Source: Bacteroidota bacterium
GTDB lineage: Bacteria; Bacteroidota; Bacteroidia; B-17B0; Aurantibacillaceae
DNA: 64,000 nucleotides
Direction: 5' to 3'
Assembly: GCA_030692515.1 (NCBI GenBank)
Contig: JAUXZS010000016.1
Location: forward strand, 68,313-132,312
Below, in pieces: positions 1-64,000 of this stretch. Both the position numbers and the translations under genes were made by a program. Numbering within the stretch: the first letter of the stretch is position 1; the number at the start of each line of letters is the position of its first letter. Below the pieces are notes generated by a model. It saw nothing but the letters and a program-made list of their open reading frames with translations. It did no database searches and was not told the DNA's origin.

Positions 1-531
1 GTCTTACTCACTATACCTCATGAAATAATTACCAATAAGATTTTTTTTATCAGAGGACAAAAGGTTATGCTTGATAGCGATCTTGCAGAACTTTATGAAG
101 TTGAAGCAAGAGTTTTGAATCAGGCTGTGAATAGAAATGAATACCGATTTCATGAGGATTTTAAGTTTAAACTTAGTGAAGAAGAATGGAACAACTTGAA
201 ATCACAATTTGTGACATCAAGTTGGGGAGGAAGGCGAAAGTTGCCCTTTGTATTTACTGAACATGGAGTTCTAATGCTTTCAAGTGTATTAAACAGTAGA
301 AGAGCGATTGATTTGAATATTCTGATTATGAGAGTTTTTTCACATATCCGCAAAATGCTTACAGAAAACACCGAATTGCGTTTAGCAATTGAAAAGCTAG
401 AAAAGAAAAGTGATAATCACTCTAAAAACATAGAGCTGGTTTTTAAATATCTCGACGAACTCCTCGAGAAAAAAGAAAACAATATCCCACGCAAATCTAT
501 TGGGTATAAATTACCAAATAAGAAAAGCTAA
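1..531 (+). CDS. ORF6N-domain (KilA-N-like) DNA-binding protein; the 5' end runs off the left edge of the window
   Basis: Frame 1 is open from base 1 (...IFFIRGQKV precedes the first in-frame ATG at 67). The blocks IRGQKVMLDSDLAELY, RNxxRFxxDFKFKLS and GGRRKLPFVFTEHGVLMLSSVL match the ORF6N family as I recall it. Stop TAA at 529-531. Confidence 0.7.
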   Translation, partial: VLLTIPHEIITNKIFFIRGQKVMLDSDLAELYEVEARVLNQAVNRNEYRFHEDFKFKLSEEEWNNLKSQFVTSSWGGRRKLPFVFTEHGVLMLSSVLNSRRAIDLNILIMRVFSHIRKMLTENTELRLAIEKLEKKSDNHSKNIELVFKYLDELLEKKENNIPRKSIGYKLPNKKS

Positions 532-532
532 T

Positions 533-1003
533 CTATTCAACCTTCCTTTTATCCTGTCTAAAATCTTTCCAAGTAAATACAATTGGCAGAGCTTTAACCA
601 TGATTGAAAACGCATTGATAATATATATCTGTTGATAGACTTTAAAATACAAACAACCTAAAGAATCTATTATAACCCAAAAGCTAAATGCTATAATAAT
701 AGCGTTTCTCGCCCATACTTTTTTTTCTTTAAATGGATACCAAGCTATAAAAGCTAACAAAATGTAGCAACAAGCAATAGTTCCACCAAAAGGTAAATAA
801 ACAAAGGCACGAAAAACATCAGCCTCAGGCGGAAACTCAGATGAATGCCAAAGTGAATTGGCGACCATTTTTTCGTATGGCAAAAAAAATAAATTATTTC
901 CAAGAAATGCAAATGCAATACCCGCTAAAGCAAAAATTAAACTTGAGTAGAATAACCATCTTTGCCAAAATAAAAATTGGTTGTCTTTAAAATGGTTTGC
1001 CAT
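533..1003 (-). CDS. small integral membrane protein (about 4 TM helices), last gene of the type III PKS operon
   Basis: 156-aa ORF with four long hydrophobic stretches. Its start overlaps the stop of the upstream flavoenzyme gene by 17 nt, which suggests translational coupling. I recognise no family motif. Confidence 0.5.
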   Translation of the reverse strand: MANHFKDNQFLFWQRWLFYSSLIFALAGIAFAFLGNNLFFLPYEKMVANSLWHSSEFPPEADVFRAFVYLPFGGTIACCYILLAFIAWYPFKEKKVWARNAIIIAFSFWVIIDSLGCLYFKVYQQIYIINAFSIMVKALPIVFTWKDFRQDKRKVE

Positions 1004-2105
1004 GAGTTAATTTTATTACTCTGTTTGCTAATGAAGGAAATAAATTAAAAAGTTGAATACTTAGTTTTGTTAAAAATGAAAATTCGGAAAGTTTTTGGAA
1101 ATAACGGCTTAATTTAATTCTCATGGAAAATTCTTTATTCCAAAATAATTTATAATTTTCAATTAATTGTTGTTTTGAAATTTTACTAGAAAAGTAATTA
1201 TCAAGATTAGAAGCCAATACAGAAGCCGACTTAAAACAAATACTCATCCCGTTTCCAGTAATTGGAGCAATACTTCCAGCAGAGTCTCCAAGATAAAACA
1301 CACTATCATAAATCGGAACTTTAATCCTGAAATTAATTCCACTTATTGTAACCGGCACTTTCGTAATAAACTCAGCCGTATCAAATATTCTTTTTAAATT
1401 TTTATTTTGATGCAAATATTTTTTTTCAAGTTCAAGAATAGAATTGCCTGCATTATTTAGCATTTTTGAATTTACAATATAACACAAGCAAGATTTACCA
1501 TCTTCTACATTTGAAATCCCACAATAGCCTCCAGGGAAATTATGTATTTCAATTTGCGTTGCATCCCTTTCCATTTTTATATGATACTTTACACCAATAT
1601 AATTTGTTCGAACGCGCGAGCTAATATTTTCTTTGGCTTCAAAATTTGATTTTCTTCCAGATGAGTTGCAAACAATAGTTGAAATGTAATTATTTGAATT
1701 TGTTGTAACGGAATAATCATTGGTATTAAAATCAAACTTAACTTCTAATGCCTTTTCATTAAGCGCAAAAACAACACCTAGATTTTTTGCTTCAATAAAA
1801 AGCAAATTTTCCAGTAGGTAACGACTAATGCCAAACCCACCTAAATCAAGAATAGTTTTAAACTCCCTCTCACCAATTGAACTTAATTTAAATTTATTTA
1901 TTAAAGGTAAATTTCTATTTTTTAGTTCAGGGCAAATAGTTTTTAAATAATCGTATGATTCCATTGAGATATATTCTCCACAAACTTTATTGCGTGGGTA
2001 ATCACCTTTCTCAATTACTACAATTGTGTACCCTCTTTTTCTAAGGTCAATTGCCAAAGATAATCCTGCAAGTCCGCCGCCAATTATGGTTACATCATAC
2101 TTCAT
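987..2105 (-). CDS. FAD-dependent oxidoreductase (flavin monooxygenase / geranylgeranyl-reductase-like)
   Basis: N-terminal dinucleotide fold VTIIGGGLAGLSLA...VIEKG and the GDSAGSIAPITGNGMS flavoprotein motif. Its ATGA start/stop overlaps the methyltransferase gene. Confidence 0.75.
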   Translation of the reverse strand: MKYDVTIIGGGLAGLSLAIDLRKRGYTIVVIEKGDYPRNKVCGEYISMESYDYLKTICPELKNRNLPLINKFKLSSIGEREFKTILDLGGFGISRYLLENLLFIEAKNLGVVFALNEKALEVKFDFNTNDYSVTTNSNNYISTIVCNSSGRKSNFEAKENISSRVRTNYIGVKYHIKMERDATQIEIHNFPGGYCGISNVEDGKSCLCYIVNSKMLNNAGNSILELEKKYLHQNKNLKRIFDTAEFITKVPVTISGINFRIKVPIYDSVFYLGDSAGSIAPITGNGMSICFKSASVLASNLDNYFSSKISKQQLIENYKLFWNKEFSMRIKLSRYFQKLSEFSFLTKLSIQLFNLFPSLANRVIKLTHGKPF

Positions 2106-2800
2106 TTGTAAGCAACTAATCGGTATCTAAATGCCCAAGTCCACTTTATGGTATATTCATTAAACCCTGCTTTTTTAATTAAGGTAATTAATTCCTGTTT
2201 TTTAAATCCTCTTTTTACAGATAGAGGCGCATCGTTTTTTACTAAATAAGATTTTGAGAATAGTGCAGTAAAAAATTTTATAGAGTAATAAGCAAAGCAA
2301 TGGCGATGTAGGTCGTTAACTAAAACAATACAATTATTTGCCTTACTAAACTTAAATAAATCTATTATTTCGTCATCTTTAAGATGATGAAGAAATAGAC
2401 TACAATGAATTACATCAATCTTATTTAAAAGTTCATCCGAAATATTTCGATAGTCATTACAAATTAATTCCTTATTCTGAAATTCTAAAAGATTATCTTT
2501 TGCATAATTTACACAATCCACTTTTAAATCTACTCCGTAAAAAAATAACTTTAAATTCAACTTATCAGCAAATAAAGAAAGTTGCTTTATAGAATCACCG
2601 CCTCCAAAGCCAATATCTAAAATAGTTTTAACTTGTTTTTTTGTTTTTAAAATATCGTTTAAACCTTTTAAAGAAGCATTATATCCGCCTAAATACTTAT
2701 TAATAATATCTAATTCTAATAAATTTCTATAAAGATCTTTGGTTTCAATAATGCTATTGTCCAAATATTCCTTTTCGTAAGATCTAACACTCAACAGCAT
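2102..2800 (-). CDS. class I SAM-dependent methyltransferase
   Basis: SAM motif I ILDIGFGGGD, followed by the acidic-loop and post-I pattern of class I methyltransferases. Overlaps the PKS gene by 17 nt. Confidence 0.75.
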   Translation of the reverse strand: MLLSVRSYEKEYLDNSIIETKDLYRNLLELDIINKYLGGYNASLKGLNDILKTKKQVKTILDIGFGGGDSIKQLSLFADKLNLKLFFYGVDLKVDCVNYAKDNLLEFQNKELICNDYRNISDELLNKIDVIHCSLFLHHLKDDEIIDLFKFSKANNCIVLVNDLHRHCFAYYSIKFFTALFSKSYLVKNDAPLSVKRGFKKQELITLIKKAGFNEYTIKWTWAFRYRLVAYK

Positions 2801-3926
2801 GACGTTTTATTTGCTCTAATTTATTAGGATGAGAAGTATATACCGATGAAAAACTAATCATTTCAATGCTTAATCCGGGACCAAAAGCACAACAAAATAT
2901 TTTTTTATTTTCAATAGAATCAGCATCCTTTATTTTATCAAATACTTTTTCTAAAACAAACAAAATAGTAGGCGACGACATATTACCATATTGTTTTAAA
3001 ACATTCAATGAATCTTCTACATCCTCTTCGCTCAAATTTAAACTTTCCTTAACCGCTTGCACAATTTTAACACCGCCTGGATGTATTGCCCAATAATCGG
3101 GTTTGCTGTCAATTAAAAAATCAGTTACAACAGGGTATATATTATCCTTAATAGAATTTACAATCTTTTTGTTAAGATACATCCTAAACGCTGAGGATGA
3201 AATATCCCAAGTCATCAAATCTAATGTATTTGGAATGTAGGACGATCCTATTTCATCAATATTTAAAACTATTCTATTTCCTGAATGTTTATAACCATCT
3301 CCACACACAAATGTTGCCGCAGCTCCATCTGCAAATAACAAATTAGCAATTATATCTTCATCAGATAATGAAGGCGAAAAATGTAACGAGCATAATTCCG
3401 CACTAATAATAAGCACACAAGCATCAGGACTTGCCTCTGCAATATATTTTGCATGTTTAAGCGCTTTAATAGCTGCATAACAACCTAAAAAATTTAAAGC
3501 CAATTTTTCTGTATGTTGAAGTCCATGATTTTCTGCTACTAAAAACTCAAAACCTGGCGCGAATAAGCCCGTGCAGCTAACAGTAATTAAATGAGTAACT
3601 TCTTTAGGCTTTATATCCGTTTTTGCAAACAATTTTTCAATTGCCATCGAGGCAAGAGGCATAATTTTTTTTTTATATAATTCCGTTCTTCTTTCAACGC
3701 TTTGATTAAAATTTTTCTCGGTAAATAACTCGTAATCCCTTCCGTTAAAGTCGGGTATGCAACTATAGCGTTTTTGTATTTTTGTTTTTTCATTTAACAG
3801 CGTCAACTTTTGTTTATTTGAATCTGCATCCTTTGATAGTAAAGCCCTTGAATAAAACTCTACTAACTCTTCGCTTGAAACTGTGTACTCAGGAACAGCG
3901 GTTGCTATATCAATTATATATGCCAT
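2784..3926 (-). CDS. type III polyketide synthase (chalcone/stilbene synthase superfamily)
   Basis: The Cys-His-Asn triad sits in the expected contexts: VSCTGLFAPG, WAIHPGG and YGNMSSPT. Length is 380 aa. Confidence 0.85.
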   Translation of the reverse strand: MAYIIDIATAVPEYTVSSEELVEFYSRALLSKDADSNKQKLTLLNEKTKIQKRYSCIPDFNGRDYELFTEKNFNQSVERRTELYKKKIMPLASMAIEKLFAKTDIKPKEVTHLITVSCTGLFAPGFEFLVAENHGLQHTEKLALNFLGCYAAIKALKHAKYIAEASPDACVLIISAELCSLHFSPSLSDEDIIANLLFADGAAATFVCGDGYKHSGNRIVLNIDEIGSSYIPNTLDLMTWDISSSAFRMYLNKKIVNSIKDNIYPVVTDFLIDSKPDYWAIHPGGVKIVQAVKESLNLSEEDVEDSLNVLKQYGNMSSPTILFVLEKVFDKIKDADSIENKKIFCCAFGPGLSIEMISFSSVYTSHPNKLEQIKRHAVEC

Positions 3927-3932
3927 ATGGTT

Positions 3933-4784
3933 TTATTTTAATAACAACAAAATGAAATAAATATTGTTTAACACAGATGACAGAACTAGCATTATCATTG
4001 TATTTTTAAAATTAATGTGCCGTTCACTTTTAAATGATTTTACCATCCATATTAAAAAAAATAGCGTAGCGGGCAACATAATAACAATATAAAGCAAAAA
4101 ATTATTTATCATAACGGGGCTGCTAAACGATAAATAAACAAACAATGTCGCTATTGAAAACATTAATCCAGAAAAAATAAACGTTCCCCTCTTTCCTAGC
4201 ATCATGCTTAGAGTTTTTACACCATCATTCTTATCAGCTTGATGTTGGTATATTTGAGTAATAGGATAAACAGTTCCTATAAAAAAAGATGAAGCTATTG
4301 CCGAAAATATAACAGATTTATTTGATAGTAAGGTAACAGAAGAAAGCGCGAAAAAATTGGCAAAAAACACCCAAGCACCTTGAAAAATAAAAACAATTAA
4401 AAATCCTACAATTGGAAATTTTTTTAATCGAATTTTTCTATAACTATAAAGACGAGATGCAAGTATATATAATACAACAAAAAAAGCAAATGATGCATTA
4501 ACTATAAAAGAAAGTAAAACCGCTGTAACGTCAAACAAATTTGACATCTGCAAAAGCAGGCCTGTTGGCTTGGGTGGCGCTGCTAAACCGCCGATTGGTC
4601 CATCATCCATATCGTTATAACTATTATAGCCATTACTGGATGGAAAAACTAACAGATGCCAAATTATTAAAACAAGTATTAATTGATAATTGAAATCAGG
4701 TTGAATATAAAAAAATGAAAATAGAGATATAGGCAGTAAAAAAACTGAAAAAGGAAATCTTAAAAGCTTAATTGTGTCATACAT
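3933..4784 (-). CDS. UbiA-family aromatic prenyltransferase (polytopic membrane protein)
   Basis: About 8-9 hydrophobic helices and two Asp-rich motifs, NSYNDMDDG and QHQADKNDG. It lies 6 nt upstream of the PKS gene. Confidence 0.75.
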   Translation of the reverse strand: MYDTIKLLRFPFSVFLLPISLFSFFYIQPDFNYQLILVLIIWHLLVFPSSNGYNSYNDMDDGPIGGLAAPPKPTGLLLQMSNLFDVTAVLLSFIVNASFAFFVVLYILASRLYSYRKIRLKKFPIVGFLIVFIFQGAWVFFANFFALSSVTLLSNKSVIFSAIASSFFIGTVYPITQIYQHQADKNDGVKTLSMMLGKRGTFIFSGLMFSIATLFVYLSFSSPVMINNFLLYIVIMLPATLFFLIWMVKSFKSERHINFKNTMIMLVLSSVLNNIYFILLLLK

Positions 4785-5096
4785 TCAATTGTAAATCTAA
4801 TCTAATTTTATTTATCACTAAAATTACTTGGGCGTAAGGCTAGAAAATTACATAACTCTTAAAATATTTTACATTATTCACGCATTTTATGCTTTTGCCT
4901 TCACATCCGTAAGTCGTATGTGTATAATACCTATCATAAGCTCTTTAATGAACCATTGATTGAACTCTTTTGAATCCTAAGCCCTGACCTACTAAATTTT
5001 ATTTGAATTTATTCGTCTACAAATCCTTTCCATTAAATTAACATTAGTTTAAATTAATTTTTTACAACTTTATGCTACATAAATTGTTTAGTAAAG

Positions 5097-6191
5097 GTGT
5101 TAGGATACAGATTTAAAAATTTTATTGCCGATCCAAAATCGAAGTTTGATGAATTGTTTAAGATTTTTAAACAGCTCATTACGCACACCAGTGGCGATGT
5201 GGAAGAAGCGCTAGATTGGTTTAAACAACTCGATAAAGAGTATGAGTTAACTAATAAAGATTACACCTTAGATGATTTTATTGCTGAACTAAAAAAACGT
5301 GGGTATTTACGTGATAAAAAAGATGGCACAGGCGGCATGGCAATTACCCCTAAAACCGAACAAGCTATTCGCAACAATGCCTTAGAACATATTTTTGGAA
5401 AATTAAAAAAAGGGGCTTCCGGAAATCATAAAACAAAATTTACCGGCAAAAATGGCGAGGAAACAAGCAGCGATTTAAGAGCTTATGAGTTTGGCGATTC
5501 GCCACAAAGTATTGCCATGATAGACTCGATTAAACAAGCGCAAATAAATAACGGCACCGAAAATTTTATTTTAACCGAAAATGATTTATTGGTTGGCGAA
5601 CAAGAATTTAAAACGCAAACCGCTACTGTGTTAATGATTGATATTAGTCATAGTATGATATTATATGGCGAAGACAGAATAACACCCGCAAAAATGGTGG
5701 CGATGGCAATGGCCGAAATGATTAAACGCAATTACTCAAAAGATAGTTTGGATATTATTGTGTTTGGAAATGATGCTTGGCCAATTCAAGTTAAAGACTT
5801 ACCCTATTTACAAGTTGGGCCTTATCACACAAATACTGTTGCGGGTCTTGAGTTGGCAATGTCTATTTTAAGAAAAAAGAAAGCTAGCAACAAACAAATT
5901 TTTATGATTACCGATGGTAAGCCATCTTGCTTAAAAGAGAATGGGCAATATTACATGAACAGTAATGGCTTAGATAGACGTATTGTAAATAAATGTTTAA
6001 CACTTGCGGCAGCTTGTAAACGAAGTAAAATTGACATAACTACTTTTATGGTTGCTAACGATAGATATTTACAAAATTTTATTGATGAGTTTACTGAAGC
6101 CAACCAAGGCAAAGCATATTTTACTGGATTAAAGGGTTTAGGTGAAATGATTTTTAGAGATTACACAAATAAGAAACGAAAGAAAATATGA
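5097..6191 (+). CDS. von Willebrand factor A (VWA) domain protein
   Basis: MIDAS-type motif LMIDISHSM, later TNTVAGL and FMITDGKPS, typical of VWA folds. GTG start at 5097, so the start is uncertain. Confidence 0.7.
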   Translation: MLGYRFKNFIADPKSKFDELFKIFKQLITHTSGDVEEALDWFKQLDKEYELTNKDYTLDDFIAELKKRGYLRDKKDGTGGMAITPKTEQAIRNNALEHIFGKLKKGASGNHKTKFTGKNGEETSSDLRAYEFGDSPQSIAMIDSIKQAQINNGTENFILTENDLLVGEQEFKTQTATVLMIDISHSMILYGEDRITPAKMVAMAMAEMIKRNYSKDSLDIIVFGNDAWPIQVKDLPYLQVGPYHTNTVAGLELAMSILRKKKASNKQIFMITDGKPSCLKENGQYYMNSNGLDRRIVNKCLTLAAACKRSKIDITTFMVANDRYLQNFIDEFTEANQGKAYFTGLKGLGEMIFRDYTNKKRKKI

Positions 6192-6215
6192 TTAAAAAAA
6201 GTTTTAATAATAGTT

Positions 6216-6275
6216 TGTCATTTCGACGGTAGGAGAAATCTCGTTTACTAAGACCCTTCCTTCGTCAGGATGACA
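6216..6275. repeat. palindromic intergenic element (TGTCATTTCGACGG...CCTTCGTCAGGATGACA)
   Basis: Imperfect 17-18-nt inverted arms around a 25-nt spacer, between the VWA and ATPase genes. It resembles the TGTCAT(T/C)(T/C)(C/T)GAC...GTC..GATGACA hairpin repeats common in Bacteroidota intergenic regions. Confidence 0.5.
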
Positions 6276-6325
6276 AAAAAGATAGTTAAAAAGCACAAAA
6301 TAATATTCACGAAAAAAATTAAAAT

Positions 6326-7804
6326 ATGAGTCAACCTACAATAAAAACATTAGGCGAATTAAAAAAAACAGATTACAAATTTTTAAGTATTAAGGATGAG
6401 CTTCGCGAAAATTTAATTAGCAAGCTTAAAAACAAACAACCCATTTTTGATGGTATTTTTGGTTACGAAGAAACTGTTATTCCCGAAATTGAACGCGCCA
6501 TTTTAAGTCACCATAACATTTTATTTTTAGGCTTACGAGGTCAAGCAAAAACAAAAATGGCTAGGCAATTAGTAAATTTATTAGATGAATATATTCCGGT
6601 TATTGCCGGTAGTCCTTTAAACGACGACCCTTTACAACCGATCTCTAATTTTGCTAAAAATTTAATTACCGAAAAAGCAGAAGCAACACCAATAACTTGG
6701 ATTCACAGAAGCGAACGCTTTGCCGAAAAATTAGCAACGCCAGATGTAAGCGTAGCCGATTTAATTGGCGACTTAGATCCCATTAAAGCTGCAAATTTAA
6801 AATTATCTTTTGCTGATGAAAACGTAATTCATTACGGATTAATTCCTCGCAGTAATCGTTTTATTTTTGTCATTAACGAACTACCCGATTTGCAAGCGCG
6901 TTTGCAAGTTGCACTCTTTAATATTTTACAAGAAGGCGATGTGCAAATTAGAGGGTTTAATTTACGCATACCTTTAGATTTACAATTTGTGTTTACAGCA
7001 AACCCCGAAGACTACACCAATCGCGGAAGTATTGTAACACCGCTTAAAGATAGAATTGGCTCTCAAATATTAACGCATTATCCAAAATCAATAGAACACT
7101 CAAAACAAATTACACAAGACCAAGCGAAATTAAACAAGCAACAAAAACAAATAGAAGTTCCTGAAATTTTAAAAAATTTAGTAGAGCAAATTGCGATTGA
7201 AGCTCGCACGAGTGAATTTGTAGATTCTAAAAGTGGCGTTAGTGCCCGTTTAACTATTAGCGCTTACGAAAGTTTAATTAGCGCTGCAGAATTACGTTTT
7301 TTGAAAAATGATTTGCCATACTCGTATGCACGCATAAGCGACTTATACTCAGCGGTGCCTGCTATAAACGGAAAAATAGAATTAGTGTACGAGGGCGAAC
7401 AAGAAGGTCCTGCAATTATTGCGCAAAACTTAATTAGTTTAGCAATAAGAAATACATTTGTTCAATTGTTTCCAGACCCTGAAAAATTAAAACGTAAAAA
7501 AGAACAGTCAGATTATGCCACCATCATTAATTGGTTTTCGTCAAATAATATTTTAGACTTGTTAGAAAATGAAAATGATAAAGTGTATTCTTCTGCATTA
7601 CTTGTTGTAGAAGGATTAGAAGACTTGATTACAAAATATCATCCCAATGTAAAAGGCGCTGATAAATTTGTGTTGATGGAATTTGCCTTACACGGCTTAG
7701 CAGAACACTCTTTACTAAGTAAAAATAAATTAGTAGATGGCACCAGCTTTAAAGATTTGTTTGGCTCTCTTTTAAATCAGAATTTAAATTTTGATAAAGG
7801 ATAA
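6326..7804 (+). CDS. AAA+ ATPase of the Mg-chelatase (BchI/ChlI)-like class with atypical Walker motifs
   Basis: ILFLGLRGQAKTKMARQLVNLL aligns by eye with the BchI P-loop region. FIFVINELPDLQ...LFNILQEG..QIRG aligns with BchI Walker B and sensor blocks. Confidence 0.6.
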   Translation: MSQPTIKTLGELKKTDYKFLSIKDELRENLISKLKNKQPIFDGIFGYEETVIPEIERAILSHHNILFLGLRGQAKTKMARQLVNLLDEYIPVIAGSPLNDDPLQPISNFAKNLITEKAEATPITWIHRSERFAEKLATPDVSVADLIGDLDPIKAANLKLSFADENVIHYGLIPRSNRFIFVINELPDLQARLQVALFNILQEGDVQIRGFNLRIPLDLQFVFTANPEDYTNRGSIVTPLKDRIGSQILTHYPKSIEHSKQITQDQAKLNKQQKQIEVPEILKNLVEQIAIEARTSEFVDSKSGVSARLTISAYESLISAAELRFLKNDLPYSYARISDLYSAVPAINGKIELVYEGEQEGPAIIAQNLISLAIRNTFVQLFPDPEKLKRKKEQSDYATIINWFSSNNILDLLENENDKVYSSALLVVEGLEDLITKYHPNVKGADKFVLMEFALHGLAEHSLLSKNKLVDGTSFKDLFGSLLNQNLNFDKG

Positions 7805-7806
7805 AA

Positions 7807-8301
7807 TTAAACCATAAAACTATTTCTTAGGGCAAGCATTTTAATTGCGGTAATTGCGGCTTCATCTCCTTTGTTACCGTACTTTCCACCCGAACGGTCA
7901 AGAGCTTGTTGTTGATTATTTGGTGTTAACACACCAAAAATAAAAGGAATATTATAGTTGATATTCAAATCGGTAATTCCTTTTGCAACAGCGTCGCAAA
8001 TAAAATCAAAGTGGCGAGTCTCGCCTTGTATCACACAACCTAAACAAATAACAGCATCCACATCGGTGGCCTCCGCTATATACTGAGCACCAAGAGTTAA
8101 TTCAAAACTGCCTGGCACTTCGCGAATAATAATATTTTCTTTTTCAGCGCCATTCGCTAACAAAGTTTTTACAGCGCCTTCTTTAAGCGCATTGGTTATT
8201 TCGTGATTCCATTCCGAGCAAACTATTCCAAATTTAAAATATTTTGCGTTTGGAATTTGACTGCCTTCTGTTTGCGATAAGTTTTTGTTTACACTGCTCA
8301 T
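7807..8301 (-). CDS. ribH: 6,7-dimethyl-8-ribityllumazine synthase
   Basis: FGIVCSEWNHEIT, VPGSFELTLGA, VICLGCVIQGETRHFDF and GVLTPNN are hallmark RibH blocks. Confidence 0.9.
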   Translation of the reverse strand: MSSVNKNLSQTEGSQIPNAKYFKFGIVCSEWNHEITNALKEGAVKTLLANGAEKENIIIREVPGSFELTLGAQYIAEATDVDAVICLGCVIQGETRHFDFICDAVAKGITDLNINYNIPFIFGVLTPNNQQQALDRSGGKYGNKGDEAAITAIKMLALRNSFMV

Positions 8302-8380
8302 AGTTTCTAAAAAAATATTGTTAACGTCAGTTCGAGTGCCTTTTCGCTTTGCCTCTTGCGAAAAATTTCATAGAGAAAAT

Positions 8381-8410
8381 AAAAAAGTCTGCTTGTAGGC
8401 AGACTTTTTA
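8381..8410 (-). terminator. intrinsic terminator downstream of the TPR gene and upstream of ribH
   Basis: AGTCTGC / GCAGACT 7-bp stem with a 6-nt loop, flanked by an A-run and a T-run. On the minus strand the stem is followed by TTTTTT. Confidence 0.65.
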
Positions 8411-8426
8411 TCAAAAAAAATATTAA

Positions 8427-9191
8427 TTATAAATTTCCTAAGGCTTTAACTTTTGCGATATCTCTTTCAATTTCTTTTCCTTCATTGCTTTTTGTATATT
8501 CTTTTTGAATACGCTCGTATAAAGCTAATGCCTCAGAAAAATTAGCTTTTTGCTCATAAGCAAAACCAGCTTTTTTAAGATAATAAGGCGTTGTAAAATC
8601 ATTTTCGCTTTTATCTGCAGCTTTTAAATAAAATTTAATGGCGTCATCAACTTTATTTAATTCCATATTACAATCTCCAACAGCTCCAATTGCTATAGGC
8701 GCAACCATCTCATCATCTCCATCATATTTTTGCAAAAACTCAATTGCTTGCTCATACTTACCTGTGCGCAAATAACAAATCCCAGCGCAATAATTAGCTA
8801 GGCTTCCTGTTTTTGTCATGCTGTATTCGTCTGCAATTTGCTCAAAACCCATTATTGTTTTCTGACCATCTGGCGACATTACAGTTACTCCACCTTTTAA
8901 AGCAATGTTAAAACTATCTGCTTCAAAATAATTTTGAGCCCAAAAAATTTCATTAGACGCTTCGTTTTCTTTTTCAGGCAAATACATCATTTTAAAATAT
9001 ACTATAGCAGCAATTAACACCAATGCTCCACCACCAACGTAAGTAACCATCTTTTTATTTTTCTCATAAAAAAGCTGTATTCCTTGCAGGCTAGGGTCAA
9101 TAGGTTTATTGGGAGTTTCCTCTACTGTTTCTTCGATATTTTCGTTTATCTCAGTATTATCTACAGTTGTTTCGTCTTTTAAATCAGCCAT
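8427..9191 (-). CDS. membrane-anchored tetratricopeptide-repeat protein
   Basis: One TM helix (VTYVGGGALVLIAAIVYF) followed by TPR-like repeats (AIEFLQKY, AIKFYLKAA, ALALYERI). Confidence 0.6.
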   Translation of the reverse strand: MADLKDETTVDNTEINENIEETVEETPNKPIDPSLQGIQLFYEKNKKMVTYVGGGALVLIAAIVYFKMMYLPEKENEASNEIFWAQNYFEADSFNIALKGGVTVMSPDGQKTIMGFEQIADEYSMTKTGSLANYCAGICYLRTGKYEQAIEFLQKYDGDDEMVAPIAIGAVGDCNMELNKVDDAIKFYLKAADKSENDFTTPYYLKKAGFAYEQKANFSEALALYERIQKEYTKSNEGKEIERDIAKVKALGNL

Positions 9192-9274
9192 TTATTCGTA
9201 AAATTAGTGTGCAAAAATAGCCTTTTTTACGTAAAAATCTAATTTGAGGCCCAAAAAACTACCCAAAAAAGGCG

Positions 9275-9282
9275 TATTTTTG
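9275..9282 (+). promoter_or_regulatory. Bacteroidota -7 promoter box TATTTTTG upstream of recF
   Basis: Matches TAnnTTTG, 9 nt before the ATG at 9292. Confidence 0.4.
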
Positions 9283-9291
9283 CTAAAATCA

Positions 9292-10401
9292 ATGTATTTA
9301 AAGCAACTTTCCATAATAAATTTCAAAAACTATGCAGAATTTGAGGGGCAATTCTCTAAAAAGATTAATTGTTTTGTGGGAAATAATGGCATGGGTAAAA
9401 CCAATTTGTTAGACGCCATCCACTATCTTTCTTTTTGCAAAAGTTTTTTTAATTCTATTGATAGTCAAAATATAAAACACAACGAAGGTTTTTTTGTGCT
9501 TCAAGGAAATTTCGAAAAGTCTGGAGAGCCTTCTGATGTTTATTGTGGTTTAAAACGTAATCAAAAAAAAATATTTAAAAAAAATAAAAGAGAGTACGAA
9601 CGTTTAAGCGAACATATTGGTCAGTTTCCTTTAGTAATGATTTCGCCAAGTGATGCTGATTTAATAAATGGAAGTAGTGATATACGACGTAAGTTTTTAG
9701 ACGGAATTATTTCGCAATACGATAAAGTTTATTTAGATAAATTAATTTCATACATACATGTTTTAAAACAAAGAAATGCTTTACTAAAACAGTTTTATGA
9801 AAACAGAACTTTTGATTCTGAATCTTTAGAAATTTGGGACGATCAATTAATTAATTATGGAGCTTCTATTTTAGAAATTCGTCAGCAATTTTTAAAACAT
9901 TTTATTCCTTTGTTTAACTCTCATTATCAATTTATAAGCGAAAGCAAAGAAGAAGTTGCTTTGCATTATGAAAACAGCTTAGGAGAAAAAGATTTTAAAA
10001 CGGCCATTATTACCTCTCTTGCCCGCGACAGAAGTGTTAATTACACAACTGTTGGCCCTCATAAAGATGATTTAGAGTTTACATTGAATGATTTTAGTTT
10101 AAAAAAGTTTGCCTCGCAAGGACAACAAAAATCATACTTACTCGCATTAAAGTTGGCACAATTTGAATTTATTAAAGAACAAAAAAACATAAAACCTTTA
10201 TTATTATTAGATGATGTTTATGATAAATTAGATGAGGAGCGCTTCTCTAAATTATTAGAGATGGTAAGTGGTGATGCTTTTGGACAAGTATTTATTACAG
10301 ATACTCATCCCGAAAGAATTGAACATTTGCTCAATAAAAAACAAATAGAAAATAAAATTTTTATTGTTGGCGAAGGTTATGCAAAATTAATTGAAACCTG
10401 A
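9292..10401 (+). CDS. recF: DNA replication and repair protein RecF
   Basis: MYLKQLSIINFKNY start and Walker A GNNGMGKTNLLDA. SMC-like signature SQGQQKS and Walker B LLLLDDV. A TAnnTTTG box at 9275-9282 favours the ATG at 9292 over the TTG at 9244. Confidence 0.85.
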   Translation: MYLKQLSIINFKNYAEFEGQFSKKINCFVGNNGMGKTNLLDAIHYLSFCKSFFNSIDSQNIKHNEGFFVLQGNFEKSGEPSDVYCGLKRNQKKIFKKNKREYERLSEHIGQFPLVMISPSDADLINGSSDIRRKFLDGIISQYDKVYLDKLISYIHVLKQRNALLKQFYENRTFDSESLEIWDDQLINYGASILEIRQQFLKHFIPLFNSHYQFISESKEEVALHYENSLGEKDFKTAIITSLARDRSVNYTTVGPHKDDLEFTLNDFSLKKFASQGQQKSYLLALKLAQFEFIKEQKNIKPLLLLDDVYDKLDEERFSKLLEMVSGDAFGQVFITDTHPERIEHLLNKKQIENKIFIVGEGYAKLIET

Positions 10402-10413
10402 TTCTTTACATTT

Positions 10414-10546
10414 TTAAACCAGATAGTAACATAGCTTTTTCTTATTGCAAAAAAATAGTTCTCCTGACTCTTGAAGCAACGTTTCAACCCTTATGTTAAA
10501 CTAAATAAAAATCTTGAAAATATTAACTATGTGCCTATGTGGTTAA
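10414..10546. repeat. long imperfect inverted repeat built of CATAG-type units at the recF/asnS convergent junction
   Basis: The left arm TTAAACCAGATAGTAACATAG matches the reverse complement of CTATGTGCCTATGTGGTTAA at 17 of 20 positions with one gap. The arms are about 92 nt apart. Confidence 0.55.
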
Positions 10547-10570
10547 TAACATCCAGAGAAAAATCTCTAA

Positions 10571-12004
10571 TTAAAACTCACAATTTTTTGGTGTACGCGG
10601 AAAAGGAATTACATCACGAATATTTGTCATGCCGGTAACAAACAAAACCAAACGCTCAAAACCTAAACCAAATCCCGCATGCGGACAAGTCCCAAATCTT
10701 CTAGTATCTAAATACCACGACAAATCTTCCAAAGGAATACCTATTTCATTCATGCGCGTTTCTAGTTTTTCTAAACGTTCTTCACGCTGAGAACCACCAA
10801 CAATTTCTCCAATACCGGGAAATAAAATATCCATTGCGGCTACAGTTTTTCCATCATCATTCTGACGCATGTAAAACGATTTTATTTCTTTAGGATAATC
10901 CGTTAAAATAACTGGCTTTCTAAAATGCTTTTCAACCAAATAGCGCTCATGCTCACTCTGTAAATCAACACCCCACTTATCTATTAAATATTGAAATTTC
11001 TTTTTCTTGTTGTGGTTACTCTCTCTTAATATTTCAATTGCTTGAGTATACGTAACACGTTCAAATTTATTTTCTAAACAAAATTTTAATTTATCCAATA
11101 AGGATAATTCGCTTCTTTCGTTTTGAGGCTTTTGTTTTTCCTCCTCCTCTAAACGTTGAGATAAAAATTCTAGGTCTTCTAAATTATTATCTAAAGCATG
11201 TTTAATTACATATTGCAACATTTCTTCAGCCAAATCCATATTATCCTTTAACTCATAAAAGGCCATCTCCGGTTCAATCATCCAAAATTCTGCTAAATGG
11301 CGAGCGGTGTTACTATTCTCTGCTCTAAAAGTTGGACCAAAAGTATAAATATCAGAAAAAGCCATTGCCGCTAACTCGCCTTCTAATTGTCCTGATACCG
11401 TAAGGTTTACAGATTTACCAAAAAAATCTTGTTTATAATCAATTGCTCCGTTTTCATCTTTTGGAGGATTTGCAATATCAAAATTAGTAACATGAAACAT
11501 TTCCCCTGCTCCTTCAGCATCACTGGATGTGATGATAGGTGTATGAATGTATAAGAATCCTTTTTCATTAAAAAATTTGTGTACCGCAAAGGCTAAACTA
11601 TTACGAACACGAAATACAGCGCCAAAAGTATTTGTACGAAAACGTAAATGCGCTATTTCACGCAAAAATTCTAAACTATGTTTTTTAGGTTGTAAAGGAT
11701 ATTTTTCAGCATCACTATCTCCAATAATTTCAACAGAAGTAGCTTTCACTTCAACTGTTTGCCCTTTACCTTGCGAGGCAATTAAAATTCCGGTAGCACT
11801 AATAGCTGCGCCTGTTGTAATACGTTTAAGAATTTCTTCGGGTGTAGTTGTAAAGTCAACTACAACCTGCAAATTATTATTAGTAGAGCCGTCATTTAAT
11901 GCAATGAATGAATTGTTTCTGAATGTACGCACCCAACCTTTTACAGTAATTGTTTGGTTTGTTGGTGTTGTTTTAAGAATATCTTTTATTCGTATACGGC
12001 TCAT
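10571..12004 (-). CDS. asnS: asparagine--tRNA ligase
   Basis: Class IIb aaRS blocks: OB-fold N-terminus, [29 protein letters not shown], and C-terminal [10 protein letters not shown]...IPFPR. Confidence 0.92.
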
Positions 12005-12095
12005 AATAACTTCTAATTTAAGAGTTCAAATTTAAGAAGATTTTAGTGATAATGTCACGATATTTCAACGGCCATAAAGAATAATTTAAAGAAAA

Positions 12096-12338
12096 TCAAC
12101 CTTCCTTAACCCTCATGTACTCTTCTTCACTAATCTCTTCCGCCATTTCAAAATAATTAATTACCAAATCATGAATAAAAACCATTTCCGGAAACTGATT
12201 TGCTTCCGTTAATTTAATTACCTTTTTACTACCTATAATCTGTATTTCCTCAAACAATTTAGGTTGTATAATTTTAAAATAACTCTTGCTATTTTTATAC
12301 TTACGGTAAACCGGAAAGTTTATATCTTTAAAATCCAT
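12096..12338 (-). CDS. hypothetical 80-aa protein upstream of asnS
   Basis: Only an uninterrupted ORF with an ATG in a non-overlapped gap. No motif recognised. Confidence 0.35.
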   Translation of the reverse strand: MDFKDINFPVYRKYKNSKSYFKIIQPKLFEEIQIIGSKKVIKLTEANQFPEMVFIHDLVINYFEMAEEISEEEYMRVKEG

Positions 12339-15195
12339 GGCTAAGCCTTTTTTAAAATTAATTGCAGAATACGTTTTCGAAAATTACAAAGATAATTTAG
12401 AACAACTATGTATTATTTTACCTAATAAACGTGGCGCTTTATTTTTAAAGAATTATTTAGCGCAAACCTTTGGTAAAACAATTTGGCTCCCAACTATTAT
12501 AAGTGCCGAAGATTTAATTGCCGAGTTAAGCGAATTAAAAACTCTTGAGGAAATAGATTTAATTTGTTATTTATACGATAGCTATAAAATTTGCTATGGT
12601 AGCGAAGCTGAAAATTTTGACAGCTTTGCCAAATGGGGACAATTAATTTTACAAGATTTTAATGAGATTGATAGATATTTAGCCGACTCTGAACAACTTT
12701 ATGAAAACCTTAAAGACATTAAAGTTCTTGAGAATTGGAGTCTTGGTGCCGAAACATTAAGTGAATACCAAACCAACTATTTAAAATTTATGAATAGTTT
12801 GGGGCCAATTTACAAACACTTTAGTAATTTTTTAGTTTCAAAAAAATGGGCCTATCAAGGATTAGCATACAAACACGCGGTATTAAATTTTGATAATAGT
12901 AATTACCCCAATCAATTTTATAAACTAATTTTTTGCGGCTTTAATGCCTTAAATGCTGCAGAACTAAACATCTTTAATAAATTATACCTTCAAAAAAAAG
13001 CGGATATTTTATGGGATGCTGATGAGTATTATTTAAAAGATAAAAATCAAGAAGCCGGTTTGTTTCTTAGAAATAATTTTAACTTATTTCAACAGCGCGA
13101 ACCGTCGTTTATCCAAAATAATTTTATTGAAGATAAAACTATTCAAATAATTTCGGTACCAAAACAAATTGGGCAAGCGCAAGTTGTAAAACAAACCGTA
13201 CAAAAATTTATCGACGATAATATTCCCTTAGATAAAGTTGCTATAGTTTTGGCAAATGAAAAATTATTGTGGCCAGTGTTACAACAATTGCCAAGCGGCG
13301 TAGAGCATGTAAACATCACTATGGAATACCCATTGCGATACACTTCTACATATAGCTTAATTGAACAGTTGTTGCAACTACAATTAAGTTTTTCGAAACA
13401 AACTAGACAACATAAAACAATTTATCATAAAGATTTAATAGCTCTTTTACGCCAGCCTATTTTTGCAACCTATTTACGCAACAAAAATAGTGGCTTAGAT
13501 ATTTCAAAAATAATTAATCAAATTACTGAAAGAAATATATCTTTTATTACATCAAAAAATTTAACTCAACTTTTTAATACAGAAAATACGACGCTTTTTA
13601 ATTTATTACAACCTGCAAAATCTGTAAGTGATTTGTGCAGCCATTATTTACAATTGCTTCAAAATATAAAGGAACTATTTATTGCACAACCATCTACTAA
13701 TCAATCAAGTTTAGAATTGGAATATTTACAAATCATTATTAAAAACTTCAATCGTTTAACCGAAATAATTCAAAAATACCCACACTTTAATGATGTGTTA
13801 TCGTTTAAACAATTGTTTGGCCAAATAGTTGGCAACTCCTCTGCTCCATTTATTGGCGAGCCTTTAAGAGGTTTGCAAATTATGGGTGTTTTAGAAACGC
13901 GAACTTTAGATTTTGACCATGTAGTATTTGTAAATGTAAATGAAAGTGTTTTACCCTCTGGCAAAACTGTAAATTCATTTATACCAAATGATTTAAAGAG
14001 AGCGTTTGGTTTACCGCTTTATATAGAAAAAGATGCGATATATGCATATCACTTTTATAGGTTATTACAAAGAGCAAGCGATGTTGTTATTACTTATGAC
14101 AGTGAAACAGACACTTTTGGAAAAGGAGAAAAAAGCAGATTTGTTACTCAGCTACAATTAGAAATGCAAGTAACCAATCCCAATATTAAAATCTCCGAAG
14201 AGGTTGCTTTATTTTCACAATTCCCGAAAGAGCTTGAAAATGTTATTACGATCATTAAGGACGAAGAAGTACTATCCCCCATTTATCAAAAGGCAATTAG
14301 CAACCAAGAATTTGGCGCGCTTTCTCCATCAGGATTAATTTCTTTTAAGGAGTGTAGCTTGAAATTTTACTTTAGATATGGCGCCAAATTAAAAGAGACA
14401 AAAGAAGTAGAAGAAAGTGCTGAAGCAAATACATTTGGTTCTATTTTACATTTGAGTTTAGAAAATTTATACAAAGGTTTTATCGGGAAAATTTTAAACG
14501 AAAACGAACTAAAAGAAAAAATAAAGCAAATTGAAAGCATTGTTCACCAGAGCTTTATCAGCTTTTTTGATAATTCAGAAATTATTGGGAAAGGGATTTT
14601 ACAAAAAGAAGTAATTCAGGTTTATGTAGAGAAATTGATTAAAAAAGACATTCGTTTTGTAAATAAACTAAAGGAAGAAAACCAATACCTTACTTTAAAA
14701 AATTTAGAGCAAGAATTATCTGCGGCTTTAGAAATTGATATTAATGGCGTGCCAACAACAATTTATATAAAAGGAAAAATTGACAGAATTGATTCGCACG
14801 AAGGAAAAACCAGAATAATAGATTACAAAAGCTCTCTAAAATCTTCAGATAAATTTTCGTTTACGTCGTTCGATGAATTATTTTTGAATACAGAATACAA
14901 TAAACAATTTCAATTATTTATGTATGCTTGGTTATTATTTAAAAATAATTATTGCGCTCCCGAGCAAATGCAACCTTGTATTATTCCCTTTAAAAACTTT
15001 TTAGAAGAGCCCAAATATATTTCAAGAGATAAAAATCCACTTGTTTTCACGAAAGATTTTTTAATTGATTTTGAAAATGAACTGAAACGTTTTGTTGAAA
15101 ATATTTTCGAAAACACTATTCCCTTTTCACAAACAGAAGATGAAGACATTTGTGAATACTGCGCTTATAATGTGATTTGTAATAGACAAAAATAA
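12337..15195 (+). CDS. PD-(D/E)XK nuclease family protein, AddB/RexB-like
   Basis: 952 aa. C-terminal nuclease motif GKIDRID...RIIDYKSS and a terminal Cys cluster, CEYCAYNVIC, as in AddB-type Fe-S nuclease domains. Confidence 0.7.
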   Translation: MAKPFLKLIAEYVFENYKDNLEQLCIILPNKRGALFLKNYLAQTFGKTIWLPTIISAEDLIAELSELKTLEEIDLICYLYDSYKICYGSEAENFDSFAKWGQLILQDFNEIDRYLADSEQLYENLKDIKVLENWSLGAETLSEYQTNYLKFMNSLGPIYKHFSNFLVSKKWAYQGLAYKHAVLNFDNSNYPNQFYKLIFCGFNALNAAELNIFNKLYLQKKADILWDADEYYLKDKNQEAGLFLRNNFNLFQQREPSFIQNNFIEDKTIQIISVPKQIGQAQVVKQTVQKFIDDNIPLDKVAIVLANEKLLWPVLQQLPSGVEHVNITMEYPLRYTSTYSLIEQLLQLQLSFSKQTRQHKTIYHKDLIALLRQPIFATYLRNKNSGLDISKIINQITERNISFITSKNLTQLFNTENTTLFNLLQPAKSVSDLCSHYLQLLQNIKELFIAQPSTNQSSLELEYLQIIIKNFNRLTEIIQKYPHFNDVLSFKQLFGQIVGNSSAPFIGEPLRGLQIMGVLETRTLDFDHVVFVNVNESVLPSGKTVNSFIPNDLKRAFGLPLYIEKDAIYAYHFYRLLQRASDVVITYDSETDTFGKGEKSRFVTQLQLEMQVTNPNIKISEEVALFSQFPKELENVITIIKDEEVLSPIYQKAISNQEFGALSPSGLISFKECSLKFYFRYGAKLKETKEVEESAEANTFGSILHLSLENLYKGFIGKILNENELKEKIKQIESIVHQSFISFFDNSEIIGKGILQKEVIQVYVEKLIKKDIRFVNKLKEENQYLTLKNLEQELSAALEIDINGVPTTIYIKGKIDRIDSHEGKTRIIDYKSSLKSSDKFSFTSFDELFLNTEYNKQFQLFMYAWLLFKNNYCAPEQMQPCIIPFKNFLEEPKYISRDKNPLVFTKDFLIDFENELKRFVENIFENTIPFSQTEDEDICEYCAYNVICNRQK

Positions 15196-15206
15196 TTTTT
15201 ACTTTT

Positions 15207-17279
15207 TTATTCTGCCAACACCAAATTCTCCATCCCCACTGTCATTTTCATTAAGCCAAATTTAATAAATACTTTTTCGTTTTTAATTTCTTCGATAACA
15301 CCAACTTCAGTGCCGCTTAATATTTTTACTTTAGTGCCAACTTTTAAGTTTGGTTTTATACGAGCAATTTTCTTTTCGGAGTAAGTATCTAGTTTTTTCA
15401 GCCTCCTTAATTCTTCTTGTTTTTTTGTCTCAGCGGTAATACCATCAATAAACCGTTTTATCACTAACTTCCTATCTCCTTTAATATTCCAATCATCCAT
15501 TAAACGTAAATATTTTTGACCATAGTCTGCTAACTTTGCCAACTCAATTTTTCTATCCCTTTCCCTTGTAATTTTATCTTGCCAGTTATCAAATAAAGTG
15601 TGGTATTTTTCTTTGGCTATTTTTTTCAAAAATTCTTCATGCTCCAACTTTTGAAGTTGTTCATCTAATTTTGTTTTTTGAGACTGCACTTCAGATAACA
15701 AACGATTTAATTTTAATTTGTCCTTATCTACTTTTTGTTTTGCTCGTTCAATAATATGTTTGGGAAATCCCACTCTTTCAGCGACTTCAAAGGTATAACT
15801 ACTTCCGGGCTCGCCAATACTTAAAATATATTTAGGTTCTAAGTGTTCAATATCAAATAACATACAGCCATTAAATGTACCTTCCAATTTTTCCGCTAAC
15901 AACTTAACATTGCTAAAATGCGAAGTAATAACTGCTTTTGTTTTTGAACTTTCAATACTTTCCAAAACCGCTTCTGCAATAGCACCGCCTAATTCAGGGT
16001 CTGTGCCGCTTCCAAATTCATCCATTAAAACCAAAGTACTTTCGTTTACTTCGTTTAAAATTGATGTCATTGATTTTAATTTGGCGCTATACGTACTTAA
16101 TTCATTTTCTATACTTTGAGTATCGCCAATATCAATTAAAATATTTTCAAAAAAACAATAATTACTATTTTCTTTTACAGGAATAAGTAAACCACCTTGC
16201 AGCATCATTTGTAAAAGTCCAATTGTTTTTAAGGCAATTGATTTTCCCCCAGCATTTGGACCACTAATTACCAACACCCTGTTTTCGGAATTTAATTGAA
16301 GCGTAAGTGGTACTGTTTGCCTCCCAGATTTTTTATTTTGCAAAAATAATAAAGGATGAAAAGCAGAAATAATATTTAAATCATAACCTTCTTTTAGTTC
16401 TGGTAAATTGGCATTTAATTCTACTGCAAAAAGTGCTTTTGCCATTAAAAAGTCAATGAAACTCAAAGTTTTAAAACCGCTTTTTATTTCAGGAATATAT
16501 GGCTTTATTAGGGCGCATAATTCTCGCAATATTTTATTTATCTCTCTTTGTTCGTCAATTTCAAGTTCGGCAACTTCATTATTAATGGCAATTGTTACTC
16601 CGGGCTCAATAAATATTGTTTTGCCACTTTCGCTTTTACTATGCACAAAGCCCGAAATTTCTGCTTTATATTCCACCAAAACCGCCAATGTTCTCCGTCC
16701 ATTAAAGAATCCTTCTTCATTATCTCTTAAATATCCGAGCTTACGTAAATCATTAATGTGATTATAAAAACGTTTATCACTTTCTCTACGTTTTTCGGTT
16801 ATTTGTTTTCTAATTCTATTTAATTCACCCGACGCATTACTTTTTACCTGAGCTTCAACATCAATAATTCGATTTATTTCAGCTACAACAATTTCACATA
16901 CGTTTATAGTGTCAACCACTTCATGAAGATGTGGCATCGCGGTTTTTTTGCTTTTTAAAAATCGAATCAAGGTATTAATTACCTCAACTGTTTTTAAAAA
17001 CTTTAGTAGTTGAGTTTCGTGTAGTAAAGAACCATCTAAATTTAAAATAGTTAGTTCTTCACTTATATCTTCATGATCGATACTTGGAAAAAAGCCATTA
17101 GCTGCTATAACTAATTTTATCTCGTTGGTTTGCTGCAATTCTTTTTGAATCTGAGAAATATGCTTTTTAATTGAAATGTTATCGCACATCAATTTTGCAT
17201 GTTTACCACAGCACTTTTGTTTTACAAGTTGTTTTATTTTATCAAACTGAAGAAGTTCAATATTTTTCTCAGAAATCAT
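15207..17279 (-). CDS. mutS2: MutS2-family ATPase (no Smr domain visible)
   Basis: MutS domain V blocks ISGPNAGGKSIALKT, LVLMDEFGSGTDP and TSHF. The C-terminus ends in a KOW-like beta segment rather than an Smr motif. Confidence 0.8.
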   Translation of the reverse strand: MISEKNIELLQFDKIKQLVKQKCCGKHAKLMCDNISIKKHISQIQKELQQTNEIKLVIAANGFFPSIDHEDISEELTILNLDGSLLHETQLLKFLKTVEVINTLIRFLKSKKTAMPHLHEVVDTINVCEIVVAEINRIIDVEAQVKSNASGELNRIRKQITEKRRESDKRFYNHINDLRKLGYLRDNEEGFFNGRRTLAVLVEYKAEISGFVHSKSESGKTIFIEPGVTIAINNEVAELEIDEQREINKILRELCALIKPYIPEIKSGFKTLSFIDFLMAKALFAVELNANLPELKEGYDLNIISAFHPLLFLQNKKSGRQTVPLTLQLNSENRVLVISGPNAGGKSIALKTIGLLQMMLQGGLLIPVKENSNYCFFENILIDIGDTQSIENELSTYSAKLKSMTSILNEVNESTLVLMDEFGSGTDPELGGAIAEAVLESIESSKTKAVITSHFSNVKLLAEKLEGTFNGCMLFDIEHLEPKYILSIGEPGSSYTFEVAERVGFPKHIIERAKQKVDKDKLKLNRLLSEVQSQKTKLDEQLQKLEHEEFLKKIAKEKYHTLFDNWQDKITRERDRKIELAKLADYGQKYLRLMDDWNIKGDRKLVIKRFIDGITAETKKQEELRRLKKLDTYSEKKIARIKPNLKVGTKVKILSGTEVGVIEEIKNEKVFIKFGLMKMTVGMENLVLAE

Positions 17280-17359
17280 GCTTTGTACAAATTACAAGTT
17301 AAATAAATCTTTGTAATAAAACAACAAAGGTAAGGTTTTGTTAGCTGTCTCTTTTCCAC

Positions 17360-17367
17360 TATTTTTG
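17360..17367 (+). promoter_or_regulatory. -7 box TATTTTTG upstream of the DUF349 gene
   Basis: Matches TAnnTTTG, 24 nt before the ATG at 17392. Confidence 0.4.
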
Positions 17368-17391
17368 GGGTAAAGAATAAAAAACAAGATA

Positions 17392-19125
17392 ATGAAGACT
17401 GAATTAATTTCTAAACTAGAAGAACTGCTAACGAAAGATGCAGGTGAAGTTGCTACTAATGTGCGTGCTCTGCAGAAAGAGTATCAAAAACTTTGGACAG
17501 CTGAATTTGAAACCGCCAGACAAGCCTTTGTAGACGAAGGTGGCAAGGCAAAAGAATTTGAATATGCTAAACAAGCTGAAGACCTTGCGTTTGAAGTGTT
17601 GATTGACAAGCATGCTAAAATGAAAAAAGAACTAGAAGCTAAAGTGGTTGTAGAGCAGGGAAAAAATCTCTCTATTAAACTTGAAATAATCTCCAAAATT
17701 AAAGATTTAAGTAAATTAAGTGATAATGTTGGTGCAGCTGTTAAAATGTTGCAAGAATTACAAAGTCAATGGAAAAACACGGGTTCTGTTTCTTCCCATA
17801 AATACAAAGAAGTGCAGGCGGATTATAGTAGAGCCGTTGAAGATTTTTATTATAACCTAAAAATTTTCCGCGATTTACAAGAGCACGACCTTAAAAGAAA
17901 TTTTGAGTTAAAAACAGATTTACTTGTAAAATTAAAAGCAATTCAATCTTTAGAAAACATTAAGGAAGCAGAACGCTTAATAAAAGTTTACCGTAACGAG
18001 TGGGATGAAATTGGTCCTGTACCAAATAGTAAATGGGAAATTATTAAACAGGAATATAAAACTGTTTTAGACGAAACTTATTCCAAAATAAAAACTCATT
18101 ATCATGGGCTTGAAGAGAAAAAAGAAACTAATTTAACTTCTAAATTAGAATTAATTGAAAAAGCTAAAGCCCTTGTAGCCGCAGCAGCTGAGGGTAATGT
18201 TAAATGGAATGAAACTACCGACCAGTTAATTGCACTACAAAACGAATGGAAAACAGTTGGTAGAACAACAGAAAAAGATAACGAAAAAATTTGGGCAGAA
18301 TTCAGAGCAATTTGCGATTCGTTTTTTGATAAGAAAAAAGAATATTTTGCTGGTTTAAATGAAAAATTTGCTGCCAACAGAAAAATTAAATCTGAATTAA
18401 TTTCAAAAGCAGATGCTTTAAAAACGAGTACCGATTGGCAAAAAACCACTCAGGACTTAATAAAACTACAAGAATCTTGGAAAAAACATCCAAGTAATGG
18501 CGACAAAGAAGAACCGAAATTATTTCATCGTTTCCGTCAGGCTTGTAATGCTTTTTTTGAAGCTAAAAAGAAATTCTATGAAAGTTTAGACGCTTCTTTT
18601 GAAACAAACCTAGTGGCAAAAGAAGAAATTCTTGCTCGCTTTATTGCGTTTAAGCCAGGAGATGATGGTGCCGCTAATCGTGAACAAATAAAAACTTTTA
18701 CCAGCGAATGGAATGGTGCAGGAATGGTGCCGATGAAAGATAAAAAACGTTTAAACGACGCCTTCTATAATCGTGTGGATGAATTGTATGAGCAAATGAA
18801 TATTGATAAAAAAGAAATTGCGGTTATGCAATTCAGAACAAAAATAGACCGTATGGTTGGAGCCGAAAATGGCACTGAGCTTTTACGCAAAGAATCTGAT
18901 TTCCTTAAAAAAATAAGCGACGAAATAACTAGCAATATTCGTACCTATGATAACAATTTAGGCTTCTTTAAAAATTCAAAAGGCAGCAACAGTTTTATGA
19001 AGGAGATTGAAGATAAAATTGCGACTGAAAAAGCTAAAATTTCGGAACTAGATGCCAAACGTAAATTAATAAATGATGAATTAACAAAACTTCGTAATGC
19101 CGATAAACCAAAAACCGAAGCATAA
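17392..19125 (+). CDS. DUF349 repeat protein
   Basis: Repeated helical units of about 75 aa, each carrying a W..xG motif (QSQWKNTGSV, RNEWDEIGPVP, QNEWKTVGRT, QESWKKHPS, TSEWNGAGMVP). Confidence 0.7.
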   Translation: MKTELISKLEELLTKDAGEVATNVRALQKEYQKLWTAEFETARQAFVDEGGKAKEFEYAKQAEDLAFEVLIDKHAKMKKELEAKVVVEQGKNLSIKLEIISKIKDLSKLSDNVGAAVKMLQELQSQWKNTGSVSSHKYKEVQADYSRAVEDFYYNLKIFRDLQEHDLKRNFELKTDLLVKLKAIQSLENIKEAERLIKVYRNEWDEIGPVPNSKWEIIKQEYKTVLDETYSKIKTHYHGLEEKKETNLTSKLELIEKAKALVAAAAEGNVKWNETTDQLIALQNEWKTVGRTTEKDNEKIWAEFRAICDSFFDKKKEYFAGLNEKFAANRKIKSELISKADALKTSTDWQKTTQDLIKLQESWKKHPSNGDKEEPKLFHRFRQACNAFFEAKKKFYESLDASFETNLVAKEEILARFIAFKPGDDGAANREQIKTFTSEWNGAGMVPMKDKKRLNDAFYNRVDELYEQMNIDKKEIAVMQFRTKIDRMVGAENGTELLRKESDFLKKISDEITSNIRTYDNNLGFFKNSKGSNSFMKEIEDKIATEKAKISELDAKRKLINDELTKLRNADKPKTEA

Positions 19126-19146
19126 TTTATTTTAAAAACTTTCTAT

Positions 19147-19183
19147 AAAAAAAATCCCCTTGGATAACCAAGGGGATTTTTTT
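19147..19183. terminator. bidirectional intrinsic terminator between the DUF349 gene (+) and gmk (-)
   Basis: AAAATCCCCTTGG-ATAA-CCAAGGGGATTTT: a perfect 13-bp stem flanked by A-run and T-run on both sides. Confidence 0.8.
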
Positions 19184-19200
19184 ATTTCGAAAAAACAAGT

Positions 19201-19773
19201 TTAAATTACAAGAAAATCTTTTACAACTTCCTCTGCCTTTGAACAAGCCTCTTCTAAATTTTCGTTTAAAATAAATACATCAAATAAATCTGCTGTTTTT
19301 AATTCTTTTTCAGCCTTTGCAATTCTTCTCGCAATACTTTCTGTACTATCGGTACTTCTTGAGTGAAGACGCTCTTCTAAAATTTTAATACTCGGGGGCA
19401 TTACAAAAACAGCTAAGGCATCGCGCTTAAATTGATTTTTTAAATTTAAGCCTCCCTCAACATCAATGTCAAAAATAACAGCTTTCCCTTTCGCCCAAAT
19501 TCTTTCTACCTCAACTCTTAAAGTCCCATAATGCGTTCCTGCATAAACCTCTTCCCATTCTAAAAATTCTTGGTTGGCGACCCTTTGTTTAAACTCTTCG
19601 GGTGTTAAATAATAATAATCTTTTCCGTTTTCCTCTACTCCGCGTTTTGGGCGACTTGTAGCCGAAATGGAAAATTCAATTTGGTTAGGAAATGTTTTTA
19701 ATATATGCCTCACTAAAGTAGTTTTACCTGAACCTGAGGGGGCAGAAAATATGATGAGTTTGCCATTAAGCAT
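19201..19773 (-). CDS. gmk: guanylate kinase
   Basis: GKLIIFSAPSGSGKTT P-loop, SATSRPKR.E..G.DYYF-like block and LEWEEVYAGTHYGT. I place the start at the Met preceding the P-loop rather than at 19854. Confidence 0.85.
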   Translation of the reverse strand: MLNGKLIIFSAPSGSGKTTLVRHILKTFPNQIEFSISATSRPKRGVEENGKDYYYLTPEEFKQRVANQEFLEWEEVYAGTHYGTLRVEVERIWAKGKAVIFDIDVEGGLNLKNQFKRDALAVFVMPPSIKILEERLHSRSTDSTESIARRIAKAEKELKTADLFDVFILNENLEEACSKAEEVVKDFLVI

Positions 19774-19890
19774 TTGCAAATATAAAACAAATCGGTCGAT
19801 TTCATAAATAGTTAATATACTATAAAAGCCCCTGTTATCCATTTTAGCTACCATTAGTATAATAAAGTAGAAAATAAGGCTAAATTCAAT

Positions 19891-19898
19891 TACTTTTG
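19891..19898 (+). promoter_or_regulatory. -7 box TACTTTTG upstream of the TonB-dependent receptor gene
   Basis: Matches TAnnTTTG, 13 nt before the ATG at 19912. Confidence 0.4.
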
Positions 19899-19911
19899 CA
19901 GCGTAAATCTC

Positions 19912-22428
19912 ATGAAAAAACTAATTCTCTTTTTTGCCTTAATTCTAAGCTATTCTCTTTTTTCACAAGCGCCTAGCGGTGGAAATAAAGACATGGCAAA
20001 AGCTTTTAAAGATATTAAAGGCAGGGTTTACGGGAAATTGATTGATGCCAATACCAATAAACCCGTAGAGTTTGCTTCGGTGGTGGTATTGTGGTACAAT
20101 AAAGATAGTTTGTTGGGGGGTTCATTAACTAAAGAGAATGGCGAATTTAGTATCGACAACCTACCTGCAATGGGAGGTTTTAGATTTAGAGCTACCCAAA
20201 TTGGTTACAAAAATTACGAAACAAAAATTTACATTCAAATGCCTAATAAATTAGAACAAGATTTGGGCGATATTAAATTTGAGGTTGATCAAAAACTTTT
20301 AAAAGAAGTAGAAGTTACCGCCGAAAAAAATGCGGTAGTAATGTCTATTGATAAACGCACTTATAACGTAGATAAAGATATATCCATAAGAGGCGGCACA
20401 GCGGCAGACGTTATGAAAAATGTTCCAGGTGTTACTATGGATGCTGAGGGAAATGCGCAGCTAAGAAATCAAAGTCCAATACTTTTTGTTGACGGACGAC
20501 CTTCAAATTTAACTTTGGTTCAAATTCCAGCCGACCAAATAGACCGTATTGAAGTTATAACAAATCCTTCGGTAAAATTTGACGCTAATGCTACTGGGGG
20601 AATATTAAACATTATTATGAAGAAAAATTTAAAGCCTGGTTATAATGGTATGATTATGGCAAATGCAGGTACTGGCGATAGATATGGCGGAATGGTAAAT
20701 TTAAATGTAAAAGAAGGGAAGTGGAACATCTCTACAATGTATTCTTACAACCAAGCAATTAATAAAACCTTAGGGTATACCAATCGCACACAATTGGATA
20801 GTTTAGGAAATCCATCCGGATACTTTAATCAAAACAACCAAACAAATTTTGCTAACGCTTTTAATTTTGGTAGACTAGGTATTGATTATAGCATTAACAA
20901 CCGTAATACAATTTCCCTAAATGGAATGATTGTAGCAGGAAGATTTAAAACACATGATGAACAAACGTATGACATCTTAGATAAGGATGCTGTTAAACGA
21001 TTTTATGGAGGGCGTTTAAATGATCAACACGCAGCCTTTCAAAATTACAATGCTCAATTACTTTACAAAAAAACATACCCTACTGCTGGTAAAGAATTAA
21101 CTATGGACGGAAGCTACAACCATACCGACTCTCGCAACGGATATTTGTTTACAACTACTTCTCATTTAAATCCAGATACTCTGGTTATACCAACAACCTA
21201 CCAAGAGAATGTAGGTGGCACAACCGCCAATCAATATGTTTTTCAACTGGATTATGTAAATCCGATTAGTGAAACTAAAAAATTTGAAGCTGGTCTAAAA
21301 TCTTTTTATAAAAATTCACTCTCAAGTAACAACACTGCAAATGCTACAGGAAGCCAAGATGTTTTTACTCGCGATAGCATTATGAGTAATAATTATATTA
21401 TAGATGACATGATTCATGCTGCTTATGTAAATTATAATTCAAAAATGTTTTGGGGCATTTCGTATCAAGCAGGATTGCGTTTTGAGGCATCCTATTACAA
21501 AGGAAATATTACCGATAAAAAACAAACTTTTTCTTACCAATATCCTTCCTCGTCTGAAGATATTTTAAAATCATTATTTCCGGGTATTTACTTTTCAAAA
21601 AAATTAAAAAGCGCGCAAGAATTACAAGTAAATTTTAGTCGCAAATTAAGTCGTCCTAATTTTTTCCAATTAATGCCCTTTATTATGTTTTCTGACAAAC
21701 AAAATATTCGTATTGGTAACCCACAGTTAAAACCAGAATTTAAAAACATTGCAGAAATAAATTATAACAAAACCTATAGTAAGGGAAGTTACTTAGGCTC
21801 TGGGTACTTCCGTTATGAAGAACAACCTATAATAGATGTAGCCTACCCTTCAGAATTTGACCCAACAGTTTTAGTCAACACAACTGTTAATGGAAAAAAC
21901 AGCGTGCGTTACGGTATGGAGCATACAATAAAATATACTTTTTTCAAGAATTTAGATGTTACTTTAAATGCTAATGCATTTTATATTTACATAAACGGAA
22001 CAGTAATACAAACTGAACCAGATGTTAAAGCGGAAGGTTACGCGTATAACACAAAAGCTACCTTCTCATATAAATTTCCTAAACAATTAACACTTCAAGT
22101 AAATGGAAATTATGAATCGCCAAGAATTTTATTATTAGGATATAGCACCCCGGTTTATTCAATGGATGTGTCGCTAAATAAAATGATTGGTGCTAAATGG
22201 ATAATTAATGCAACATTAAGCGATGCCTTTAATACTCGTAGAATGGGAGCTCATTACGAAACTCCTTATTATACTCAAGATTTATCTAGAAGAAGAGAAA
22301 GTCGTTTTGTGAAATTATCTATTACACATTTGTTTGGTAAAATGGATGCATCCATCTTTAAACGCGGCAAACAATTAAAAGGAATGGAACAAGGAGGAAA
22401 CCAGGACGGTTTAGATTTTGGTAAATAA
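19912..22428 (+). CDS. TonB-dependent outer-membrane receptor with N-terminal carboxypeptidase-regulatory-like domain
   Basis: Signal peptide and a CarbopepD_reg-like segment (GRVYGKLIDANTNKPVEFASVVV). Plug-like VMKNVPGVTMD...ILFVDGRP, then a long beta-barrel region. Confidence 0.75.
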   Translation: MKKLILFFALILSYSLFSQAPSGGNKDMAKAFKDIKGRVYGKLIDANTNKPVEFASVVVLWYNKDSLLGGSLTKENGEFSIDNLPAMGGFRFRATQIGYKNYETKIYIQMPNKLEQDLGDIKFEVDQKLLKEVEVTAEKNAVVMSIDKRTYNVDKDISIRGGTAADVMKNVPGVTMDAEGNAQLRNQSPILFVDGRPSNLTLVQIPADQIDRIEVITNPSVKFDANATGGILNIIMKKNLKPGYNGMIMANAGTGDRYGGMVNLNVKEGKWNISTMYSYNQAINKTLGYTNRTQLDSLGNPSGYFNQNNQTNFANAFNFGRLGIDYSINNRNTISLNGMIVAGRFKTHDEQTYDILDKDAVKRFYGGRLNDQHAAFQNYNAQLLYKKTYPTAGKELTMDGSYNHTDSRNGYLFTTTSHLNPDTLVIPTTYQENVGGTTANQYVFQLDYVNPISETKKFEAGLKSFYKNSLSSNNTANATGSQDVFTRDSIMSNNYIIDDMIHAAYVNYNSKMFWGISYQAGLRFEASYYKGNITDKKQTFSYQYPSSSEDILKSLFPGIYFSKKLKSAQELQVNFSRKLSRPNFFQLMPFIMFSDKQNIRIGNPQLKPEFKNIAEINYNKTYSKGSYLGSGYFRYEEQPIIDVAYPSEFDPTVLVNTTVNGKNSVRYGMEHTIKYTFFKNLDVTLNANAFYIYINGTVIQTEPDVKAEGYAYNTKATFSYKFPKQLTLQVNGNYESPRILLLGYSTPVYSMDVSLNKMIGAKWIINATLSDAFNTRRMGAHYETPYYTQDLSRRRESRFVKLSITHLFGKMDASIFKRGKQLKGMEQGGNQDGLDFGK

Positions 22429-22429
22429 A

Positions 22430-22783
22430 ATGATACACGCTATAAATATTGAAGGCATAAAATTATACGGCTACCATGGTTGCCTAGAAGAAGAATCTAA
22501 AATTGGTGGAAATTATATTGTTGATGTATACATGACCACCGATTTTTCGGAAGCTGCAAAAACCGACGACCTTTCAAAAACTCTAGATTATTGCACGGTT
22601 TATGAAATAAGTAAAGCTGAAATGGCTATTAGAAGCAATTTAATAGAACAGGTTTGCGAACGTATTTACACAAAAATAAAAGCCGAGTTTTCTACTCTAA
22701 AAACGCTACATGTAAAAATCACTAAGCTGCTACCTCCCATGAATGGCAATGTTGATAGTGTAAGCGTGGAAATAAAAGATTAA
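22430..22783 (+). CDS. folB: dihydroneopterin aldolase
   Basis: The GIKLYGYHGCLEEESKIGGNYIVDV block is typical of FolB. Start taken at the Met of MIHAINIEG. Confidence 0.85.
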   Translation: MIHAINIEGIKLYGYHGCLEEESKIGGNYIVDVYMTTDFSEAAKTDDLSKTLDYCTVYEISKAEMAIRSNLIEQVCERIYTKIKAEFSTLKTLHVKITKLLPPMNGNVDSVSVEIKD

Positions 22784-22841
22784 GTGCCTTTAATACCATT
22801 TGTAAAAGGTAAGGTTTTTAAATTAATCGTATCTTTATACA

Positions 22842-23126
22842 ATGAGACCAAACCCATATACCCAACAAGAAATTGAGACCGAATTGTTAACCTTGAAGGA
22901 TTGGTCCATAAAAGACAAAACGCTCACAAAAGAAATTACTTTTAAAAACTTTATTGAAGCTTTTGGTTTTATGGCAAAGGTTGCACTTGAGGCTGAAAAA
23001 TTAGATCACCACCCAGATTGGTCGAACGTTTACAATAAAGTAACCATCCATTTAAGCACTCATGATGTGGGCGGCCTTACAGAATTAGATTTTAAATTAG
23101 CAAAAAAAATAGATAAATTAATTTAG
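22842..23126 (+). CDS. 4a-hydroxytetrahydrobiopterin (pterin-4a-carbinolamine) dehydratase
   Basis: 94 aa with the AF.FM..VA..AE...HHPDW.NVYN.V.I.L.THD signature. Confidence 0.85.
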
Positions 23127-23127
23127 C

Positions 23128-24174
23128 ATGGATTTTGACAACACCTCTGATACAGAACTATCCGAATTAGGAGAGTTTGGTTTAATTAAACATTTAACGC
23201 AACATATTGAAATAAACCACGACTCAACAATTAAAGGAGTTGGTGATGACGCCGCTGTAATTGATAACGACAATTTACAAACCGTTATTTCTACAGATAT
23301 GTTAGTGGAAGGTGTGCATTTTGATTTAACCTATGTGCCTTTAAAACATTTAGGTTACAAAAGTGTTGTTGTTAACTTAAGCGACATTTATGCTATGAAT
23401 GCCTTACCGAAACAAATTGTGGTGTCTATAGCTATCTCCAATCGTTTTAAATTAGGTGCTTTAGAAGAATTATATGCCGGCATGTTACTGGCTTGCAAAA
23501 AATATAATGTTGATTTGGTAGGTGGCGATACCACTTCGAGTTTAACCGGACTAGTAATTAATATTACTGCAATAGGCGCTGCAAAAAAAGAAGATATTGC
23601 ATACCGTAATGGTGCGCAAGAAGGTAATTTATTATGCGTGAGTGGCGATTTGGGTGGGGCATATATGGGTTTACAAATTTTAGAAAGAGAAAAAACTGTT
23701 TTTAAAGAAAATCCAAAATTGCAACCAGACTTAGAAGGCAAAGATTATATTTTAGAGCGTCAATTAAAGCCAGAAGCAAGAAAAGATATTTTTGAATTGT
23801 TTGAAAAAATAAAAATAAAACCTACCTCCATGATTGATGTGAGCGATGGCCTATCTTCTGAAATTTTACATTTATGCACGCAATCTAATGTAGGTGTTGA
23901 ATTGTATGAAGAAAAAATTCCTATCGACCCATTAACTTTTAATACGGCTCTTGAATTTAATTTAGACCCAACGCTTTGCGCACTCAGTGGCGGCGAAGAT
24001 TATGAATTACTTTTTACTGTTGACATTGCAGATTACGAAAAAGTAAAAAACATAAAAGAGTTTACAATTATTGGCCATATAACTAACGAAGCCAAAGGCC
24101 GTAATATGGTTGCAAAAGGCGGCACCGTCCACGAATTAAAAGCACAAGGCTGGAATGCTTTATTAAAAAAGTAA
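23128..24174 (+). CDS. thiL: thiamine-monophosphate kinase
   Basis: AIR-synthase-related fold blocks GVGDDAAVI, STDMLVEGVHF, NLSDIYAMNA, GGDTTSS and GGEDYELLFT. Confidence 0.85.
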   Translation: MDFDNTSDTELSELGEFGLIKHLTQHIEINHDSTIKGVGDDAAVIDNDNLQTVISTDMLVEGVHFDLTYVPLKHLGYKSVVVNLSDIYAMNALPKQIVVSIAISNRFKLGALEELYAGMLLACKKYNVDLVGGDTTSSLTGLVINITAIGAAKKEDIAYRNGAQEGNLLCVSGDLGGAYMGLQILEREKTVFKENPKLQPDLEGKDYILERQLKPEARKDIFELFEKIKIKPTSMIDVSDGLSSEILHLCTQSNVGVELYEEKIPIDPLTFNTALEFNLDPTLCALSGGEDYELLFTVDIADYEKVKNIKEFTIIGHITNEAKGRNMVAKGGTVHELKAQGWNALLKK

Positions 24175-24388
24175 AAATTTTCTTATTTAGTAGAGCCTCA
24201 AAAAGTCGAATTTCTATTTTTAGCCTTACTTTTCTTCCTTGATGAGGGCAATGCATTTTGCATTGAGCCGGCTTGGGCATAGTGTAACGAAAGAAGTCAA
24301 CTGTCAAAAAGTCAATTTAGAAAATAAATTTTATTGGCGCACAGTTTTTCAACGTAATGTTATTTTGATTTTTTGCAGAGATAGTTGC

Positions 24389-24537
24389 TGTCTAAACTCT
24401 GCGGTTAGTTGATTCAGCATACAGACAATAGTTTAGACAACCAACGGTTTTATTTTGGCTGCCTCTAAATCGCCAAAATAAAAATCTCCTACAAAAGATC
24501 AAAAGCGTTTTGGTTACTTTTGCGCGCCAAAAGTGAC
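24389..24537. repeat. three consecutive stem-loops in a non-coding island
   Basis: TGTCTAAACT/AGTTTAGACA (24389-24439), TTATTTTGGC/GCCAAAATAA (24450-24481) and GTTACTTTTG/CAAAAGTGAC (24513-24537, 1 mismatch). Confidence 0.55.
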
Positions 24538-24616
24538 AAATAAATTCCGAAAATTTAAGGTATTATGAATGTTTTTTGCGAGCTTACAATATGTTGGCGG
24601 CTGTGCATTTTTATTT

Positions 24617-25168
24617 TTAGTTGGTAATAAATGAAATTTGTCCGCATGGTATTAGGTTATTGTCATAGCTAAGCCCAAGCGTTACAGTTGATGAACTCAT
24701 AGTCGAAGCCTTTAGACCAATTCCATTTGGCTGTTCATATTTGGTGTCAGTTAGTATTCCAAATGTCATAACGCACTTTCCTTTGGGACTTAGTATTGTA
24801 TCGAAGGCAATTGGAGTTTCATCAACTTTAGCTAAAAACTTTCTTAGCTCTTTTGATATACTTGGGTCGACTTGTCCTTTTTCTGAAGTCAAGCTTCTCG
24901 GCAACAGAAAAACCAGTGATTTGAGATTGACCCTTAAAGTAGTGTCTTCTTTTAAAAAATTAATTTCGAGACGCATTGGGATAACTGAATAATTAATAAT
25001 TGTTGTTGTAATGTACCTGTAATGAAATAAAGGCCCGATAGAGTCTGCGTATTGAGATCCTTTCCGAGGACCATTTTCAATATAAAAGCCGGAATGTTCT
25101 CTCGAATTGTGTGAACAACTAAAAAAGCTAAATAAAAATAAGAGTCCGATTGAAAGTTTAATTGTCAT
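24617..25168 (-). CDS. hypothetical lipoprotein
   Basis: Lipobox-like signal LFLFSFFSC. No recognisable domain. Confidence 0.4.
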   Translation of the reverse strand: MTIKLSIGLLFLFSFFSCSHNSREHSGFYIENGPRKGSQYADSIGPLFHYRYITTTIINYSVIPMRLEINFLKEDTTLRVNLKSLVFLLPRSLTSEKGQVDPSISKELRKFLAKVDETPIAFDTILSPKGKCVMTFGILTDTKYEQPNGIGLKASTMSSSTVTLGLSYDNNLIPCGQISFITN

Positions 25169-25218
25169 TTTCTGTGCATTGCCGCTAACTAGTTGCTAGG
25201 AAGACTTAAAAAAAACCA

Positions 25219-25725
25219 CTAATTGCTCTTCTCAATTTCAAAACCAAAATCCATAATTAAAGGTAATGGATCTACGCGCATTCCTTGTTCAAACGAAAAT
25301 TGATATTTTCCTGATAAAGGAAAACGAACATTTTTTTTAATCGGCACTTTAATATCAAAAATATCTCCTGCCCCACTTCCTTGCCACTTACCTTTTTCAT
25401 CTGCTAAAACAACTTCCATAGTGTCGGTCATTACTTTTCCGTCGGGATATTTTGTAGTAACAAATAAAAATAAATTACGGTAAGGATAAGCATCTGCGTG
25501 ACGCACCATTAAAGAAATATTATTTAAGGTCAAGGTATCGGTAATCTCAATATCAAAAACAGCTTTGTCTTTTATATACCACTCGTTCTCTTTAAAACTT
25601 TGATACTTACTAAAAACCACATTCTTATTACATGACGACAGAATAAAAATTGCTGCGCACACTAATAAACTATTTTTAACTGTCAGTTTTTGGAGGATCG
25701 GTTTTAGGCGTGTTCCTGTTATCAT
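25219..25725 (-). CDS. gldH: gliding-motility lipoprotein GldH
   Basis: Lipobox ILSSC. The pattern VF..Y.S....W.KD..V.F, RHADAYPYRNLFLFV and DT.E..LAD..G.W.G.G.GD follows my recollection of Flavobacterium GldH. It lies directly downstream of a PSP1 gene, as in Flavobacterium johnsoniae. Confidence 0.7.
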   Translation of the reverse strand: MITGTRLKPILQKLTVKNSLLVCAAIFILSSCNKNVVFSKYQSFKENEWYIKDKAVFDIEITDTLTLNNISLMVRHADAYPYRNLFLFVTTKYPDGKVMTDTMEVVLADEKGKWQGSGAGDIFDIKVPIKKNVRFPLSGKYQFSFEQGMRVDPLPLIMDFGFEIEKSN

Positions 25726-27088
25726 TTTGCGGTTTATTAAATTTTTTATTCGGATTATTATTTTGAGGGCGGTTCGTTTTATTTTTATTTGGATTAGTAT
25801 TTACTTTATCGTTACCGGCACCTTGAACTTTTGGTTTTTGATTGGGGTTTTGATTTGGATTATTTTTTTGGTTTGGATTTGTTTTAGGTTTTTGATTTGG
25901 TTTTTGGTTTGGATTATTCCTTTGATTTGGATTAGTTGATGTATTTCTGTTTGATTTAAAATTTTGTTTTGCTTTCGGTTTTTTATCAAAACGTGTTAAA
26001 CTATCTTGACCAACCACATTTTCAAAATTAGGTTCAACAGCTTTTGCAAGTGCTTCGGTTACGATTGCAGATTTAATATCATCTGGTAAATCTCCTTTTG
26101 CATTTGCTTCTAAAACTTCGTGAACCGTTTTTACTTTTAAGGGAATAAAAACACCTGGGTCATGACGATAACTAAACCACATCATGCGTCCGAAAATATC
26201 AGTTTTTTGCAGAAAAGCTTCTCCTTTTTTAGTCAGTAATTTCTTACCTTCCATATCCGGAAATTCTTTTAAAGCATCTATATAACTATCTAATTCATAA
26301 TTTAAACAACACTTTAATTTACCACATTGCCCTGCTAATTTTAAAGGATTTAAAGATAATTGCTGATATCTTGCCGCACTTGTACTAACAGTTCTAAAAT
26401 CTGTTAACCATGTACTGCAACATAACTCTCTTCCGCAAGCCCCAATTCCGCCTAAACGAGAAGCTTCTTGTCTTGCACCAATCTGGCGCATTTCAACTCT
26501 TACTTTAAATTCATCTGCCAATACTTTTATGAGCTCTCTAAAATCAACACGCGCATCGGCAGTGTAATAAAAAATTGCTTTCGATTTGTCTCCTTGAAAT
26601 TCTACATCACTCAACTTCATTGCCAAACCAAGCTTCAGAGCAATAGTACGTGCACGATACATGGTGTTTGTTTCTAGGGCTTGGGCTTCTTTCCACTTAT
26701 CAATATCACTCTGTTTTGCCTTACGGTAAACTTTTCTAATTTCTTCGCTATCAAAATTAACGTTCTTCTTTTTTAATTGAAGTCTTACCAATTCGCCTGT
26801 TAAAGACACTGTTCCAATATCATGACCAGGCGAAGCTTCTACTGCTATAACCTCCCCAACACTTAAAGACAAATTATTAAGATTTCTAAAAAATTCTTTT
26901 CTCGAATTCTTAAAACGAACTTCAACGATATCAAATTGACTTTGACCATCAGGCAAAGTCATATTAGCTAACCAATCAAAAACAGTTAATTTATTACATC
27001 CATCAGAAGTACCACAAGAACCGTTATTGTTACAGCCTGCAGGAACTCCATTTTTTTCAGTGCCACATCCACCAGTGCTACATCCCAT
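25676..27088 (-). CDS. PSP1 (RicT-like) domain protein with Cys/Gly-rich N-terminus and long Asn/Pro/Gln/Lys low-complexity tail
   Basis: PSP1 core blocks (VVEVRFKNSRKEFF, GDKSKAIFYYTADARVDFRELIKVLA, GACGRELCCSTWL, CGKLKCCLNYE). Start placed at MGCSTGGCG (27088). Confidence 0.8.
   Translation of the reverse strand: MGCSTGGCGTEKNGVPAGCNNNGSCGTSDGCNKLTVFDWLANMTLPDGQSQFDIVEVRFKNSRKEFFRNLNNLSLSVGEVIAVEASPGHDIGTVSLTGELVRLQLKKKNVNFDSEEIRKVYRKAKQSDIDKWKEAQALETNTMYRARTIALKLGLAMKLSDVEFQGDKSKAIFYYTADARVDFRELIKVLADEFKVRVEMRQIGARQEASRLGGIGACGRELCCSTWLTDFRTVSTSAARYQQLSLNPLKLAGQCGKLKCCLNYELDSYIDALKEFPDMEGKKLLTKKGEAFLQKTDIFGRMMWFSYRHDPGVFIPLKVKTVHEVLEANAKGDLPDDIKSAIVTEALAKAVEPNFENVVGQDSLTRFDKKPKAKQNFKSNRNTSTNPNQRNNPNQKPNQKPKTNPNQKNNPNQNPNQKPKVQGAGNDKVNTNPNKNKTNRPQNNNPNKKFNKPQNDNRNTPKTDPPKTDS
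25828..25935. repeat. imperfect short tandem repeat (TTTGATTTGGRTT-like) encoding the (N-P-N-Q-K-P)n tail of the PSP1 protein
   Basis: Repeated TTTGATTTGG and TTGGTTTGGATT strings on the plus strand. The translated tail reads NPNQRNNPNQKPNQKPKTNPNQKNNPNQNPNQKPK. Confidence 0.6.
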
Positions 27089-27229
27089 TTTTTTAAATTT
27101 ATGCTTAAAGATAAGAAGTTTGACCGTTAATTCCAAAATACAATTAGCTAGCTTAACTACCTTTACAATAGGCCATTAATGGCAATAAAAGAAAAAGTAA
27201 AACTTTAAATTATAGCTTTTTGAGTATCT

Positions 27230-28123
27230 TTGATAAACTTGAGGTTTTTTCTGTTATATATTCTTATCCTAACAACTTCTTACCTGAAATGTCAGGATAA
27301 ACTGTTTTTTTTAGACGGCTCTACAAAAAAAGGGAAGGTAACTGAAATTAGTTCAGAGCAAATTTCGGGTAATTTTAACGATGAAATAATTTCGTTTCCA
27401 AGACAAACAGTTTTATTAATAGAATATTCGAATGGCTTGTGCGAAATAATTAACGCCCCACAAAAAAATATTATCGCACTCGAAGACAAAAAAGAAAATT
27501 TCCATTTCAAACAAGCACAAAAAGAAATTTATAATTACAATCAAATTTCGCTGAACAGTTTAGCTTTAACTATTGCCGATATTTCTGCTTTTTATGAACG
27601 AATATTGCCATCAAAAAAAATTGGTTTAGGAATAATGGGCGCTTATAATATTAACCAATACGCAAATGCGGTTAATCTAAATATTTCTGTTTTATCTAAC
27701 GCCAAAAAAAATTATGATTTGGGTGGCTTTATAAATTTTTATCCTAGTCGTTTTGAAAAAAGAACCAGATTACATTTTGGGATGATGATTAAATACACTT
27801 CCTTTAATTTTAGCAGTGTAAAAGATGATAGTGTTATAGTTGGGAATTTAATTTCTGTAACAACGAAATATACACCAGCAAAAGGCAGCCAACTGGCAAC
27901 CATTTTTACAATTGGCTCGCATACAGATATTACAGAAACATTTTTTATAAAAACAATTTTCGGACTTGGCGCGTTTAAATTAAAGGGCGAATATAAAACA
28001 CAATATAACCTCGAAATAAATAAGCAGAATAATCAGAGTAACAACAATAATGCTAATCAACCAGTGAGCTTTAATTTTTTACCAAAATTTTATTTTGGAA
28101 TTAATCTTGGCTTTAAATTATAA
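27230..28123 (+). CDS. hypothetical secreted protein, paralog 1 (N-terminal QDKLFF domain plus putative beta-barrel)
   Basis: Signal peptide. Its N-terminal 60 aa are alignable with the next gene. TTG start, so the start is uncertain. Confidence 0.45.
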   Translation: MINLRFFLLYILILTTSYLKCQDKLFFLDGSTKKGKVTEISSEQISGNFNDEIISFPRQTVLLIEYSNGLCEIINAPQKNIIALEDKKENFHFKQAQKEIYNYNQISLNSLALTIADISAFYERILPSKKIGLGIMGAYNINQYANAVNLNISVLSNAKKNYDLGGFINFYPSRFEKRTRLHFGMMIKYTSFNFSSVKDDSVIVGNLISVTTKYTPAKGSQLATIFTIGSHTDITETFFIKTIFGLGAFKLKGEYKTQYNLEINKQNNQSNNNNANQPVSFNFLPKFYFGINLGFKL

Positions 28124-28878
28124 TGCAAAAAATATACATATTGTTTTTGCTTTTTTCTTTGAGTTTAAACGCTCAAGACAAACTTTTTTATAAAAACGGT
28201 AATGTAAAAAAGGGCTATGTTGTTTCTGTTACAAAAGAGGTAGTGTTTTTTAAAAACTCAGATACATCTATACAAACTCAACAAATTCCCAAAACAGATT
28301 TACTATTACTAGAAAATTATAAGGGCGATGTTTTTATTTTTGCAAACGATAAAAAAACAGAATCTGAAAAACCAGAAACAAAGTTGTATAAAAGAAATGC
28401 ATTAGGCGTACAACCATTTGCTGTTTTATTTGGAAGGGTTACATTAGTTTACGAACGATTTACAAAAGACAATAAAATTGGTTTTGTGTTTCCACTATCA
28501 TTAACATTTGACCCTATGGGTAGCTTATACAATTCAAGAATAGACACCAACAGAAATTCGGTTAAACGTTTAAAAGGTGTAAATTTTATTGGTGGTTTAG
28601 ATGTTAACTTTTATGTTGGTAGAAGAGAAAGCTCTAAGTTTTTTGTTGGACCAAGAATACGCTATGGCACCGATATGTTCTTAAGAGGAATAGAAGCTTA
28701 TAGTTTGCAAACTCAATTGGGTTGGAAATACAGTAATCCCAAAAAATCGATGATACAACATTTATCCTTTGGTTTTGGCTTTGTGAGAATTTTATCATCA
28801 CCGGCAGGACCTTTAATAAGTCCGAAACAATCCTACGGCTGGTATAGTATCAATTACAGAGTTGGCATTAAATGGTAA
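28123..28878 (+). CDS. hypothetical secreted protein, paralog 2 (putative outer-membrane beta-barrel)
   Basis: Signal peptide LSLNAQDKLFY, alternating hydrophobic beta pattern and a C-terminal aromatic residue (GIKW). TAATG stop/start overlap with paralog 1. Confidence 0.45.
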   Translation: MQKIYILFLLFSLSLNAQDKLFYKNGNVKKGYVVSVTKEVVFFKNSDTSIQTQQIPKTDLLLLENYKGDVFIFANDKKTESEKPETKLYKRNALGVQPFAVLFGRVTLVYERFTKDNKIGFVFPLSLTFDPMGSLYNSRIDTNRNSVKRLKGVNFIGGLDVNFYVGRRESSKFFVGPRIRYGTDMFLRGIEAYSLQTQLGWKYSNPKKSMIQHLSFGFGFVRILSSPAGPLISPKQSYGWYSINYRVGIKW

Positions 28879-29810
28879 CGCTCTTCAAATCCTTTATTGC
28901 CTTGCAAGCCGCCGCTATGAATAATTAAAACTTTCGAATTTGGTCTGATTTTATTTTTATTGATGATATCAAAAACCGCATAAAATAATTTATTGGTGTA
29001 GATATAATCTAAAGGGATATTAAATTCTTTTTCAAATTTATTTTTAAATTCAATTAATTCATTAGTCAAATTTGCATAACCGTTAAAACAATAGTTGTTG
29101 GTAATACAACTATTTTCTATTTGGAGTTTTTCTAATTCTTCATTTCCATTTATCACAAACTTTTTAGTAGTAAAAATTGATTGAAGTTTATTTAAAGCGT
29201 CATTCACTAATAAGTTTTCGCCCTTTAAAACATTTATACCAACCACTGTTTGATTTGTTTTTGCACTAGCTAAAACACCAGCGTAAGTTGCCGCAGTACC
29301 GCATGCAATAAAAATAAAATCATAATCCCACTCTGTTTTTAGAATTTCGGCGCAACCTAAAACACCTTCATCATTATTTCCACCTTCTGGAATTAAATAA
29401 TAATCACCAAATGTTTTTAATAAATAATTTGCGAAAGAAACTTCCGTTTTTTTTGAATAGGTTCCTCTATCTACAAAATGTAATAACATGCCATCTTGTT
29501 TGGCTTTTAATAAAGTAGAATTTAAATTTTGGCTTTCCTCTCCTCTAATAATACCAATACAATTTATTCCTTCTAACTTGCAAGCTGATGCAGTAGCGGC
29601 TATATGGTTTGAGAAAGCTCCGCCAAAAGTAATTACGGTTTTAAAATTTAACGCTTTAGCTTTTTCGAGATTCAGCTTTAACTTAAACCATTTGTTGCCC
29701 GAAATTTCGGGATGAATCAAATCAAGCCGTAAAACATCTACCAATAAATTTTGTTCTTCAAATAAACTTGAACTTAGCTTTTGAATTATGGGATTATAAT
29801 TAATCTTCAC
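28854..29810 (-). CDS. PLP-dependent enzyme of the ACC deaminase / D-cysteine desulfhydrase family
   Basis: SGNKWFKL (PLP-lysine context), TFGGAFSNHIAATA and IPEGGNN blocks. Confidence 0.75.
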   Translation of the reverse strand: MKINYNPIIQKLSSSLFEEQNLLVDVLRLDLIHPEISGNKWFKLKLNLEKAKALNFKTVITFGGAFSNHIAATASACKLEGINCIGIIRGEESQNLNSTLLKAKQDGMLLHFVDRGTYSKKTEVSFANYLLKTFGDYYLIPEGGNNDEGVLGCAEILKTEWDYDFIFIACGTAATYAGVLASAKTNQTVVGINVLKGENLLVNDALNKLQSIFTTKKFVINGNEELEKLQIENSCITNNYCFNGYANLTNELIEFKNKFEKEFNIPLDYIYTNKLFYAVFDIINKNKIRPNSKVLIIHSGGLQGNKGFEERYHLMPTL

Positions 29811-29830
29811 GAATTAAAAATTAATTACTA

Positions 29831-31081
29831 CTAATTCGTTTTCTCTTCCCAAATATTTACTAAATAAACAATAGTTTCAACGGCTTTTTGCATATCAAAA
29901 ACACTTACCCATTCTTGTTTGCTATGAAAAGCATGCTCTCCGGCATAAATATTAGGACAAGGCAAACCCATAAATGACAAACGAGAACCATCAGTGCCGC
30001 CTCTAATACTTGATAGAACTGGTTCAACTCCTGTTCTTTTAATTGCTTCCAAGGCGTATTCAACAACTTGCGGACAGGTTGCTAAAACATCTTTCATGTT
30101 TCTATATTGTTCTGTAACAACAAATTCGTAAGAACATTTATCGTAATGCGACAATACATCAACCGTTATCTGACGCAACTCTTCTTCTAAAGCTAAAAGT
30201 GTTGGCGTATCAAACGCACGAATAATAAATTTTATTTCAACCTCTTCTAATCCACCATTAATGCCTGTTGGATGCATAAAGGGTTGTTTTTTTTCGGTAG
30301 TTTCGGGAGTTTTTTCTTTGGGAATTTTATTTATTATTTGAGCTGCAATTTTTATTGCGTGTTGCATTTTATCTTTTGCAAAACCCGGATGTGTTGGAAA
30401 ACCTTTAATTTTGATAGTTACCCCATCCGCACTAAAGGTTTCGTTTTCAACATGGCCAAGCGTTTCGCCGTCCATTGTATATCCATAATCTGCCCCTAAT
30501 TTTTTAATATTTACTTTATCTGCGCCCCTCCCAATTTCTTCATCAGGAGTAAATAACAAACGAATTTTTCCGTGTTTAACCTCGGGGTGATTCATTAAAT
30601 AATTTGCGGCATCCATAATTTCAGCTAACCCCGCTTTATTATCTGCGCCTAATAAGGTTGTGCCATCAGCAGTAACAATATCATTTCCAATTTGCGCGGC
30701 TAGTGCAGGATGCTCATCAAAGCGAATTACTTGTGAATTATCGTTTGGTAAAACTAAATTTTGCCCTGCGTAATTTTTATGAATAACCGGATTTACATTT
30801 GTTCCACTACAATCTGGTGAAGTATCCATGTGTGAACAAAAACAAATTGTTGGAACTTTTTTTGTGGTGTTGCTTTCGATAGTTGCGTAAACATAACCAT
30901 GCTCATCCATTGCCGCATCAGAAATACCCATTTTTAATAATTCTTCTACTAAAACCTTTCCTAAGTTTTTTTGTTTTTCGGTACTCGGACAAGTGGGTGA
31001 AGTTGGATCAGATTGTGTATCTATTTTTGCGTATTTAACAAAACGCTCTGTAACTGTAAAATTATAATTTTTAAAATCCAT
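29831..31081 (-). CDS. pepT: peptidase T (tripeptide aminopeptidase, M20B)
   Basis: RFVKYAKIDTQSD...PST..Q, SHMDTSPD, GADNKAG, FTPDEEIGRGA and IRGGTDGS match PepT. Confidence 0.88.
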   Translation of the reverse strand: MDFKNYNFTVTERFVKYAKIDTQSDPTSPTCPSTEKQKNLGKVLVEELLKMGISDAAMDEHGYVYATIESNTTKKVPTICFCSHMDTSPDCSGTNVNPVIHKNYAGQNLVLPNDNSQVIRFDEHPALAAQIGNDIVTADGTTLLGADNKAGLAEIMDAANYLMNHPEVKHGKIRLLFTPDEEIGRGADKVNIKKLGADYGYTMDGETLGHVENETFSADGVTIKIKGFPTHPGFAKDKMQHAIKIAAQIINKIPKEKTPETTEKKQPFMHPTGINGGLEEVEIKFIIRAFDTPTLLALEEELRQITVDVLSHYDKCSYEFVVTEQYRNMKDVLATCPQVVEYALEAIKRTGVEPVLSSIRGGTDGSRLSFMGLPCPNIYAGEHAFHSKQEWVSVFDMQKAVETIVYLVNIWEEKTN

Positions 31082-31218
31082 GTTTTTTTTGTTAGACTTT
31101 AAAAATACTAATTAATAGAACGTTTTACAAGACTTTAAAATGCGCTATCCTTAAACGATTTAACAGTTTAAAATATGAATTACGAATTATACTTTGCAAT
31201 TTTAATAAAACTAAGATC

Positions 31219-31452
31219 ATGAATAAATTCAGACATTTAATTGGAATTACATTTGTTTTGTTACTTGTGTTATCTGTTTCTTGTAATAGTGAACCGCCAA
31301 AAAAATGTGATGGTTCATTTGAGGTTAGTCCGACAAAAGATACAGTTAATAGAATAGACTGTGATGGCAAGCAAGGAATATGGGTTCCAAGACCATCAAA
31401 TAAATTAACAGATACACTTTATTACAAGAATGATATTTTGGTTACAGAATAA
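31219..31452 (+). CDS. small hypothetical lipoprotein
   Basis: 77 aa with lipobox LSVSC. Preferred over the overlapping antisense ORF 31125-31370, which has no signal or motif. Confidence 0.35.
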   Translation: MNKFRHLIGITFVLLLVLSVSCNSEPPKKCDGSFEVSPTKDTVNRIDCDGKQGIWVPRPSNKLTDTLYYKNDILVTE

Positions 31453-32697
31453 TTAAGCCACTTTCAGTTGATTTAATTTTGCTTTTTTTAATTTATCTAA
31501 AGCATAATCTAAAGTAACCGTAAACTGTTTAACAGGTTTTTCTTCGCTTGGCAAAGTGTACATAATGTCTGTCATGATGGCTTCGCACAAACCTCTTAAA
31601 CCACGAGCGCCTAATTTAAATTCAAGTGCTTTATCTACAATTAAATCTAAAACTTCGTCATCGATATCTAATTTAGTGCCTTCCATTTTAAACAACTGCT
31701 TGTATTGTTTAATTAATGCATTTTTTGGATCCGTTAAAATTTGACGTAAAGCACTTCTATCTAAAGGCTTTAAATAAGTAAGCACAGGAAGTCTTCCAAT
31801 TAATTCAGGAATTAATCCAAAAGCTTTTAAATCTTGAGGAGAAACATATTGTAATAAATTTCCTTTATCATAGTCTTCTTCATTTATAGAAGAAGCATAA
31901 CCAACTGCTTGCGTGTTTAAGCGTTGTGCAATTTTCTTTTCGATACCATCAAAAGCACCACCACAAATAAATAAAATATTTTTTGTGTTAACGGCAATCA
32001 TTTTTGCATCAGGATGTTTTCTGCCACCTTGTGGTGGAACGTTAACAATTGTGCCTTCTAATAACTTTAACATTGCTTGCTGAACACCTTCGCCACTAAC
32101 ATCACGAGTAATAGAAGGATTATCACTTTTACGTGCAATTTTATCCAGCTCATCAATAAATACAATTCCCTTTTCTGCAGCGGCCACATCATAATCTGCA
32201 GCTTGTAATAAGCGCGTTAAAATACTTTCCACATCTTCTCCAACATAGCCCGCCTCTGTAAGCACGGTTGCATCGGCAATACAGAAAGGAACGTTTAACA
32301 TGGTTGCTATTGTGCGCGCTAATAATGTTTTACCTGTTCCGGTTTCTCCAACTAAAATTAAATTGGATTTATCTATTTCAATTTCTTCTTTGTTATTTTT
32401 TGCAACGTGTGCTATTCTTTTAAAGTGATTATACACTGCAACCGATAATACTTTTTTTGCATCATCTTGCCCAATCACATATTCATCTAATTTTTCTTTT
32501 ATTGCTAAAGGCTTCAATAAATTTAAAGCTTGCTGGAGTTGTTGTTTTTGCTCCCCCATAGCTTCTTCTTTAATTAAAGTATAAGCTTGGTTAATGCAAT
32601 TATCACAGATGTGTCCGTTAACACCTGCAATTAAAATCTTCGCCTCTTTTTTATCTCTTCCGCACATTGAGCAGCGTAGAGTTGTATCTTTTGCCAT
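31453..32697 (-). CDS. clpX: ATP-dependent Clp protease ATP-binding subunit ClpX
   Basis: N-terminal zinc ribbon CSMCGR...CDNC, Walker A GETGTGKT, Walker [10 protein letters not shown], and the IGF-like loop [12 protein letters not shown]. Confidence 0.93.
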
Positions 32698-32742
32698 TAT
32701 ATAAAATTAAATAGTTCTAAAATTTAGAATAGGTTTTTGATA

Positions 32743-33135
32743 TTACTTATCAAAATATTTTTTCATGTAAGTGAAGTAATGTTCTTTCCAACCCTTTTTA
32801 TAATTCTCTCCTTGATCATCAGGAATATTAGTATGAGTAATTGTTAGAAGAGTATGACCATCTTTGTAAGTGAAAAATAATTCAATGAGCGAATCTTCAT
32901 CTGTTTCTGCAAAATCAGTTGTGCGCCATTTTTGAATTATTCTTTTGTGAGGAAATATTTCAACATTTGTCCCTGTTATATAACCATCCCAAGCAGAAAA
33001 CTCCCCTCCTTCGTTTGGACTCGTTTTTGCCTCTGCTCCACCTGTAAATTCCGAATGTAATTTGTTATCCAGCCACCCTGAAAATACTTCCTTTGGTGTG
33101 CAGTTTAATTTTACTGATACTTTAATTTTTTCCAC
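32743..33135 (-). CDS. SRPBCC-superfamily protein (AHSA1/START-like)
   Basis: 130 aa. The pattern W....LHSEFTGG.A......GG.F.AWDGYI.G.......KRI.Q.WR resembles AHSA1-type SRPBCC proteins. Confidence 0.55.
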   Translation of the reverse strand: MEKIKVSVKLNCTPKEVFSGWLDNKLHSEFTGGAEAKTSPNEGGEFSAWDGYITGTNVEIFPHKRIIQKWRTTDFAETDEDSLIELFFTYKDGHTLLTITHTNIPDDQGENYKKGWKEHYFTYMKKYFDK

Positions 33136-33148
33136 TTCACGTATATTT

Positions 33149-35104
33149 TTATGCTTGATTCTTTATTTTTTGTTTTTTGTCCTTTAATATTTCTTTCACT
33201 GCTTCTGCAATTTTACTTGGAGAAAATCCGCACTCTTCATATAACTCCATTGGCTCGCCATGTTCAATAAAATTATCTGGAATACCTAATCGAACTAATT
33301 GCGCAGAATAATTATTATCGGCCATAAATTCTAAAATAGCACTTCCCATTCCACCCATTATACAACCATCTTCAACTGTAATTACTTTTTTATATTTACT
33401 AAACACTTCGTGCAATAAATTTTCATCAATAGGTTTAACAAAACGCATATCATAATGCGCCGCATCAATACCTTCTTCTTTTAGTTGCTCTAAGGCTTTT
33501 GTAACTAAATTTCCAGGGTGACCAATTGAAAGAATAGCAACTTCTTTACCATCTTTTATTTTTCTTCCAGTACCAACTTCTATTTTCTTAAATGGTGTTT
33601 TCCAATCTACCATCACACCTTGTCCACGAGGATAACGAATACTAAACGGACCTTTTACTTCGTCCAATTGCGCAGTGTACATTAAATTTCTTAGTTCCTC
33701 TTCATTCATAGGTGCGCTCACAATCATATTGGGAATGCAACGAAAATAAGCTAAATCAAAAGCTCCGTGATGCGTTGGTCCATCTGCGCCGGCCAATCCA
33801 CCTCTATCTAAACAAAAAATAACTTTTAAATTTTGTAGGGCAACATCGTGTAAAACTTGGTCGTATGCACGCTGCATAAACGAAGAATAAATATTGCAAT
33901 AAGGAATTAAGCCTTGCGTGGCTAAACCAGCACTAAAAGTAACTGCGTGTTGCTCAGCAATACCAACATCAAAAGCTCTATCAGGCATAGCTTTCATCAT
34001 AATGTTTAATGAACAACCTGAAGGCATTGCTGGTGTAATACCAGTTATTTTTAAATTCTTTTCTGCTAACTCCACCATCGTGTGCCCAAATACATCTTGG
34101 TATTTTGGAGGCTGTGGTGTTTTAGGAATTACTTTTATAATCTCGCCGGTTTCTTTATTAAACAAACCCGGAGAGTGCCATACAGTTTCATTTCCTTCTT
34201 CACTAAATTTATATCCTTTACCTTTTTTTGTTAAAACATGTAATATTTTTGGGCCAGGAATATCTTTTAAATCAGCTAATACTTTTGTTAAGCGAACAAC
34301 ATCATGCCCATCAACAGGTCCAAAATAACGAAACTTTAGAGATTCGAATAAATTACTTTGTTTTAGTAAAGAAGTTTTTATAGCATTTTCAACCTTGCTG
34401 GCAATGTCCTGCGCGTTAGGACCAAATTTGCTAATTTTCCCTAACAACTCCCAAATTTTATCTTTTGCTTTATTGTAGGTGTGAGAAGTAGTAATATCGG
34501 TTAAATATTCTTTTAAAGCACCAACATTTGGGTCGATACTCATGCAATTATCGTTTAAAATAACCAGCAAATTAGCATTTTCTACACCCGCATGATTTAA
34601 TCCTTCAAAAGCCAGGCCAGCTGTCATAGATCCATCGCCGATAACAGCAATGTGGTTTTTATCATTTAATTTTTTGTATTTGCTGGCAACAGCCATTCCC
34701 AGTGCGGCACTAATAGAAGTAGATGAGTGACCAACACCAAATGTATCATATTCGCTCTCGCTACGCTTTGGAAAACCACTTAGTCCTTTATAAACACGGT
34801 TTGTATGAAACACATCTCTGCGACCCGTTAAAATTTTATGTCCGTAGGCTTGATGACCAACATCCCAAACTAATTGGTCGTATGGTGTATTAAAAATATA
34901 ATGGAGGGCAACGGTTAATTCAACAACACCTAAAGAGGCGCCAAAGTGACCGCCTTTAACGGAGACTAAATCGATGATATATTGGCGAAGTTCAGCACTG
35001 ATTTGTTCTAACTGATTTTCGTTTAACTTTTTTAAGTCGGCAGGCGAATTTATTTTAGCGAGTAATTCTCCTGGAATAAAGCCTGAACCTTTTACAATTT
35101 CCAT
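33149..35104 (-). CDS. dxs: 1-deoxy-D-xylulose-5-phosphate synthase
   Basis: GGHFGASLGVVELTVALH, VWDVGHQAYGHKILTGR, IGDGSMTAGLAFEGLNH, DVGIAEQHAVTF and GADGPTHHG. Confidence 0.93.
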   Translation of the reverse strand: MEIVKGSGFIPGELLAKINSPADLKKLNENQLEQISAELRQYIIDLVSVKGGHFGASLGVVELTVALHYIFNTPYDQLVWDVGHQAYGHKILTGRRDVFHTNRVYKGLSGFPKRSESEYDTFGVGHSSTSISAALGMAVASKYKKLNDKNHIAVIGDGSMTAGLAFEGLNHAGVENANLLVILNDNCMSIDPNVGALKEYLTDITTSHTYNKAKDKIWELLGKISKFGPNAQDIASKVENAIKTSLLKQSNLFESLKFRYFGPVDGHDVVRLTKVLADLKDIPGPKILHVLTKKGKGYKFSEEGNETVWHSPGLFNKETGEIIKVIPKTPQPPKYQDVFGHTMVELAEKNLKITGITPAMPSGCSLNIMMKAMPDRAFDVGIAEQHAVTFSAGLATQGLIPYCNIYSSFMQRAYDQVLHDVALQNLKVIFCLDRGGLAGADGPTHHGAFDLAYFRCIPNMIVSAPMNEEELRNLMYTAQLDEVKGPFSIRYPRGQGVMVDWKTPFKKIEVGTGRKIKDGKEVAILSIGHPGNLVTKALEQLKEEGIDAAHYDMRFVKPIDENLLHEVFSKYKKVITVEDGCIMGGMGSAILEFMADNNYSAQLVRLGIPDNFIEHGEPMELYEECGFSPSKIAEAVKEILKDKKQKIKNQA

Positions 35105-35252
35105 TAATACAAATATAAAAAAATTAATTTAAAATTTAACGTTAAAACCCTCCATGATATTACTCATAGCTTATACTTATTAACGTTTTTTCGCCGTAAT
35201 AGTTTAAAAAGACGATTAATGGTTTTTTATCGTCAATAGCTGATGACTAAAT

Positions 35253-35287
35253 AAAAAAAACTGTAAGATTTAACTTACAGTTTTTTT
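35253..35287 (-). terminator. intrinsic terminator after the TPR/TolB-like gene
   Basis: CTGTAAG-ATTTAA-CTTACAG stem-loop with A8 upstream and T7 downstream. It lies 13 nt past the stop at 35300. Confidence 0.7.
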
Positions 35288-35299
35288 AATTAAATGAAA

Positions 35300-36937
35300 T
35301 TATTTCTTTAGTAAAAATCCTTTTTCAAGCGAGATAGTTTCTTTATCGCTTTGTTTAAGTTCAATGTTTTCGGAAATTTCTTTAAATCCTTTTTTGTTGA
35401 TGGTGATTTTATAATTACCGCCTTTTAAGGTGAAAAAATATTCGCCGTTTTCATTGGTGTTAGTTGAAGAAATTTCAGCACCTGAAGCATCAGTTAAAAC
35501 TACAGCCACATCCGGTAAACCATAACCTTCGTAGCCATCACGTATTGTTCCTTTTAAAATACTAAGACCATTACTCGTTTTCTTTTTTCCATCTTTTTCA
35601 AGAATAGCATAGTCTTTTAAATTAATTTTATAAATATCGCTTCCACCTAAACCACCACCGCGATTACTCGAAACATAAGCAAATTTTGCGTCTGCGCTAA
35701 TTGTTAATTGTCCTTCTTTTGAAACACTATTAATTGGGTAGCCTAAATTAACTGGTGTTGACCATTTTCCACCTTCAAATACGGTTTTAAACACATCATA
35801 ACTCCCCATACTTTCTGGTCGATCAGAGCAAAAGAACAATGTTTTACCATCAGGAGCTAAAAACATTCCTGCCTCATCAAATGTTGTGTTCACCTCCGAA
35901 CCAAGATTTTCAGGCTTGCCCCATTCTTTTTTATTTATGCGCTGTACCATCCAAATATCGCTACGACCAAAGCCTCCTGGCCTTTCGCTTGTAAAAAAAT
36001 ATTTTTTGCCATCAGGGGAAACACAGGCGCCTCCTTCCCAATAGCTAGAGGCAATTGGCTTACCCATAGGCTCAGGAGTTCTCCATTTACCATTATTTAC
36101 TTTACTAACAAATACATCTCCTCCTCGAGAGTTTTTATCATTGATATCATTTTTATAAATAAAAATTTGTTTTCCATCGGCAGAAATACTCGTAACAGCG
36201 TCATGAGCCTTTGTATTTATAGACCCTGGGACTTCAGAAGCTTTTCCAAAACCCTTTGTTAACGAATCATAATTTGCAATATATATATCTTCAAAATAAT
36301 TACCATCACCCTCAGCATCAACTTCTGAGGCTGTGGTTTCGGGTCGTCTAGTCGTAAAAACCAATTTACTGCCATCTGCTGTTATACATGGATTTTTATC
36401 ATCATAAACGCTATTAATATCAGAACCTAAATTAATTACTTCAACATCCAAAGGACTAGCCGCCATAGCTTTTGCATTTTGAGCTTGTTTTAGAAAAATA
36501 TCTGCGTCCTCAACACTTTCTTTGTTTTGCTTAGGGGCCGTTTTAAATTCAGTAAATTCTTCAATAGCTTTGTCGAAATCACTTTCTGAATGCGCAATTT
36601 TCCCTAAAATTAAATGATTTTCTGGTTTAACAATTGAGTTTGCATCTATGCTTTTTAAAAGAAATTCTTTTGCTTTATCAATTTGATTTAAATTGTAGTA
36701 ACAAAATCCTATATAATGTAAAACAGAGGCATCTTTCGGATTATTTTTTTCCACTTCACGATAGGTGTTTAATGCCCCAACATAATCCCCAGCATACATT
36801 TTTTGTTTTGCAAGAATCATTTTTGCAGCATCGCCAGCATCAGTAAATACATTTGTTTTTTTATCTTTTTTTGTAGTCTCATCTTGACCAAAAGATGCAA
36901 TTGAAAGTGCTAAGAATAGAATTAAAAATTTCTTCAT
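35300..36937 (-). CDS. secreted TPR plus TolB-like (PD40 beta-propeller) plus carboxypeptidase-regulatory-like domain protein
   Basis: Signal peptide and N-terminal TPRs. Repeated PD40-like units (ADGKQIFIY, PDGKKYFFTSERPGG, PDGKTLFFCSDR, ADAKFAYVSSNR). C-terminal GTIRD...V.L.D..G......TNENGEYFF. Confidence 0.6.
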   Translation of the reverse strand: MKKFLILFLALSIASFGQDETTKKDKKTNVFTDAGDAAKMILAKQKMYAGDYVGALNTYREVEKNNPKDASVLHYIGFCYYNLNQIDKAKEFLLKSIDANSIVKPENHLILGKIAHSESDFDKAIEEFTEFKTAPKQNKESVEDADIFLKQAQNAKAMAASPLDVEVINLGSDINSVYDDKNPCITADGSKLVFTTRRPETTASEVDAEGDGNYFEDIYIANYDSLTKGFGKASEVPGSINTKAHDAVTSISADGKQIFIYKNDINDKNSRGGDVFVSKVNNGKWRTPEPMGKPIASSYWEGGACVSPDGKKYFFTSERPGGFGRSDIWMVQRINKKEWGKPENLGSEVNTTFDEAGMFLAPDGKTLFFCSDRPESMGSYDVFKTVFEGGKWSTPVNLGYPINSVSKEGQLTISADAKFAYVSSNRGGGLGGSDIYKINLKDYAILEKDGKKKTSNGLSILKGTIRDGYEGYGLPDVAVVLTDASGAEISSTNTNENGEYFFTLKGGNYKITINKKGFKEISENIELKQSDKETISLEKGFLLKK

Positions 36938-37022
36938 AATAATTAAATTGTAATGAAATCTAAAATACGATTAAATTTTAAGATAGATTACACTTTTTAG
37001 GAAAGTTTTTCTAACTTTACTT

Positions 37023-38633
37023 ATGAAATTAATTCAACGACTATTTTTAACTTGTTTTTTAGTGTGCATTTATACTGCAACAACAAAAGCGCAGTCTCCA
37101 TCTTGGGCGCAAGACATTGCCCCAATATTATATTCAAATTGTACAAGTTGTCATCATACTGGCGGCTTAGCGCCTAACTCCTTAATGACGTTTACAGATG
37201 CGTTTAATTATAGATTTATGATTAAACAATATGTAGATAATAACTCTATGCCACCATGGCCGCCAGATGCGCAATACAAGCACCTAGCATTTGAGCGCAT
37301 ACTTTCTGCCTCCGACAAAAATAAAATTAGCCAATGGGTTTTAGGTGGCGGACAGCAAGGAAATGCCGCTTCTGCGCCAACACCACCCACCTACACCAAC
37401 AGTACTACCCAATTAAGTTCAATTGATTTTACTGGAAAAATGCAAAATTATATGGTTAATACTGCAAGCGACCTTTATCGTTGCTTCATTATTAATACCA
37501 ATTTTTCGGTAGATAAATTTGCAGCTGAAATTGAAGTAATACCGGGAAATTCAGCCATAGTGCATCACGTTTTAGTTTTTGAAGATACCACCGCGTTAAT
37601 AAAACAAAAAGATAGCGCCGATGCGGGCGCAGGATACACTTCTTTTTTTGGGACAGGTAGCAACGACTCGAGATTAATTGGAGAGTGGGTTCCAGGAACT
37701 GCACCTATAAAATTTCCTAATTTAATGGGTGTTAGATTAAGAAAAAATACCAGAATCGTATTACAAATTCATTATCCACAAGGAACTTATTTAAAATTAG
37801 ATAGTACAAGGGTTAATATAAAATTTGCCGCTAATACTGCATCGCCATTTTTTAGAGAAGTTTTTTTAGCTCCATTACTAGCTGAAAGCAATCTAATTAA
37901 CGGGCCTCTTTCTATTCCTCCGAATGTAGTAAAAACTTTCACTTCCGTTATGACTGTTACTACAACAGTAACGCTTCCTTATCCTGCTATAACATTACTA
38001 TCCATTGCGCCACACATGCATTTAATTGGGGACAAAATGAAAGTTTTTGGGCTTGAAAATTCTACAAACGATACCATGCCTTTAATTAATATTCCAAAGT
38101 GGGATTTTAAATGGCAGGGTATTTATAATTTCAGAAACCCCATCAAAGTGCCATTGGGTAGTAAATTAGTTTGTCAATCCGCATACGATAATCGTTCAAG
38201 CAATTTAAATAATCCAAACTCTCCACCTATTACAGTTAATCAAGGTGAATCAACATCTGATGAAATGAATTTAGTATTTTTTGCATTTACTTATTATTTT
38301 CCTGGTGACGAGGATATTATAATAGATAATTCGCCAGTTGTTGGGATAAACGAGCTACAAAAAAGTATTGTAAATACTGTGCAATTATTTAATGTATTTC
38401 CAAATCCAGCAAAAAACCAAGCGCAATTAAATTATTTTGCGCCATCAAATTATTTAGCAAAGGCTAAAATCATTAATATGGAAGGTAAGATTTTGAAGGA
38501 GTGGCCTACTAATATGCAAGAAGGTTATGGCGCAATTAATTTAAATATTGAAGGATTACCTAAGGGCCAATATTTTTTAACTATAGAAACAAAATCATTT
38601 ACAAAAACAAAACAATTTATTATTTATGAATAA
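37023..38633 (+). CDS. secreted copper type II monooxygenase-like protein (PHM/DBH fold) with N-terminal CxxCH cytochrome-c-like module and T9SS C-terminal sorting domain
   Basis: Signal peptide, then CTSCHH...MPPWPP. PHM-like ligand blocks AIVHHVLVFE, VLQIHYP, APHMHLIG and STSDEMNLVFF. C-terminal FPNPAKNQAQL...GQYFLTIET Por/T9SS domain. Confidence 0.7.
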   Translation: MKLIQRLFLTCFLVCIYTATTKAQSPSWAQDIAPILYSNCTSCHHTGGLAPNSLMTFTDAFNYRFMIKQYVDNNSMPPWPPDAQYKHLAFERILSASDKNKISQWVLGGGQQGNAASAPTPPTYTNSTTQLSSIDFTGKMQNYMVNTASDLYRCFIINTNFSVDKFAAEIEVIPGNSAIVHHVLVFEDTTALIKQKDSADAGAGYTSFFGTGSNDSRLIGEWVPGTAPIKFPNLMGVRLRKNTRIVLQIHYPQGTYLKLDSTRVNIKFAANTASPFFREVFLAPLLAESNLINGPLSIPPNVVKTFTSVMTVTTTVTLPYPAITLLSIAPHMHLIGDKMKVFGLENSTNDTMPLINIPKWDFKWQGIYNFRNPIKVPLGSKLVCQSAYDNRSSNLNNPNSPPITVNQGESTSDEMNLVFFAFTYYFPGDEDIIIDNSPVVGINELQKSIVNTVQLFNVFPNPAKNQAQLNYFAPSNYLAKAKIINMEGKILKEWPTNMQEGYGAINLNIEGLPKGQYFLTIETKSFTKTKQFIIYE

Positions 38634-38991
38634 AATTTCTTTTTTATTTTCCGGTTTATTTTTAATTTTTTTAGTGGCTGGTTGCGAAAAAAAAGTTGGT
38701 AAAACAGCGCCTGTTGTTGCTGCAGCTTTTACTTGCGATAGTATTAAATATGCAAGCCATATACAACCAATAATTACTAAAAACTGTGCTATTAGTGGTT
38801 GTCATATTTCAGGATTTTCATCTGGAGATTTTACAAGTTATGCTGGTTTAAACACTAAAGTAGTACCCGGGAAATTTAAACTTAGAGTTTTTGATTCCCC
38901 GAATAATCCTATGCCACCAAGTGGGCAATTGCCTCAAGCGCAATTAGACAGTATTAAATGTTGGTTAGATAGAGGAGCGCCAAACGATTAA
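38626..38991 (+). CDS. small lipoprotein with cytochrome-c-like module (CX4CH ... MPP)
   Basis: Lipobox LVAGC. IQPIITKNCAISGCH...NNPMPPSG...IKCWLDRGA parallels the N-terminal module of the upstream gene. 8-nt overlap with that gene. Confidence 0.45.
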   Translation: MNKISFLFSGLFLIFLVAGCEKKVGKTAPVVAAAFTCDSIKYASHIQPIITKNCAISGCHISGFSSGDFTSYAGLNTKVVPGKFKLRVFDSPNNPMPPSGQLPQAQLDSIKCWLDRGAPND

Positions 38992-39017
38992 GGCTGAGAA
39001 TTTTCTCTGATTTTATT

Positions 39018-39088
39018 AGCCACTAATTACACAAATTAACACGAAACGAAATTATATAGCTTAGTGGAAATTGGTGAAATTAGTGGCT
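39018..39088. repeat. inverted repeat of CACNAATT units (AGCCACTAATT...AATTAGTGGCT), copy 1
   Basis: 11-bp perfect terminal inverted arms, extendable to about 24 nt at 20 of 24 matches. Lies between the convergent cytochrome-like gene and valS. Confidence 0.65.
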
Positions 39089-39094
39089 TTATTT

Positions 39095-41737
39095 TTAAAG
39101 TGAAGCTAATTGCTCCTCAATAGATTTTATTTTATTTAAAGCGTCACTTTCTTTTTTACGTTCCACTTCAATAACTTCTGGTTTTGCATTTGCAACAAAA
39201 CGTTCGTTAGATAATTTTATTTGAACAGATTTTAAGAATCCTTTATTATATTCTAATTCTTTTGCTAAGCGATCTTTTTCTTCAGCAACATTAATATTTC
39301 CGGTTAATGGAACAAAAAATTCTGCATTTAAAACCATAAAACCAAATGCACCTTCTACTTTTTCTTTTGTATAACTATACGACGATAAATTCGCCAATTT
39401 TATTATCACGCTATCAAAGTCGCTGTAATGCTCACCAACATCCGATTTTTCTTTTACATCTAATTTTTCTTTTGGTGAAATATTTTTTTGTTGACGAATA
39501 TTTCTAACCTGAGTAACAACTTCTTTTACAACTTCAAAAGCTTTTAAAGTTTCTTGATTAATTTTTCTAACCTCAGGCCATTCTGCAACAATAATGCAAT
39601 CCTTTTCAGTTCTGTCTTGGGTTAAATGCCATAACTCTTCGGTAATAAATGGCATCCAAGGATGCATGATCTTTAATAATGATTCAAAGAAATTAATTGT
39701 AGCATTAAAGGTTGTTTTATCAATTGGTTGCGATTTTCCATCAATAAATTCTGGCTTAATAATTTCTAAATACCAAGCACAAAAATCATCCCAAACTAAT
39801 TTGTAAGTTGTCATTAACGCATCACTCATTCTGTATTTAGAATAATGATCATTAATAATTTCTAATTGCTCTGATAATTTATTTTCGAACCAATTAATGG
39901 CAGTCTTTGATGCTTGAGGTTGTTCAACATTCCCTATCTCAAAGCCTTGTATTAAACGAAAAGCATTCCATACTTTATTTGCAAAATTTCTTCCTTGCTC
40001 ACAATAACTTTCATCAAACATTAAATCGTTTCCTGCAGGTGAGCATAAAAGCATGCCAACACGAACACCATCGGCTCCATATTTTGTAATCAATTCTAAA
40101 GGATCTGGTGAGTTACCCAAACTTTTACTCATTTTACGTCCTTGTTTATCGCGAACAATCCCGGTTAAGTAAACATTATTAAAGGGTTTTAAGCCTGTAT
40201 ATTCTTTTCCTGCAATAATCATTCTGGCAACCCAGAAAAATAAAATTTCTGGCGCTGTTACTAAATCATTTGTTGGGTAATAATATTTTAAATCTGCATT
40301 TGCATTTTCCCATCCATTTTTAATTATGTTTGGATCGAATACTGTTAATGGCCATAACCAAGACGAGAACCATGTGTCCAAAACGTCTTCATCCTGTTTT
40401 ATTTCTTCAGCTTTTATTGTTGCGTTATTTATTTTTAATAGTTCAAAGGCTTCTTCTTTTGTTTTACAAACAACTGTATTTCCTTTATTATCGTACCATG
40501 CCGGAATTTGTTGTCCCCACCATAACTGACGGCTAATACACCAATCATGCACATTTTCCATCCAATGCTTATAGGTATTAATAAATTTTTCGGGAATTAG
40601 CTTTACATCATTATTTAACACAGCTTCTAAAGCGGGCTTACTAATGTCTTCCATTTTTAAAAACCATTGCATGCTCAGGCGTGGCTCAATAACAGCATCT
40701 GTGCGTTCGCTATAACCAACTTTGTTTTTTATTTCTTCAATCTTCTCTATTAAACCCTGCTCTTGCAAATCTTTTGTTATTTGTTTACGACAAATAAATC
40801 TATCTAAACCTATATATGCTCCAGCAGCTTCGCTAATTTTTCCTTCGGGCGTTAATACATCAATAGTTTGCAGCTTGTGTTTTTGGCCTAAATTAAAATC
40901 ATTAATATCATGTGCCGGAGTAACCTTCAATGTTCCCGTTCCAAATTCTTTATCTACATAATCATCATAAATAATAGGTACAACTCTATTTACAATTGGT
41001 ACAATTACATTTTTTCCTTTTAATGATAGGTAACGTTCATCGGTGGGATTAACGCACACAGCAACATCGCCCATAATAGTTTCAGGACGAGTAGTTGCAA
41101 CAGTTATATATTCGTTTGTATTTTCTATTTTATACTTTACATAAACTAATTTGCTATTTGTTTCTTTATGGATTACCTCTTCGTCACTAACGGCAGTTAA
41201 ACCTAGAGGGTCCCAATTAACCATCCGAACGCCTCTATAAATTTGTTTTTTCGTATATAAATCAATAAAAACATCTAAAACAGCATCACTTAAATCCGGG
41301 TCCATTGTAAAACGTGTTCGGCTCCAATCACAACTTGCGCCTAAATATTTTAATTGTTCTAAAATAATTCCGCCATACTTTTCTTTCCAAACCCAAGCAT
41401 GTTTTAAAAATTCTTCGCGCGATAAATCTGCTTTTTTAATTCCCTGGTCGGCTAATAGTTTTACAACTTTTGCTTCTGTTGCAATACTTGCATGATCAGT
41501 GCCCGGTACCCAACAAGCATTAAACCCAAGCATTCTGGCTCGACGAATTAATACATCTTGTATGGTGTTATTAAGCATGTGACCCATATGTAGGACACCA
41601 GTTACATTTGGCGGAGGGATTACTATAGTATATGCCTTGCGCTGATCGGGTACTGACTTAAAAAAATCTTTATCCATCCAATAAGGGTACCACTTGGTTT
41701 CAGCCTCTTTTGGATTGTATGTTTTTGCTATCTCCAT
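39095..41737 (-). CDS. valS: valine--tRNA ligase
   Basis: Class I HIGH ([11 protein letters not shown]) and KMSKS (RKMSKSLGN) motifs, a CP1 editing region and a C-terminal coiled coil. 880 aa. Confidence 0.93.
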
Positions 41738-41771
41738 GTTAAAGTATCAAAAATTATAATGTTAAATTTCG

Positions 41772-41779
41772 CAAAAATA
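41772..41779 (-). promoter_or_regulatory. -7 box TATTTTTG upstream of valS
   Basis: The reverse complement of CAAAAATA matches TAnnTTTG, 34 nt before the valS ATG. Confidence 0.4.
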
Positions 41780-41855
41780 CACAAACAATTGCGTCTATGT
41801 TATATCTTTATGGCACGATTATGGTATAAATTTACAACAACAAAAAAACTTTATT

Positions 41856-42359
41856 ATGAAAAAATTAATTTTAACATTAGGATTAGTAGCAGGCTTAACT
41901 GCTTTAACTTTTGCACAAGAAGTACACGGTACAGATGATGGTCATGGTCACGGAGCGGCAACAGATAATGTAGCGCCTACAAGCTTAGCTGATATTAAAT
42001 TAGATAAGACTACCCATGATTACGGTAATATTAAACAAGGAGATAATGGTGAATGTGAGTTTAAATTTACAAACAACGGTAAAGAGCCTTTAGTAATTAC
42101 TAATTGCCAAGGAAGTTGCGGTTGTACAGTACCACAATGCCCTAAGGAACCAATTTTACCTGGTAAAAGCGGTGTTATAAAAGTGAAGTATGATACACAA
42201 CGTGTTGGTGGCATTTACAAAACTGTAACCGTTAATTCAAACGCAAAAAGTGGCGTGCAAACTTTAACTATTAAAGGTAACATTGATGCAAAGCCTGTTG
42301 AAGAAGCTTTTCCTCAAAACCCAACACCACAAGGTGCTCCAGTTGAAAAGAAAGGTTAA
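41856..42359 (+). CDS. DUF1573 domain protein with His/Gly-rich N-terminal linker
   Basis: Signal peptide, then HGTDDGHGHG. DUF1573 core YGNIKQGD..ECEFKFTNNGKEPLVITN..GSCGCTVP...PILPGKSGVIKVKYDT...G...KTVTVNSNA. Confidence 0.7.
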   Translation: MKKLILTLGLVAGLTALTFAQEVHGTDDGHGHGAATDNVAPTSLADIKLDKTTHDYGNIKQGDNGECEFKFTNNGKEPLVITNCQGSCGCTVPQCPKEPILPGKSGVIKVKYDTQRVGGIYKTVTVNSNAKSGVQTLTIKGNIDAKPVEEAFPQNPTPQGAPVEKKG

Positions 42360-42378
42360 TAACTAAAATTTAAAAAAA

Positions 42379-42819
42379 ATGAAAAAGCTACTTTCTTTAA
42401 TTTTTTTGGTACTAGGTTTAAGTTTTGGATTAAATGCCCAAGAGTCTACTATTCCTAATCCTGATCCTAATGCTCCTGACATAAAATTTGAGAACGAAGT
42501 TTTAGATTATGGAGTAATAGAATATGATGCTAACGGACTTCGTGAATTTAAATTTACAAATACAGGAAAAACACCATTAACAATTACTTCTGTTACAGGA
42601 GAGTGTGGTTGTACCGCAACTACTATTGATGGTAAACCAGGCTGGCCGCAAGAACCAATTTTACCAGGAAAAGGTGGCGTAATTAAAGTAAAATATGACA
42701 CTAAACGTGAGGGTCGTTTTGAGAAAAACGTTACCGTAACGTCTAATGCTAAATTTGCTACAAAAAAAATACGTATTAAAGGTGAAATTAAAGCTAAACC
42801 CGTAACAGGTGAAAATTAA
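42379..42819 (+). CDS. DUF1573 domain protein
   Basis: Signal peptide and the same core: YGVIEYD...FKFTNTGKTPLTITSVTGECGCT...PILPGKGGVIKVKYDT...VTVTSNA. Confidence 0.7.
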   Translation: MKKLLSLIFLVLGLSFGLNAQESTIPNPDPNAPDIKFENEVLDYGVIEYDANGLREFKFTNTGKTPLTITSVTGECGCTATTIDGKPGWPQEPILPGKGGVIKVKYDTKREGRFEKNVTVTSNAKFATKKIRIKGEIKAKPVTGEN

Positions 42820-43240
42820 TATCACATTAAATTTAAAAAATCCTCTTGGTTTATCTAAGGGGATTTTTTGTTTTAATAGAGTCCTATTTTATTTATTATT
42901 CATTGTAACTTCTGTTTGTTCTGCACAAGCAAAAATGGAAATAAAAGACGCAAAGAAAAATTTTGGTATTGTGAAGAAGGGAGAGATTATTAAACTCGAA
43001 TATTCTTTTACAAATATAGGTAACCAACCATTACTTATTTCTGAAGCTGAAGTAAGTTGCTCATGTACCACCGTCGATTTTCCAAAACAACCAGTTGCTC
43101 CAAATCAAAGCGGAGTTATTGTTGTAAATTTTGATACCAAAACAGTGTATGACCGGCAAGATAGGGTTGTATTATTAAAAACTAACGACCCTAAATCTCC
43201 TGCAAAAATAAGATATAAGGGAATTGTGCTTAGAAAATAA
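42809..43240 (+). CDS. DUF1573 domain protein (divergent third copy; start uncertain)
   Basis: FGIVKKGE...YSFTNIGNQPLLISEAEVSCSCT...PVAPNQSGVIVVNFDT. The only in-frame ATG upstream of the signal-like segment is 42809, which puts a terminator-like hairpin inside the first 20 codons. Confidence 0.55.
   Translation: MKINITLNLKNPLGLSKGIFCFNRVLFYLLFIVTSVCSAQAKMEIKDAKKNFGIVKKGEIIKLEYSFTNIGNQPLLISEAEVSCSCTTVDFPKQPVAPNQSGVIVVNFDTKTVYDRQDRVVLLKTNDPKSPAKIRYKGIVLRK
42834..42870 (+). terminator. terminator-like hairpin 15 nt after the stop of the second DUF1573 gene, inside the annotated 5' end of the third
   Basis: AUCCUCUUGG-UUUAU-CUAAGGGGAU: a 10-bp stem including two G.U pairs, followed by U6 and preceded by A6. 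Confidence 0.6.
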
Positions 43241-43315
43241 GACGCTGGAAACATCTGTTTTTCTACAATTTATTATTATTTTAAATTACAATAAATCTGG
43301 AGTTGAAAATAGTTT

Positions 43316-44077
43316 CTAGTTTTTTAATTGGCGAAAAAACTCTGAAGTGATAATGGCAGTTGCCATAGCGGCATTTAAAGACTCAGTGCCGTTAGTGCGA
43401 TGAGAGGGAATTGTAATTGGCTTATTTATTAATTTTAGATTAGCATCGCTAATGCCATTTGCCTCATTGCCAATTATTACTAGTCCGTTTTTTAATTTTT
43501 CATCATAAATATTTTCCCCAGTTAAAACCGCACCGTAAATATATTCCACCTTTTGTTTTTTTAATAATTCATTCAATTCACAATAAACAACTCTAATTCG
43601 CATAAATGCGCCCATTGTAGCTTGAATAACTTTGGGGTTGTAAAAATCACAACTTGCTGGAGAACAATAAACCGTTGTAACACCATACCAATCAGCTAAT
43701 CTGATAATAGTGCCAAAATTTCCCGGGTCGCGAATATCGTCCAGAAAAAAGCTAAACTCTTTCTGAAAATCTACCTCTTCTTCAGAATCAATAAAATAAT
43801 TGCATATGCCTAAAACCTGATTGGGATTATTTTGTAAACTAATTTTTTGCAAATCAGTTTCTGTAATTTCTTCGCAAGAAATTTTATTTTGCTCTAATTG
43901 TATCGAATTATTCAAAATAAAATCTTTAGTTGCATATATTTTTGATATTATACTAGGTTCCTGAGACAGAACCTCAGCTACTGACTTAATACCCTCAACT
44001 ATAAATAATTTGTGACTATCCCTTTGTTTTTTTAGATGTAATGATTGTATTTCTTTTATTTGATTTTTACTAAGCAT
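43316..44077 (-). CDS. TrmH/SpoU-family RNA 2'-O-methyltransferase (RlmB-like, with N-terminal substrate-binding domain)
   Basis: SpoU motifs DDIRDPGNFGTIIRLADW, LVIGNEANGIS and IPS.....SLNAAMATAI. Confidence 0.75.
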   Translation of the reverse strand: MLSKNQIKEIQSLHLKKQRDSHKLFIVEGIKSVAEVLSQEPSIISKIYATKDFILNNSIQLEQNKISCEEITETDLQKISLQNNPNQVLGICNYFIDSEEEVDFQKEFSFFLDDIRDPGNFGTIIRLADWYGVTTVYCSPASCDFYNPKVIQATMGAFMRIRVVYCELNELLKKQKVEYIYGAVLTGENIYDEKLKNGLVIIGNEANGISDANLKLINKPITIPSHRTNGTESLNAAMATAIITSEFFRQLKN

Positions 44078-44111
44078 AATTTACCCTAAATTAGCATAAT
44101 TTATTAAGAGG

Positions 44112-46643
44112 TTGAAATTATTTACAAAAATATATAAGGTACTGAAGTTTAAAAAAATTATATCTGCTTTTTTAGTTTTTTTACTTGTTGAAGTTTTTAT
44201 TTCCTGCAACCCAACAAAAAAGTTATTGCCTAATGAATACTTACTCGAAAAAGTAGAAGTTGTTAATTTCAAAAAAACCAACCAACCAAAAGAAAGTTTC
44301 GAAGCCTTTTACAGACAAAAACCAAATCGAAAATTATTTAGAACTATTCACTTTTTTGTTTGGTGGTACAATTTATTTGATGAAAATAAAATTAAAGAAA
44401 AAAGAGCTGAAAGAAATTTAAAGTATGATAAAATAAATTCCGAAAGAGTATTACGCACCGAAAAAAAGAATGAAAAAAGAAGAGCAAAAGGAAAAAAGGA
44501 AAAAATACCAAAATTAAAAGACAAAACCAGTTTACTTATTATAGAAAGTATTCGCGACATTGGTGAACCCGCCATAATTTTTGATTCTACTCTTACTGAA
44601 CAAACTAGATTACAAATGGTTAAATTTTTATTTAGTAAAGGTTACTTTAATAATACGGTTACCGATACAATAGAATTTAAAAAGGATAAAAAACGCGCAA
44701 TAGTTAAATATTATCTTCACCCAAAAAAACCTTATACTATAAACAGTATAACCTATTTAATGGAAGATGAAAAACTTGGCGCCTTAGTTTTTAATGATTC
44801 GATAAATAGAATAATTGACGTCGGCGACCAATATGATGCTGATAAATTACAAACTGAGAGACAACGCATTACGGATTTTGCTCTAAATAATGGTTATTTT
44901 TATTTTGAAAATGCATACATAAATTTTGATGTTGATTCAAATTACGACAATCATTCGGTTTCAATAGTAATTAATTTAAAAAAGTTTGCAAAATCATATA
45001 GCTCAACAAACGATTCTTTAATATTTATTAATCATCCTAGATTAAAAGTCCAAAACGTATATATTATCACCGAAGCAGTTTATAAAAATGTGAGAGATGT
45101 AAGGTTTACCGATACAGTGAAAACAAAAAGAGACGGAACTGTTTTTTTATTAAACGAACCCCTATCTTATCGACAACCCATTATATTAAACAATACTGAT
45201 ATTTATAGAGGGCAATGGTTTAGAAAAGACACTTCAGAGTTAACATACAAACAATTATTAGGACTAGGGATTTTTAAAAACGTAACCATTCAGTTTTTAA
45301 GAACTCCGGATTTTTCAAATCGATTAGATTGTTATATTATTTGTAACCCCTTACTTAAACAATCACTAACCGCAGAAACAGAAGGAACAAACACAAATGG
45401 AAATTTAGGTATAGATGGAAGTATCATTTATCAAAATAAAAACTTTTTTAGAGGAGGCGAATTAATTGAGCTAAAATTACAAGCAGCAATTTCTGCACAA
45501 AAACAACTTTCTAAAGACACAACTTATATAGGTTCAATTACGGACATTGCAGATCTAGGTAGACTTCAACGGACATTTAATACAATTCAATTTGGTCCTG
45601 AATTTACCTTTTCGGTGCCACGTGCTTTTTTTCCTTTTTCATTAATTCCATTTAAAAAAGATATGTTACCCCGAACTTATATTAAATCTTCTTTAAACTA
45701 TCAATCACGACCAGAATTTAGTAGAATAATTACTAATATTAATTATGGTTTTAGTTTCAAGTCTAACAAAGGAAGATTAAGGCACGATTTTATTCCTTTT
45801 GAAGCATATTCGGTTCAAGCAAACCTACTTCAATCGTTTAAAAATGATTTAGGAAATTTACAAGATGCGTTTTTACTAAATTCTTTTCAAGATCACATAA
45901 CCACATTAAGCAAGTATGGCTTAACCTATACATCTAAATCAAATAATAGTACAAAACCGCTTCATTATTTTAGATGGACAATAGCCTCATCAGGTTCAAT
46001 ATTACGCCAATACTTTAAATCAACAGGTGCGAAACCAGATTCGTTAGATCGCTATCTTATTTTCGGCATCCCTTTTGCTCAATTTGTTAAAACAGATATT
46101 GATTATAGAATAAATATTCCCATTAGAAAAGGCACGAGGTTGGTTTACAGGCTAGCGGGAGGAATAGGAAAACCATTAAAAAATTTAAGTGGTTTGCCTT
46201 ACGAGCAAAGTTACTTTAGTGGTGGTCCAAATAGCGTGAGAGCCTGGCGTGCCCGTACATTAGGGCCCGGAGGCTATGATCCTTCAAATAGTTCAACAAG
46301 CTACGATAAAATAGGTGATATTTTACTGGAAGGAAATGTCGAGTATCGTTTCCATATTATTAAATCTTTTAATGGTGCTTTTTTTGTTGATGCTGGAAAT
46401 ATTTGGCGTTTAAAAAAAGATGAAACAAAACCAAATGGTGAATTTATGGTGGAGAATTTTATAGATCAAATAGCTATTGGAAGTGGCTTTGGTCTTAGAT
46501 GGGATTTAAACTTTTTTGTTTTACGTCTTGATATGGCCGCGCCAGTTAAGGACCCTAAATATGCGGTTGGCGACAGGTGGACTTATGATAAACAACCCTG
46601 GAAACAAATTGTTGCTAACTTTGGTATTGGATACCCTTTTTAA
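44112..46643 (+). CDS. BamA/TamA-family (Omp85) outer-membrane protein
   Basis: 843 aa. C-terminal bacterial surface antigen barrel blocks (YFSGGPNSVRAW, GDILLEGNVEYRF, FVDAGNIW, GFGLRWD), ending in an aromatic residue. TTG start. Confidence 0.7.
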   Translation: MKLFTKIYKVLKFKKIISAFLVFLLVEVFISCNPTKKLLPNEYLLEKVEVVNFKKTNQPKESFEAFYRQKPNRKLFRTIHFFVWWYNLFDENKIKEKRAERNLKYDKINSERVLRTEKKNEKRRAKGKKEKIPKLKDKTSLLIIESIRDIGEPAIIFDSTLTEQTRLQMVKFLFSKGYFNNTVTDTIEFKKDKKRAIVKYYLHPKKPYTINSITYLMEDEKLGALVFNDSINRIIDVGDQYDADKLQTERQRITDFALNNGYFYFENAYINFDVDSNYDNHSVSIVINLKKFAKSYSSTNDSLIFINHPRLKVQNVYIITEAVYKNVRDVRFTDTVKTKRDGTVFLLNEPLSYRQPIILNNTDIYRGQWFRKDTSELTYKQLLGLGIFKNVTIQFLRTPDFSNRLDCYIICNPLLKQSLTAETEGTNTNGNLGIDGSIIYQNKNFFRGGELIELKLQAAISAQKQLSKDTTYIGSITDIADLGRLQRTFNTIQFGPEFTFSVPRAFFPFSLIPFKKDMLPRTYIKSSLNYQSRPEFSRIITNINYGFSFKSNKGRLRHDFIPFEAYSVQANLLQSFKNDLGNLQDAFLLNSFQDHITTLSKYGLTYTSKSNNSTKPLHYFRWTIASSGSILRQYFKSTGAKPDSLDRYLIFGIPFAQFVKTDIDYRINIPIRKGTRLVYRLAGGIGKPLKNLSGLPYEQSYFSGGPNSVRAWRARTLGPGGYDPSNSSTSYDKIGDILLEGNVEYRFHIIKSFNGAFFVDAGNIWRLKKDETKPNGEFMVENFIDQIAIGSGFGLRWDLNFFVLRLDMAAPVKDPKYAVGDRWTYDKQPWKQIVANFGIGYPF

Positions 46644-46652
46644 TATAACCTA

Positions 46653-47525
46653 ATGAAGATTGCCGGTTTTACAATTATAAGAAACGCTTTAAAATTCGAC
46701 TATCCTGTTGTAGAAGCTATAACTTCTATACTTCCAATTTGCGATAAATTTTTTGTTGGTGTTGGTAATAGTGATGATGGAACAAGAAAACTCATTGAAG
46801 AAATTAATTCAGATAAAATAATTATTATAGATACTGTTTGGGATGACAAACTACGCGAAGGTGGGAAAATTTTATCTATTGAAACAAATAAAGTTTTTGA
46901 TGCGATTCCAAAAGAATTTGATTGGTGTTTTTATATTCAAAGCGATGAATGTGTTCATGAAGAAGATTTGCCAACAATAAAAAATGCGATGCAGCGATAT
47001 AAGGATGATGCAAAAGTGGATGGCTTATTATTTGAATACAAACACTTTTATGGTCATTATAAATACATTGGCATTGGTCGTAGATGGTATAAAAACGAAA
47101 TTCGTATTATTAAAAATAATAAAACTATTCGATCATATAAAGATGCGCAAGGATTTAGAACATTAGACGACAAAAAATTACGTGTTAAAAAAATCAATGC
47201 GTTTATTTATCATTATGGTTGGGTTAAATCTCCACAAGCACAGCAAGCAAAGCAAGCTAATTTTCATAAAATGTGGCATGATGATGCTTGGATGAAAAAC
47301 AATATACCTACCGTAGAAGAATTTGATTATAGTAATATAGATTTGTTAGCAGAGTATACGGGTTCACATCCAAAAGTATTTGAAAACAGAATCAAAAAAG
47401 CAAATTGGAATTTTATTTATGATAAGTCAAAAGTAAAAACCAATTTAAAATATCAGTTTTTGTTTTGGGTCGAAAAATTAACTGGTTGGAGAATAGGAGA
47501 GAATAAGAATTATATTTTGAAATAA
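46653..47525 (+). CDS. putative glycosyltransferase (GT2-like fold)
   Basis: The N-terminal IIRNALKFDYPVVEAI.SILP.CD.F.V.VG.S.DGT pattern resembles a conserved Bacteroidota glycosyltransferase-like family, and there is a SDE acidic motif. This is recollection only. Confidence 0.5.
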   Translation: MKIAGFTIIRNALKFDYPVVEAITSILPICDKFFVGVGNSDDGTRKLIEEINSDKIIIIDTVWDDKLREGGKILSIETNKVFDAIPKEFDWCFYIQSDECVHEEDLPTIKNAMQRYKDDAKVDGLLFEYKHFYGHYKYIGIGRRWYKNEIRIIKNNKTIRSYKDAQGFRTLDDKKLRVKKINAFIYHYGWVKSPQAQQAKQANFHKMWHDDAWMKNNIPTVEEFDYSNIDLLAEYTGSHPKVFENRIKKANWNFIYDKSKVKTNLKYQFLFWVEKLTGWRIGENKNYILK

Positions 47526-47537
47526 ACCGTATACCTA

Positions 47538-47640
47538 GCCACTAATTTCACGAATTACACAAATTCTAAATTAGGGCGAAGCAAAATCAATTGTGAAATT
47601 AAATTTCTTCTTGTTTTGTGAAATTAGTGCAATTCGTGGC
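47538..47640. repeat. inverted repeat of CACNAATT units, copy 2
   Basis: GCCACTAATTTCACGAATTACAC matches the reverse complement of GTGAAATTAGTGCAATTCGTGGC at 19 of 23 positions. Lies between the convergent glycosyltransferase gene and paaD. Confidence 0.65.
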
Positions 47641-48126
47641 TTAAATACACTTAAAATAATCGAACGCCTCTAAACAATCATTACACTTATAAAGCGCTTT
47701 ACAAGCAGTGCTTCCAAATTGAGAAATCATAATAGTATTTTTACTTTTACAACGCGGACAAGTAACGTTTTTTGGTTTGCCGGTTAAAAAAGATTTATCT
47801 GTAGTAATTTCTTCTGGTGGTGCAATACCGTATTCTTGTAATTTTAATTTTGCTTCTTCGCTCAGCCAGTCGGTTGTCCATGCAGGATTATAAACAGTTG
47901 TAATTTTTATATTTTCAAATCCTTGCTCCTGCATTTTTTTTCGAACATCATCTTCCATTTGCTTCATGGCAGGACAACCACTATAAGTAGGTGTAATAAT
48001 TATTTCAATGTCTTTACCAGAAATAATCACATCTCTTACTACCCCAAGCTCAACAATTGAGATTACAGGAATTTCAGGGTCAGGTATTTCAGAAAGAAGG
48101 GAGAATATGTTCTCTTTTGTTAGCAT
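47641..48126 (-). CDS. paaD: 1,2-phenylacetyl-CoA epoxidase subunit PaaD
   Basis: DPEIPVISIVELGVVRD, PTYSGCPA, and the C-terminal Cys4 ribbon CPRC...CKALYKCNDC. Confidence 0.85.
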   Translation of the reverse strand: MLTKENIFSLLSEIPDPEIPVISIVELGVVRDVIISGKDIEIIITPTYSGCPAMKQMEDDVRKKMQEQGFENIKITTVYNPAWTTDWLSEEAKLKLQEYGIAPPEEITTDKSFLTGKPKNVTCPRCKSKNTIMISQFGSTACKALYKCNDCLEAFDYFKCI

Positions 48127-48273
48127 TTAATTTTTTGCGAATTGTACTAAAAATAATTTTTACAAGATAAATATTGCAGCAATTATCATAATCACTATAA
48201 TTACTAAGTACTGCCATATATCAACAAAGTAGGGTGATATTTTTTTCCAAATATCTTTCATCTTAAATTATGT

Positions 48274-49032
48274 TTACCACTTTGCTGTTGGATGCATTCT
48301 TGGAATGGACTGCATCTCTGCAAGAATATAACTCAAATGCTCCGAATGTAATCCATTTCTACTACCACTATGCATATATAAACTTTCAGGTAAAACTAAA
48401 TTTGCTTTTACCAATAGTTGATTAATTTCTTTTTCCCATAAAGGTTTTAAAACGCTCAAATCTACAGCAATTCCTTTTTTTATTAATAGCGTATCAACTT
48501 CTGTCATTTCAAATAATTCTCCGGTGTAAGACCAAATATCATTTAAGCCATTTTGCAAACGGGTTAAACTTTCCTCTGTTCCATTTCCAAATCTATTTAC
48601 CCAACTAAAACTATGACGTTTGTGGTATGTAATTTCTTTTATTGATTTCTGAGCGATACCTGATAAAGTAACGTCTTTACTTTTTGCTAATTCAGTATAA
48701 AATAATAAATCAAAACAATCAATTAATGCTTGTCTTATTATAGTTTTAGCATAATCGCCGTTTGGCTGCTCAGTAATTAAAGCATTAAAATATTCTCTAT
48801 CGTTTCTAAAAAAAGCTAAATCATCTTCCGTTCTGCCTTTACCTTCTAATTTTGCTGCGTATTCCAACATGCTTTTTCCGCGACCAAAAATATCTAAGGC
48901 AATATTGGTTAAAGCTAAATCCTCTTCTAAAAATGGGCCATGTCCAGTCCATTCACATAAGCGTTGAGCCAAAATTAAACTTGTATCACCAAGTCGTAAA
49001 GTATATTTAAATAATGCTTCGTTATCCGACAT
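48274..49032 (-). CDS. paaC: 1,2-phenylacetyl-CoA epoxidase subunit PaaC
   Basis: The LGDTSLILAQRL.EW.GHGP.LEEDLALTNIALD block is typical of PaaC (PaaI in older naming). It lies in an operon with paaA, paaB and paaD. Confidence 0.85.
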   Translation of the reverse strand: MSDNEALFKYTLRLGDTSLILAQRLCEWTGHGPFLEEDLALTNIALDIFGRGKSMLEYAAKLEGKGRTEDDLAFFRNDREYFNALITEQPNGDYAKTIIRQALIDCFDLLFYTELAKSKDVTLSGIAQKSIKEITYHKRHSFSWVNRFGNGTEESLTRLQNGLNDIWSYTGELFEMTEVDTLLIKKGIAVDLSVLKPLWEKEINQLLVKANLVLPESLYMHSGSRNGLHSEHLSYILAEMQSIPRMHPTAKW

Positions 49033-49068
49033 TTATTTCTTGAATTAGAATTTTTAAATTTTATTTAT

Positions 49069-49359
49069 TTACATGTGACCTACTCCATCCGGAATTTGGT
49101 AGAAAGTAGGATGGCGATAAATTTTATCGTTTGCAGGTTCAAAAAACGAACCCATATCTTCCGGACTACTAGCCACTATGGCACTGCTTGGCACTACCCA
49201 AATAGACATTCCTTCGTTACGACGGGTATACAAATCGCGTGCGTTTTGTAAAGCCATTTCTTTATCATATGCATGCAAATTGCCGCAATGCACAAAGGGT
49301 TGCCCTGCTTTTTTTTGTAAAAATACTTCCCATAAAGGGCCTTGAGAATCGTTATTCAT
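49069..49359 (-). CDS. paaB: 1,2-phenylacetyl-CoA epoxidase subunit PaaB
   Basis: PLWEVFLQKK.GQPFVHCGNLHA.D.EMAL.NARDLYTRRNEG.SIWVVP...I.AS.P and YRHPTFY. Start placed at MNNDSQ. Confidence 0.88.
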   Translation of the reverse strand: MNNDSQGPLWEVFLQKKAGQPFVHCGNLHAYDKEMALQNARDLYTRRNEGMSIWVVPSSAIVASSPEDMGSFFEPANDKIYRHPTFYQIPDGVGHM

Positions 49360-49417
49360 CTTATTTTTGCTTGTGCATTTGTAAAAACTATGCAGCAAGA
49401 CTTTGTTTAATTAATTA

Positions 49418-50359
49418 TTATGCGGCTTGGTAATTTTCATTTTGTTTCTTAGCAAAAGCCATTGCAGCTTCGCGAACCCACGCACCTTCGTTATGAGATT
49501 TATTTCGGGAAGCTAAACGCTCTTTATTACAAGGTCCATTACCTTTTATTACGTTTTTAAATTCTGCCCAATTTGGTTCACTAAAATCAAAACCTTGCTT
49601 TTCTTCGTTCCATTTTAAATTTGGGTCAGGAACAGTTAACCCTAAATAATCTATTTGCGGCATAGATTGATTTACAAAACGCTGACGTAATTGATCATTT
49701 GTTTCACGCTTAATGCGCCATTTAATTGCGTTTTCGCTATTAGGACTTTCAACATCAGGTGGTCCAAACATCATTAAGGTTGGATACCACCAACGGTTAA
49801 GTGCATCCTGAGCCATTTCTTTTTGAGCCGGAGTACCAAAAGCTAAATGCGTCATCAATTCATAACCTTGTCGCTGATGAAAACTCTCTTCTTTACAAAT
49901 ACGCACCATTGCTCGGGCGTAAGGACCATATGATGTACGTTGCAACATCACTTGATTCATAATTGCAGCCCCATCCACTAACCATCCAACAGCGCCAACA
50001 TCAGCCCATGTTAAGGTTGGGTAATTAAAAATGGATGAGTATTTTGCTTTCCCCGTGTGTAACGCATCTAACATCTCATCGCGGCTAGTACCTAAAGATT
50101 CTGCAGCGGTATATAAATATAAACCATGCCCTCCTTCATCCTGTACTTTTGCTAATAGAACTAATTTTGAGCGTAAGCTCGGTGCACGTGTAATCCAATT
50201 ACCCTCAGGCAACATCCCAACAATTTCGCTATGAGCGTGTTGTGATATCTGACGAATTAAATGTTTCCTATAATTATCAGGCATCCAATCCTTTGGTTCA
50301 ATCATTTCATTTTTAGCTAATTTAGCCTCAAATAATTCCTCAAAATTTATAACTCCCAT
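49418..50359 (-). CDS. paaA: 1,2-phenylacetyl-CoA epoxidase catalytic subunit PaaA
   Basis: Di-iron ferritin-like blocks [23 protein letters not shown] and [10 protein letters not shown]. Confidence 0.9.
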
Positions 50360-50381
50360 ATTTAACAAAATTATATTCTTA

Positions 50382-50389
50382 CAAAGATA
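50382..50389 (-). promoter_or_regulatory. -7 box TATCTTTG upstream of paaA
   Basis: The reverse complement of CAAAGATA matches TAnnTTTG, 22 nt before the ATG at 50359. Confidence 0.4.
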
Positions 50390-50410
50390 GGATTAATGCG
50401 GTTTTAATCC
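50390..50410. promoter_or_regulatory. palindrome GGATTAA-N7-TTAATCC between the divergent paa promoters (candidate operator)
   Basis: Perfect 7-bp inverted arms immediately upstream of the paaA -7 box. A second palindrome, ATGAATTCAT, lies at 50420-50429. Confidence 0.3.
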
Positions 50411-50481
50411 AAAAAATTGATGAATTCATAACTTGAGTTGGTCGTATTCTCAAATAAATTTTTTTATCGCCTCTAAAGCCC

Positions 50482-50489
50482 TATTTTTG
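50482..50489 (+). promoter_or_regulatory. -7 box TATTTTTG upstream of paaE
   Basis: Matches TAnnTTTG, 18 nt before the ATG at 50508. Confidence 0.4.
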
Positions 50490-50507
50490 CAAACAATTTA
50501 TTGACTT

Positions 50508-51572
50508 ATGGCACGTTTTCACACCTTAAAAGTAAAAGATATTAAACGCGAAACTTCTGATGCAGTTTCTGTAGCTTTTGAAGTTCCACCGCAACAACAA
50601 CCCGAATATCAGTTTAAGCAAGGGCAATATATTACCTTAAAACTAACTGTAAATGGGGAAGAACTTCGTAGATCATATAGTTTATGCTCTAGTCCATACG
50701 AAAAAGAAATACGTGTGGCAATTAAAGAAGTTGCGGGAGGAAAAGTGTCCACTTTTATCAATAGAGAATTAAAAGTTGGTGCAAGCGTGGAAGTGATGAC
50801 CCCAATGGGTTCATTTAATACCGTTTTATCTGGTGGAAATAAAAAAAATTACGTTTTATTTGGTGGCGGGAGTGGGATTACACCAATGATGAGCATTATT
50901 AAAAGTGTATTATATGTCGAAAAACAAAGTACAATTACTTTGATTTATGCTAACAAAAATGAAGAAAGTACAATTTTTAAATCAGACTTAGATAATTTAG
51001 CAAATACAAATCCGAATTTAAAAGTTGTATATATTTTTGATCAACCAACACATAAAATTTCTGACTTACAAACCGGAATTATTACAACTGGGAAAGCTAA
51101 AGAACTTATAGCAAATTTTGGAGGAGTTAATGCAGATGAATATTTTATTTGTGGTCCTGCTCAAATGATGGAAAATGTTAAAACTACATTAGAAGATTTA
51201 AAAATTGCCAAAGAAAAAATACACATTGAATACTTTAACGCTGTAATTGAGGCTTCAATTACAGCAGAAAATAACTCTCTTGGAGTTAATGTAAAATCAA
51301 AAATAAAAGTATTACAATATGGTATTGAAACTGATTTTGAATTACAAACAAGCAGCATTAGTATTTTAGACGCTGCAATAGAAGCTGGTGTTGATGCTCC
51401 ATTTAGTTGTAAAGGAGCTGTTTGCTGTACCTGCAGGGCTAAAGTATTAGAAGGAAAAGTAAGAATGGATGCTAACTTTGCTTTAACCGATGCTGAGGTC
51501 GAAGAAGGTTTTATTTTAACCTGTCAATCTCACCCACTAACCGAAAAGGTAGTTATTGATTACGACGCCTAA
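50508..51572 (+). CDS. paaE: phenylacetyl-CoA epoxidase reductase subunit PaaE (FNR-like plus plant-type 2Fe-2S)
   Basis: RSYSLCS flavin motif, GGGSGITPMMS NAD motif, and the C-terminal CKGAVCCTC...C ferredoxin cluster. Confidence 0.88.
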   Translation: MARFHTLKVKDIKRETSDAVSVAFEVPPQQQPEYQFKQGQYITLKLTVNGEELRRSYSLCSSPYEKEIRVAIKEVAGGKVSTFINRELKVGASVEVMTPMGSFNTVLSGGNKKNYVLFGGGSGITPMMSIIKSVLYVEKQSTITLIYANKNEESTIFKSDLDNLANTNPNLKVVYIFDQPTHKISDLQTGIITTGKAKELIANFGGVNADEYFICGPAQMMENVKTTLEDLKIAKEKIHIEYFNAVIEASITAENNSLGVNVKSKIKVLQYGIETDFELQTSSISILDAAIEAGVDAPFSCKGAVCCTCRAKVLEGKVRMDANFALTDAEVEEGFILTCQSHPLTEKVVIDYDA

Positions 51573-51589
51573 TTAAAATTTTTCTTTTT

Positions 51590-52294
51590 CTATCTATAGA
51601 TTTCTATTAAAAATCTACCCAAATTATAATTAAATTTTAGTGGTATATTTTTACTAAATTTTACTTTTACTGGGTTTAATTGAAAATTATCCGGGTTAAA
51701 TTTATCGCTGGATTTGTTATATATCACATAAAAAACAGATTGATTGTTATTCGGGAAACTCTCACCTACACTTTTGGCCTTATTGTTAGCTAAAGATAAT
51801 TTGTATAACTCATAAGGTTTTGCAAAAATTTTATAATACTTTTTCGTATCAAAATTTATTTTATTTTGATTAAGAAAAAAACAAGCGGTATCATTTATTG
51901 AGCGGCTTTGATTAAAAACATACACCGCATTTTTATTTACTTTTCGGTTATTTATTTTAATAAAATTTTCTCCGGCAAAAAAAAGTTTAAGAATAGCGGT
52001 GGCCGATTCAGCATCTTCTTGGTAATTTTCTAAAACATATAAATTAGCACCTAATTCTTTTGCCTTATTTTTAAGCAAATTATGCCACTTACCAACGATT
52101 TGATTTTCGTGATTTCCCGATATTTTTACTTCTGCAATAAATGTAATTTTATTTGTATCGTTTATTTCTTCTAGGTATTGCATTTCGGTAACAAAATAAT
52201 CATGCTTAAAAGATGACTGCTTAATCACTTCTATGTTTTGGCCAAAACAAAAAAAGAAATTGAAATAGAAAAATAAAAGGCAAAAAAATTTCAT
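51590..52294 (-). CDS. hypothetical secreted protein
   Basis: Signal-like MKFFCLLFFYFNFFFCFGQ. No domain recognised. Confidence 0.35.
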   Translation of the reverse strand: MKFFCLLFFYFNFFFCFGQNIEVIKQSSFKHDYFVTEMQYLEEINDTNKITFIAEVKISGNHENQIVGKWHNLLKNKAKELGANLYVLENYQEDAESATAILKLFFAGENFIKINNRKVNKNAVYVFNQSRSINDTACFFLNQNKINFDTKKYYKIFAKPYELYKLSLANNKAKSVGESFPNNNQSVFYVIYNKSSDKFNPDNFQLNPVKVKFSKNIPLKFNYNLGRFLIEIYR

Positions 52295-52343
52295 GATATT
52301 GAATGTACTAAAAAAAATCAAACAAGAATGTTTAGAGTAAATT

Positions 52344-52883
52344 TTAAAGTTCCTTTTTTAACGAATGCCGAAAAATTTCCCAAAGAACAATACCAATGCT
52401 TACAGATATATTCAAAGAATGTTTAGTGCCCGCTTGTGGAATTTCAATTACTCCGTCGCAAACATTAATCACTTCTTGCTCTACCCCATAAACTTCGTTA
52501 CCGAAAAACAAAGCTATTTTTTCATCAAAAGAATTAAATGTATTCAAAGGCGTGCTTTTTGTAGCTTGTTCAACTGCAAAAAGTTTATATTTTTTTTGTG
52601 TTAAAAATTCAGCTGCATCTAAAGTTGTTTTAAAATACGACCACTTTACAGTAGATGTAGCGCCTAGTGCCGTTTTTTCGATTTCTTTATTTGGCGGGGT
52701 TCCGGTAACGCCACACAAAATAATTTCTTCAATTAAAAAAGCATCTGCGGTTCTAAATGCTGAACCAACATTATTTAAACTTCTTACATTATCTAATACA
52801 ACCACTACAGCTTGTTTTACTGTATGTTTAAATTCATCAACACTAAGCCTATTCAGTTCCTCGTTCTTTAATTTTTGGTTCAT
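52344..52883 (-). CDS. TrmH/SpoU-family RNA methyltransferase (short form)
   Basis: LDNVRSLNNVGSAFRTADAF, LFFGNEVYGV and IPQ.G...SLN.SVS.GI SpoU motifs. Confidence 0.7.
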   Translation of the reverse strand: MNQKLKNEELNRLSVDEFKHTVKQAVVVVLDNVRSLNNVGSAFRTADAFLIEEIILCGVTGTPPNKEIEKTALGATSTVKWSYFKTTLDAAEFLTQKKYKLFAVEQATKSTPLNTFNSFDEKIALFFGNEVYGVEQEVINVCDGVIEIPQAGTKHSLNISVSIGIVLWEIFRHSLKKEL

Positions 52884-52945
52884 TTTAAGGCGTTATTTAT
52901 CAATTTAAATACTTATATTTATCCATTAAAAATAGATACTTTTTT

Positions 52946-53926
52946 GTGAAGATAAGTAAAGAATTTAAAATAGGAATTGTAGTATTATCTGCTATTGCCG
53001 CCTTTATTTGGGGTGTTAATTTTTTAAAAGGCTCAAATATTTTTTCACATAAATATTATTTATACGCAGTTTATCCAAAAATCGACAATTTAATTCCCGC
53101 CAATCCAGTTTTAATAAATGGCTATAAGATTGGCCAGATTACAGACATTTCGTTATTTCAGCAAGGGGGGAAAAATAAAGTTTTAGTTAAGTTTTTATTA
53201 ACTGAAGATATATTGATTCCCAAAGGTTCTATTGCAAAAGCTGTTAGTTCCGATTTATTAGGTTCAAAAGCAGTTGAAATTATCTATAGCAATCAAATAG
53301 AGTATGTAAAAAGCGGAGATACATTAATTGCTGCAACCGAAGAAGGTTTTAAAGAATCGCTAGATAAACGTATTGCTCCAATTCAAGCTAAAGCAGAAAA
53401 TTTAATCAACAGTATGGATAGCGTTATGTCTGTTGTTAATTTAATTTTAAATACTAAAACTAGAGATAATCTTGATAAATCTTTTGAAAGTGTAAGGAAG
53501 GCGATTTTAACTTTAGAACAAACAGCTTATAAATTAGATGATTTAGTTGGTTCAGAAAAAGTTAAGATTTCTAGCGTCATGTCTAATTTAAATCAAATCA
53601 CAACTAATCTTAATAAAAACGGGCAAAAAATTGACAACATTATTAACAATGTTAGCAGCATGACAGATAGTTTGGCAAAAGCACAACTTAAAGACGCGAT
53701 TGCTAACGCAGATCAATCAATGAAGCAATTAAATATAATGCTTGCTAAAATAAATGAAGGTCAGGGAACTTTAGGTAAACTAGCCAAAAATGATTCCTTA
53801 TACAATAACTTAAATAAATCATCTGAAGACTTAGATAAATTGCTTAAAGATTTACGTTTAAATCCTGAACGCTATATCCATTTCTCAGTTTTTGGACGGA
53901 AATCTAGTAAACCAACAAAAAATTAA
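52946..53926 (+). CDS. MlaD/MCE-domain protein
   Basis: N-terminal TM anchor, an MCE core (V..NGYKIGQITDI...) and a long helical C-terminus. GTG start. Confidence 0.7.
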   Translation: MKISKEFKIGIVVLSAIAAFIWGVNFLKGSNIFSHKYYLYAVYPKIDNLIPANPVLINGYKIGQITDISLFQQGGKNKVLVKFLLTEDILIPKGSIAKAVSSDLLGSKAVEIIYSNQIEYVKSGDTLIAATEEGFKESLDKRIAPIQAKAENLINSMDSVMSVVNLILNTKTRDNLDKSFESVRKAILTLEQTAYKLDDLVGSEKVKISSVMSNLNQITTNLNKNGQKIDNIINNVSSMTDSLAKAQLKDAIANADQSMKQLNIMLAKINEGQGTLGKLAKNDSLYNNLNKSSEDLDKLLKDLRLNPERYIHFSVFGRKSSKPTKN

Positions 53927-53928
53927 AA

Positions 53929-55254
53929 ATGATTAGTTCTATTATTTTTTCTTTACTTCTAATTGGAGCGTCTGTCTTCTTTTTTATTAATGTAAAAAAA
54001 ATTAGAAGAAATATTCTTTTAGGAAGAGATGTTTCTTTTTCTGGTAACACTTCTGATAGAATAAAAACAATGGTTTTAGTTGCTTTTGGTCAACAAAAAA
54101 TGTTCGCTCGACCAATTCCTGCTATACTCCATTTCTTTTTATATTCGGCCTTTATTATCACTCAAATAGAATTACTTGAAATTGTATTTGATGGCGTTGC
54201 TGGAAGTCATCGTGCATTCAGAGCTTCGTTAGGAGGGTTTTACACATTCATGGTTAGTTTTATTGAAATACTTTCTGTTCTTGCTTTTATTGGTACGGTT
54301 GCTTTTTTGGCAAGACGAAATTTATTAAAAGTACCGCGTTTAATAAAAAGTGAATTAAATGGTTGGCCAAAATTAGACGCTAACTTAATTTTAATTGGAG
54401 AAATTACTTTAATCTGTTTTATTTTTATGATGAATGGTGCCGACGAAGTTTTGTATTCAAAAAATTTATCTCATGCAACTAACCTTGGCGATGGCTCATT
54501 AAACTTTTCTATTAGCCGTCATTTAGGGCCCCTACTTTTTGGAGGATTATCAGAAAATGGTTTACACACCATTGAACGAATTGGTTGGTGGGGACATATT
54601 TTAATGGTTTTGGGATTTTTAAATTTCTTACCCTATTCAAAGCATTTGCATATTGTTTTAGGTTTCCCAAATACTTTTTATTCTAATTTAAAACCAAAAG
54701 GCGAATTCACAACATTAGAATCTGTGACTGATGTTGTGGCTCCAAATTTTGACCCTAATTATGTTGCTAAAACAGACCCTAACAATCCTGTGCGTTTTGG
54801 TGCAAAAGATGTTCAAGACCTTAATTGGAAAAATTTGATGGATGCTTACAGTTGTACAGAATGTGGAAGGTGTACCTCTGCTTGTCCACAAAGTATAACA
54901 GGTAAATTATTATCGCCACGTAAAATTATGATGGATACGCGTGATAGATTAGAGGAAGTTGGCAAAAATATGGATGCTAATAAAGGAACTTTTGTTGATG
55001 ATGGCAAATCATTGTTAGGTGATTACATAAAACATGAAGAAATATGGGCCTGCAATACTTGTAATGCTTGCGTTCAAGAATGTCCTGTAAACATTGATCC
55101 TTTAGCAATTATAGTTGAATTAAGAAGATATTTAGTGATGGAAGAAAGTAATAGTCCGAGTGAATTAAATACAATGTTTACTAATATTGAAAACAATGGA
55201 GCACCTTGGCAATTTAGTCAGGCCGACAGAGCAAATTGGATTAAAGAATCTTAA
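53929..55254 (+). CDS. membrane-bound Fe-S oxidoreductase: NarI/DsrM-like TM domain fused to a 2x[4Fe-4S] ferredoxin domain
   Basis: About 5-6 TM helices with His in helices (ILHFFLY, WWGHILMV, SKHLHIV). C-terminal CTECGRCTSACP and CNTCNACVQECP. Confidence 0.65.
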   Translation: MISSIIFSLLLIGASVFFFINVKKIRRNILLGRDVSFSGNTSDRIKTMVLVAFGQQKMFARPIPAILHFFLYSAFIITQIELLEIVFDGVAGSHRAFRASLGGFYTFMVSFIEILSVLAFIGTVAFLARRNLLKVPRLIKSELNGWPKLDANLILIGEITLICFIFMMNGADEVLYSKNLSHATNLGDGSLNFSISRHLGPLLFGGLSENGLHTIERIGWWGHILMVLGFLNFLPYSKHLHIVLGFPNTFYSNLKPKGEFTTLESVTDVVAPNFDPNYVAKTDPNNPVRFGAKDVQDLNWKNLMDAYSCTECGRCTSACPQSITGKLLSPRKIMMDTRDRLEEVGKNMDANKGTFVDDGKSLLGDYIKHEEIWACNTCNACVQECPVNIDPLAIIVELRRYLVMEESNSPSELNTMFTNIENNGAPWQFSQADRANWIKES

Positions 55255-55291
55255 ATTATTATTTTAATACATTTTAATAAAACTTTTAAAT

Positions 55292-56080
55292 ATGTCAACA
55301 ATAAAAGTTCCAACAATGCAAGAAATGATTGCCAATGGCGAAACCCCTGATATATTATTTTGGGTTGGTTGCAGTGGGAGTTTTGACGATCGTGCAAAAA
55401 AAATAACCAAAGCAATTGTTCGAATTTTAAATCATGTTAACATTAAATTTGCAGTATTAGGTGCTGAAGAAGGCTGTACTGGAGATCCGGCAAAGCGTGC
55501 AGGAAATGAATTTTTATTCCAAATGCAAGCCATGCAAAACATTAATGTAATAAATGGTTATAACATTAAAAAAATAGTTACTGGCTGCCCACATTGTTTT
55601 AACACAATTAAAAACGAATATCCTGCTCTAGGAGGCAATTATGAAGTTGTTCATCACACACAACTAGTGCAAGAATTAATTGATCAAGGTAAATTAAAAG
55701 TACAAGGTGGAGAATTTAAAGGGAAAAAAATTGTTTTTCATGACCCTTGTTATTTAGGTAGAGGTAACGGTGTATATGAGGCACCTCGCGAAATAATTAA
55801 AAAGTTGGATGTTGAATTAGCCGAAATGAAGCGTAGTAAAGCTAACGGTTTGTGTTGTGGTGCGGGCGGCGCTCAAATGTTTAAAGAAGCTGAAAAAGGA
55901 AATAAAGAAGTTAATGTAGAAAGAGCTGAAGAAGCTTTAGCTTTAAATCCCGATGTTATTGCAGTTGGTTGTCCGTTTTGTAATACTATGATGACGGATG
56001 GCGTTAAACATTTCAATAAAGAAGAAAAAACTAAAGTTTTAGATATTGCCGAATTAATAGCCAGCGCAAATGACCTTTAA
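55292..56080 (+). CDS. CCG-domain (HdrD/GlpC-type cysteine-rich) Fe-S protein
   Basis: Two CCG-like repeats: W.GCSGSF...GCPHCFNT and DPCYLGR...CCGAGG...VGCPFCNTM. Confidence 0.7.
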   Translation: MSTIKVPTMQEMIANGETPDILFWVGCSGSFDDRAKKITKAIVRILNHVNIKFAVLGAEEGCTGDPAKRAGNEFLFQMQAMQNINVINGYNIKKIVTGCPHCFNTIKNEYPALGGNYEVVHHTQLVQELIDQGKLKVQGGEFKGKKIVFHDPCYLGRGNGVYEAPREIIKKLDVELAEMKRSKANGLCCGAGGAQMFKEAEKGNKEVNVERAEEALALNPDVIAVGCPFCNTMMTDGVKHFNKEEKTKVLDIAELIASANDL

Positions 56081-57116
56081 TAATACTAAAAATTCATTTA
56101 TTTGCTTTTCATTGCTTTTCATTTTTACGATGGCATTAAATGGTTGTAAAAATAATTCTTTAGAGCAAACCGATACTGAAATTAAAACATCTGATAGTTT
56201 AAGTATTAAATTAAATTCACCTGAATTAAAAGCTATTAATTTAAAACTCTTAAACGATCCAAACAATGCCGAATTATATAATACGCGAGCCTCTATTTAC
56301 ATTTCACTAAAACAATTACCAGAAGCTATAAACGATTCAAAACGTTGTATTAAATTAGATAGTACAAAATCTGAATATTATATGACATTGGTTGATGCTT
56401 ATTATTCTCAAAACAATACGCGCTCAGCAAAGGACCTTTTAGAAATAATTGAGAAAAAGTTTCCCGAAAATACCGAAGCTTTATTAAAACTATCTGAATT
56501 ATTCTATTTAGTTAAACAATATCAAAAAGGAATTGATTATGTAAACAAGGCTTTAAAAATTAATGACAGGTTAGCAAAGGCATATTATTTAAAAGGTAGT
56601 ATTTATAGAGAAAGTGGAGATACAGCTAGGGCAATATCGAGTTTGCAAACCGCTATTGAGCAAGATAACAAATACGAAAACGCCTTTATTGATATGGGTT
56701 TAATGTATGCCGCAAGAAAAAATCCAATCGCTTTAGAATATTATAATAATGCTTTAAAAGTTAATCCTTATAACGAAAACACTATTTATGCTCGCGCTAA
56801 ATTATTGCAAGATATTGGCAAAACTGATGAAGCAATAACAGAGTACAACTCTATTTTACAAAAAAATAAAAGTTGCGAAAACTGTTATTACAATCTTGGC
56901 GCAATTTATTTAGAGATAAAAAAAGATAACAAAACGGCTTTGGAAAATTTTACAAACGCAATCATGCTTAATCCTAATTTTGCGCAAGCTTATTTTGCTA
57001 GAGGATATACCTACGCAAAATTAAAAGACAAGGAAAGCGCCAAAGCAGATTACAACATGTGCCTAAAAATTCAACCAAATTTTGAAGCCGCAATACAGGC
57101 ACTAAACGAACTTTAG
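56070..57116 (+). CDS. TPR-repeat lipoprotein
   Basis: Lipobox ALNGC followed by about 8 TPR units (AELYNTRASIY, AKAYYLKGSIY, AQAYFARGYTY, and others). Confidence 0.6.
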   Translation: MTFNNTKNSFICFSLLFIFTMALNGCKNNSLEQTDTEIKTSDSLSIKLNSPELKAINLKLLNDPNNAELYNTRASIYISLKQLPEAINDSKRCIKLDSTKSEYYMTLVDAYYSQNNTRSAKDLLEIIEKKFPENTEALLKLSELFYLVKQYQKGIDYVNKALKINDRLAKAYYLKGSIYRESGDTARAISSLQTAIEQDNKYENAFIDMGLMYAARKNPIALEYYNNALKVNPYNENTIYARAKLLQDIGKTDEAITEYNSILQKNKSCENCYYNLGAIYLEIKKDNKTALENFTNAIMLNPNFAQAYFARGYTYAKLKDKESAKADYNMCLKIQPNFEAAIQALNEL

Positions 57117-57221
57117 GTCGTTTATTTATTCTTTTTTAGCTTAATCCCTGTTATTTGTTGACAAAAAGGTTTTACCTTAATTATTAATCTTTTATATTTA
57201 TGGTATAATCAAAAAACACAA

Positions 57222-58253
57222 ATGAAGTTAGAGAGAAAACATGTTGGTATTGCCTTACAAGGTGGGGGAGCCCACGGTGCTTTTACTTGGGGTGTGTTAG
57301 ATAGACTTTTAGAAGAGGAGGATATTGTTGCGGAGGCAATGTGCGGAACAAGTGCTGGTGCCGTTAACGCGGTTACTTGTGCTTACGGTTTACATATTGG
57401 TGGTCCGGCAAAAGCAAAAGAATTATTAGAAGAATTGTGGAAAAAAGTAGCCTTAAGCGGGAGCTTTTTGTTTAAGCCAGGCATGATGGATTCGGCTTAT
57501 GGTAACGGAGACATTTATAACAGCACTGGATACATGATGGTTAATGCCATTACTCAAGTTTTATCACCCTACAATTTTAATCCTTTTAATTACAATCCTC
57601 TTAGAGATATTTTAAACAATATTATTGATTTTGAAGAGTTACATCGGTACAACAAAAAGAAACTTTTTATTTGCGCTACCAATGTAAAAACAAACAAAGC
57701 AAAAATATTTGCAAATAAAGAAATTACAGTGGACTCCGTTATGGCATCTGCATGTTTGCCATTTTTATTTCAAGCAGTTGAAATTGAAGGGCAATTTTAT
57801 TGGGATGGTGGATATATGGGTAATCCTCCAATTTTTCCAATCATCACTAATACAAATTTATCTGATATTGTTCTTGTTAAAATTAATTCTATCAATATTA
57901 ATTCCGTTCCAACTACAGCTAGAGATATTGCAGATAGGGTTAATGAAATTTCATTTAATAGTAGTTTAATAAATGAAATGAAGTTAATTCACTACCGAAA
58001 TGAATTGATTAGAAACGGAATTTTAAAATCCGATAATAAAGTTAACCGCGAAATTTTTGTGCATACGATTAGTGGATACGATGCATTAAGTCAATTAAGT
58101 TATAGTAGTAAAATGAATACTTCTTGGGAGTTTTTATCAGACCTAAAACAACGAGGTAGAGATACTGCCGAAAAATGGTTAGCCTCAGATTACAAAGAAG
58201 TTGGTTTAAAATCAACCTTTGATGTTGAGGAACATTTCTTTGATAAATTTTAA
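57222..58253 (+). CDS. patatin-like phospholipase
   Basis: Oxyanion GGGAHGAF, nucleophile elbow GTSAGA and catalytic Asp in WDGGY. Confidence 0.8.
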   Translation: MKLERKHVGIALQGGGAHGAFTWGVLDRLLEEEDIVAEAMCGTSAGAVNAVTCAYGLHIGGPAKAKELLEELWKKVALSGSFLFKPGMMDSAYGNGDIYNSTGYMMVNAITQVLSPYNFNPFNYNPLRDILNNIIDFEELHRYNKKKLFICATNVKTNKAKIFANKEITVDSVMASACLPFLFQAVEIEGQFYWDGGYMGNPPIFPIITNTNLSDIVLVKINSININSVPTTARDIADRVNEISFNSSLINEMKLIHYRNELIRNGILKSDNKVNREIFVHTISGYDALSQLSYSSKMNTSWEFLSDLKQRGRDTAEKWLASDYKEVGLKSTFDVEEHFFDKF

Positions 58254-58341
58254 TGCTCCTTAATAACCATTTAACTTTCTTTAAATTTTCTTAAATAAAA
58301 TTTTCTTAGTTTTACTTAAGTAATTTACTTTAACGAAATCG

Positions 58342-60231
58342 ATGCCAACTTTTTTTAAACAAAAAAAAATAGTTCCAACTATTAAAAAACTTTGGTTTTG
58401 GTTGTTCTTCTGCTCTGCTTTTATTTCCAGCTCTCAGTCATTTTATTCAACTGATTCAAAATACCTAAGTTCAAAAACAGAAAAAAACAATCTGTTATCA
58501 AAATATAGATATACCTACCCTGATACAAGCATCAATAACCTTCATAATTATTTTCCGCGAAATTTCTTAGGCAATGTTGGTTTACCATCTCCAACCTACC
58601 TACTTACTTATGGCACAAATAATATTGGTTTTAATTTTTACACGCCTCCCACCCAAAACGACATTTATACCGAAAGCCAAGTTGAATACTATCGCTCTAA
58701 AGGTCCGTACGCAAATTTAATAGGTGTTGCTGGTAGCAAAAAATTTCAAGCCTTTAAAATGCTTTTTACGCATACCTATAAAGAAAAAGTTAATGTAACT
58801 CTCAAGTTCAGTCGTTACACTTCGCAAGGCTTTTATTTAAAACAACAAACATACACTAACAATTTTTACCTTTCAAGTAATGCAACATCAAAAAATAATC
58901 GTTTAGGTTATTACTTTTATATTCTTACTAACGGGAATAAAAACAAAGAAAATGGTGGGATTTTACAAGATAGTCTTACCGACAAAACATTGCTAGAAAA
59001 CAAAGAGCTACTTGCTGTAAGATTAAATGGCGCAAATCGTGAGAATAAAGAAATTAAAGTCATGTTTAATCCATTTATAAAATTAAATAAAGGACAAGAT
59101 TCAACAACAAAACTAAATCACTTTATTCAATCCAAATCAACTTTTGCTTCGAATATTTATAAATATAATGACGACAATATTGCTATTGATAAATATTATA
59201 CAATCATGTATTTAGATACAGCAAAAACAAGAGATAGTTCTCATGTTCTAAAAATACTAAATGAAATAAATTATTCGGCCATCACAACAAATTCAAACTT
59301 TGCTATTTCAGTAGGCTATAAAAACGAAATTAATCACGTTTGGCAAAAGGCAGATAGTTTATTTTTTAACCATATTGCCACTGCAGATATTGCCTATAGA
59401 AAATCCATCAGAGGAACAGATTCCTTAAATACTAACGGTAAAGAAATTGAGAGTTTTTTTAATTTTCAATATGTTTTTGGCGGGGCAAATATTGGAAACT
59501 ATAAAGTTGAAAGCAGAACAATACTAAATTTAAACAAATCTAAAAACAGACTCATCTATTTTAATTTACTAGCCGAAAATCGCTCGGCAGATTATATTTA
59601 TAATTATTGGATAAGCAATCATTTTAGCTGGTTTAACAATGGTTATCATTCACAACAACAAACGCAAGCCGTATTAGGTTTTTACCTCAATAAAAATATT
59701 ACCACTTCGGTTTTTGTTCAGAACATAAACAATTATTTGTTTTTTGATAATGTTGCCTTACCAAGACAATATTCTAAACCCATAACTAATGTTGGGGTTC
59801 GACTTACTTACACCAAAGTGTTTTTAAAACACATAGGCTTGTCGCTAAATTATATTTTTCAAAATACTACAAACACTACCTATATTCGAATGCCTCGAAA
59901 TCAAGGAATCGCTAAATTATTTTACACCGGTAATTTATTTAAAAACAATTTGCAATTACAAATCGGTAGTCAATTGCAAGCGTATCAATCCTTTTATTCT
60001 TACGGTTACATGCCAGCCACTCAAACATTTTATTTACAGGAAGGTTTTAAAACAGAAACTTATCCATTTGTAGATGTGTATATAAACGCACGAATACGCC
60101 CAGTTTCATTTTTCTTAAAAGTTGAAAATGCTCTTTATGGTTTTGCTGGAACTAAATATGCTTTAACACAAGGTTATTATCAAACAGATAGAGCCTTTAG
60201 ATTTGGTATAAGCTGGAGCTTTTTTGATTAA
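58342..60231 (+). CDS. putative outer-membrane beta-barrel (porin-like) protein
   Basis: Signal peptide, 629 aa rich in Tyr/Asn/Phe with an alternating beta pattern, and C-terminal FRFGISWSFF. The family assignment is recollection only. Confidence 0.45.
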   Translation: MPTFFKQKKIVPTIKKLWFWLFFCSAFISSSQSFYSTDSKYLSSKTEKNNLLSKYRYTYPDTSINNLHNYFPRNFLGNVGLPSPTYLLTYGTNNIGFNFYTPPTQNDIYTESQVEYYRSKGPYANLIGVAGSKKFQAFKMLFTHTYKEKVNVTLKFSRYTSQGFYLKQQTYTNNFYLSSNATSKNNRLGYYFYILTNGNKNKENGGILQDSLTDKTLLENKELLAVRLNGANRENKEIKVMFNPFIKLNKGQDSTTKLNHFIQSKSTFASNIYKYNDDNIAIDKYYTIMYLDTAKTRDSSHVLKILNEINYSAITTNSNFAISVGYKNEINHVWQKADSLFFNHIATADIAYRKSIRGTDSLNTNGKEIESFFNFQYVFGGANIGNYKVESRTILNLNKSKNRLIYFNLLAENRSADYIYNYWISNHFSWFNNGYHSQQQTQAVLGFYLNKNITTSVFVQNINNYLFFDNVALPRQYSKPITNVGVRLTYTKVFLKHIGLSLNYIFQNTTNTTYIRMPRNQGIAKLFYTGNLFKNNLQLQIGSQLQAYQSFYSYGYMPATQTFYLQEGFKTETYPFVDVYINARIRPVSFFLKVENALYGFAGTKYALTQGYYQTDRAFRFGISWSFFD

Positions 60232-60249
60232 TTTATACTTTTTTAACGA

Positions 60250-60723
60250 CTACTCATGGTGATACTTTTCACCCTTTAAAATAGTGAAGGCTCTATACAA
60301 TTGTTCTACAAAAAACAACCTCACCATTTGATGAGAGAAGGTCATTTGCGACAAAGAAATTTTTAAATTAGCGCGTTTATATATCACATCACTAAAGCCA
60401 AATGGCCCACCAATTAAGAAAATTAAACGTTTAACTGATGCATTTTGCTTTTGAGCAATAAAATTAGAAAAGTCAAGCGAAGAATATTCCTTCCCTTTTT
60501 CATCCAATAAAATAAGTTGGTCTTCAGGTAAAATGTTTAACAAAATTAGCTTTGCTTCCTCTTGTTTTTGCTCAGGCTGTGTGCGCTGTCGCACTGTTTT
60601 TGGCACATTAATTGTTTGTATTTCAAATGAGCAATAGTTCTTAAGCCTCTTGGTATATATTTCTATCCCGTTGGTTAAGTAACTATCCTGCGTTTTATCT
60701 ATTTGAAGCAACAAAATCTTCAT
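60250..60723 (-). CDS. rlmH: 23S rRNA (pseudouridine1915-N3)-methyltransferase RlmH
   Basis: 157 aa. LDEKGKEYSS..F, IGGPFGFS, and S.MTFSHQM.R....EQ.YRA SPOUT blocks. Confidence 0.88.
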   Translation of the reverse strand: MKILLLQIDKTQDSYLTNGIEIYTKRLKNYCSFEIQTINVPKTVRQRTQPEQKQEEAKLILLNILPEDQLILLDEKGKEYSSLDFSNFIAQKQNASVKRLIFLIGGPFGFSDVIYKRANLKISLSQMTFSHQMVRLFFVEQLYRAFTILKGEKYHHE

Positions 60724-60747
60724 TTGTTAAAAGTGCGAAAAAAATAT

Positions 60748-60755
60748 TAACTTTG
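60748..60755 (+). promoter_or_regulatory. -7 box TAACTTTG upstream of the DUF4783-like gene and nadC
   Basis: Matches TAnnTTTG, 12 nt before the ATG at 60768. Confidence 0.4.
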
Positions 60756-60767
60756 TAATACAAATAA

Positions 60768-61142
60768 ATGAAAATAGCAGTAAATATATTTTATTTAATT
60801 TTTACTTTCTTTTTTGCTGGCGTTGAGCCAAGTGACGAAATTATTTCTGCCTTAAAACAAGGGAAATCAAATGAGCTTGTAAAATATTTTGACGAAAAGG
60901 TTTCTATTAAAATTATCAATCAAGAAGATGTGTTAAGTAAATCGCAAGCAGAAGCTAACCTAAAATTCTTTTTTGAAAAACATACCGTTAAAGCTTTCTC
61001 TTCAAGTCATGTTAGTTCTACAAATAACGGAGCACAATATATTACCGGCAATCTTGAAACCAGTAATGGAAAATTCAGAGTTTCAATTTTATTGAGACGA
61101 AATTTAATTGCTCAATTTCGAATAGAAAACGATAATGATTGA
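60768..61142 (+). CDS. DUF4783-like secreted protein
   Basis: Signal peptide, the SKSQAEANLKFFFEKH pattern, and a position between rlmH and nadC as I recall for DUF4783 in Bacteroidota. TAACTTTG box 12 nt upstream. Confidence 0.55.
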   Translation: MKIAVNIFYLIFTFFFAGVEPSDEIISALKQGKSNELVKYFDEKVSIKIINQEDVLSKSQAEANLKFFFEKHTVKAFSSSHVSSTNNGAQYITGNLETSNGKFRVSILLRRNLIAQFRIENDND

Positions 61143-62004
61143 TTTTATTAAGCTTCACCAAAATCATTTTAATTTTAAACAGTTTGTCTCTTCTTCGTTT
61201 ATAGAAGATGTTGGAGACGGCGATCACACCTCTCTTTCTACCATTCCGAAAAATCATAAAGGTAAAATGCATTTACTCGTAAAAGAAGAAGGTATAATTG
61301 CGGGAATTGCTGCCGCCGAAAAAATCTTTAAACAAGTAGATAAAAATTTTAAGATTAAATTTTTTTTAAAAGATGGCGATAAAGTAAAAAAAGGAGATGT
61401 AGCATTTAGAATAGAAGGTAATACTCAAAAACTTTTAACTGCCGAACGATTAGTGTTAAATATTATGCAACGCATGAGCGGCATTGCTACCAAGACAAAT
61501 TATTTGCAAACTTTATGCAAAGGAACCAAAGCTGTTGTTATTGATACTCGTAAAACTACTCCAGGCTTTCGTTTTTTTGAAAAGTGGGCGGTTGTTATTG
61601 GTGGAGGTGCAAATCACCGTTATGGTTTATTTGATATGATTTTAATAAAAGATAATCATATTGATTTTGCCGGAGGAATAATTGAAGCAATTGACGCAGC
61701 AAATAATTATTTAAAAAAAACGAAAAAGAAATTAGACATTGAGGTTGAAACCCGAAATACTGAAGATGTAAAAAAGGTTTTAAAACATGGCGGCGTTAAA
61801 CGCATAATGTTAGATAATTATACTCCAAAACAAACTCTTGAAGCCGTAAAATTAATTAATAAAAAATTTGAAGTTGAATCTTCGGGTGGTATTACCGAAA
61901 AAAATATTGCAGACTATGCTAAATGCGGCGTAGATTTTATTTCTATTGGTGCTTTAACGCATCATGTAAAAAGTTTAGACCTTAGCTTAAAAGCAATAAA
62001 ATAA
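61135..62004 (+). CDS. nadC: nicotinate-nucleotide pyrophosphorylase (carboxylating)
   Basis: DIGDGDHTS-like start, LTAERLVLNIMQRMSGIAT, DTRKTTPG.R, GGG.NHR.GL.D..LIKDNH and SGGIT. Confidence 0.9.
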   Translation: MIDFIKLHQNHFNFKQFVSSSFIEDVGDGDHTSLSTIPKNHKGKMHLLVKEEGIIAGIAAAEKIFKQVDKNFKIKFFLKDGDKVKKGDVAFRIEGNTQKLLTAERLVLNIMQRMSGIATKTNYLQTLCKGTKAVVIDTRKTTPGFRFFEKWAVVIGGGANHRYGLFDMILIKDNHIDFAGGIIEAIDAANNYLKKTKKKLDIEVETRNTEDVKKVLKHGGVKRIMLDNYTPKQTLEAVKLINKKFEVESSGGITEKNIADYAKCGVDFISIGALTHHVKSLDLSLKAIK

Positions 62005-62018
62005 TTTTTTTACTCTAT

Positions 62019-62369
62019 TTACTTTTTATACAAACTACATGCTTTTTTAAAAATAGCATTTAAATTTTTTACATCTATATCCTTTTCTGGATCTATATAA
62101 AAAACTTTAACTTGTTTTCTTCCTTCACTTAATAGTTTAGAATGTTTAATCTTATAGCCTTGAACAAAACCAATATAAATTAACTTCGTTTTTTTATGAT
62201 AGGAAATGTAACAAAACCATTTATTATTATAGTAATAAAACGGCGTGTTAAACTTCCATTGCTCACTTAACTGATTAGAATAGTTTAAAATAAATTGCCT
62301 TAAAAAGAGCAAACAACTTCTGTGCGGTTCTTCTAAAGAAAAAAAATAATTATCTAAATGATTTAGCAT
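62019..62369 (-). CDS. DUF1801/YdhG-like small protein
   Basis: 116 aa. The pattern W....PFY.....W..Y......K..Y.GF..G resembles DUF1801. Weak. Confidence 0.45.
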   Translation of the reverse strand: MLNHLDNYFFSLEEPHRSCLLFLRQFILNYSNQLSEQWKFNTPFYYYNNKWFCYISYHKKTKLIYIGFVQGYKIKHSKLLSEGRKQVKVFYIDPEKDIDVKNLNAIFKKACSLYKK

Positions 62370-63456
62370 GTTGAAATACTTCTAGATACTTATCCCTATA
62401 GGATTTTACGCAATATTCATTTACAACAGTTTCTCTGCCCTTCATTCCTATTTCTGTTCTTAGTTCTGGATTTTCAATTAAAGAAGACAAAATAGTAAAC
62501 CACTCCTCATCTGTATTCACTAAAAATCCATTTTCTCCATTTTTTATGATATCTTTATTTACCCCTACAGCGCTCATTACGGCAGGTACTCCGCAAGCCA
62601 TGTAAGACAGTCCTTTTAATCCACATTTCCCGTTTGCCCATTCATCGTTTGGCAATGGCATTAATCCAATATCTAATGAATTTAGCTCGTTAACCTCGGT
62701 ATTCTCTTTCCATTCAATCGCTTCAATATTTAAAGTTGGATGCTTATAAAACTTACTCCCAATAACTTTAAATTTTAATTGGTTTTTATATTTTTCTTGT
62801 AATTGAATAAGAACAGGGATTAATAATTCGAAATGTTTAATAGTACTAATACTTCCACTCCAACCAATAGTAATTAATTTTTTATTTCGCAGCTCGATTT
62901 TTGGAGTATGCCATTCAGAATTAATAGTAGTTGGGATAACGATAACGTTGTTACTATAGGGTCTTGCTTTCTCTGCTAAATAATTATTTCCAGCAATTAC
63001 TGTGTGCGCATAAGATATGTTTTTATAAAATTTTTCCGGTTTTTTTATCCATTCCCATTTTTTATTTCCTGGACTTGTATCGGCTAACCAAATGCTATCG
63101 TCAAAATCAAAAATAACATGGGCGCCAGATTTAAAAGCAAGTTTTTCAAAATAAGAAGTTCCTAAAAAAGAAGCTTCTCGCTGAATAAAAATAATATCAT
63201 ACTTTTTAAATTTGAAAGAATCTTTAAAACGGATAAGCACAGATTTTATTAAAATAAAAACTTTATTTAAAAAATTTCCTTTCGAATAAAAAAGTTCATC
63301 ATCTTTTTCATTTAATAAATAAGAATAAGTAAACTTAAAGCCATACTCCTCCAAAAATGAGAGGTACTGTTCGAATCGGTAGCGTTGACTAGGCGAGCGT
63401 TTAGGTCTGTGAGCACAAAGTATTAAAACATTTGCCATCTTATTCTTCGGTTTCAA
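62350..63456 (-). CDS. GT-B fold glycosyltransferase (GT4-like)
   Basis: C-terminal E(x7)E-type region (GLKGLSYMACGVPAVMSAVGVNKDIIKNGENGFL) typical of GT4 retaining enzymes. Confidence 0.7.
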   Translation of the reverse strand: MKPKNKMANVLILCAHRPKRSPSQRYRFEQYLSFLEEYGFKFTYSYLLNEKDDELFYSKGNFLNKVFILIKSVLIRFKDSFKFKKYDIIFIQREASFLGTSYFEKLAFKSGAHVIFDFDDSIWLADTSPGNKKWEWIKKPEKFYKNISYAHTVIAGNNYLAEKARPYSNNVIVIPTTINSEWHTPKIELRNKKLITIGWSGSISTIKHFELLIPVLIQLQEKYKNQLKFKVIGSKFYKHPTLNIEAIEWKENTEVNELNSLDIGLMPLPNDEWANGKCGLKGLSYMACGVPAVMSAVGVNKDIIKNGENGFLVNTDEEWFTILSSLIENPELRTEIGMKGRETVVNEYCVKSYRDKYLEVFQHAKSFR

Positions 63457-63504
63457 TTCAGAATTTATGAAAAAAGTACGGAAACGTCTTTATTTTTTCT
63501 AACA

Positions 63505-64000
63505 TTAGCTTCCAAATTTATATCCTAAAGTTTGTCTGTTTTCGGTTATTTGTGTTGGTAAATGTTTAACGTCGTCAAAAATTAATTGCGCTAAATCTTC
63601 TTTCTTTCTTTGATCGCTTGGCATGGATGCGAGGCGTAAATTCTGTTTCATCACTACATCACCCACAACCTGCCTTGCAGTTCTAGCATTTCCAAAAAAT
63701 TTATCTCGCGAATCATATAAATTAGCTATGTGCGCTCTTAAGTGAGTTTCTGCTTCTGGATTTGGAGTTAAACTTTCTTTTAAAAGTAAATTTTTTGTAA
63801 TATCCCATAATTGTTCGGGTTGATAATCATCAAACACAAACGTTTTATCAAAACGAGATTTTAAACCGGGATTACTTTGAATAAACGTACTCATATTATC
63901 AGTGTAGCCTGCAACAATAATTCCAAACTTTCCACGCATATCTTCCATTCTTTTTAAAATAACCTGTATAGCTTCGTTACCAAAATCGTTTCCACCATTC
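63505..64000 (-). CDS. AAA+ ATPase, CbbX/SpoVK-like; the N-terminal part lies beyond the right edge of the window
   Basis: The frame stays open to base 64000. IIVAGYTDNM..F...NPGL.SRF...F.F.DY and FGNAR..R are the C-terminal blocks of CbbX/SpoVK-type ATPases. Confidence 0.65.
   Translation of the reverse strand, partial: NGGNDFGNEAIQVILKRMEDMRGKFGIIVAGYTDNMSTFIQSNPGLKSRFDKTFVFDDYQPEQLWDITKNLLLKESLTPNPEAETHLRAHIANLYDSRDKFFGNARTARQVVGDVVMKQNLRLASMPSDQRKKEDLAQLIFDDVKHLPTQITENRQTLGYKFGS

Follow-up and report, generated by a model that had tools for sequence, protein, structure and literature searches.

What would a member of the Bacteroidota make with a membrane prenyltransferase, a type III polyketide synthase (PKS), a methyltransferase and a flavoenzyme encoded in one tight gene row, and is the arrangement peculiar to this genome? 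The genes lie in the window, the 64,000-nucleotide stretch of DNA that was analysed, and their closest matches are Bacteroidota MAG proteins with 96-98% identity. The features are as follows.

3933..4784, minus strand: UbiA-superfamily membrane prenyltransferase gene (283 aa, about 8 TM segments), first in the operon
2784..3926, minus strand: type III polyketide synthase gene (380 aa; Pfam and catalytic triad)
2102..2800, minus strand: soluble class I SAM-dependent methyltransferase gene (232 aa), of a type III-PKS-associated, PRK06202-like family
987..2105, minus strand: FAD flavoenzyme gene (372 aa), of a GG-reductase-like clade partnering type III PKS genes
533..1003, minus strand: small integral membrane protein gene (156 aa), accessory, last in the operon
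4785..5096, no strand: divergent AT-rich intergenic region (312 bp) between the UbiA gene and a plus-strand VWA gene, the presumed promoter region of the operon

The ORF listing reproduces the coordinates given by the first-pass annotation for the five minus-strand genes (533-4784), with a 6-nt gap between UbiA and PKS (3927-3932), a 17-nt overlap between PKS and methyltransferase (2784-2800), a 4-nt ATGA overlap between methyltransferase and flavoenzyme (2102-2105) and a second 17-nt overlap between flavoenzyme and small protein (987-1003). All peptides quoted there (VSCTGLFAPG, IHPGG, GNMSSP, ILDIGFGGGD, IIGGGLAGL, GDSAGSIAPITGNG, NSYNDMDDG and QHQADKNDG) are present in the translations. The assigned start codons have support: Met1 is invariant in the alignments of the PKS and the small protein, and in the methyltransferase and flavoenzyme conservation sets in within the first 6-10 residues. 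A scan of 533-4784 finds no terminator-like site on the minus strand inside the operon. A sigma-70 scan returns 16 sites against 27 expected, a count that is uninformative here as Bacteroidota promoters lie outside the scan's coverage.

Tight packing, overlaps and a recurring gene order bear out a single operon-like unit. The description of the operon as an ‘orphan’ does not hold, since UbiA-PKS-methyltransferase-flavoenzyme is a widespread conserved Bacteroidota cassette. In a synteny survey, which the first-pass annotation had proposed for the five-gene unit and whose loci were drawn from at least 594 PKS relatives, the four-enzyme core is widely kept, with the full set of four genes in 48 of the 59 species-level loci that could be tested. 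UbiA adjoins the PKS in 64/73 testable loci, and the methyltransferase and flavoenzyme genes neighbour it in 65/76 and 48/58, respectively. The shared order recurs in dozens of genomes from distant relatives, whose proteins are 35-65% identical and which span Dyadobacter, Chitinophagaceae, Haliscomenobacter, Segetibacter, Puia and Cyclobacteriaceae, and catalytic residues and motifs are kept across 15-80 homologues. The distribution is patchy and the genomic contexts are variable; in Dyadobacter and in locus L003 the cluster is flanked by idi or carotenoid genes, consistent with a need for prenyl units. The idea that the five genes are chance neighbours serving separate pathways has no positive point in its favour and is effectively refuted by these synteny data: the ORFs overlap, and the four-gene order is kept across families at 35-65% identity. 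What has been observed directly is the gene structure, the family membership of the proteins, the conserved motifs and the strong synteny.

The small membrane protein, which had been taken as part of the unit, falls outside this conserved core. It occurs in 3 of the 59 loci sampled; the gene accompanies the cluster in the window and in L003, L018, L035, L090/L091 and L093/L094, and lies away from it in L092, L095 and L096. The protein has four hydrophobic TM segments, as its hydropathy shows, plus one shorter helix, matches no Pfam family and, in an AF2 model with a pLDDT of 75.8, has no fold match in the PDB (best E = 3). Its 304 close homologues are all named ‘hypothetical’; the family comprises 505 clusters at 50% identity, and some members are tandemly duplicated. 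It is an accessory confined to particular lineages and joined to the cluster only in some cases, and might, speculatively, serve in membrane handling or as a tether for the soluble enzymes.

Pfam families agree with all four enzyme assignments of the first-pass annotation. The PKS matches Chal_sti_synt_N with 100.8 bits and Chal_sti_synt_C with 72.9 bits (cut-off 27), and its triad Cys118/His282/Asn315 is invariant in 15 homologues, out of more than 7,900 homologues scored. Its best PDB relatives (E ~ 1e-35 to 1e-38) include enzymes acting on alkyl chains: olivetol/tetraketide synthase (6GW3), the Ectocarpus PKS (4B0N), Mycobacterium tuberculosis PKS18 (1TED) and Steely1 (2H84). PKS18 is a long-chain pyrone synthase and several homologues carry the JGI name ‘alpha-pyrone synthase’, so that the enzyme might make an alkylpyrone or other non-resorcinol scaffold, as do ArsC, PKS18 and BpsA, and the end product might be a methylated, prenylated alkylpyrone with no hydroquinone. 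BpsA/BpsB reportedly yield methylated alkylpyrones and set a precedent. On such a scaffold the tailoring would act on the pyrone hydroxyl. We consider this outcome rather improbable: the resorcinol-forming olivetol (tetraketide) synthase and Steely1 score equally well or better, the ‘alpha-pyrone synthase’ names are automatic annotation, and the characterized operons combining a PKS, a flavin hydroxylase and a methyltransferase (srs, agq and hid, see below) all begin with an alkylresorcinol.

The UbiA protein reaches Pfam PF01040 with 61 bits (cut-off 34.2) and no NCBIfam equivalog, the best being PRK12884 at 31.7 bits against 269. Hydropathy gives eight TM segments, and N54, D58, D60 and D184 of the Asp-rich motifs are invariant in 19 homologues. 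The best profile match in the PDB is ApUbiA (4OD4), at E = 0.0085 only, and a search for plasmid homologues found none. By sequence the protein is placed in a divergent, Bacteroidota-centred subfamily. It had been regarded as a novel addition to a known type of operon; as a concept it is not new, for agqABCD of Actinoplanes missouriensis already pairs a UbiA-like prenyltransferase with a named product, the 6-alkyl-4-O-dihydrogeranyl-2-methoxyhydroquinones (Awakawa et al. 2011, ChemBioChem 12:439). The resemblance of agqABCD to our operon is one of enzyme class: one small operon encodes a UbiA-like membrane prenyltransferase along with a type III PKS, a methyltransferase and a flavin hydroxylase, and the alkylresorcinol-derived product is likewise a phenolic lipid with prenyl and methyl groups. 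It differs in belonging to another phylum, the Actinomycetota. The agq order is said to be PKS-hydroxylase-methyltransferase-prenyltransferase, as against prenyltransferase-PKS-methyltransferase-flavoenzyme in the Bacteroidota operon, and no agq gene is known to us that would correspond to the small membrane protein.

The methyltransferase matches Pfam PF13649 (31.6 bits, cut-off 27) and NF004851/PRK06202 (119.7 bits, below the cut-off of 243), conserves the motif diG.GGGD, has no TM segment by hydropathy and has no ICMT match in the Pfam search. On its sequence it is classed as a class I SAM enzyme, soluble and akin to NF004851/PRK06202, a family encoded next to type III PKS genes in both Deinococcus and alphaproteobacteria. 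This bears on the comparison with srsABC of Streptomyces griseus, whose alkylresorcinols and alkylquinones confer beta-lactam tolerance (Funabashi 2008). The first-pass annotation called the two operons colinear. The order PKS > methyltransferase > flavoenzyme and the logic of resorcinol formation, methylation and hydroxylation are indeed shared, at the level of enzyme class and order only; the methyltransferase family is not, because homologues of SrsB are membrane enzymes of the isoprenylcysteine carboxyl methyltransferase (ICMT) family (PMC6669644). The srs operon also has neither a UbiA gene nor a small membrane protein.

In Deinococcus, Methylobacterium and Mesorhizobium there are uncharacterized trios, PKS > methyltransferase > flavoenzyme, in which the methyltransferase or the flavoenzyme is homologous to ours; all three have the gene order of the operon, with overlaps of 4 to 8 nt in Deinococcus and Mesorhizobium. 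In Novosphingobium the PKS gene is followed directly by a flavoenzyme homologue. The methyltransferases of this set are homologous to that of the operon (E = 1e-18 to 5e-9); the PKS-adjacent one of Deinococcus radiodurans is a full PRK06202 member (334.5 bits) and gives the phmmer value of 1e-18. The flavoenzyme homologues score 98 (Novosphingobium), 78 (Mesorhizobium) and 34 bits (Methylobacterium). Unlike our operon, these four loci lack both UbiA and the small membrane protein. The hidABC genes of picocyanobacteria, for hierridins (methoxylated alkylphenols), also encode a type III PKS together with an FAD-dependent oxidoreductase and a SAM-dependent methyltransferase, a likeness at the level of enzyme class; the order hidC > hidA > hidB, equivalent to PKS > methyltransferase > flavoenzyme, exists. 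UbiA is absent from hidABC, although one Raphidiopsis cluster has a prenyltransferase. Nor, to our knowledge, is UbiA prenylation known in the mycobacterial and Streptomyces polyketide-quinone systems.

Pfam places the flavoenzyme among FAD Rossmann proteins. The expectation of an ordinary hydroxylase by sequence is not borne out, as it falls into a GG-reductase-like clade: its best family is TIGR02032 (GG-red-SF), matched over the full length with 87.7 bits, below the cut-off of 158.8. Lower matches are LodB and QhpG (~46-47 bits; both annotated as protein-maturation flavoenzymes) and GoxB (33 bits). It is therefore conceivable, if unlikely, that the enzyme is of the geranylgeranyl-reductase (GGR) type and reduces the double bonds of the prenyl chain that UbiA attaches. 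This would yield a methylated alkylresorcinol whose prenyl chain is partly or fully reduced, with neither an additional ring hydroxyl nor quinone chemistry. Besides the family match, Sulfolobus GGR is among the best PDB sequence matches, the invariant Cys42 aligns with its cysteine, which we take to be catalytic, and the motif GDxAG...P.TG.G looks GGR-type by eye. Some homologues carry the JGI name ‘menaquinone-9 beta-reductase’, and the Actinoplanes products are described as bearing a dihydrogeranyl group, for whose reduction we know of no agq gene.

The fold and the gene neighbourhoods, together with the sub-threshold score, argue the other way. For the AF2 model (pLDDT 86.5) Foldseek ranks aromatic hydroxylases and halogenases first (PqsL, Bmp2, 3-hydroxybenzoate 6-hydroxylase with a TM of 0.84, PHBH and KMO are the best), and no GGR is in the top 50. 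Flavoenzyme homologues lie directly beside type III PKS genes in the Novosphingobium, Mesorhizobium and Methylobacterium loci, which have no prenyltransferase to serve, and 8 of 11 plasmid homologues share their position with a type III PKS match, in loci without UbiA. In Deinococcus a canonical class A hydroxylase, not GG-reductase-like, takes the place of the flavoenzyme; in the Bacteroidota variant L090 the flavoenzyme is missing and a canonical class A hydroxylase stands immediately upstream of UbiA. Among the GG-reductase-like relatives QhpG bears the NCBIfam name monooxygenase, and LodB, GoxB and QhpG are presumably all aromatic hydroxylases, which also counts against a reductase. Because the fold is that of an aromatic hydroxylase and canonical hydroxylases replace the enzyme in two related clusters, ring hydroxylation is the likeliest role. 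A flavin-dependent halogenase acting on the phenolic ring is very improbable. Several halogenases do appear within the Foldseek top 10, the pyrrole/phenol halogenases Mpy16 (48.7 bits) and Bmp2 (45.8 bits) are among the top PDB sequence matches of the profile search, and hierridin C is chlorinated with no assigned halogenase; the signature of flavin-dependent halogenases, WxWxIP, is however absent, the position taken as equivalent holding an invariant E-x-H-N-F-P, and the operon encodes no flavin reductase partner.

From family membership and the characterized systems we infer the following pathway, including substrate, step order, regiochemistry, prenyl length and physiological role. The PKS would take a fatty acyl starter, bound to CoA or ACP, from primary metabolism, lengthen it by about three malonyl-CoA units and then cyclize the chain to a 5-alkylresorcinol-type ring. 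Ring hydroxylation by the GG-reductase-like flavoenzyme would give an alkyl-benzenetriol (hydroxyquinol), and O-methylation by the class I SAM methyltransferase an alkyl-methoxy-hydroquinone that could be oxidized to the quinone. The membrane UbiA enzyme would add a prenyl chain, through oxygen as AgqD does or through carbon as in classical quinone prenyltransferases. A polyketide-derived, methylated, oxidized and prenylated phenolic lipid, as the first-pass annotation had proposed, is the most reasonable product. We put the probability that the operon belongs to a conserved Bacteroidota family which turns a polyketide primed with a fatty acyl group into a phenolic lipid of the membrane at roughly 0.6.

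The same chemistry could instead supply a redox-active ‘polyketide quinone’, an alternative respiratory electron carrier beside menaquinone and not a protective or structural lipid. Polyketide quinones from type III PKS clusters are reported to carry electrons in mycobacteria (Anand 2015) and in a Streptomyces strain (PMC9927152); the likeness to our operon is functional only, in that a type III PKS, not chorismate, supplies the head group of a quinone-like membrane lipid. A hydroxylase, an O-methyltransferase and UbiA mirror ubiquinone tailoring, and the operon is kept across many aerobic Bacteroidota. Yet the cluster is patchily distributed in variable contexts, and AgqD, the characterized UbiA-type precedent, makes an O-prenyl ether, which blocks quinone formation at that oxygen. 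We regard a respiratory role as doubtful.

The preferred reading remains the phenolic lipid: the operon probably provides the membrane with a fatty phenol or quinone that carries prenyl and methyl groups. As the first-pass annotation had stated, no characterized product of such an operon in Bacteroidota is found in the searchable literature. Many Bacteroidota share the gene set, which resembles pathways worked out in other bacteria.

The five minus-strand open reading frames assigned to one operon at 533-4784 coincide exactly with the ORF listing of the window, and the junctions are as first described, with a 6-nt gap between UbiA and the type III polyketide synthase (PKS) followed by overlaps of 17, 4 (ATGA) and 17 nt. 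Every motif quoted in the first-pass annotation is found in the window translations, and its family calls are borne out by Pfam, which returns PF01040 (UbiA), both chalcone/stilbene-synthase domains, a class I SAM methyltransferase and an FAD Rossmann protein. The genes, from the 5′ end of the operon, are:

3933-4784, minus strand, UbiA, 283 aa
2784-3926, minus strand, type III PKS, 380 aa
2102-2800, minus strand, methyltransferase (MT), 232 aa
987-2105, minus strand, GG-reductase-like flavoenzyme (FAD), 372 aa
533-1003, minus strand, small membrane protein, 156 aa

Alignments make the start codons believable: Met1 does not vary among the PKS or small-protein homologues, and for the methyltransferase and flavoenzyme conservation sets in within the first few residues. 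The promoter/terminator scan, which is of little use for Bacteroidota sequence, places no terminator-like site on the minus strand inside the operon. The 5′ end of the operon is a 312-bp divergent intergenic region, beyond which lie a VWA-domain gene (5097-6191, plus strand) and the gene for an AAA/Mg-chelatase-like (MoxR-type) ATPase (6326-7804, plus strand); this pair is not kept beside the cluster in related loci. An ORF6N-domain gene (67-531, plus strand; PF10543, 100.5 bits) is convergent with the operon, one base separating the stop codons (531 and 533). ORF6N domains are typical of antirepressor-like proteins of phages and mobile elements. Scans of the whole 64-kb window (1-64000) for tRNA and tmRNA genes, and for Rfam families at the gathering threshold, find none.

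The operon had been called an orphan, a description that the synteny search overturns. Relatives of the PKS were scanned with one genome per species (at least 594), and the best 80 loci were analysed by tblastn with the five window proteins, the denominators being testable loci. Among these best 80 of at least 594, UbiA adjoins the PKS in 64 of 73 loci, the methyltransferase is present in 65 of 76 and the flavoenzyme in 48 of 58; all four genes occur in 48 of 59, making this a widespread Bacteroidota cassette. Forty-three loci have the colinear UbiA>PKS>MT>FAD order of the window, and five, from Cyclobacteriaceae, Roseivirga, Chryseolinea and Flammeovirgaceae, the rearranged order FAD> <UbiA PKS> MT>. 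The carriers include Dyadobacter, Chitinophagaceae, Puia, Segetibacter, Haliscomenobacter, Saprospiraceae and Cyclobacteriaceae. Protein identities fall as low as 35-45%; the PKS stands alone in Rhodothermota (Salinivenus) and a few others. Judged from gene order and co-occurrence kept over many loci, the four-gene core is a conserved cassette under selection, and a chance neighbourhood is ruled out.

In two of the related loci the matches are split into two overlapping pieces in different frames [L010, for both the PKS (8001-9145) and the flavoenzyme (9830-10944); L004, for the methyltransferase (1609-2408)], probably because these MAGs contain frameshifts from assembly, or pseudogenes. In most of the Dyadobacter loci, namely L013 (10906-14345, minus strand), L015, L025, L027, L030, L031, L041 and L066, the cluster is convergent with crtI-crtB-idi-crtZ, and in two others, L026 and L039, with idi alone. 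This neighbourhood may reflect a shared prenyl supply or merely genus-level synteny. In L003 (11358-12373, plus strand), the closest locus having the small membrane protein, a second small membrane protein (173 aa, about three TM segments) and IPP isomerase (idi) are encoded downstream on the same strand. The idi/crt neighbours in Dyadobacter and L003 fit a need for prenyl units.

The fifth gene is found in 3 of 59 testable loci of the same tblastn analysis (best 80 of at least 594). Its product has four TM segments by hydropathy, as first reported, and no Pfam domain, nor is there one in ten distant or duplicated family members. About 300 close homologues exist, every one called hypothetical, and the family comprises about 505 clusters at 50% identity. 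Some members (P0362, P0372-P0378 and others) are about 290-310 aa long with two matched stretches and no Pfam domain, and look as if the 150-aa unit had been duplicated in tandem or fused. The AF2 model is a helical bundle (pLDDT 75.8) with no significant fold match in the PDB (best NACHO/TMEM35A, E = 3). The gene follows that of the flavoenzyme in the window, L003 and L093, and apparently, from locus-tag order, in two named MAGs as well. It lies between the methyltransferase and flavoenzyme genes in L018, on the opposite strand in L035, directly 3′ of the methyltransferase gene in L090, and elsewhere in the genome, apart from the cluster, in L092, L095 and L096. We treat the protein as a frequently recruited accessory outside the core.

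The PKS is a chalcone/stilbene-synthase-type enzyme (PF00195, 100.8 bits; PF02797, 72.9 bits; cut-offs 27). Its catalytic triad is complete, as had been stated: Cys118, His282 and Asn315 show no variation among 15 homologues, and in a set of 80 their conservation is at least 90%. More than 7,900 homologues were scored, the nearest being a Bacteroidota MAG protein (98% identity), and the best 120 matches listed by the protein search are all from Bacteroidota. The closest solved relatives in the PDB include both resorcinol-forming and pyrone-forming enzymes, with similar scores. A plasmid tblastn search for srs/agq/hid-like loci turns up actinomycete type III PKS loci, all of them of different kinds. 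Genome-mining surveys list the type III PKS clusters of Bacteroidota as resembling no known cluster.

The prenyltransferase belongs to the UbiA superfamily (PF01040, 61 bits against a cut-off of 34.2; about eight TM segments by hydropathy), and both of its Asp-rich motifs hold up, N54, D58, D60 and D184 being invariant in 19 homologues. It reaches no NCBIfam equivalog cut-off for the named subfamilies (UbiA, MenA, ChlG, DGGGPS, CyoE), the top match being PRK12884 with 31.7 against 269 bits. Its profile shows only marginal similarity to solved UbiA and chlorophyll synthase structures (best ApUbiA, E = 0.0085), the single-sequence PDB search gives no match, and the plasmid search finds no homologue. 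By these comparisons the enzyme would represent a divergent UbiA subfamily.

The methyltransferase is a soluble class I SAM enzyme: Pfam and NCBIfam return class I SAM families only, with no match to isoprenylcysteine carboxyl methyltransferases (ICMT), and hydropathy gives no TM segment. SAM motif I, noted in the first reading, is conserved among homologues as diG.GGGD. The best family is NF004851/PRK06202 (119.7 bits over the full length, under the cut-off of 243), in which the PKS-adjacent methyltransferase of Deinococcus radiodurans scores 334.5 bits; from these scores the window enzyme is placed in a sister family of PRK06202, not within it. A single-sequence PDB search gives one marginal match. 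In Methylobacterium and Mesorhizobium, too, type III PKS genes are followed by genes for homologous methyltransferases. On D. radiodurans plasmid 3 (L081, 5995-8954) the NF004851/PRK06202 methyltransferase gene sits between those of the type III PKS and a flavin hydroxylase, with a glycosyltransferase and a PLD-like gene downstream of the three. The 'hypothetical' NCBIfam family PRK06202 thus appears to be a type III-PKS-associated methyltransferase, and its name could usefully be improved for annotation.

By sequence the flavoenzyme is nearest to the geranylgeranyl reductase (GGR) superfamily: TIGR02032 matches over the full length (87.7 bits, under the subfamily cut-off of 158.8), and the PDB sequence search has Sulfolobus GGR among the best matches, with the invariant Cys42 aligned to a GGR cysteine. 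The motifs GD.AG..P..GNGM and KVCGEYIS are largely invariant in the alignment. This closeness makes saturation of the prenyl chain by a prenyl reductase a real alternative, but one that we consider improbable, given the sub-threshold TIGR02032 score and the evidence from fold and gene context. The predicted model (pLDDT 86.5, confident) has as its nearest Foldseek neighbours PqsL, 3-hydroxybenzoate 6-hydroxylase (TM 0.84), PHBH, KMO and the phenol/pyrrole halogenases, and TM-scores of 0.72-0.84 to PqsL, 3-hydroxybenzoate 6-hydroxylase and PHBH (E ~1e-18 to 1e-21) indicate a class A (PHBH) fold; no GGR structure is among the top 50. Of 11 homologues on plasmids, eight coincide in position with a type III PKS match (scores: Novosphingobium 98, Mesorhizobium 78, Methylobacterium 34 bits), and the plasmid loci inspected, in Novosphingobium and Mesorhizobium, have no prenyltransferase. 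In Deinococcus the slot is taken by a canonical class A aromatic hydroxylase. The Bacteroidota variant L090 (3321-8456, plus strand) is without a GG-reductase-like flavoenzyme gene and encodes, just upstream of UbiA, a 533-aa canonical aromatic hydroxylase (PRK06184-/aklavinone-hydroxylase-like). Both hydroxylases look like non-orthologous replacements of the flavoenzyme. The next-best NCBIfam families are LodB, QhpG (named a flavin-dependent monooxygenase) and GoxB, all three of which hydroxylate aromatic rings. Because of the model fold, the PKS-adjacent homologues at loci without prenyltransferase, the hydroxylases in the same slot and these next-best families, we favour ring hydroxylation as the predicted role, with a probability of roughly 0.7.

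A halogenase role was also considered. The WxWxIP motif next to the flavin, which we take to be the signature of flavin-dependent halogenases, is missing; the presumed equivalent region reads E-I-H-N-F-P. The role is rejected because WxWxIP is replaced by an invariant E-x-H-N-F-P stretch (E186, H188, N189 and F190).

The GG-reductase-like flavoprotein clade is a regular partner of type III PKS genes, probably for ring hydroxylation, a point that may help annotation. On Hymenobacter swuensis pHsw1 (L086, 2048-7062) a 33%-identical homologue is encoded after an isonitrile synthase family protein and a TauD/TfdA dioxygenase, which stand where a PKS would be, so the clade serves other pathways too. 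On Novosphingobium pentaromativorans pLA3 (L088, 2413-6056) the genes for the type III PKS and the homologous flavoenzyme come after those for an ACP and a ketosynthase, and a methyltransferase is encoded divergently close by, an arrangement suggestive of dedicated starter-unit supply there.

The operon had been likened to srsABC of Streptomyces griseus. The gene order PKS>MT>flavoprotein hydroxylase is indeed common to both (2784-3926, 2102-2800 and 987-2105 in the window, minus strand), but this colinearity does not amount to homology: srsB homologues are of the ICMT membrane family (PMC6669644), to which the window methyltransferase shows no match. A Rhizobium locus has such a type III PKS-ICMT pair. 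Among characterised systems, the cyanobacterial hierridin cluster hidABC comes closest to the PKS>MT>FAD core in enzyme type and gene order. The agqABCD operon of Actinoplanes missouriensis, as described in papers citing Awakawa 2011, unites a type III PKS, a flavin monooxygenase, a methyltransferase and a UbiA-like prenyltransferase as the window does, the likeness being one of enzyme class only. In those accounts its products are 6-alkyl-4-O-dihydrogeranyl-2-methoxyhydroquinones and its prenyltransferase carries out O-prenylation of a small polyketide. With the four enzyme classes together in one characterised operon, the proposed polyketide phenolic-lipid chemistry is therefore reasonable, but the architecture is not new. 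A UbiA gene also lies beside an srs-like operon in Jiangella (2026 survey), and a Micromonospora type III PKS cluster includes a UbiA prenyltransferase and a methyltransferase.

Two further systems were rejected as matches. The ebo/Ubi-297 operon (PMC9235831), which carries a UbiA gene in marine Flavobacteria, is the distinct cluster eboA-E and contains no type III PKS, and the flexirubin/dialkylresorcinol system DarAB is unrelated because its route is ketosynthase-based. That no product of such a cluster has been characterised in Bacteroidota agrees with the literature covered, most subscription journals lying outside its scope.

We read the locus as a variant of the srs/agq/hid-type phenolic-lipid operon, distinguished by its divergent UbiA subfamily, its PRK06202-like methyltransferase, a GG-reductase-like flavoenzyme with a probable role in ring hydroxylation, and an optional Pfam-less membrane protein. 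The cassette is widespread and its mechanism would be predictable from precedent; the apparently uncharacterised part is the Bacteroidota family itself. By analogy with the accounts available for other systems, the role of the product may be that of a protective lipid in the membrane, as for S. griseus, or that of a redox carrier like the mycobacterial and Streptomyces polyketide quinones. A more specific, rather speculative version would make it a C-prenylated methoxylated alkyl-benzoquinone, an undescribed class with a PKS-derived rather than chorismate-derived ring, serving as a second redox carrier or antioxidant beside menaquinone, with a hydroxylase recruited from the GG-reductase-like lineage and the small membrane protein as a dedicated partner. 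If true, the compound would resemble ubiquinone or plastoquinone in being an isoprenoid quinone, with a type III PKS as the origin of its ring.

Soil, freshwater, marine and plant-associated communities are rich in Bacteroidota. If this very common cassette were assigned to a prenylated phenolic lipid or quinone, the type III PKS clusters of the phylum would gain a product class open to testing, agq-type chemistry would reach beyond the actinomycetes, and a new membrane constituent bearing on stress and antibiotic tolerance or on respiration would be identified.

Follow-up and report, generated by a model that had tools for sequence, protein, structure and literature searches.

A cytochrome c-like module joined to a PHM/DBH-fold copper monooxygenase homologue with a T9SS sorting signal in freshwater Bacteroidota

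The locus and its two genes

The window, by which we mean the whole stretch of 64,000 nucleotides analysed here, comes from a freshwater Bacteroidota genome. The locus of interest consists of two open reading frames on its forward strand, one encoding a protein of 536 residues (hereafter the enzyme) and the other a protein of 121 residues (the lipoprotein). A sequence-only reading of the same DNA had placed both frames at the positions and on the strand listed in Table 1, and we found them there. The motifs that it quoted are all present in the translations, namely NCTSCHH, NSMPPWPP, AIVHHVLVFE, VLQIHYP, APHMHLIG, and STSDEMNLVFF in the enzyme and CAISGCH and NPMPP in the lipoprotein. The same goes for the 8-nt overlap between the genes, which implies translational coupling.

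Around the operon, a scan for sigma-70 consensus promoters and terminators returned no more sites than shuffled sequence did (Bacteroidota promoters fall outside that scan), and an Rfam scan of the whole window gave no match. The NCBI entry MDP3555898.1, a 536-residue protein of the same 90% identity cluster, is named only "T9SS type A sorting domain-containing protein".

Table 1. Features of the two-gene locus, in window positions
Feature	Positions	Strand	Evidence
Upstream intergenic region of the two-gene operon	36938..37022	+	DNA alignment: kept in syntenic L088 and in enzyme-deleted L086
Enzyme gene, 536 aa: cytochrome-c-module / PHM-DBH-like dicopper monooxygenase / T9SS CTD	37023..38633	+	Pfam, NCBIfam, family profile, AF2 model
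Predicted Sec signal peptide, residues 1-23, cleavage before Gln24	37023..37091	+	Hydrophobic helix 2-20 in model; Q24 conservation
N-terminal class-I-type cytochrome-c-like module, residues 24-112; C40-T-S-C43-H44 nt 37140-37154, M76-P-P nt 37248-37256	37092..37358	+	
Gly/Pro/Thr-rich linker, residues 113-135, from putative haem module to catalytic core; sequence GGGQQGNAASAPTPPTYTNSTTQ	37359..37427	+	
CuH domain, residues 136-268; His181/His182 nt 37563-37568, His250 nt 37770-37772; Tyr152 and Gln248 also conserved	37428..37826	+	PF01082, residues 139-252
CuM (catalytic) domain, residues 278-424; His331/His333 nt 38013-38021, Met415 nt 38265-38267; Gln365 also conserved	37854..38294	+	PF03712, residues 297-421
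Type A T9SS C-terminal sorting domain, residues 458-534; preceded by disordered linker 441-448	38394..38624	+	PF18962, TIGR04183, PDB 8glj chain D, model
8-nt overlap ATGAATAA, enzyme stop codon / lipoprotein start codon	38626..38633	+	
Lipoprotein gene, 121 aa; predicted lipobox L-V-A-G-C20 nt 38674-38685; C54-A-I-S-G-C59-H60 nt 38785-38805; M96-P-P nt 38911-38919	38626..38991	+	

The copper monooxygenase core

The central part of the enzyme has the fold of peptidylglycine alpha-hydroxylating monooxygenase (PHM) and dopamine beta-hydroxylase (DBH). In Pfam, it scores 31.4 bits against Cu2_monooxygen (PF01082, cut-off 30) and 29.3 bits against Cu2_monoox_C (PF03712, cut-off 23), and at E <= 0.1 these domains are found in 70 and 66, respectively, of 70 family members. 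A PDB search with the single sequence returned the T9SS C-terminal domain (CTD) match alone, and PHM and DBH were reached only by a profile of the 70 sequences (DBH 4zel, E 1.3e-6; PHM 1opm, E 3e-5), which aligns the six copper ligands column by column. Herein, H181/H182/H250 fall on the CuH ligands H107/H108/H172 of PHM and H331/H333/M415 on its CuM ligands H242/H244/M314; the CuH numbering of PHM agrees with the literature (PMC6123673). In addition, the PHM residues Y79, Q170, and Q272, which are related to electron transfer, align with Y152, Q248, and Q365, invariant in the enzyme family.

The AF2 model of the enzyme (pLDDT 89.5) points the same way, as the best 31 PDB matches in Foldseek are all PHM or DBH (E 2e-14 to 2e-11, TM about 0.6-0.68 on the target), at a sequence identity to PHM of ~16%. 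The ten predicted metal-ligand residues (the six copper ligands plus C40, C43, H44, and M76) do not vary among 112 homologues with identities as low as 42%. A genome scan added 86 genes from 80 other genomes, almost all of them metagenome-assembled genomes (MAGs), and the one exception among these genes is a single paralogue with H182L. Profile and model confirm the enzyme as a homologue of the PHM/DBH-fold dicopper monooxygenases with a complete predicted set of CuH and CuM ligands. The earlier claim that all six ligands occur in the right order and context is thereby upheld, since the family profile sets each of them on a PHM position and both Pfam domains exceed the gathering cut-off.

The cytochrome c-like module and its relatives

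Ahead of the core lies a module in which C40, C43, H44, and M76-P77-P78 are invariant in the 112 close homologues and the 86 genes taken together (198 sequences, 35-100% identity). In the AF2 model, its helices (residues 28-39, 57-72, and 96-107) flank the CxxCH motif and occupy the C-terminal end of the module. The linker that follows is modelled less well than the rest of the enzyme (pLDDT 74 at residues 121-130). Against Pfam, the module of the enzyme itself scores 18.8 bits for Cytochrome_CBB3, below the cut-off of 27; across the 70 family members, the weak matches are almost exclusively to haem-c families (Cytochrome_CBB3 in 49, best E 1.2e-4; Haem_bd in 25). A module profile searched against the PDB mostly ranks cytochromes c6, c4, and CcoP first, at a nonsignificant E of about 0.5. 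The earlier description as a class-I-cytochrome-c-like module agrees with the invariant CxxCH...MPP pattern and the helical layout, but it stands on weaker ground than had been implied, as the thresholds of the curated cytochrome models are not reached.

The downstream protein is a predicted lipoprotein, with a signal peptide ending in a lipobox. Across 26 sequences, C20, C54, H60, M96, and P97 never vary, and C59 is missing from one. On its own it has no direct match in Pfam, and its AF2 model is mediocre (pLDDT 70), with cytochrome c6 as the best Foldseek match at an E of about 3, which is not significant. Its profile, on the other hand, collects 13,169 representative proteins, many of which carry 2-8 tandem modules. 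These multi-module relatives match the profile at E 1e-30 to 1e-73 and exceed the Pfam cut-offs for Cytochrome_CBB3 (up to 95 bits), PSCyt1 (up to 153), and Cytochrom_C (up to 61); their best PSCyt1 stretches fall on CX4CH modules. A common pattern runs through the family, I-x-P-I...C-x(2 or 4)-C-H...M-P-P...W-[IVL]-x-x-G-A, and on the strength of these profile matches we regard the lipoprotein as a one-module member of the very large PSCyt1/cbb3-type cytochrome c family. The module of the enzyme appears as a divergent "MPPWPPD" variant of the PSCyt1/Cytochrome_CBB3-type module.

The two modules of the locus are clearly homologous as judged by profile alignment (hhalign, enzyme module against lipoprotein family: 97.4% probability, E 1.4e-11), in line with the earlier remark that the lipoprotein repeats the module of the enzyme. 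The CX4CH spacing, which had been called unusual, turned out to be ordinary: it interchanges freely with CXXCH at the same module position, both are mixed within single polypeptides, and orthologous lipoproteins have a canonical CNSCH. We also considered CX4CH as a special mark of the lipoprotein and rejected this, as the relatives of the lipoprotein use CX4CH and CXXCH about equally often.

Export and sorting

The C-terminal domain that had been read as a Por/T9SS sorting domain scores well above the cut-offs of both relevant models (Por_Secre_tail, PF18962, 43.8 bits against 27; TIGR04183, 43.9 against 23), is found in all 70 family members, matches a T9SS CTD of known structure (PDB 8glj chain D), and forms a beta-sandwich at residues 454-534 of the AF2 model. 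At the other end, Q24 is at least 90% conserved in the homologues and is Gln in 63 of the 86 genes; an N-terminal Gln after cleavage is typical of exported Bacteroidota proteins. With a CTD and an N-terminal Sec signal, the enzyme is a predicted T9SS type A cargo. It is not unique as haem-c-type T9SS cargo, since P0225, a cytochrome with seven modules of the same family, likewise has a T9SS CTD.

Surface lipoproteins of Bacteroidota carry an acidic export signal. The mature N-terminus predicted here, C-E-K-K-V-G-K, is unlike such a signal, and the lipoprotein may therefore stay in the periplasm with the enzyme outside. As an extracellular protein, the enzyme would not be connected to the respiratory chain in any obvious way.

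Distribution and pairing of the two genes

We count members of the enzyme family in at least 592 species genomes of Bacteroidota, and the family comprises more than 2,400 sequence clusters. Its carriers are aquatic Bacteroidota, including Saprospiraceae and Chitinophagales, and the names of the carrier MAGs include the Sediminibacterium, Flavipsychrobacter, and Taibaiella groups. No neighbouring gene is conserved across the 80 loci (the commonest neighbour cluster occurs in 10, at no fixed position), and the neighbourhoods give no hint of a substrate. In a search of RNA and DNA runs, the locus was found in only seven, all from groundwater or freshwater metagenomes; their kind was guessed to be DNA in each case, so the run search provides no evidence of expression. 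We found no characterised bacterial PHM/DBH-like enzyme or cytochrome fusion in the open-access literature, which is not proof of absence; the earlier statement that no bacterial member of this fold has been characterised biochemically agrees with this.

Pairing with the lipoprotein is confined to one subclade. The lipoprotein gene lies downstream of the enzyme gene in two of 80 species-level loci and is absent from the other 78, and about 40 lipoprotein clusters stand against the more than 2,400 of the enzyme. Within the subclade, the 8-nt overlap and the synteny are kept at L087/L088, L089/L090, and L091/L092; the overlap is conserved in at least four related genome lineages, and a more distant pair of enzyme and lipoprotein is found in a Sediminibacterium MAG (L003). 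Related mini-lipoproteins adjoin quite different genes (DUF5777, YceI, PSCyt1, and others).

At one syntenic locus, L086, the enzyme gene is missing and the shared upstream region now precedes the lipoprotein gene. We read this as an internal deletion because the enzyme ATG, its last codons, and the upstream region remain. The same remnants led us to reject the reverse history, in which an enzyme gene was inserted beside a resident lipoprotein gene.

Proposed mechanism and alternative readings

Our main reading, to which we give a probability of roughly 0.55, is that the locus encodes a T9SS-exported monooxygenase of the PHM/DBH type that is fed electrons by its own N-terminal haem module, with the lipoprotein as an accessory. 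The enzyme would be exported by the Sec system, receive its haem in the periplasm, and then be secreted or displayed on the surface by the T9SS. Its core would act as a non-coupled dicopper monooxygenase with His181/His182/His250 at CuH and His331/His333/Met415 at CuM. By analogy with PHM and DBH, O2 would be activated at CuM, a C-H bond of the substrate would be hydroxylated, and two electrons per turnover would enter at CuH. Their immediate donor, in place of free ascorbate, would be the enzyme's own mono-haem c-type module, in which His44 would ligate the haem proximally and Met76 distally. A flexible linker of ~25 residues would tether this module to the core, and the module could deliver the electrons in two successive one-electron transfers.

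We consider such a haem-to-copper relay plausible. The sequence-only reading had spoken of a self-contained hydroxylase with a built-in relay; this leaves the ultimate source of electrons unexplained and passes over the fact that a secreted enzyme and a lipoprotein may sit in different compartments. The claimed coupling to the lipoprotein holds for this locus, with its overlap and its homologous module, but does not extend to the enzyme family as a whole. The lipoprotein is best seen as an accessory, lineage-specific partner that is not integral to the system and possibly serves as a donor that re-reduces the haem of the enzyme. The most likely substrate is some organic compound or polymer that occurs outside the cell in freshwater or groundwater habitats, and not a glycine-extended peptide that binds in the way it does to PHM.

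That last point bears on whether the enzyme could instead be a true bacterial PHM orthologue, which would act on secreted peptides or on peptides from the environment and hydroxylate their C-terminal glycine (for amidation or oxidative trimming), with a cytochrome replacing ascorbate. The fold and copper ligands are indeed the same, PHM supplies the closest solved structures, and the carriers of the family belong to aquatic Bacteroidota (Saprospiraceae, Chitinophagales) that are commonly taken to degrade proteins and polymers. In PHM, the substrate is anchored by its carboxylate and backbone through Arg240, which clamps the carboxylate, Asn316, and Tyr318. Of these, only the last is retained in the family (Tyr in 69 and Phe in 16 of the 86 genes). 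The position of Arg240 is Ala329 in the enzyme and never Arg among the 86 genes (A 50, G 22, S 4, others about 7-10), and that of Asn316 is Leu417, with L, I, M, Q, or V in the 86 genes and mostly L, I, or M. The enzyme is not a PHM orthologue in our view because Arg240 and Asn316 are not conserved, and a peptide C-terminus bound in the PHM manner, one of the substrates suggested earlier, is unlikely. We found neither a PAL (lyase) domain nor a precursor-peptide gene adjoining the enzyme gene, and no conserved neighbour. Together with the low identity to PHM, this makes orthology decidedly improbable.

Two further readings concern the modules and the partner. The copper core might be active while the CxxCH...MPP modules are free of haem, serving instead in disulfide formation or in metal or ligand binding (e.g., copper handling or substrate binding), with small-molecule reductants as in PHM. 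It speaks for this reading that enzyme module and lipoprotein stay below every curated cytochrome threshold, that PSCyt1 is a name taken from a motif and has to our knowledge not been characterised biochemically to date, and that haem on the lipoprotein presupposes a Bacteroidota haem lyase that accepts CX4CH. Yet the Cys-x-x-Cys-His motif and the downstream Met are invariant family-wide, the helices are arranged in a way that agrees with class I cytochromes, the two spacings replace each other at one position with CNSCH in orthologous lipoproteins, and relatives exceed the Cytochrome_CBB3 and Cytochrom_C cut-offs; we hold the haem-free reading to be unlikely. Slightly better, though still rather doubtful, are the prospects of an obligate two-protein redox pair in which the lipoprotein is the dedicated donor. 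The conserved overlap and synteny in several genomes, the Sediminibacterium pair, and the homology of the two modules would all suit it, but the rarity of the pairing, the imbalance in cluster numbers, the loss of the enzyme alone at L086, the varied neighbours of related mini-lipoproteins, and the possible separation by compartment all argue against it.

Taken further, and more tentatively, our main reading could describe a novel class of oxidative enzymes that Bacteroidota deploy outside the cell, in which a covalent haem of the enzyme's own replaces ascorbate, T9SS display brings it to a recalcitrant substrate (a polymer, a humic or phenolic amine, or an N-acyl compound) much as in CDH/LPMO systems, tandem arrays of paralogues reflect substrate range, and a small lipoprotein cytochrome provides the link to the cellular electron supply in some lineages. 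We see this as a possibility with the odds against it.

Comparison with known systems and perspective

As databases name such proteins only after their T9SS sorting domain, an oxidative activity that is common outside the cells of Bacteroidota in freshwater, groundwater, and wastewater may escape notice. Should the substrate be a polymer or some other organic compound that is abundant, the enzyme would be relevant to carbon turnover and biocatalysis. For the PHM/DBH enzymes, which are textbook examples of copper monooxygenases, the route by which electrons reach CuH and then cross the gap to CuM is still debated. If the fusion of core and haem proves true, it would offer a soluble bacterial system in which this electron path could be triggered and followed optically. 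In the known PHM/DBH structures, the two coppers are more than 11 Å apart and solvent-exposed (PMC4846438).

The lipoprotein is most readily compared with the multi-module lipoproteins of the PSCyt1 (PF07635) and Cytochrome_CBB3 (PF13442) type. It shares their motif pattern but has a single module, and both it and the enzyme module score under the Pfam cut-offs.

For the enzyme, PHM (1PHM, 1OPM, 1SDW) is the best structural match, with the same two-domain beta-sandwich core, six copper ligands, and counterparts of Y79/Q170/Q272. Unlike PHM, which comes from the secretory granule, the enzyme is bacterial and predicted to be extracellular. It has neither the Arg240/Asn316 clamp nor a PAL domain, and it gains a cytochrome-c-type module at the N-terminus and a T9SS CTD at the other end. 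The partner cysteines of PHM are missing as well, and a lone conserved Cys154 stands at the position of PHM Cys81.

DBH (4ZEL), with tyramine beta-monooxygenase, is the best match by sequence profile (E 1.3e-6) and shares the order of an N-terminal accessory domain, CuH, CuM, and a C-terminal domain. The module of the enzyme takes the place of DOMON, yet it is helical and of the c type, with a predicted covalent haem, whereas DOMON is a beta-sandwich. In keeping with this, no DOMON domain was matched in Pfam by the enzyme or the family members, and the model shows helices in the N-terminal region. The C-terminus is a T9SS sorting signal instead of a dimerisation domain, and nothing points to phenylethylamine substrates. 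Cores of the PHM/DBH class are known in fusion with different accessory domains; for DOMON domains, the ligands are haem or sugar (PMC4846438).

A functional analogy is offered by secreted small haem domains that serve copper enzymes. CjX183, a secreted c-type cytochrome domain of Cbp2D from Cellvibrio japonicus, reduces copper LPMOs (PMC8981238). Like the cytochrome domain of cellobiose dehydrogenase, it passes single electrons to an extracellular copper monooxygenase, replaces ascorbate, and limits uncoupled H2O2. CjX183 is carried by a protein other than its acceptor, a mononuclear histidine-brace LPMO; in the arrangement proposed here, the acceptor would be CuH of a dicopper core within the same polypeptide.

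Locus and Gene Neighborhood

The enzyme and the mini-lipoprotein are encoded by two plus-strand ORFs, which share 8 nt, ATGAATAA, and are flanked on both sides by minus-strand housekeeping blocks. Between them, the two translations contain all motifs quoted in an earlier sequence-only reading, which had described a T9SS-sorted copper monooxygenase with a CxxCH module, coupled to a CX4CH lipoprotein. The window has a G+C content of ~32%, and its DNA is also present in groundwater and freshwater metagenomes. All close relatives share the synteny of the divergent TPR/PD40/CarboxypepD_reg gene and the operon, and nothing ties both functionally. The DUF1573 trio keeps its position beside valS in all syntenic relatives.

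Features of the locus (window nucleotides) and of the enzyme (residues)
Feature	Position	Strand	Details
pepT-like, clpX-like, and dxs-like genes	one flank of ORF pair	-	
TPR + PD40 (TolB-like beta-propeller) + CarboxypepD_reg gene	35300-36937	-	545 aa; divergent neighbor
Enzyme gene	37023-38633	+	536-aa ORF
Mini-lipoprotein gene	38626-38991	+	121-aa ORF
valS	39095-41737	-	other flank of ORF pair
Three consecutive DUF1573 (HYDIN/VesB-like Ig) paralogs	41856-43240	+	143-167 aa; Cys-rich motifs
Signal helix	N-terminus		AlphaFold model
Helical module	residues 28-107		AlphaFold model
Linker, lower confidence	after helical module		AlphaFold model
Two beta-sandwich domains	residues 136-268 and 278-424		AlphaFold model
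Cu2_monooxygen	residues 139-252		Pfam, 31.4 bits (cut-off 30)
Cu2_monoox_C	residues 297-421		Pfam, 29.3 bits (cut-off 23)
Disordered stretch	residues 441-448		AlphaFold model
Beta-sandwich CTD	after disordered stretch		AlphaFold model
Por_Secre_tail	residues 458-534		Pfam, 43.8 bits (cut-off 27)

Copper Core and Sorting Domain

Judged by its sequence, the enzyme is a member of the PHM/DBH superfamily. A profile of 70 full-length homologs, searched against PDB sequences, matched human DBH at E 1.3e-6 (4zel) and rat PHM at E 3e-5 (1opm among other entries). In the profile alignment, PHM His107/His108, His172, His242/His244, and Met314 correspond to His181/His182, His250, His331/His333, and Met415, respectively; the PHM numbering was derived from the chain offset, and the CuH set was cross-checked with PMC6123673. 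The AlphaFold model built on the same homologs reached a mean pLDDT of 89.5 and a pTM of 0.71, and its Foldseek comparison with the PDB returned PHM/DBH structures at all places from 1 to 31 (E 2e-14 to 2e-11, TM 0.6-0.68 normalized on PHM). The earlier PHM/DBH identification thus withstands scrutiny, as the His and Met residues do map on CuH and CuM at the level of both sequence and fold. NCBIfam confirmed the type A T9SS domain (TIGR04183).

Cys154 (nt 37482-37484) is a lone cysteine at the position of PHM Cys81, kept in 111 of 112 and 80 of 86 sequences. Its PHM partner cysteines are apparently missing, as the enzyme family has no further conserved Cys outside CxxCH.

The Enzyme Family: Conservation and Spread

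Across 112 full-length homologs (≥42% identity), both the heme-type motifs (C40, C43, H44, M76, P77, and P78) and the copper ligands (H181, H182, H250, H331, H333, and M415) are invariant. Likewise, the ten metal-ligand residues are invariant in the 86 genes of the best 80 loci, with a tandem paralog carrying H182L as the lone exception. Y152, Q248, and Q365, the counterparts of PHM Y79, Q170, and Q272, which are implicated in inter-copper electron transfer, are invariant in the family as well.

The enzyme is nevertheless an ortholog of neither PHM nor DBH. PHM holds peptidyl-glycine through Arg240, Asn316, and Tyr318, of which Tyr318 alone is retained, as Tyr or Phe; in the 86 genes, Arg is never found at the Arg240 position (A/G/S instead), and Asn316 is replaced by L/I/M. 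Lacking both residues, the enzyme is no PHM ortholog, and a peptide substrate bound as in PHM, left open in the earlier reading, is unlikely. Nor, without a DOMON domain, is it a DBH ortholog.

A word-indexed search yielded more than 2,400 enzyme clusters, and nearly all of the best 120 combine Cu2_monooxygenase with Por_Secre_tail. When each species was represented by a single genome, at least 592 genomes proved to encode a relative; the best 80 of these are almost all MAGs and nearly all labeled Bacteroidota (among them Chitinophagales, Saprospiraceae, Flavobacteriales, and Sphingobacteriales). No neighbor gene is conserved across the best 80 loci. Some genomes carry tandem arrays of two to four paralogs with 60-70% mutual identity, which suggests diversified specificity. 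Such arrays are found at L008:6001-12605 (four paralogs), L019:6010-11005 (three), and L027:3204-6331 (two), where all copies contain the heme motif and the copper ligands, except for one L019 copy with His182 changed to Leu.

The fold and both module types were already known, and existing database entries for the sequences bear uninformative titles ('hypothetical', 'T9SS type A sorting domain-containing protein', 'Copper type ascorbate-dependent monooxygenase'). What is new is the strictly conserved architecture, running from a c-type cytochrome through the PHM/DBH core to the T9SS CTD, together with its scale. A search of open-access papers and preprints turned up nothing published on bacterial members.

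The Mini-Lipoprotein and the N-Terminal Module

The mini-lipoprotein combines a lipobox (L-V-A-G-C20) with C54-A-I-S-G-C59-H60 and M96-P-P; across 26 relatives, C20, C54, H60, M96, and P97 never vary. Its C-E-K-K start is unlike the acidic surface-export signal of Bacteroidota, so that it may face the periplasm rather than the surface. Taken alone, it has no Pfam match, and its AF2 model is of middling quality (pLDDT 70), with nonsignificant matches to cytochrome c6. Run against 1.84 billion representatives, its profile gave 13,169 matches at E <= 1e-3, of which 4,465 reach E <= 1e-10, and many of the proteins have 2-8 tandem copies of the module. Since such multi-module relatives exceed the Pfam cut-offs of Cytochrome_CBB3 (up to 95 bits), PSCyt1 (up to 153 bits), Cytochrom_C, and PccH, the mini-lipoprotein belongs, on sequence grounds, to a very large PSCyt1/cbb3-type cytochrome c family, of which it is a single-module representative.

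Its CX4CH spacing, earlier called unusual, turns out to be a common alternative: the best 150 of the 13,169 proteins contain 203 CXXCH and 182 CX4CH motifs (and a few CX3, CX5, and CX6), often mixed in single chains. All six mixed chains inspected begin with a module of longer spacing, five of them with CX4CH, and in multi-module relatives the best PSCyt1 stretches fall on CX4CH modules. A Sediminibacterium MAG encodes an enzyme-adjacent orthologous lipoprotein with a canonical C-N-S-C-H. One seven-module relative, encoded in an Ignavibacteria MAG, carries a T9SS CTD at its C-terminus. The profile matches P0161-P0310 (e.g., P0168, P0225, and P0250) hold 1-8 tandem cytochrome-c-like modules of ~100 aa each, and ~40% of the best 150 of the 13,169 proteins have a lipobox-like start.

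For the N-terminal module of the enzyme, direct matches are faint: Cytochrome_CBB3 scores below threshold on residues 33-87 (18.8 versus 27 bits), individual scans of the 70 homologs gave Cytochrome_CBB3 in 49 and Haem_bd in 25, all weak, and the profile of the module alone retrieved mainly cytochromes c6, c4, and CcoP from the PDB, yet at E ~0.5. The CxxCH and the downstream Met-Pro-Pro are invariant, and in the AlphaFold model helices flank CxxCH and close the module in the style of class I cytochromes c. The decisive, though indirect, link is homology to the lipoprotein family, which is itself tied to bona fide cytochrome models. Here, hhalign (probability 97.4%, E 1.4e-11) aligned I-x-P-I...N-C, MPP on MPP, and W-x-x-x-G-A-P on W-x-x-x-G-A-P, with the two extra CX4CH residues as an insertion.

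Coupling of Enzyme and Lipoprotein

The coupling of the two genes noted earlier recurs in relatives but is not general. The identical 8-nt overlap and the synteny (TPR/PD40 protein, enzyme, lipoprotein, valS, and three DUF1573 genes) recur in the related loci L087/L088, L089/L090, L091/L092, and the partial L093, whereas among the best 80 loci the lipoprotein lies downstream of the enzyme only in L001 (76% identity) and L003 (56%). In L086 (GCA_020063765.1), synteny is intact, but the stretch between the TPR and lipoprotein genes measures just 139 nt (4862-5000). Compared with window 36938-37030 and 38610-38640, it retains the conserved upstream region, the enzyme ATG, now followed by TAA, and the last five enzyme codons ATT ATT TAT GAA TAA. 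With these remnants in place, L086 shows an internal deletion of ~1.5 kb that took in the whole enzyme gene and spared an intact lipoprotein gene.

Distant mini-lipoproteins adjoin unrelated genes, namely DUF5777 (twice), YceI, a two-module PSCyt1 protein, and, near a CCP_MauG gene, a 504-aa protein with faint beta-propeller matches, which suggests other small redox modules. Loci of this kind include L084:4264-6292, L085:5001-7030, and L082:4060-6837. Because of the two in 80 loci, the L086 deletion, and the unrelated neighbors elsewhere, the lipoprotein resembles a small electron carrier of general use, taken up by one subclade, more than an integral subunit. Overall, the observation behind the sequence-only reading holds and its interpretation does so in part, the exceptions being CX4CH, the generality of the lipoprotein coupling, and a PHM-like peptide substrate.

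Proposed Mechanism and Precedents

By analogy with PHM and DBH, O2 activation and substrate hydroxylation would occur at CuM, while two electrons per turnover would enter at CuH. Their immediate donor would be the invariant, flexibly tethered cytochrome module, its heme being attached in the periplasm ahead of T9SS export. We consider a functional dicopper site highly probable and a heme-carrying N-terminal module likely; the heme-to-CuH relay itself we put at a probability of about 0.6. For this clade, a role of the lipoprotein as physiological donor is possible but less likely than not.

DBH receives its electrons from two ascorbates and has its coppers more than 11 Å apart, and its DOMON domain belongs to a class able to bind heme (PMC4846438); the cytochrome module of the enzyme holds the place of this domain. 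A further precedent is a c-type cytochrome domain that a bacterium secretes: it reduces copper LPMOs, and less uncoupled H2O2 arises than when ascorbate is the donor (PMC8981238).
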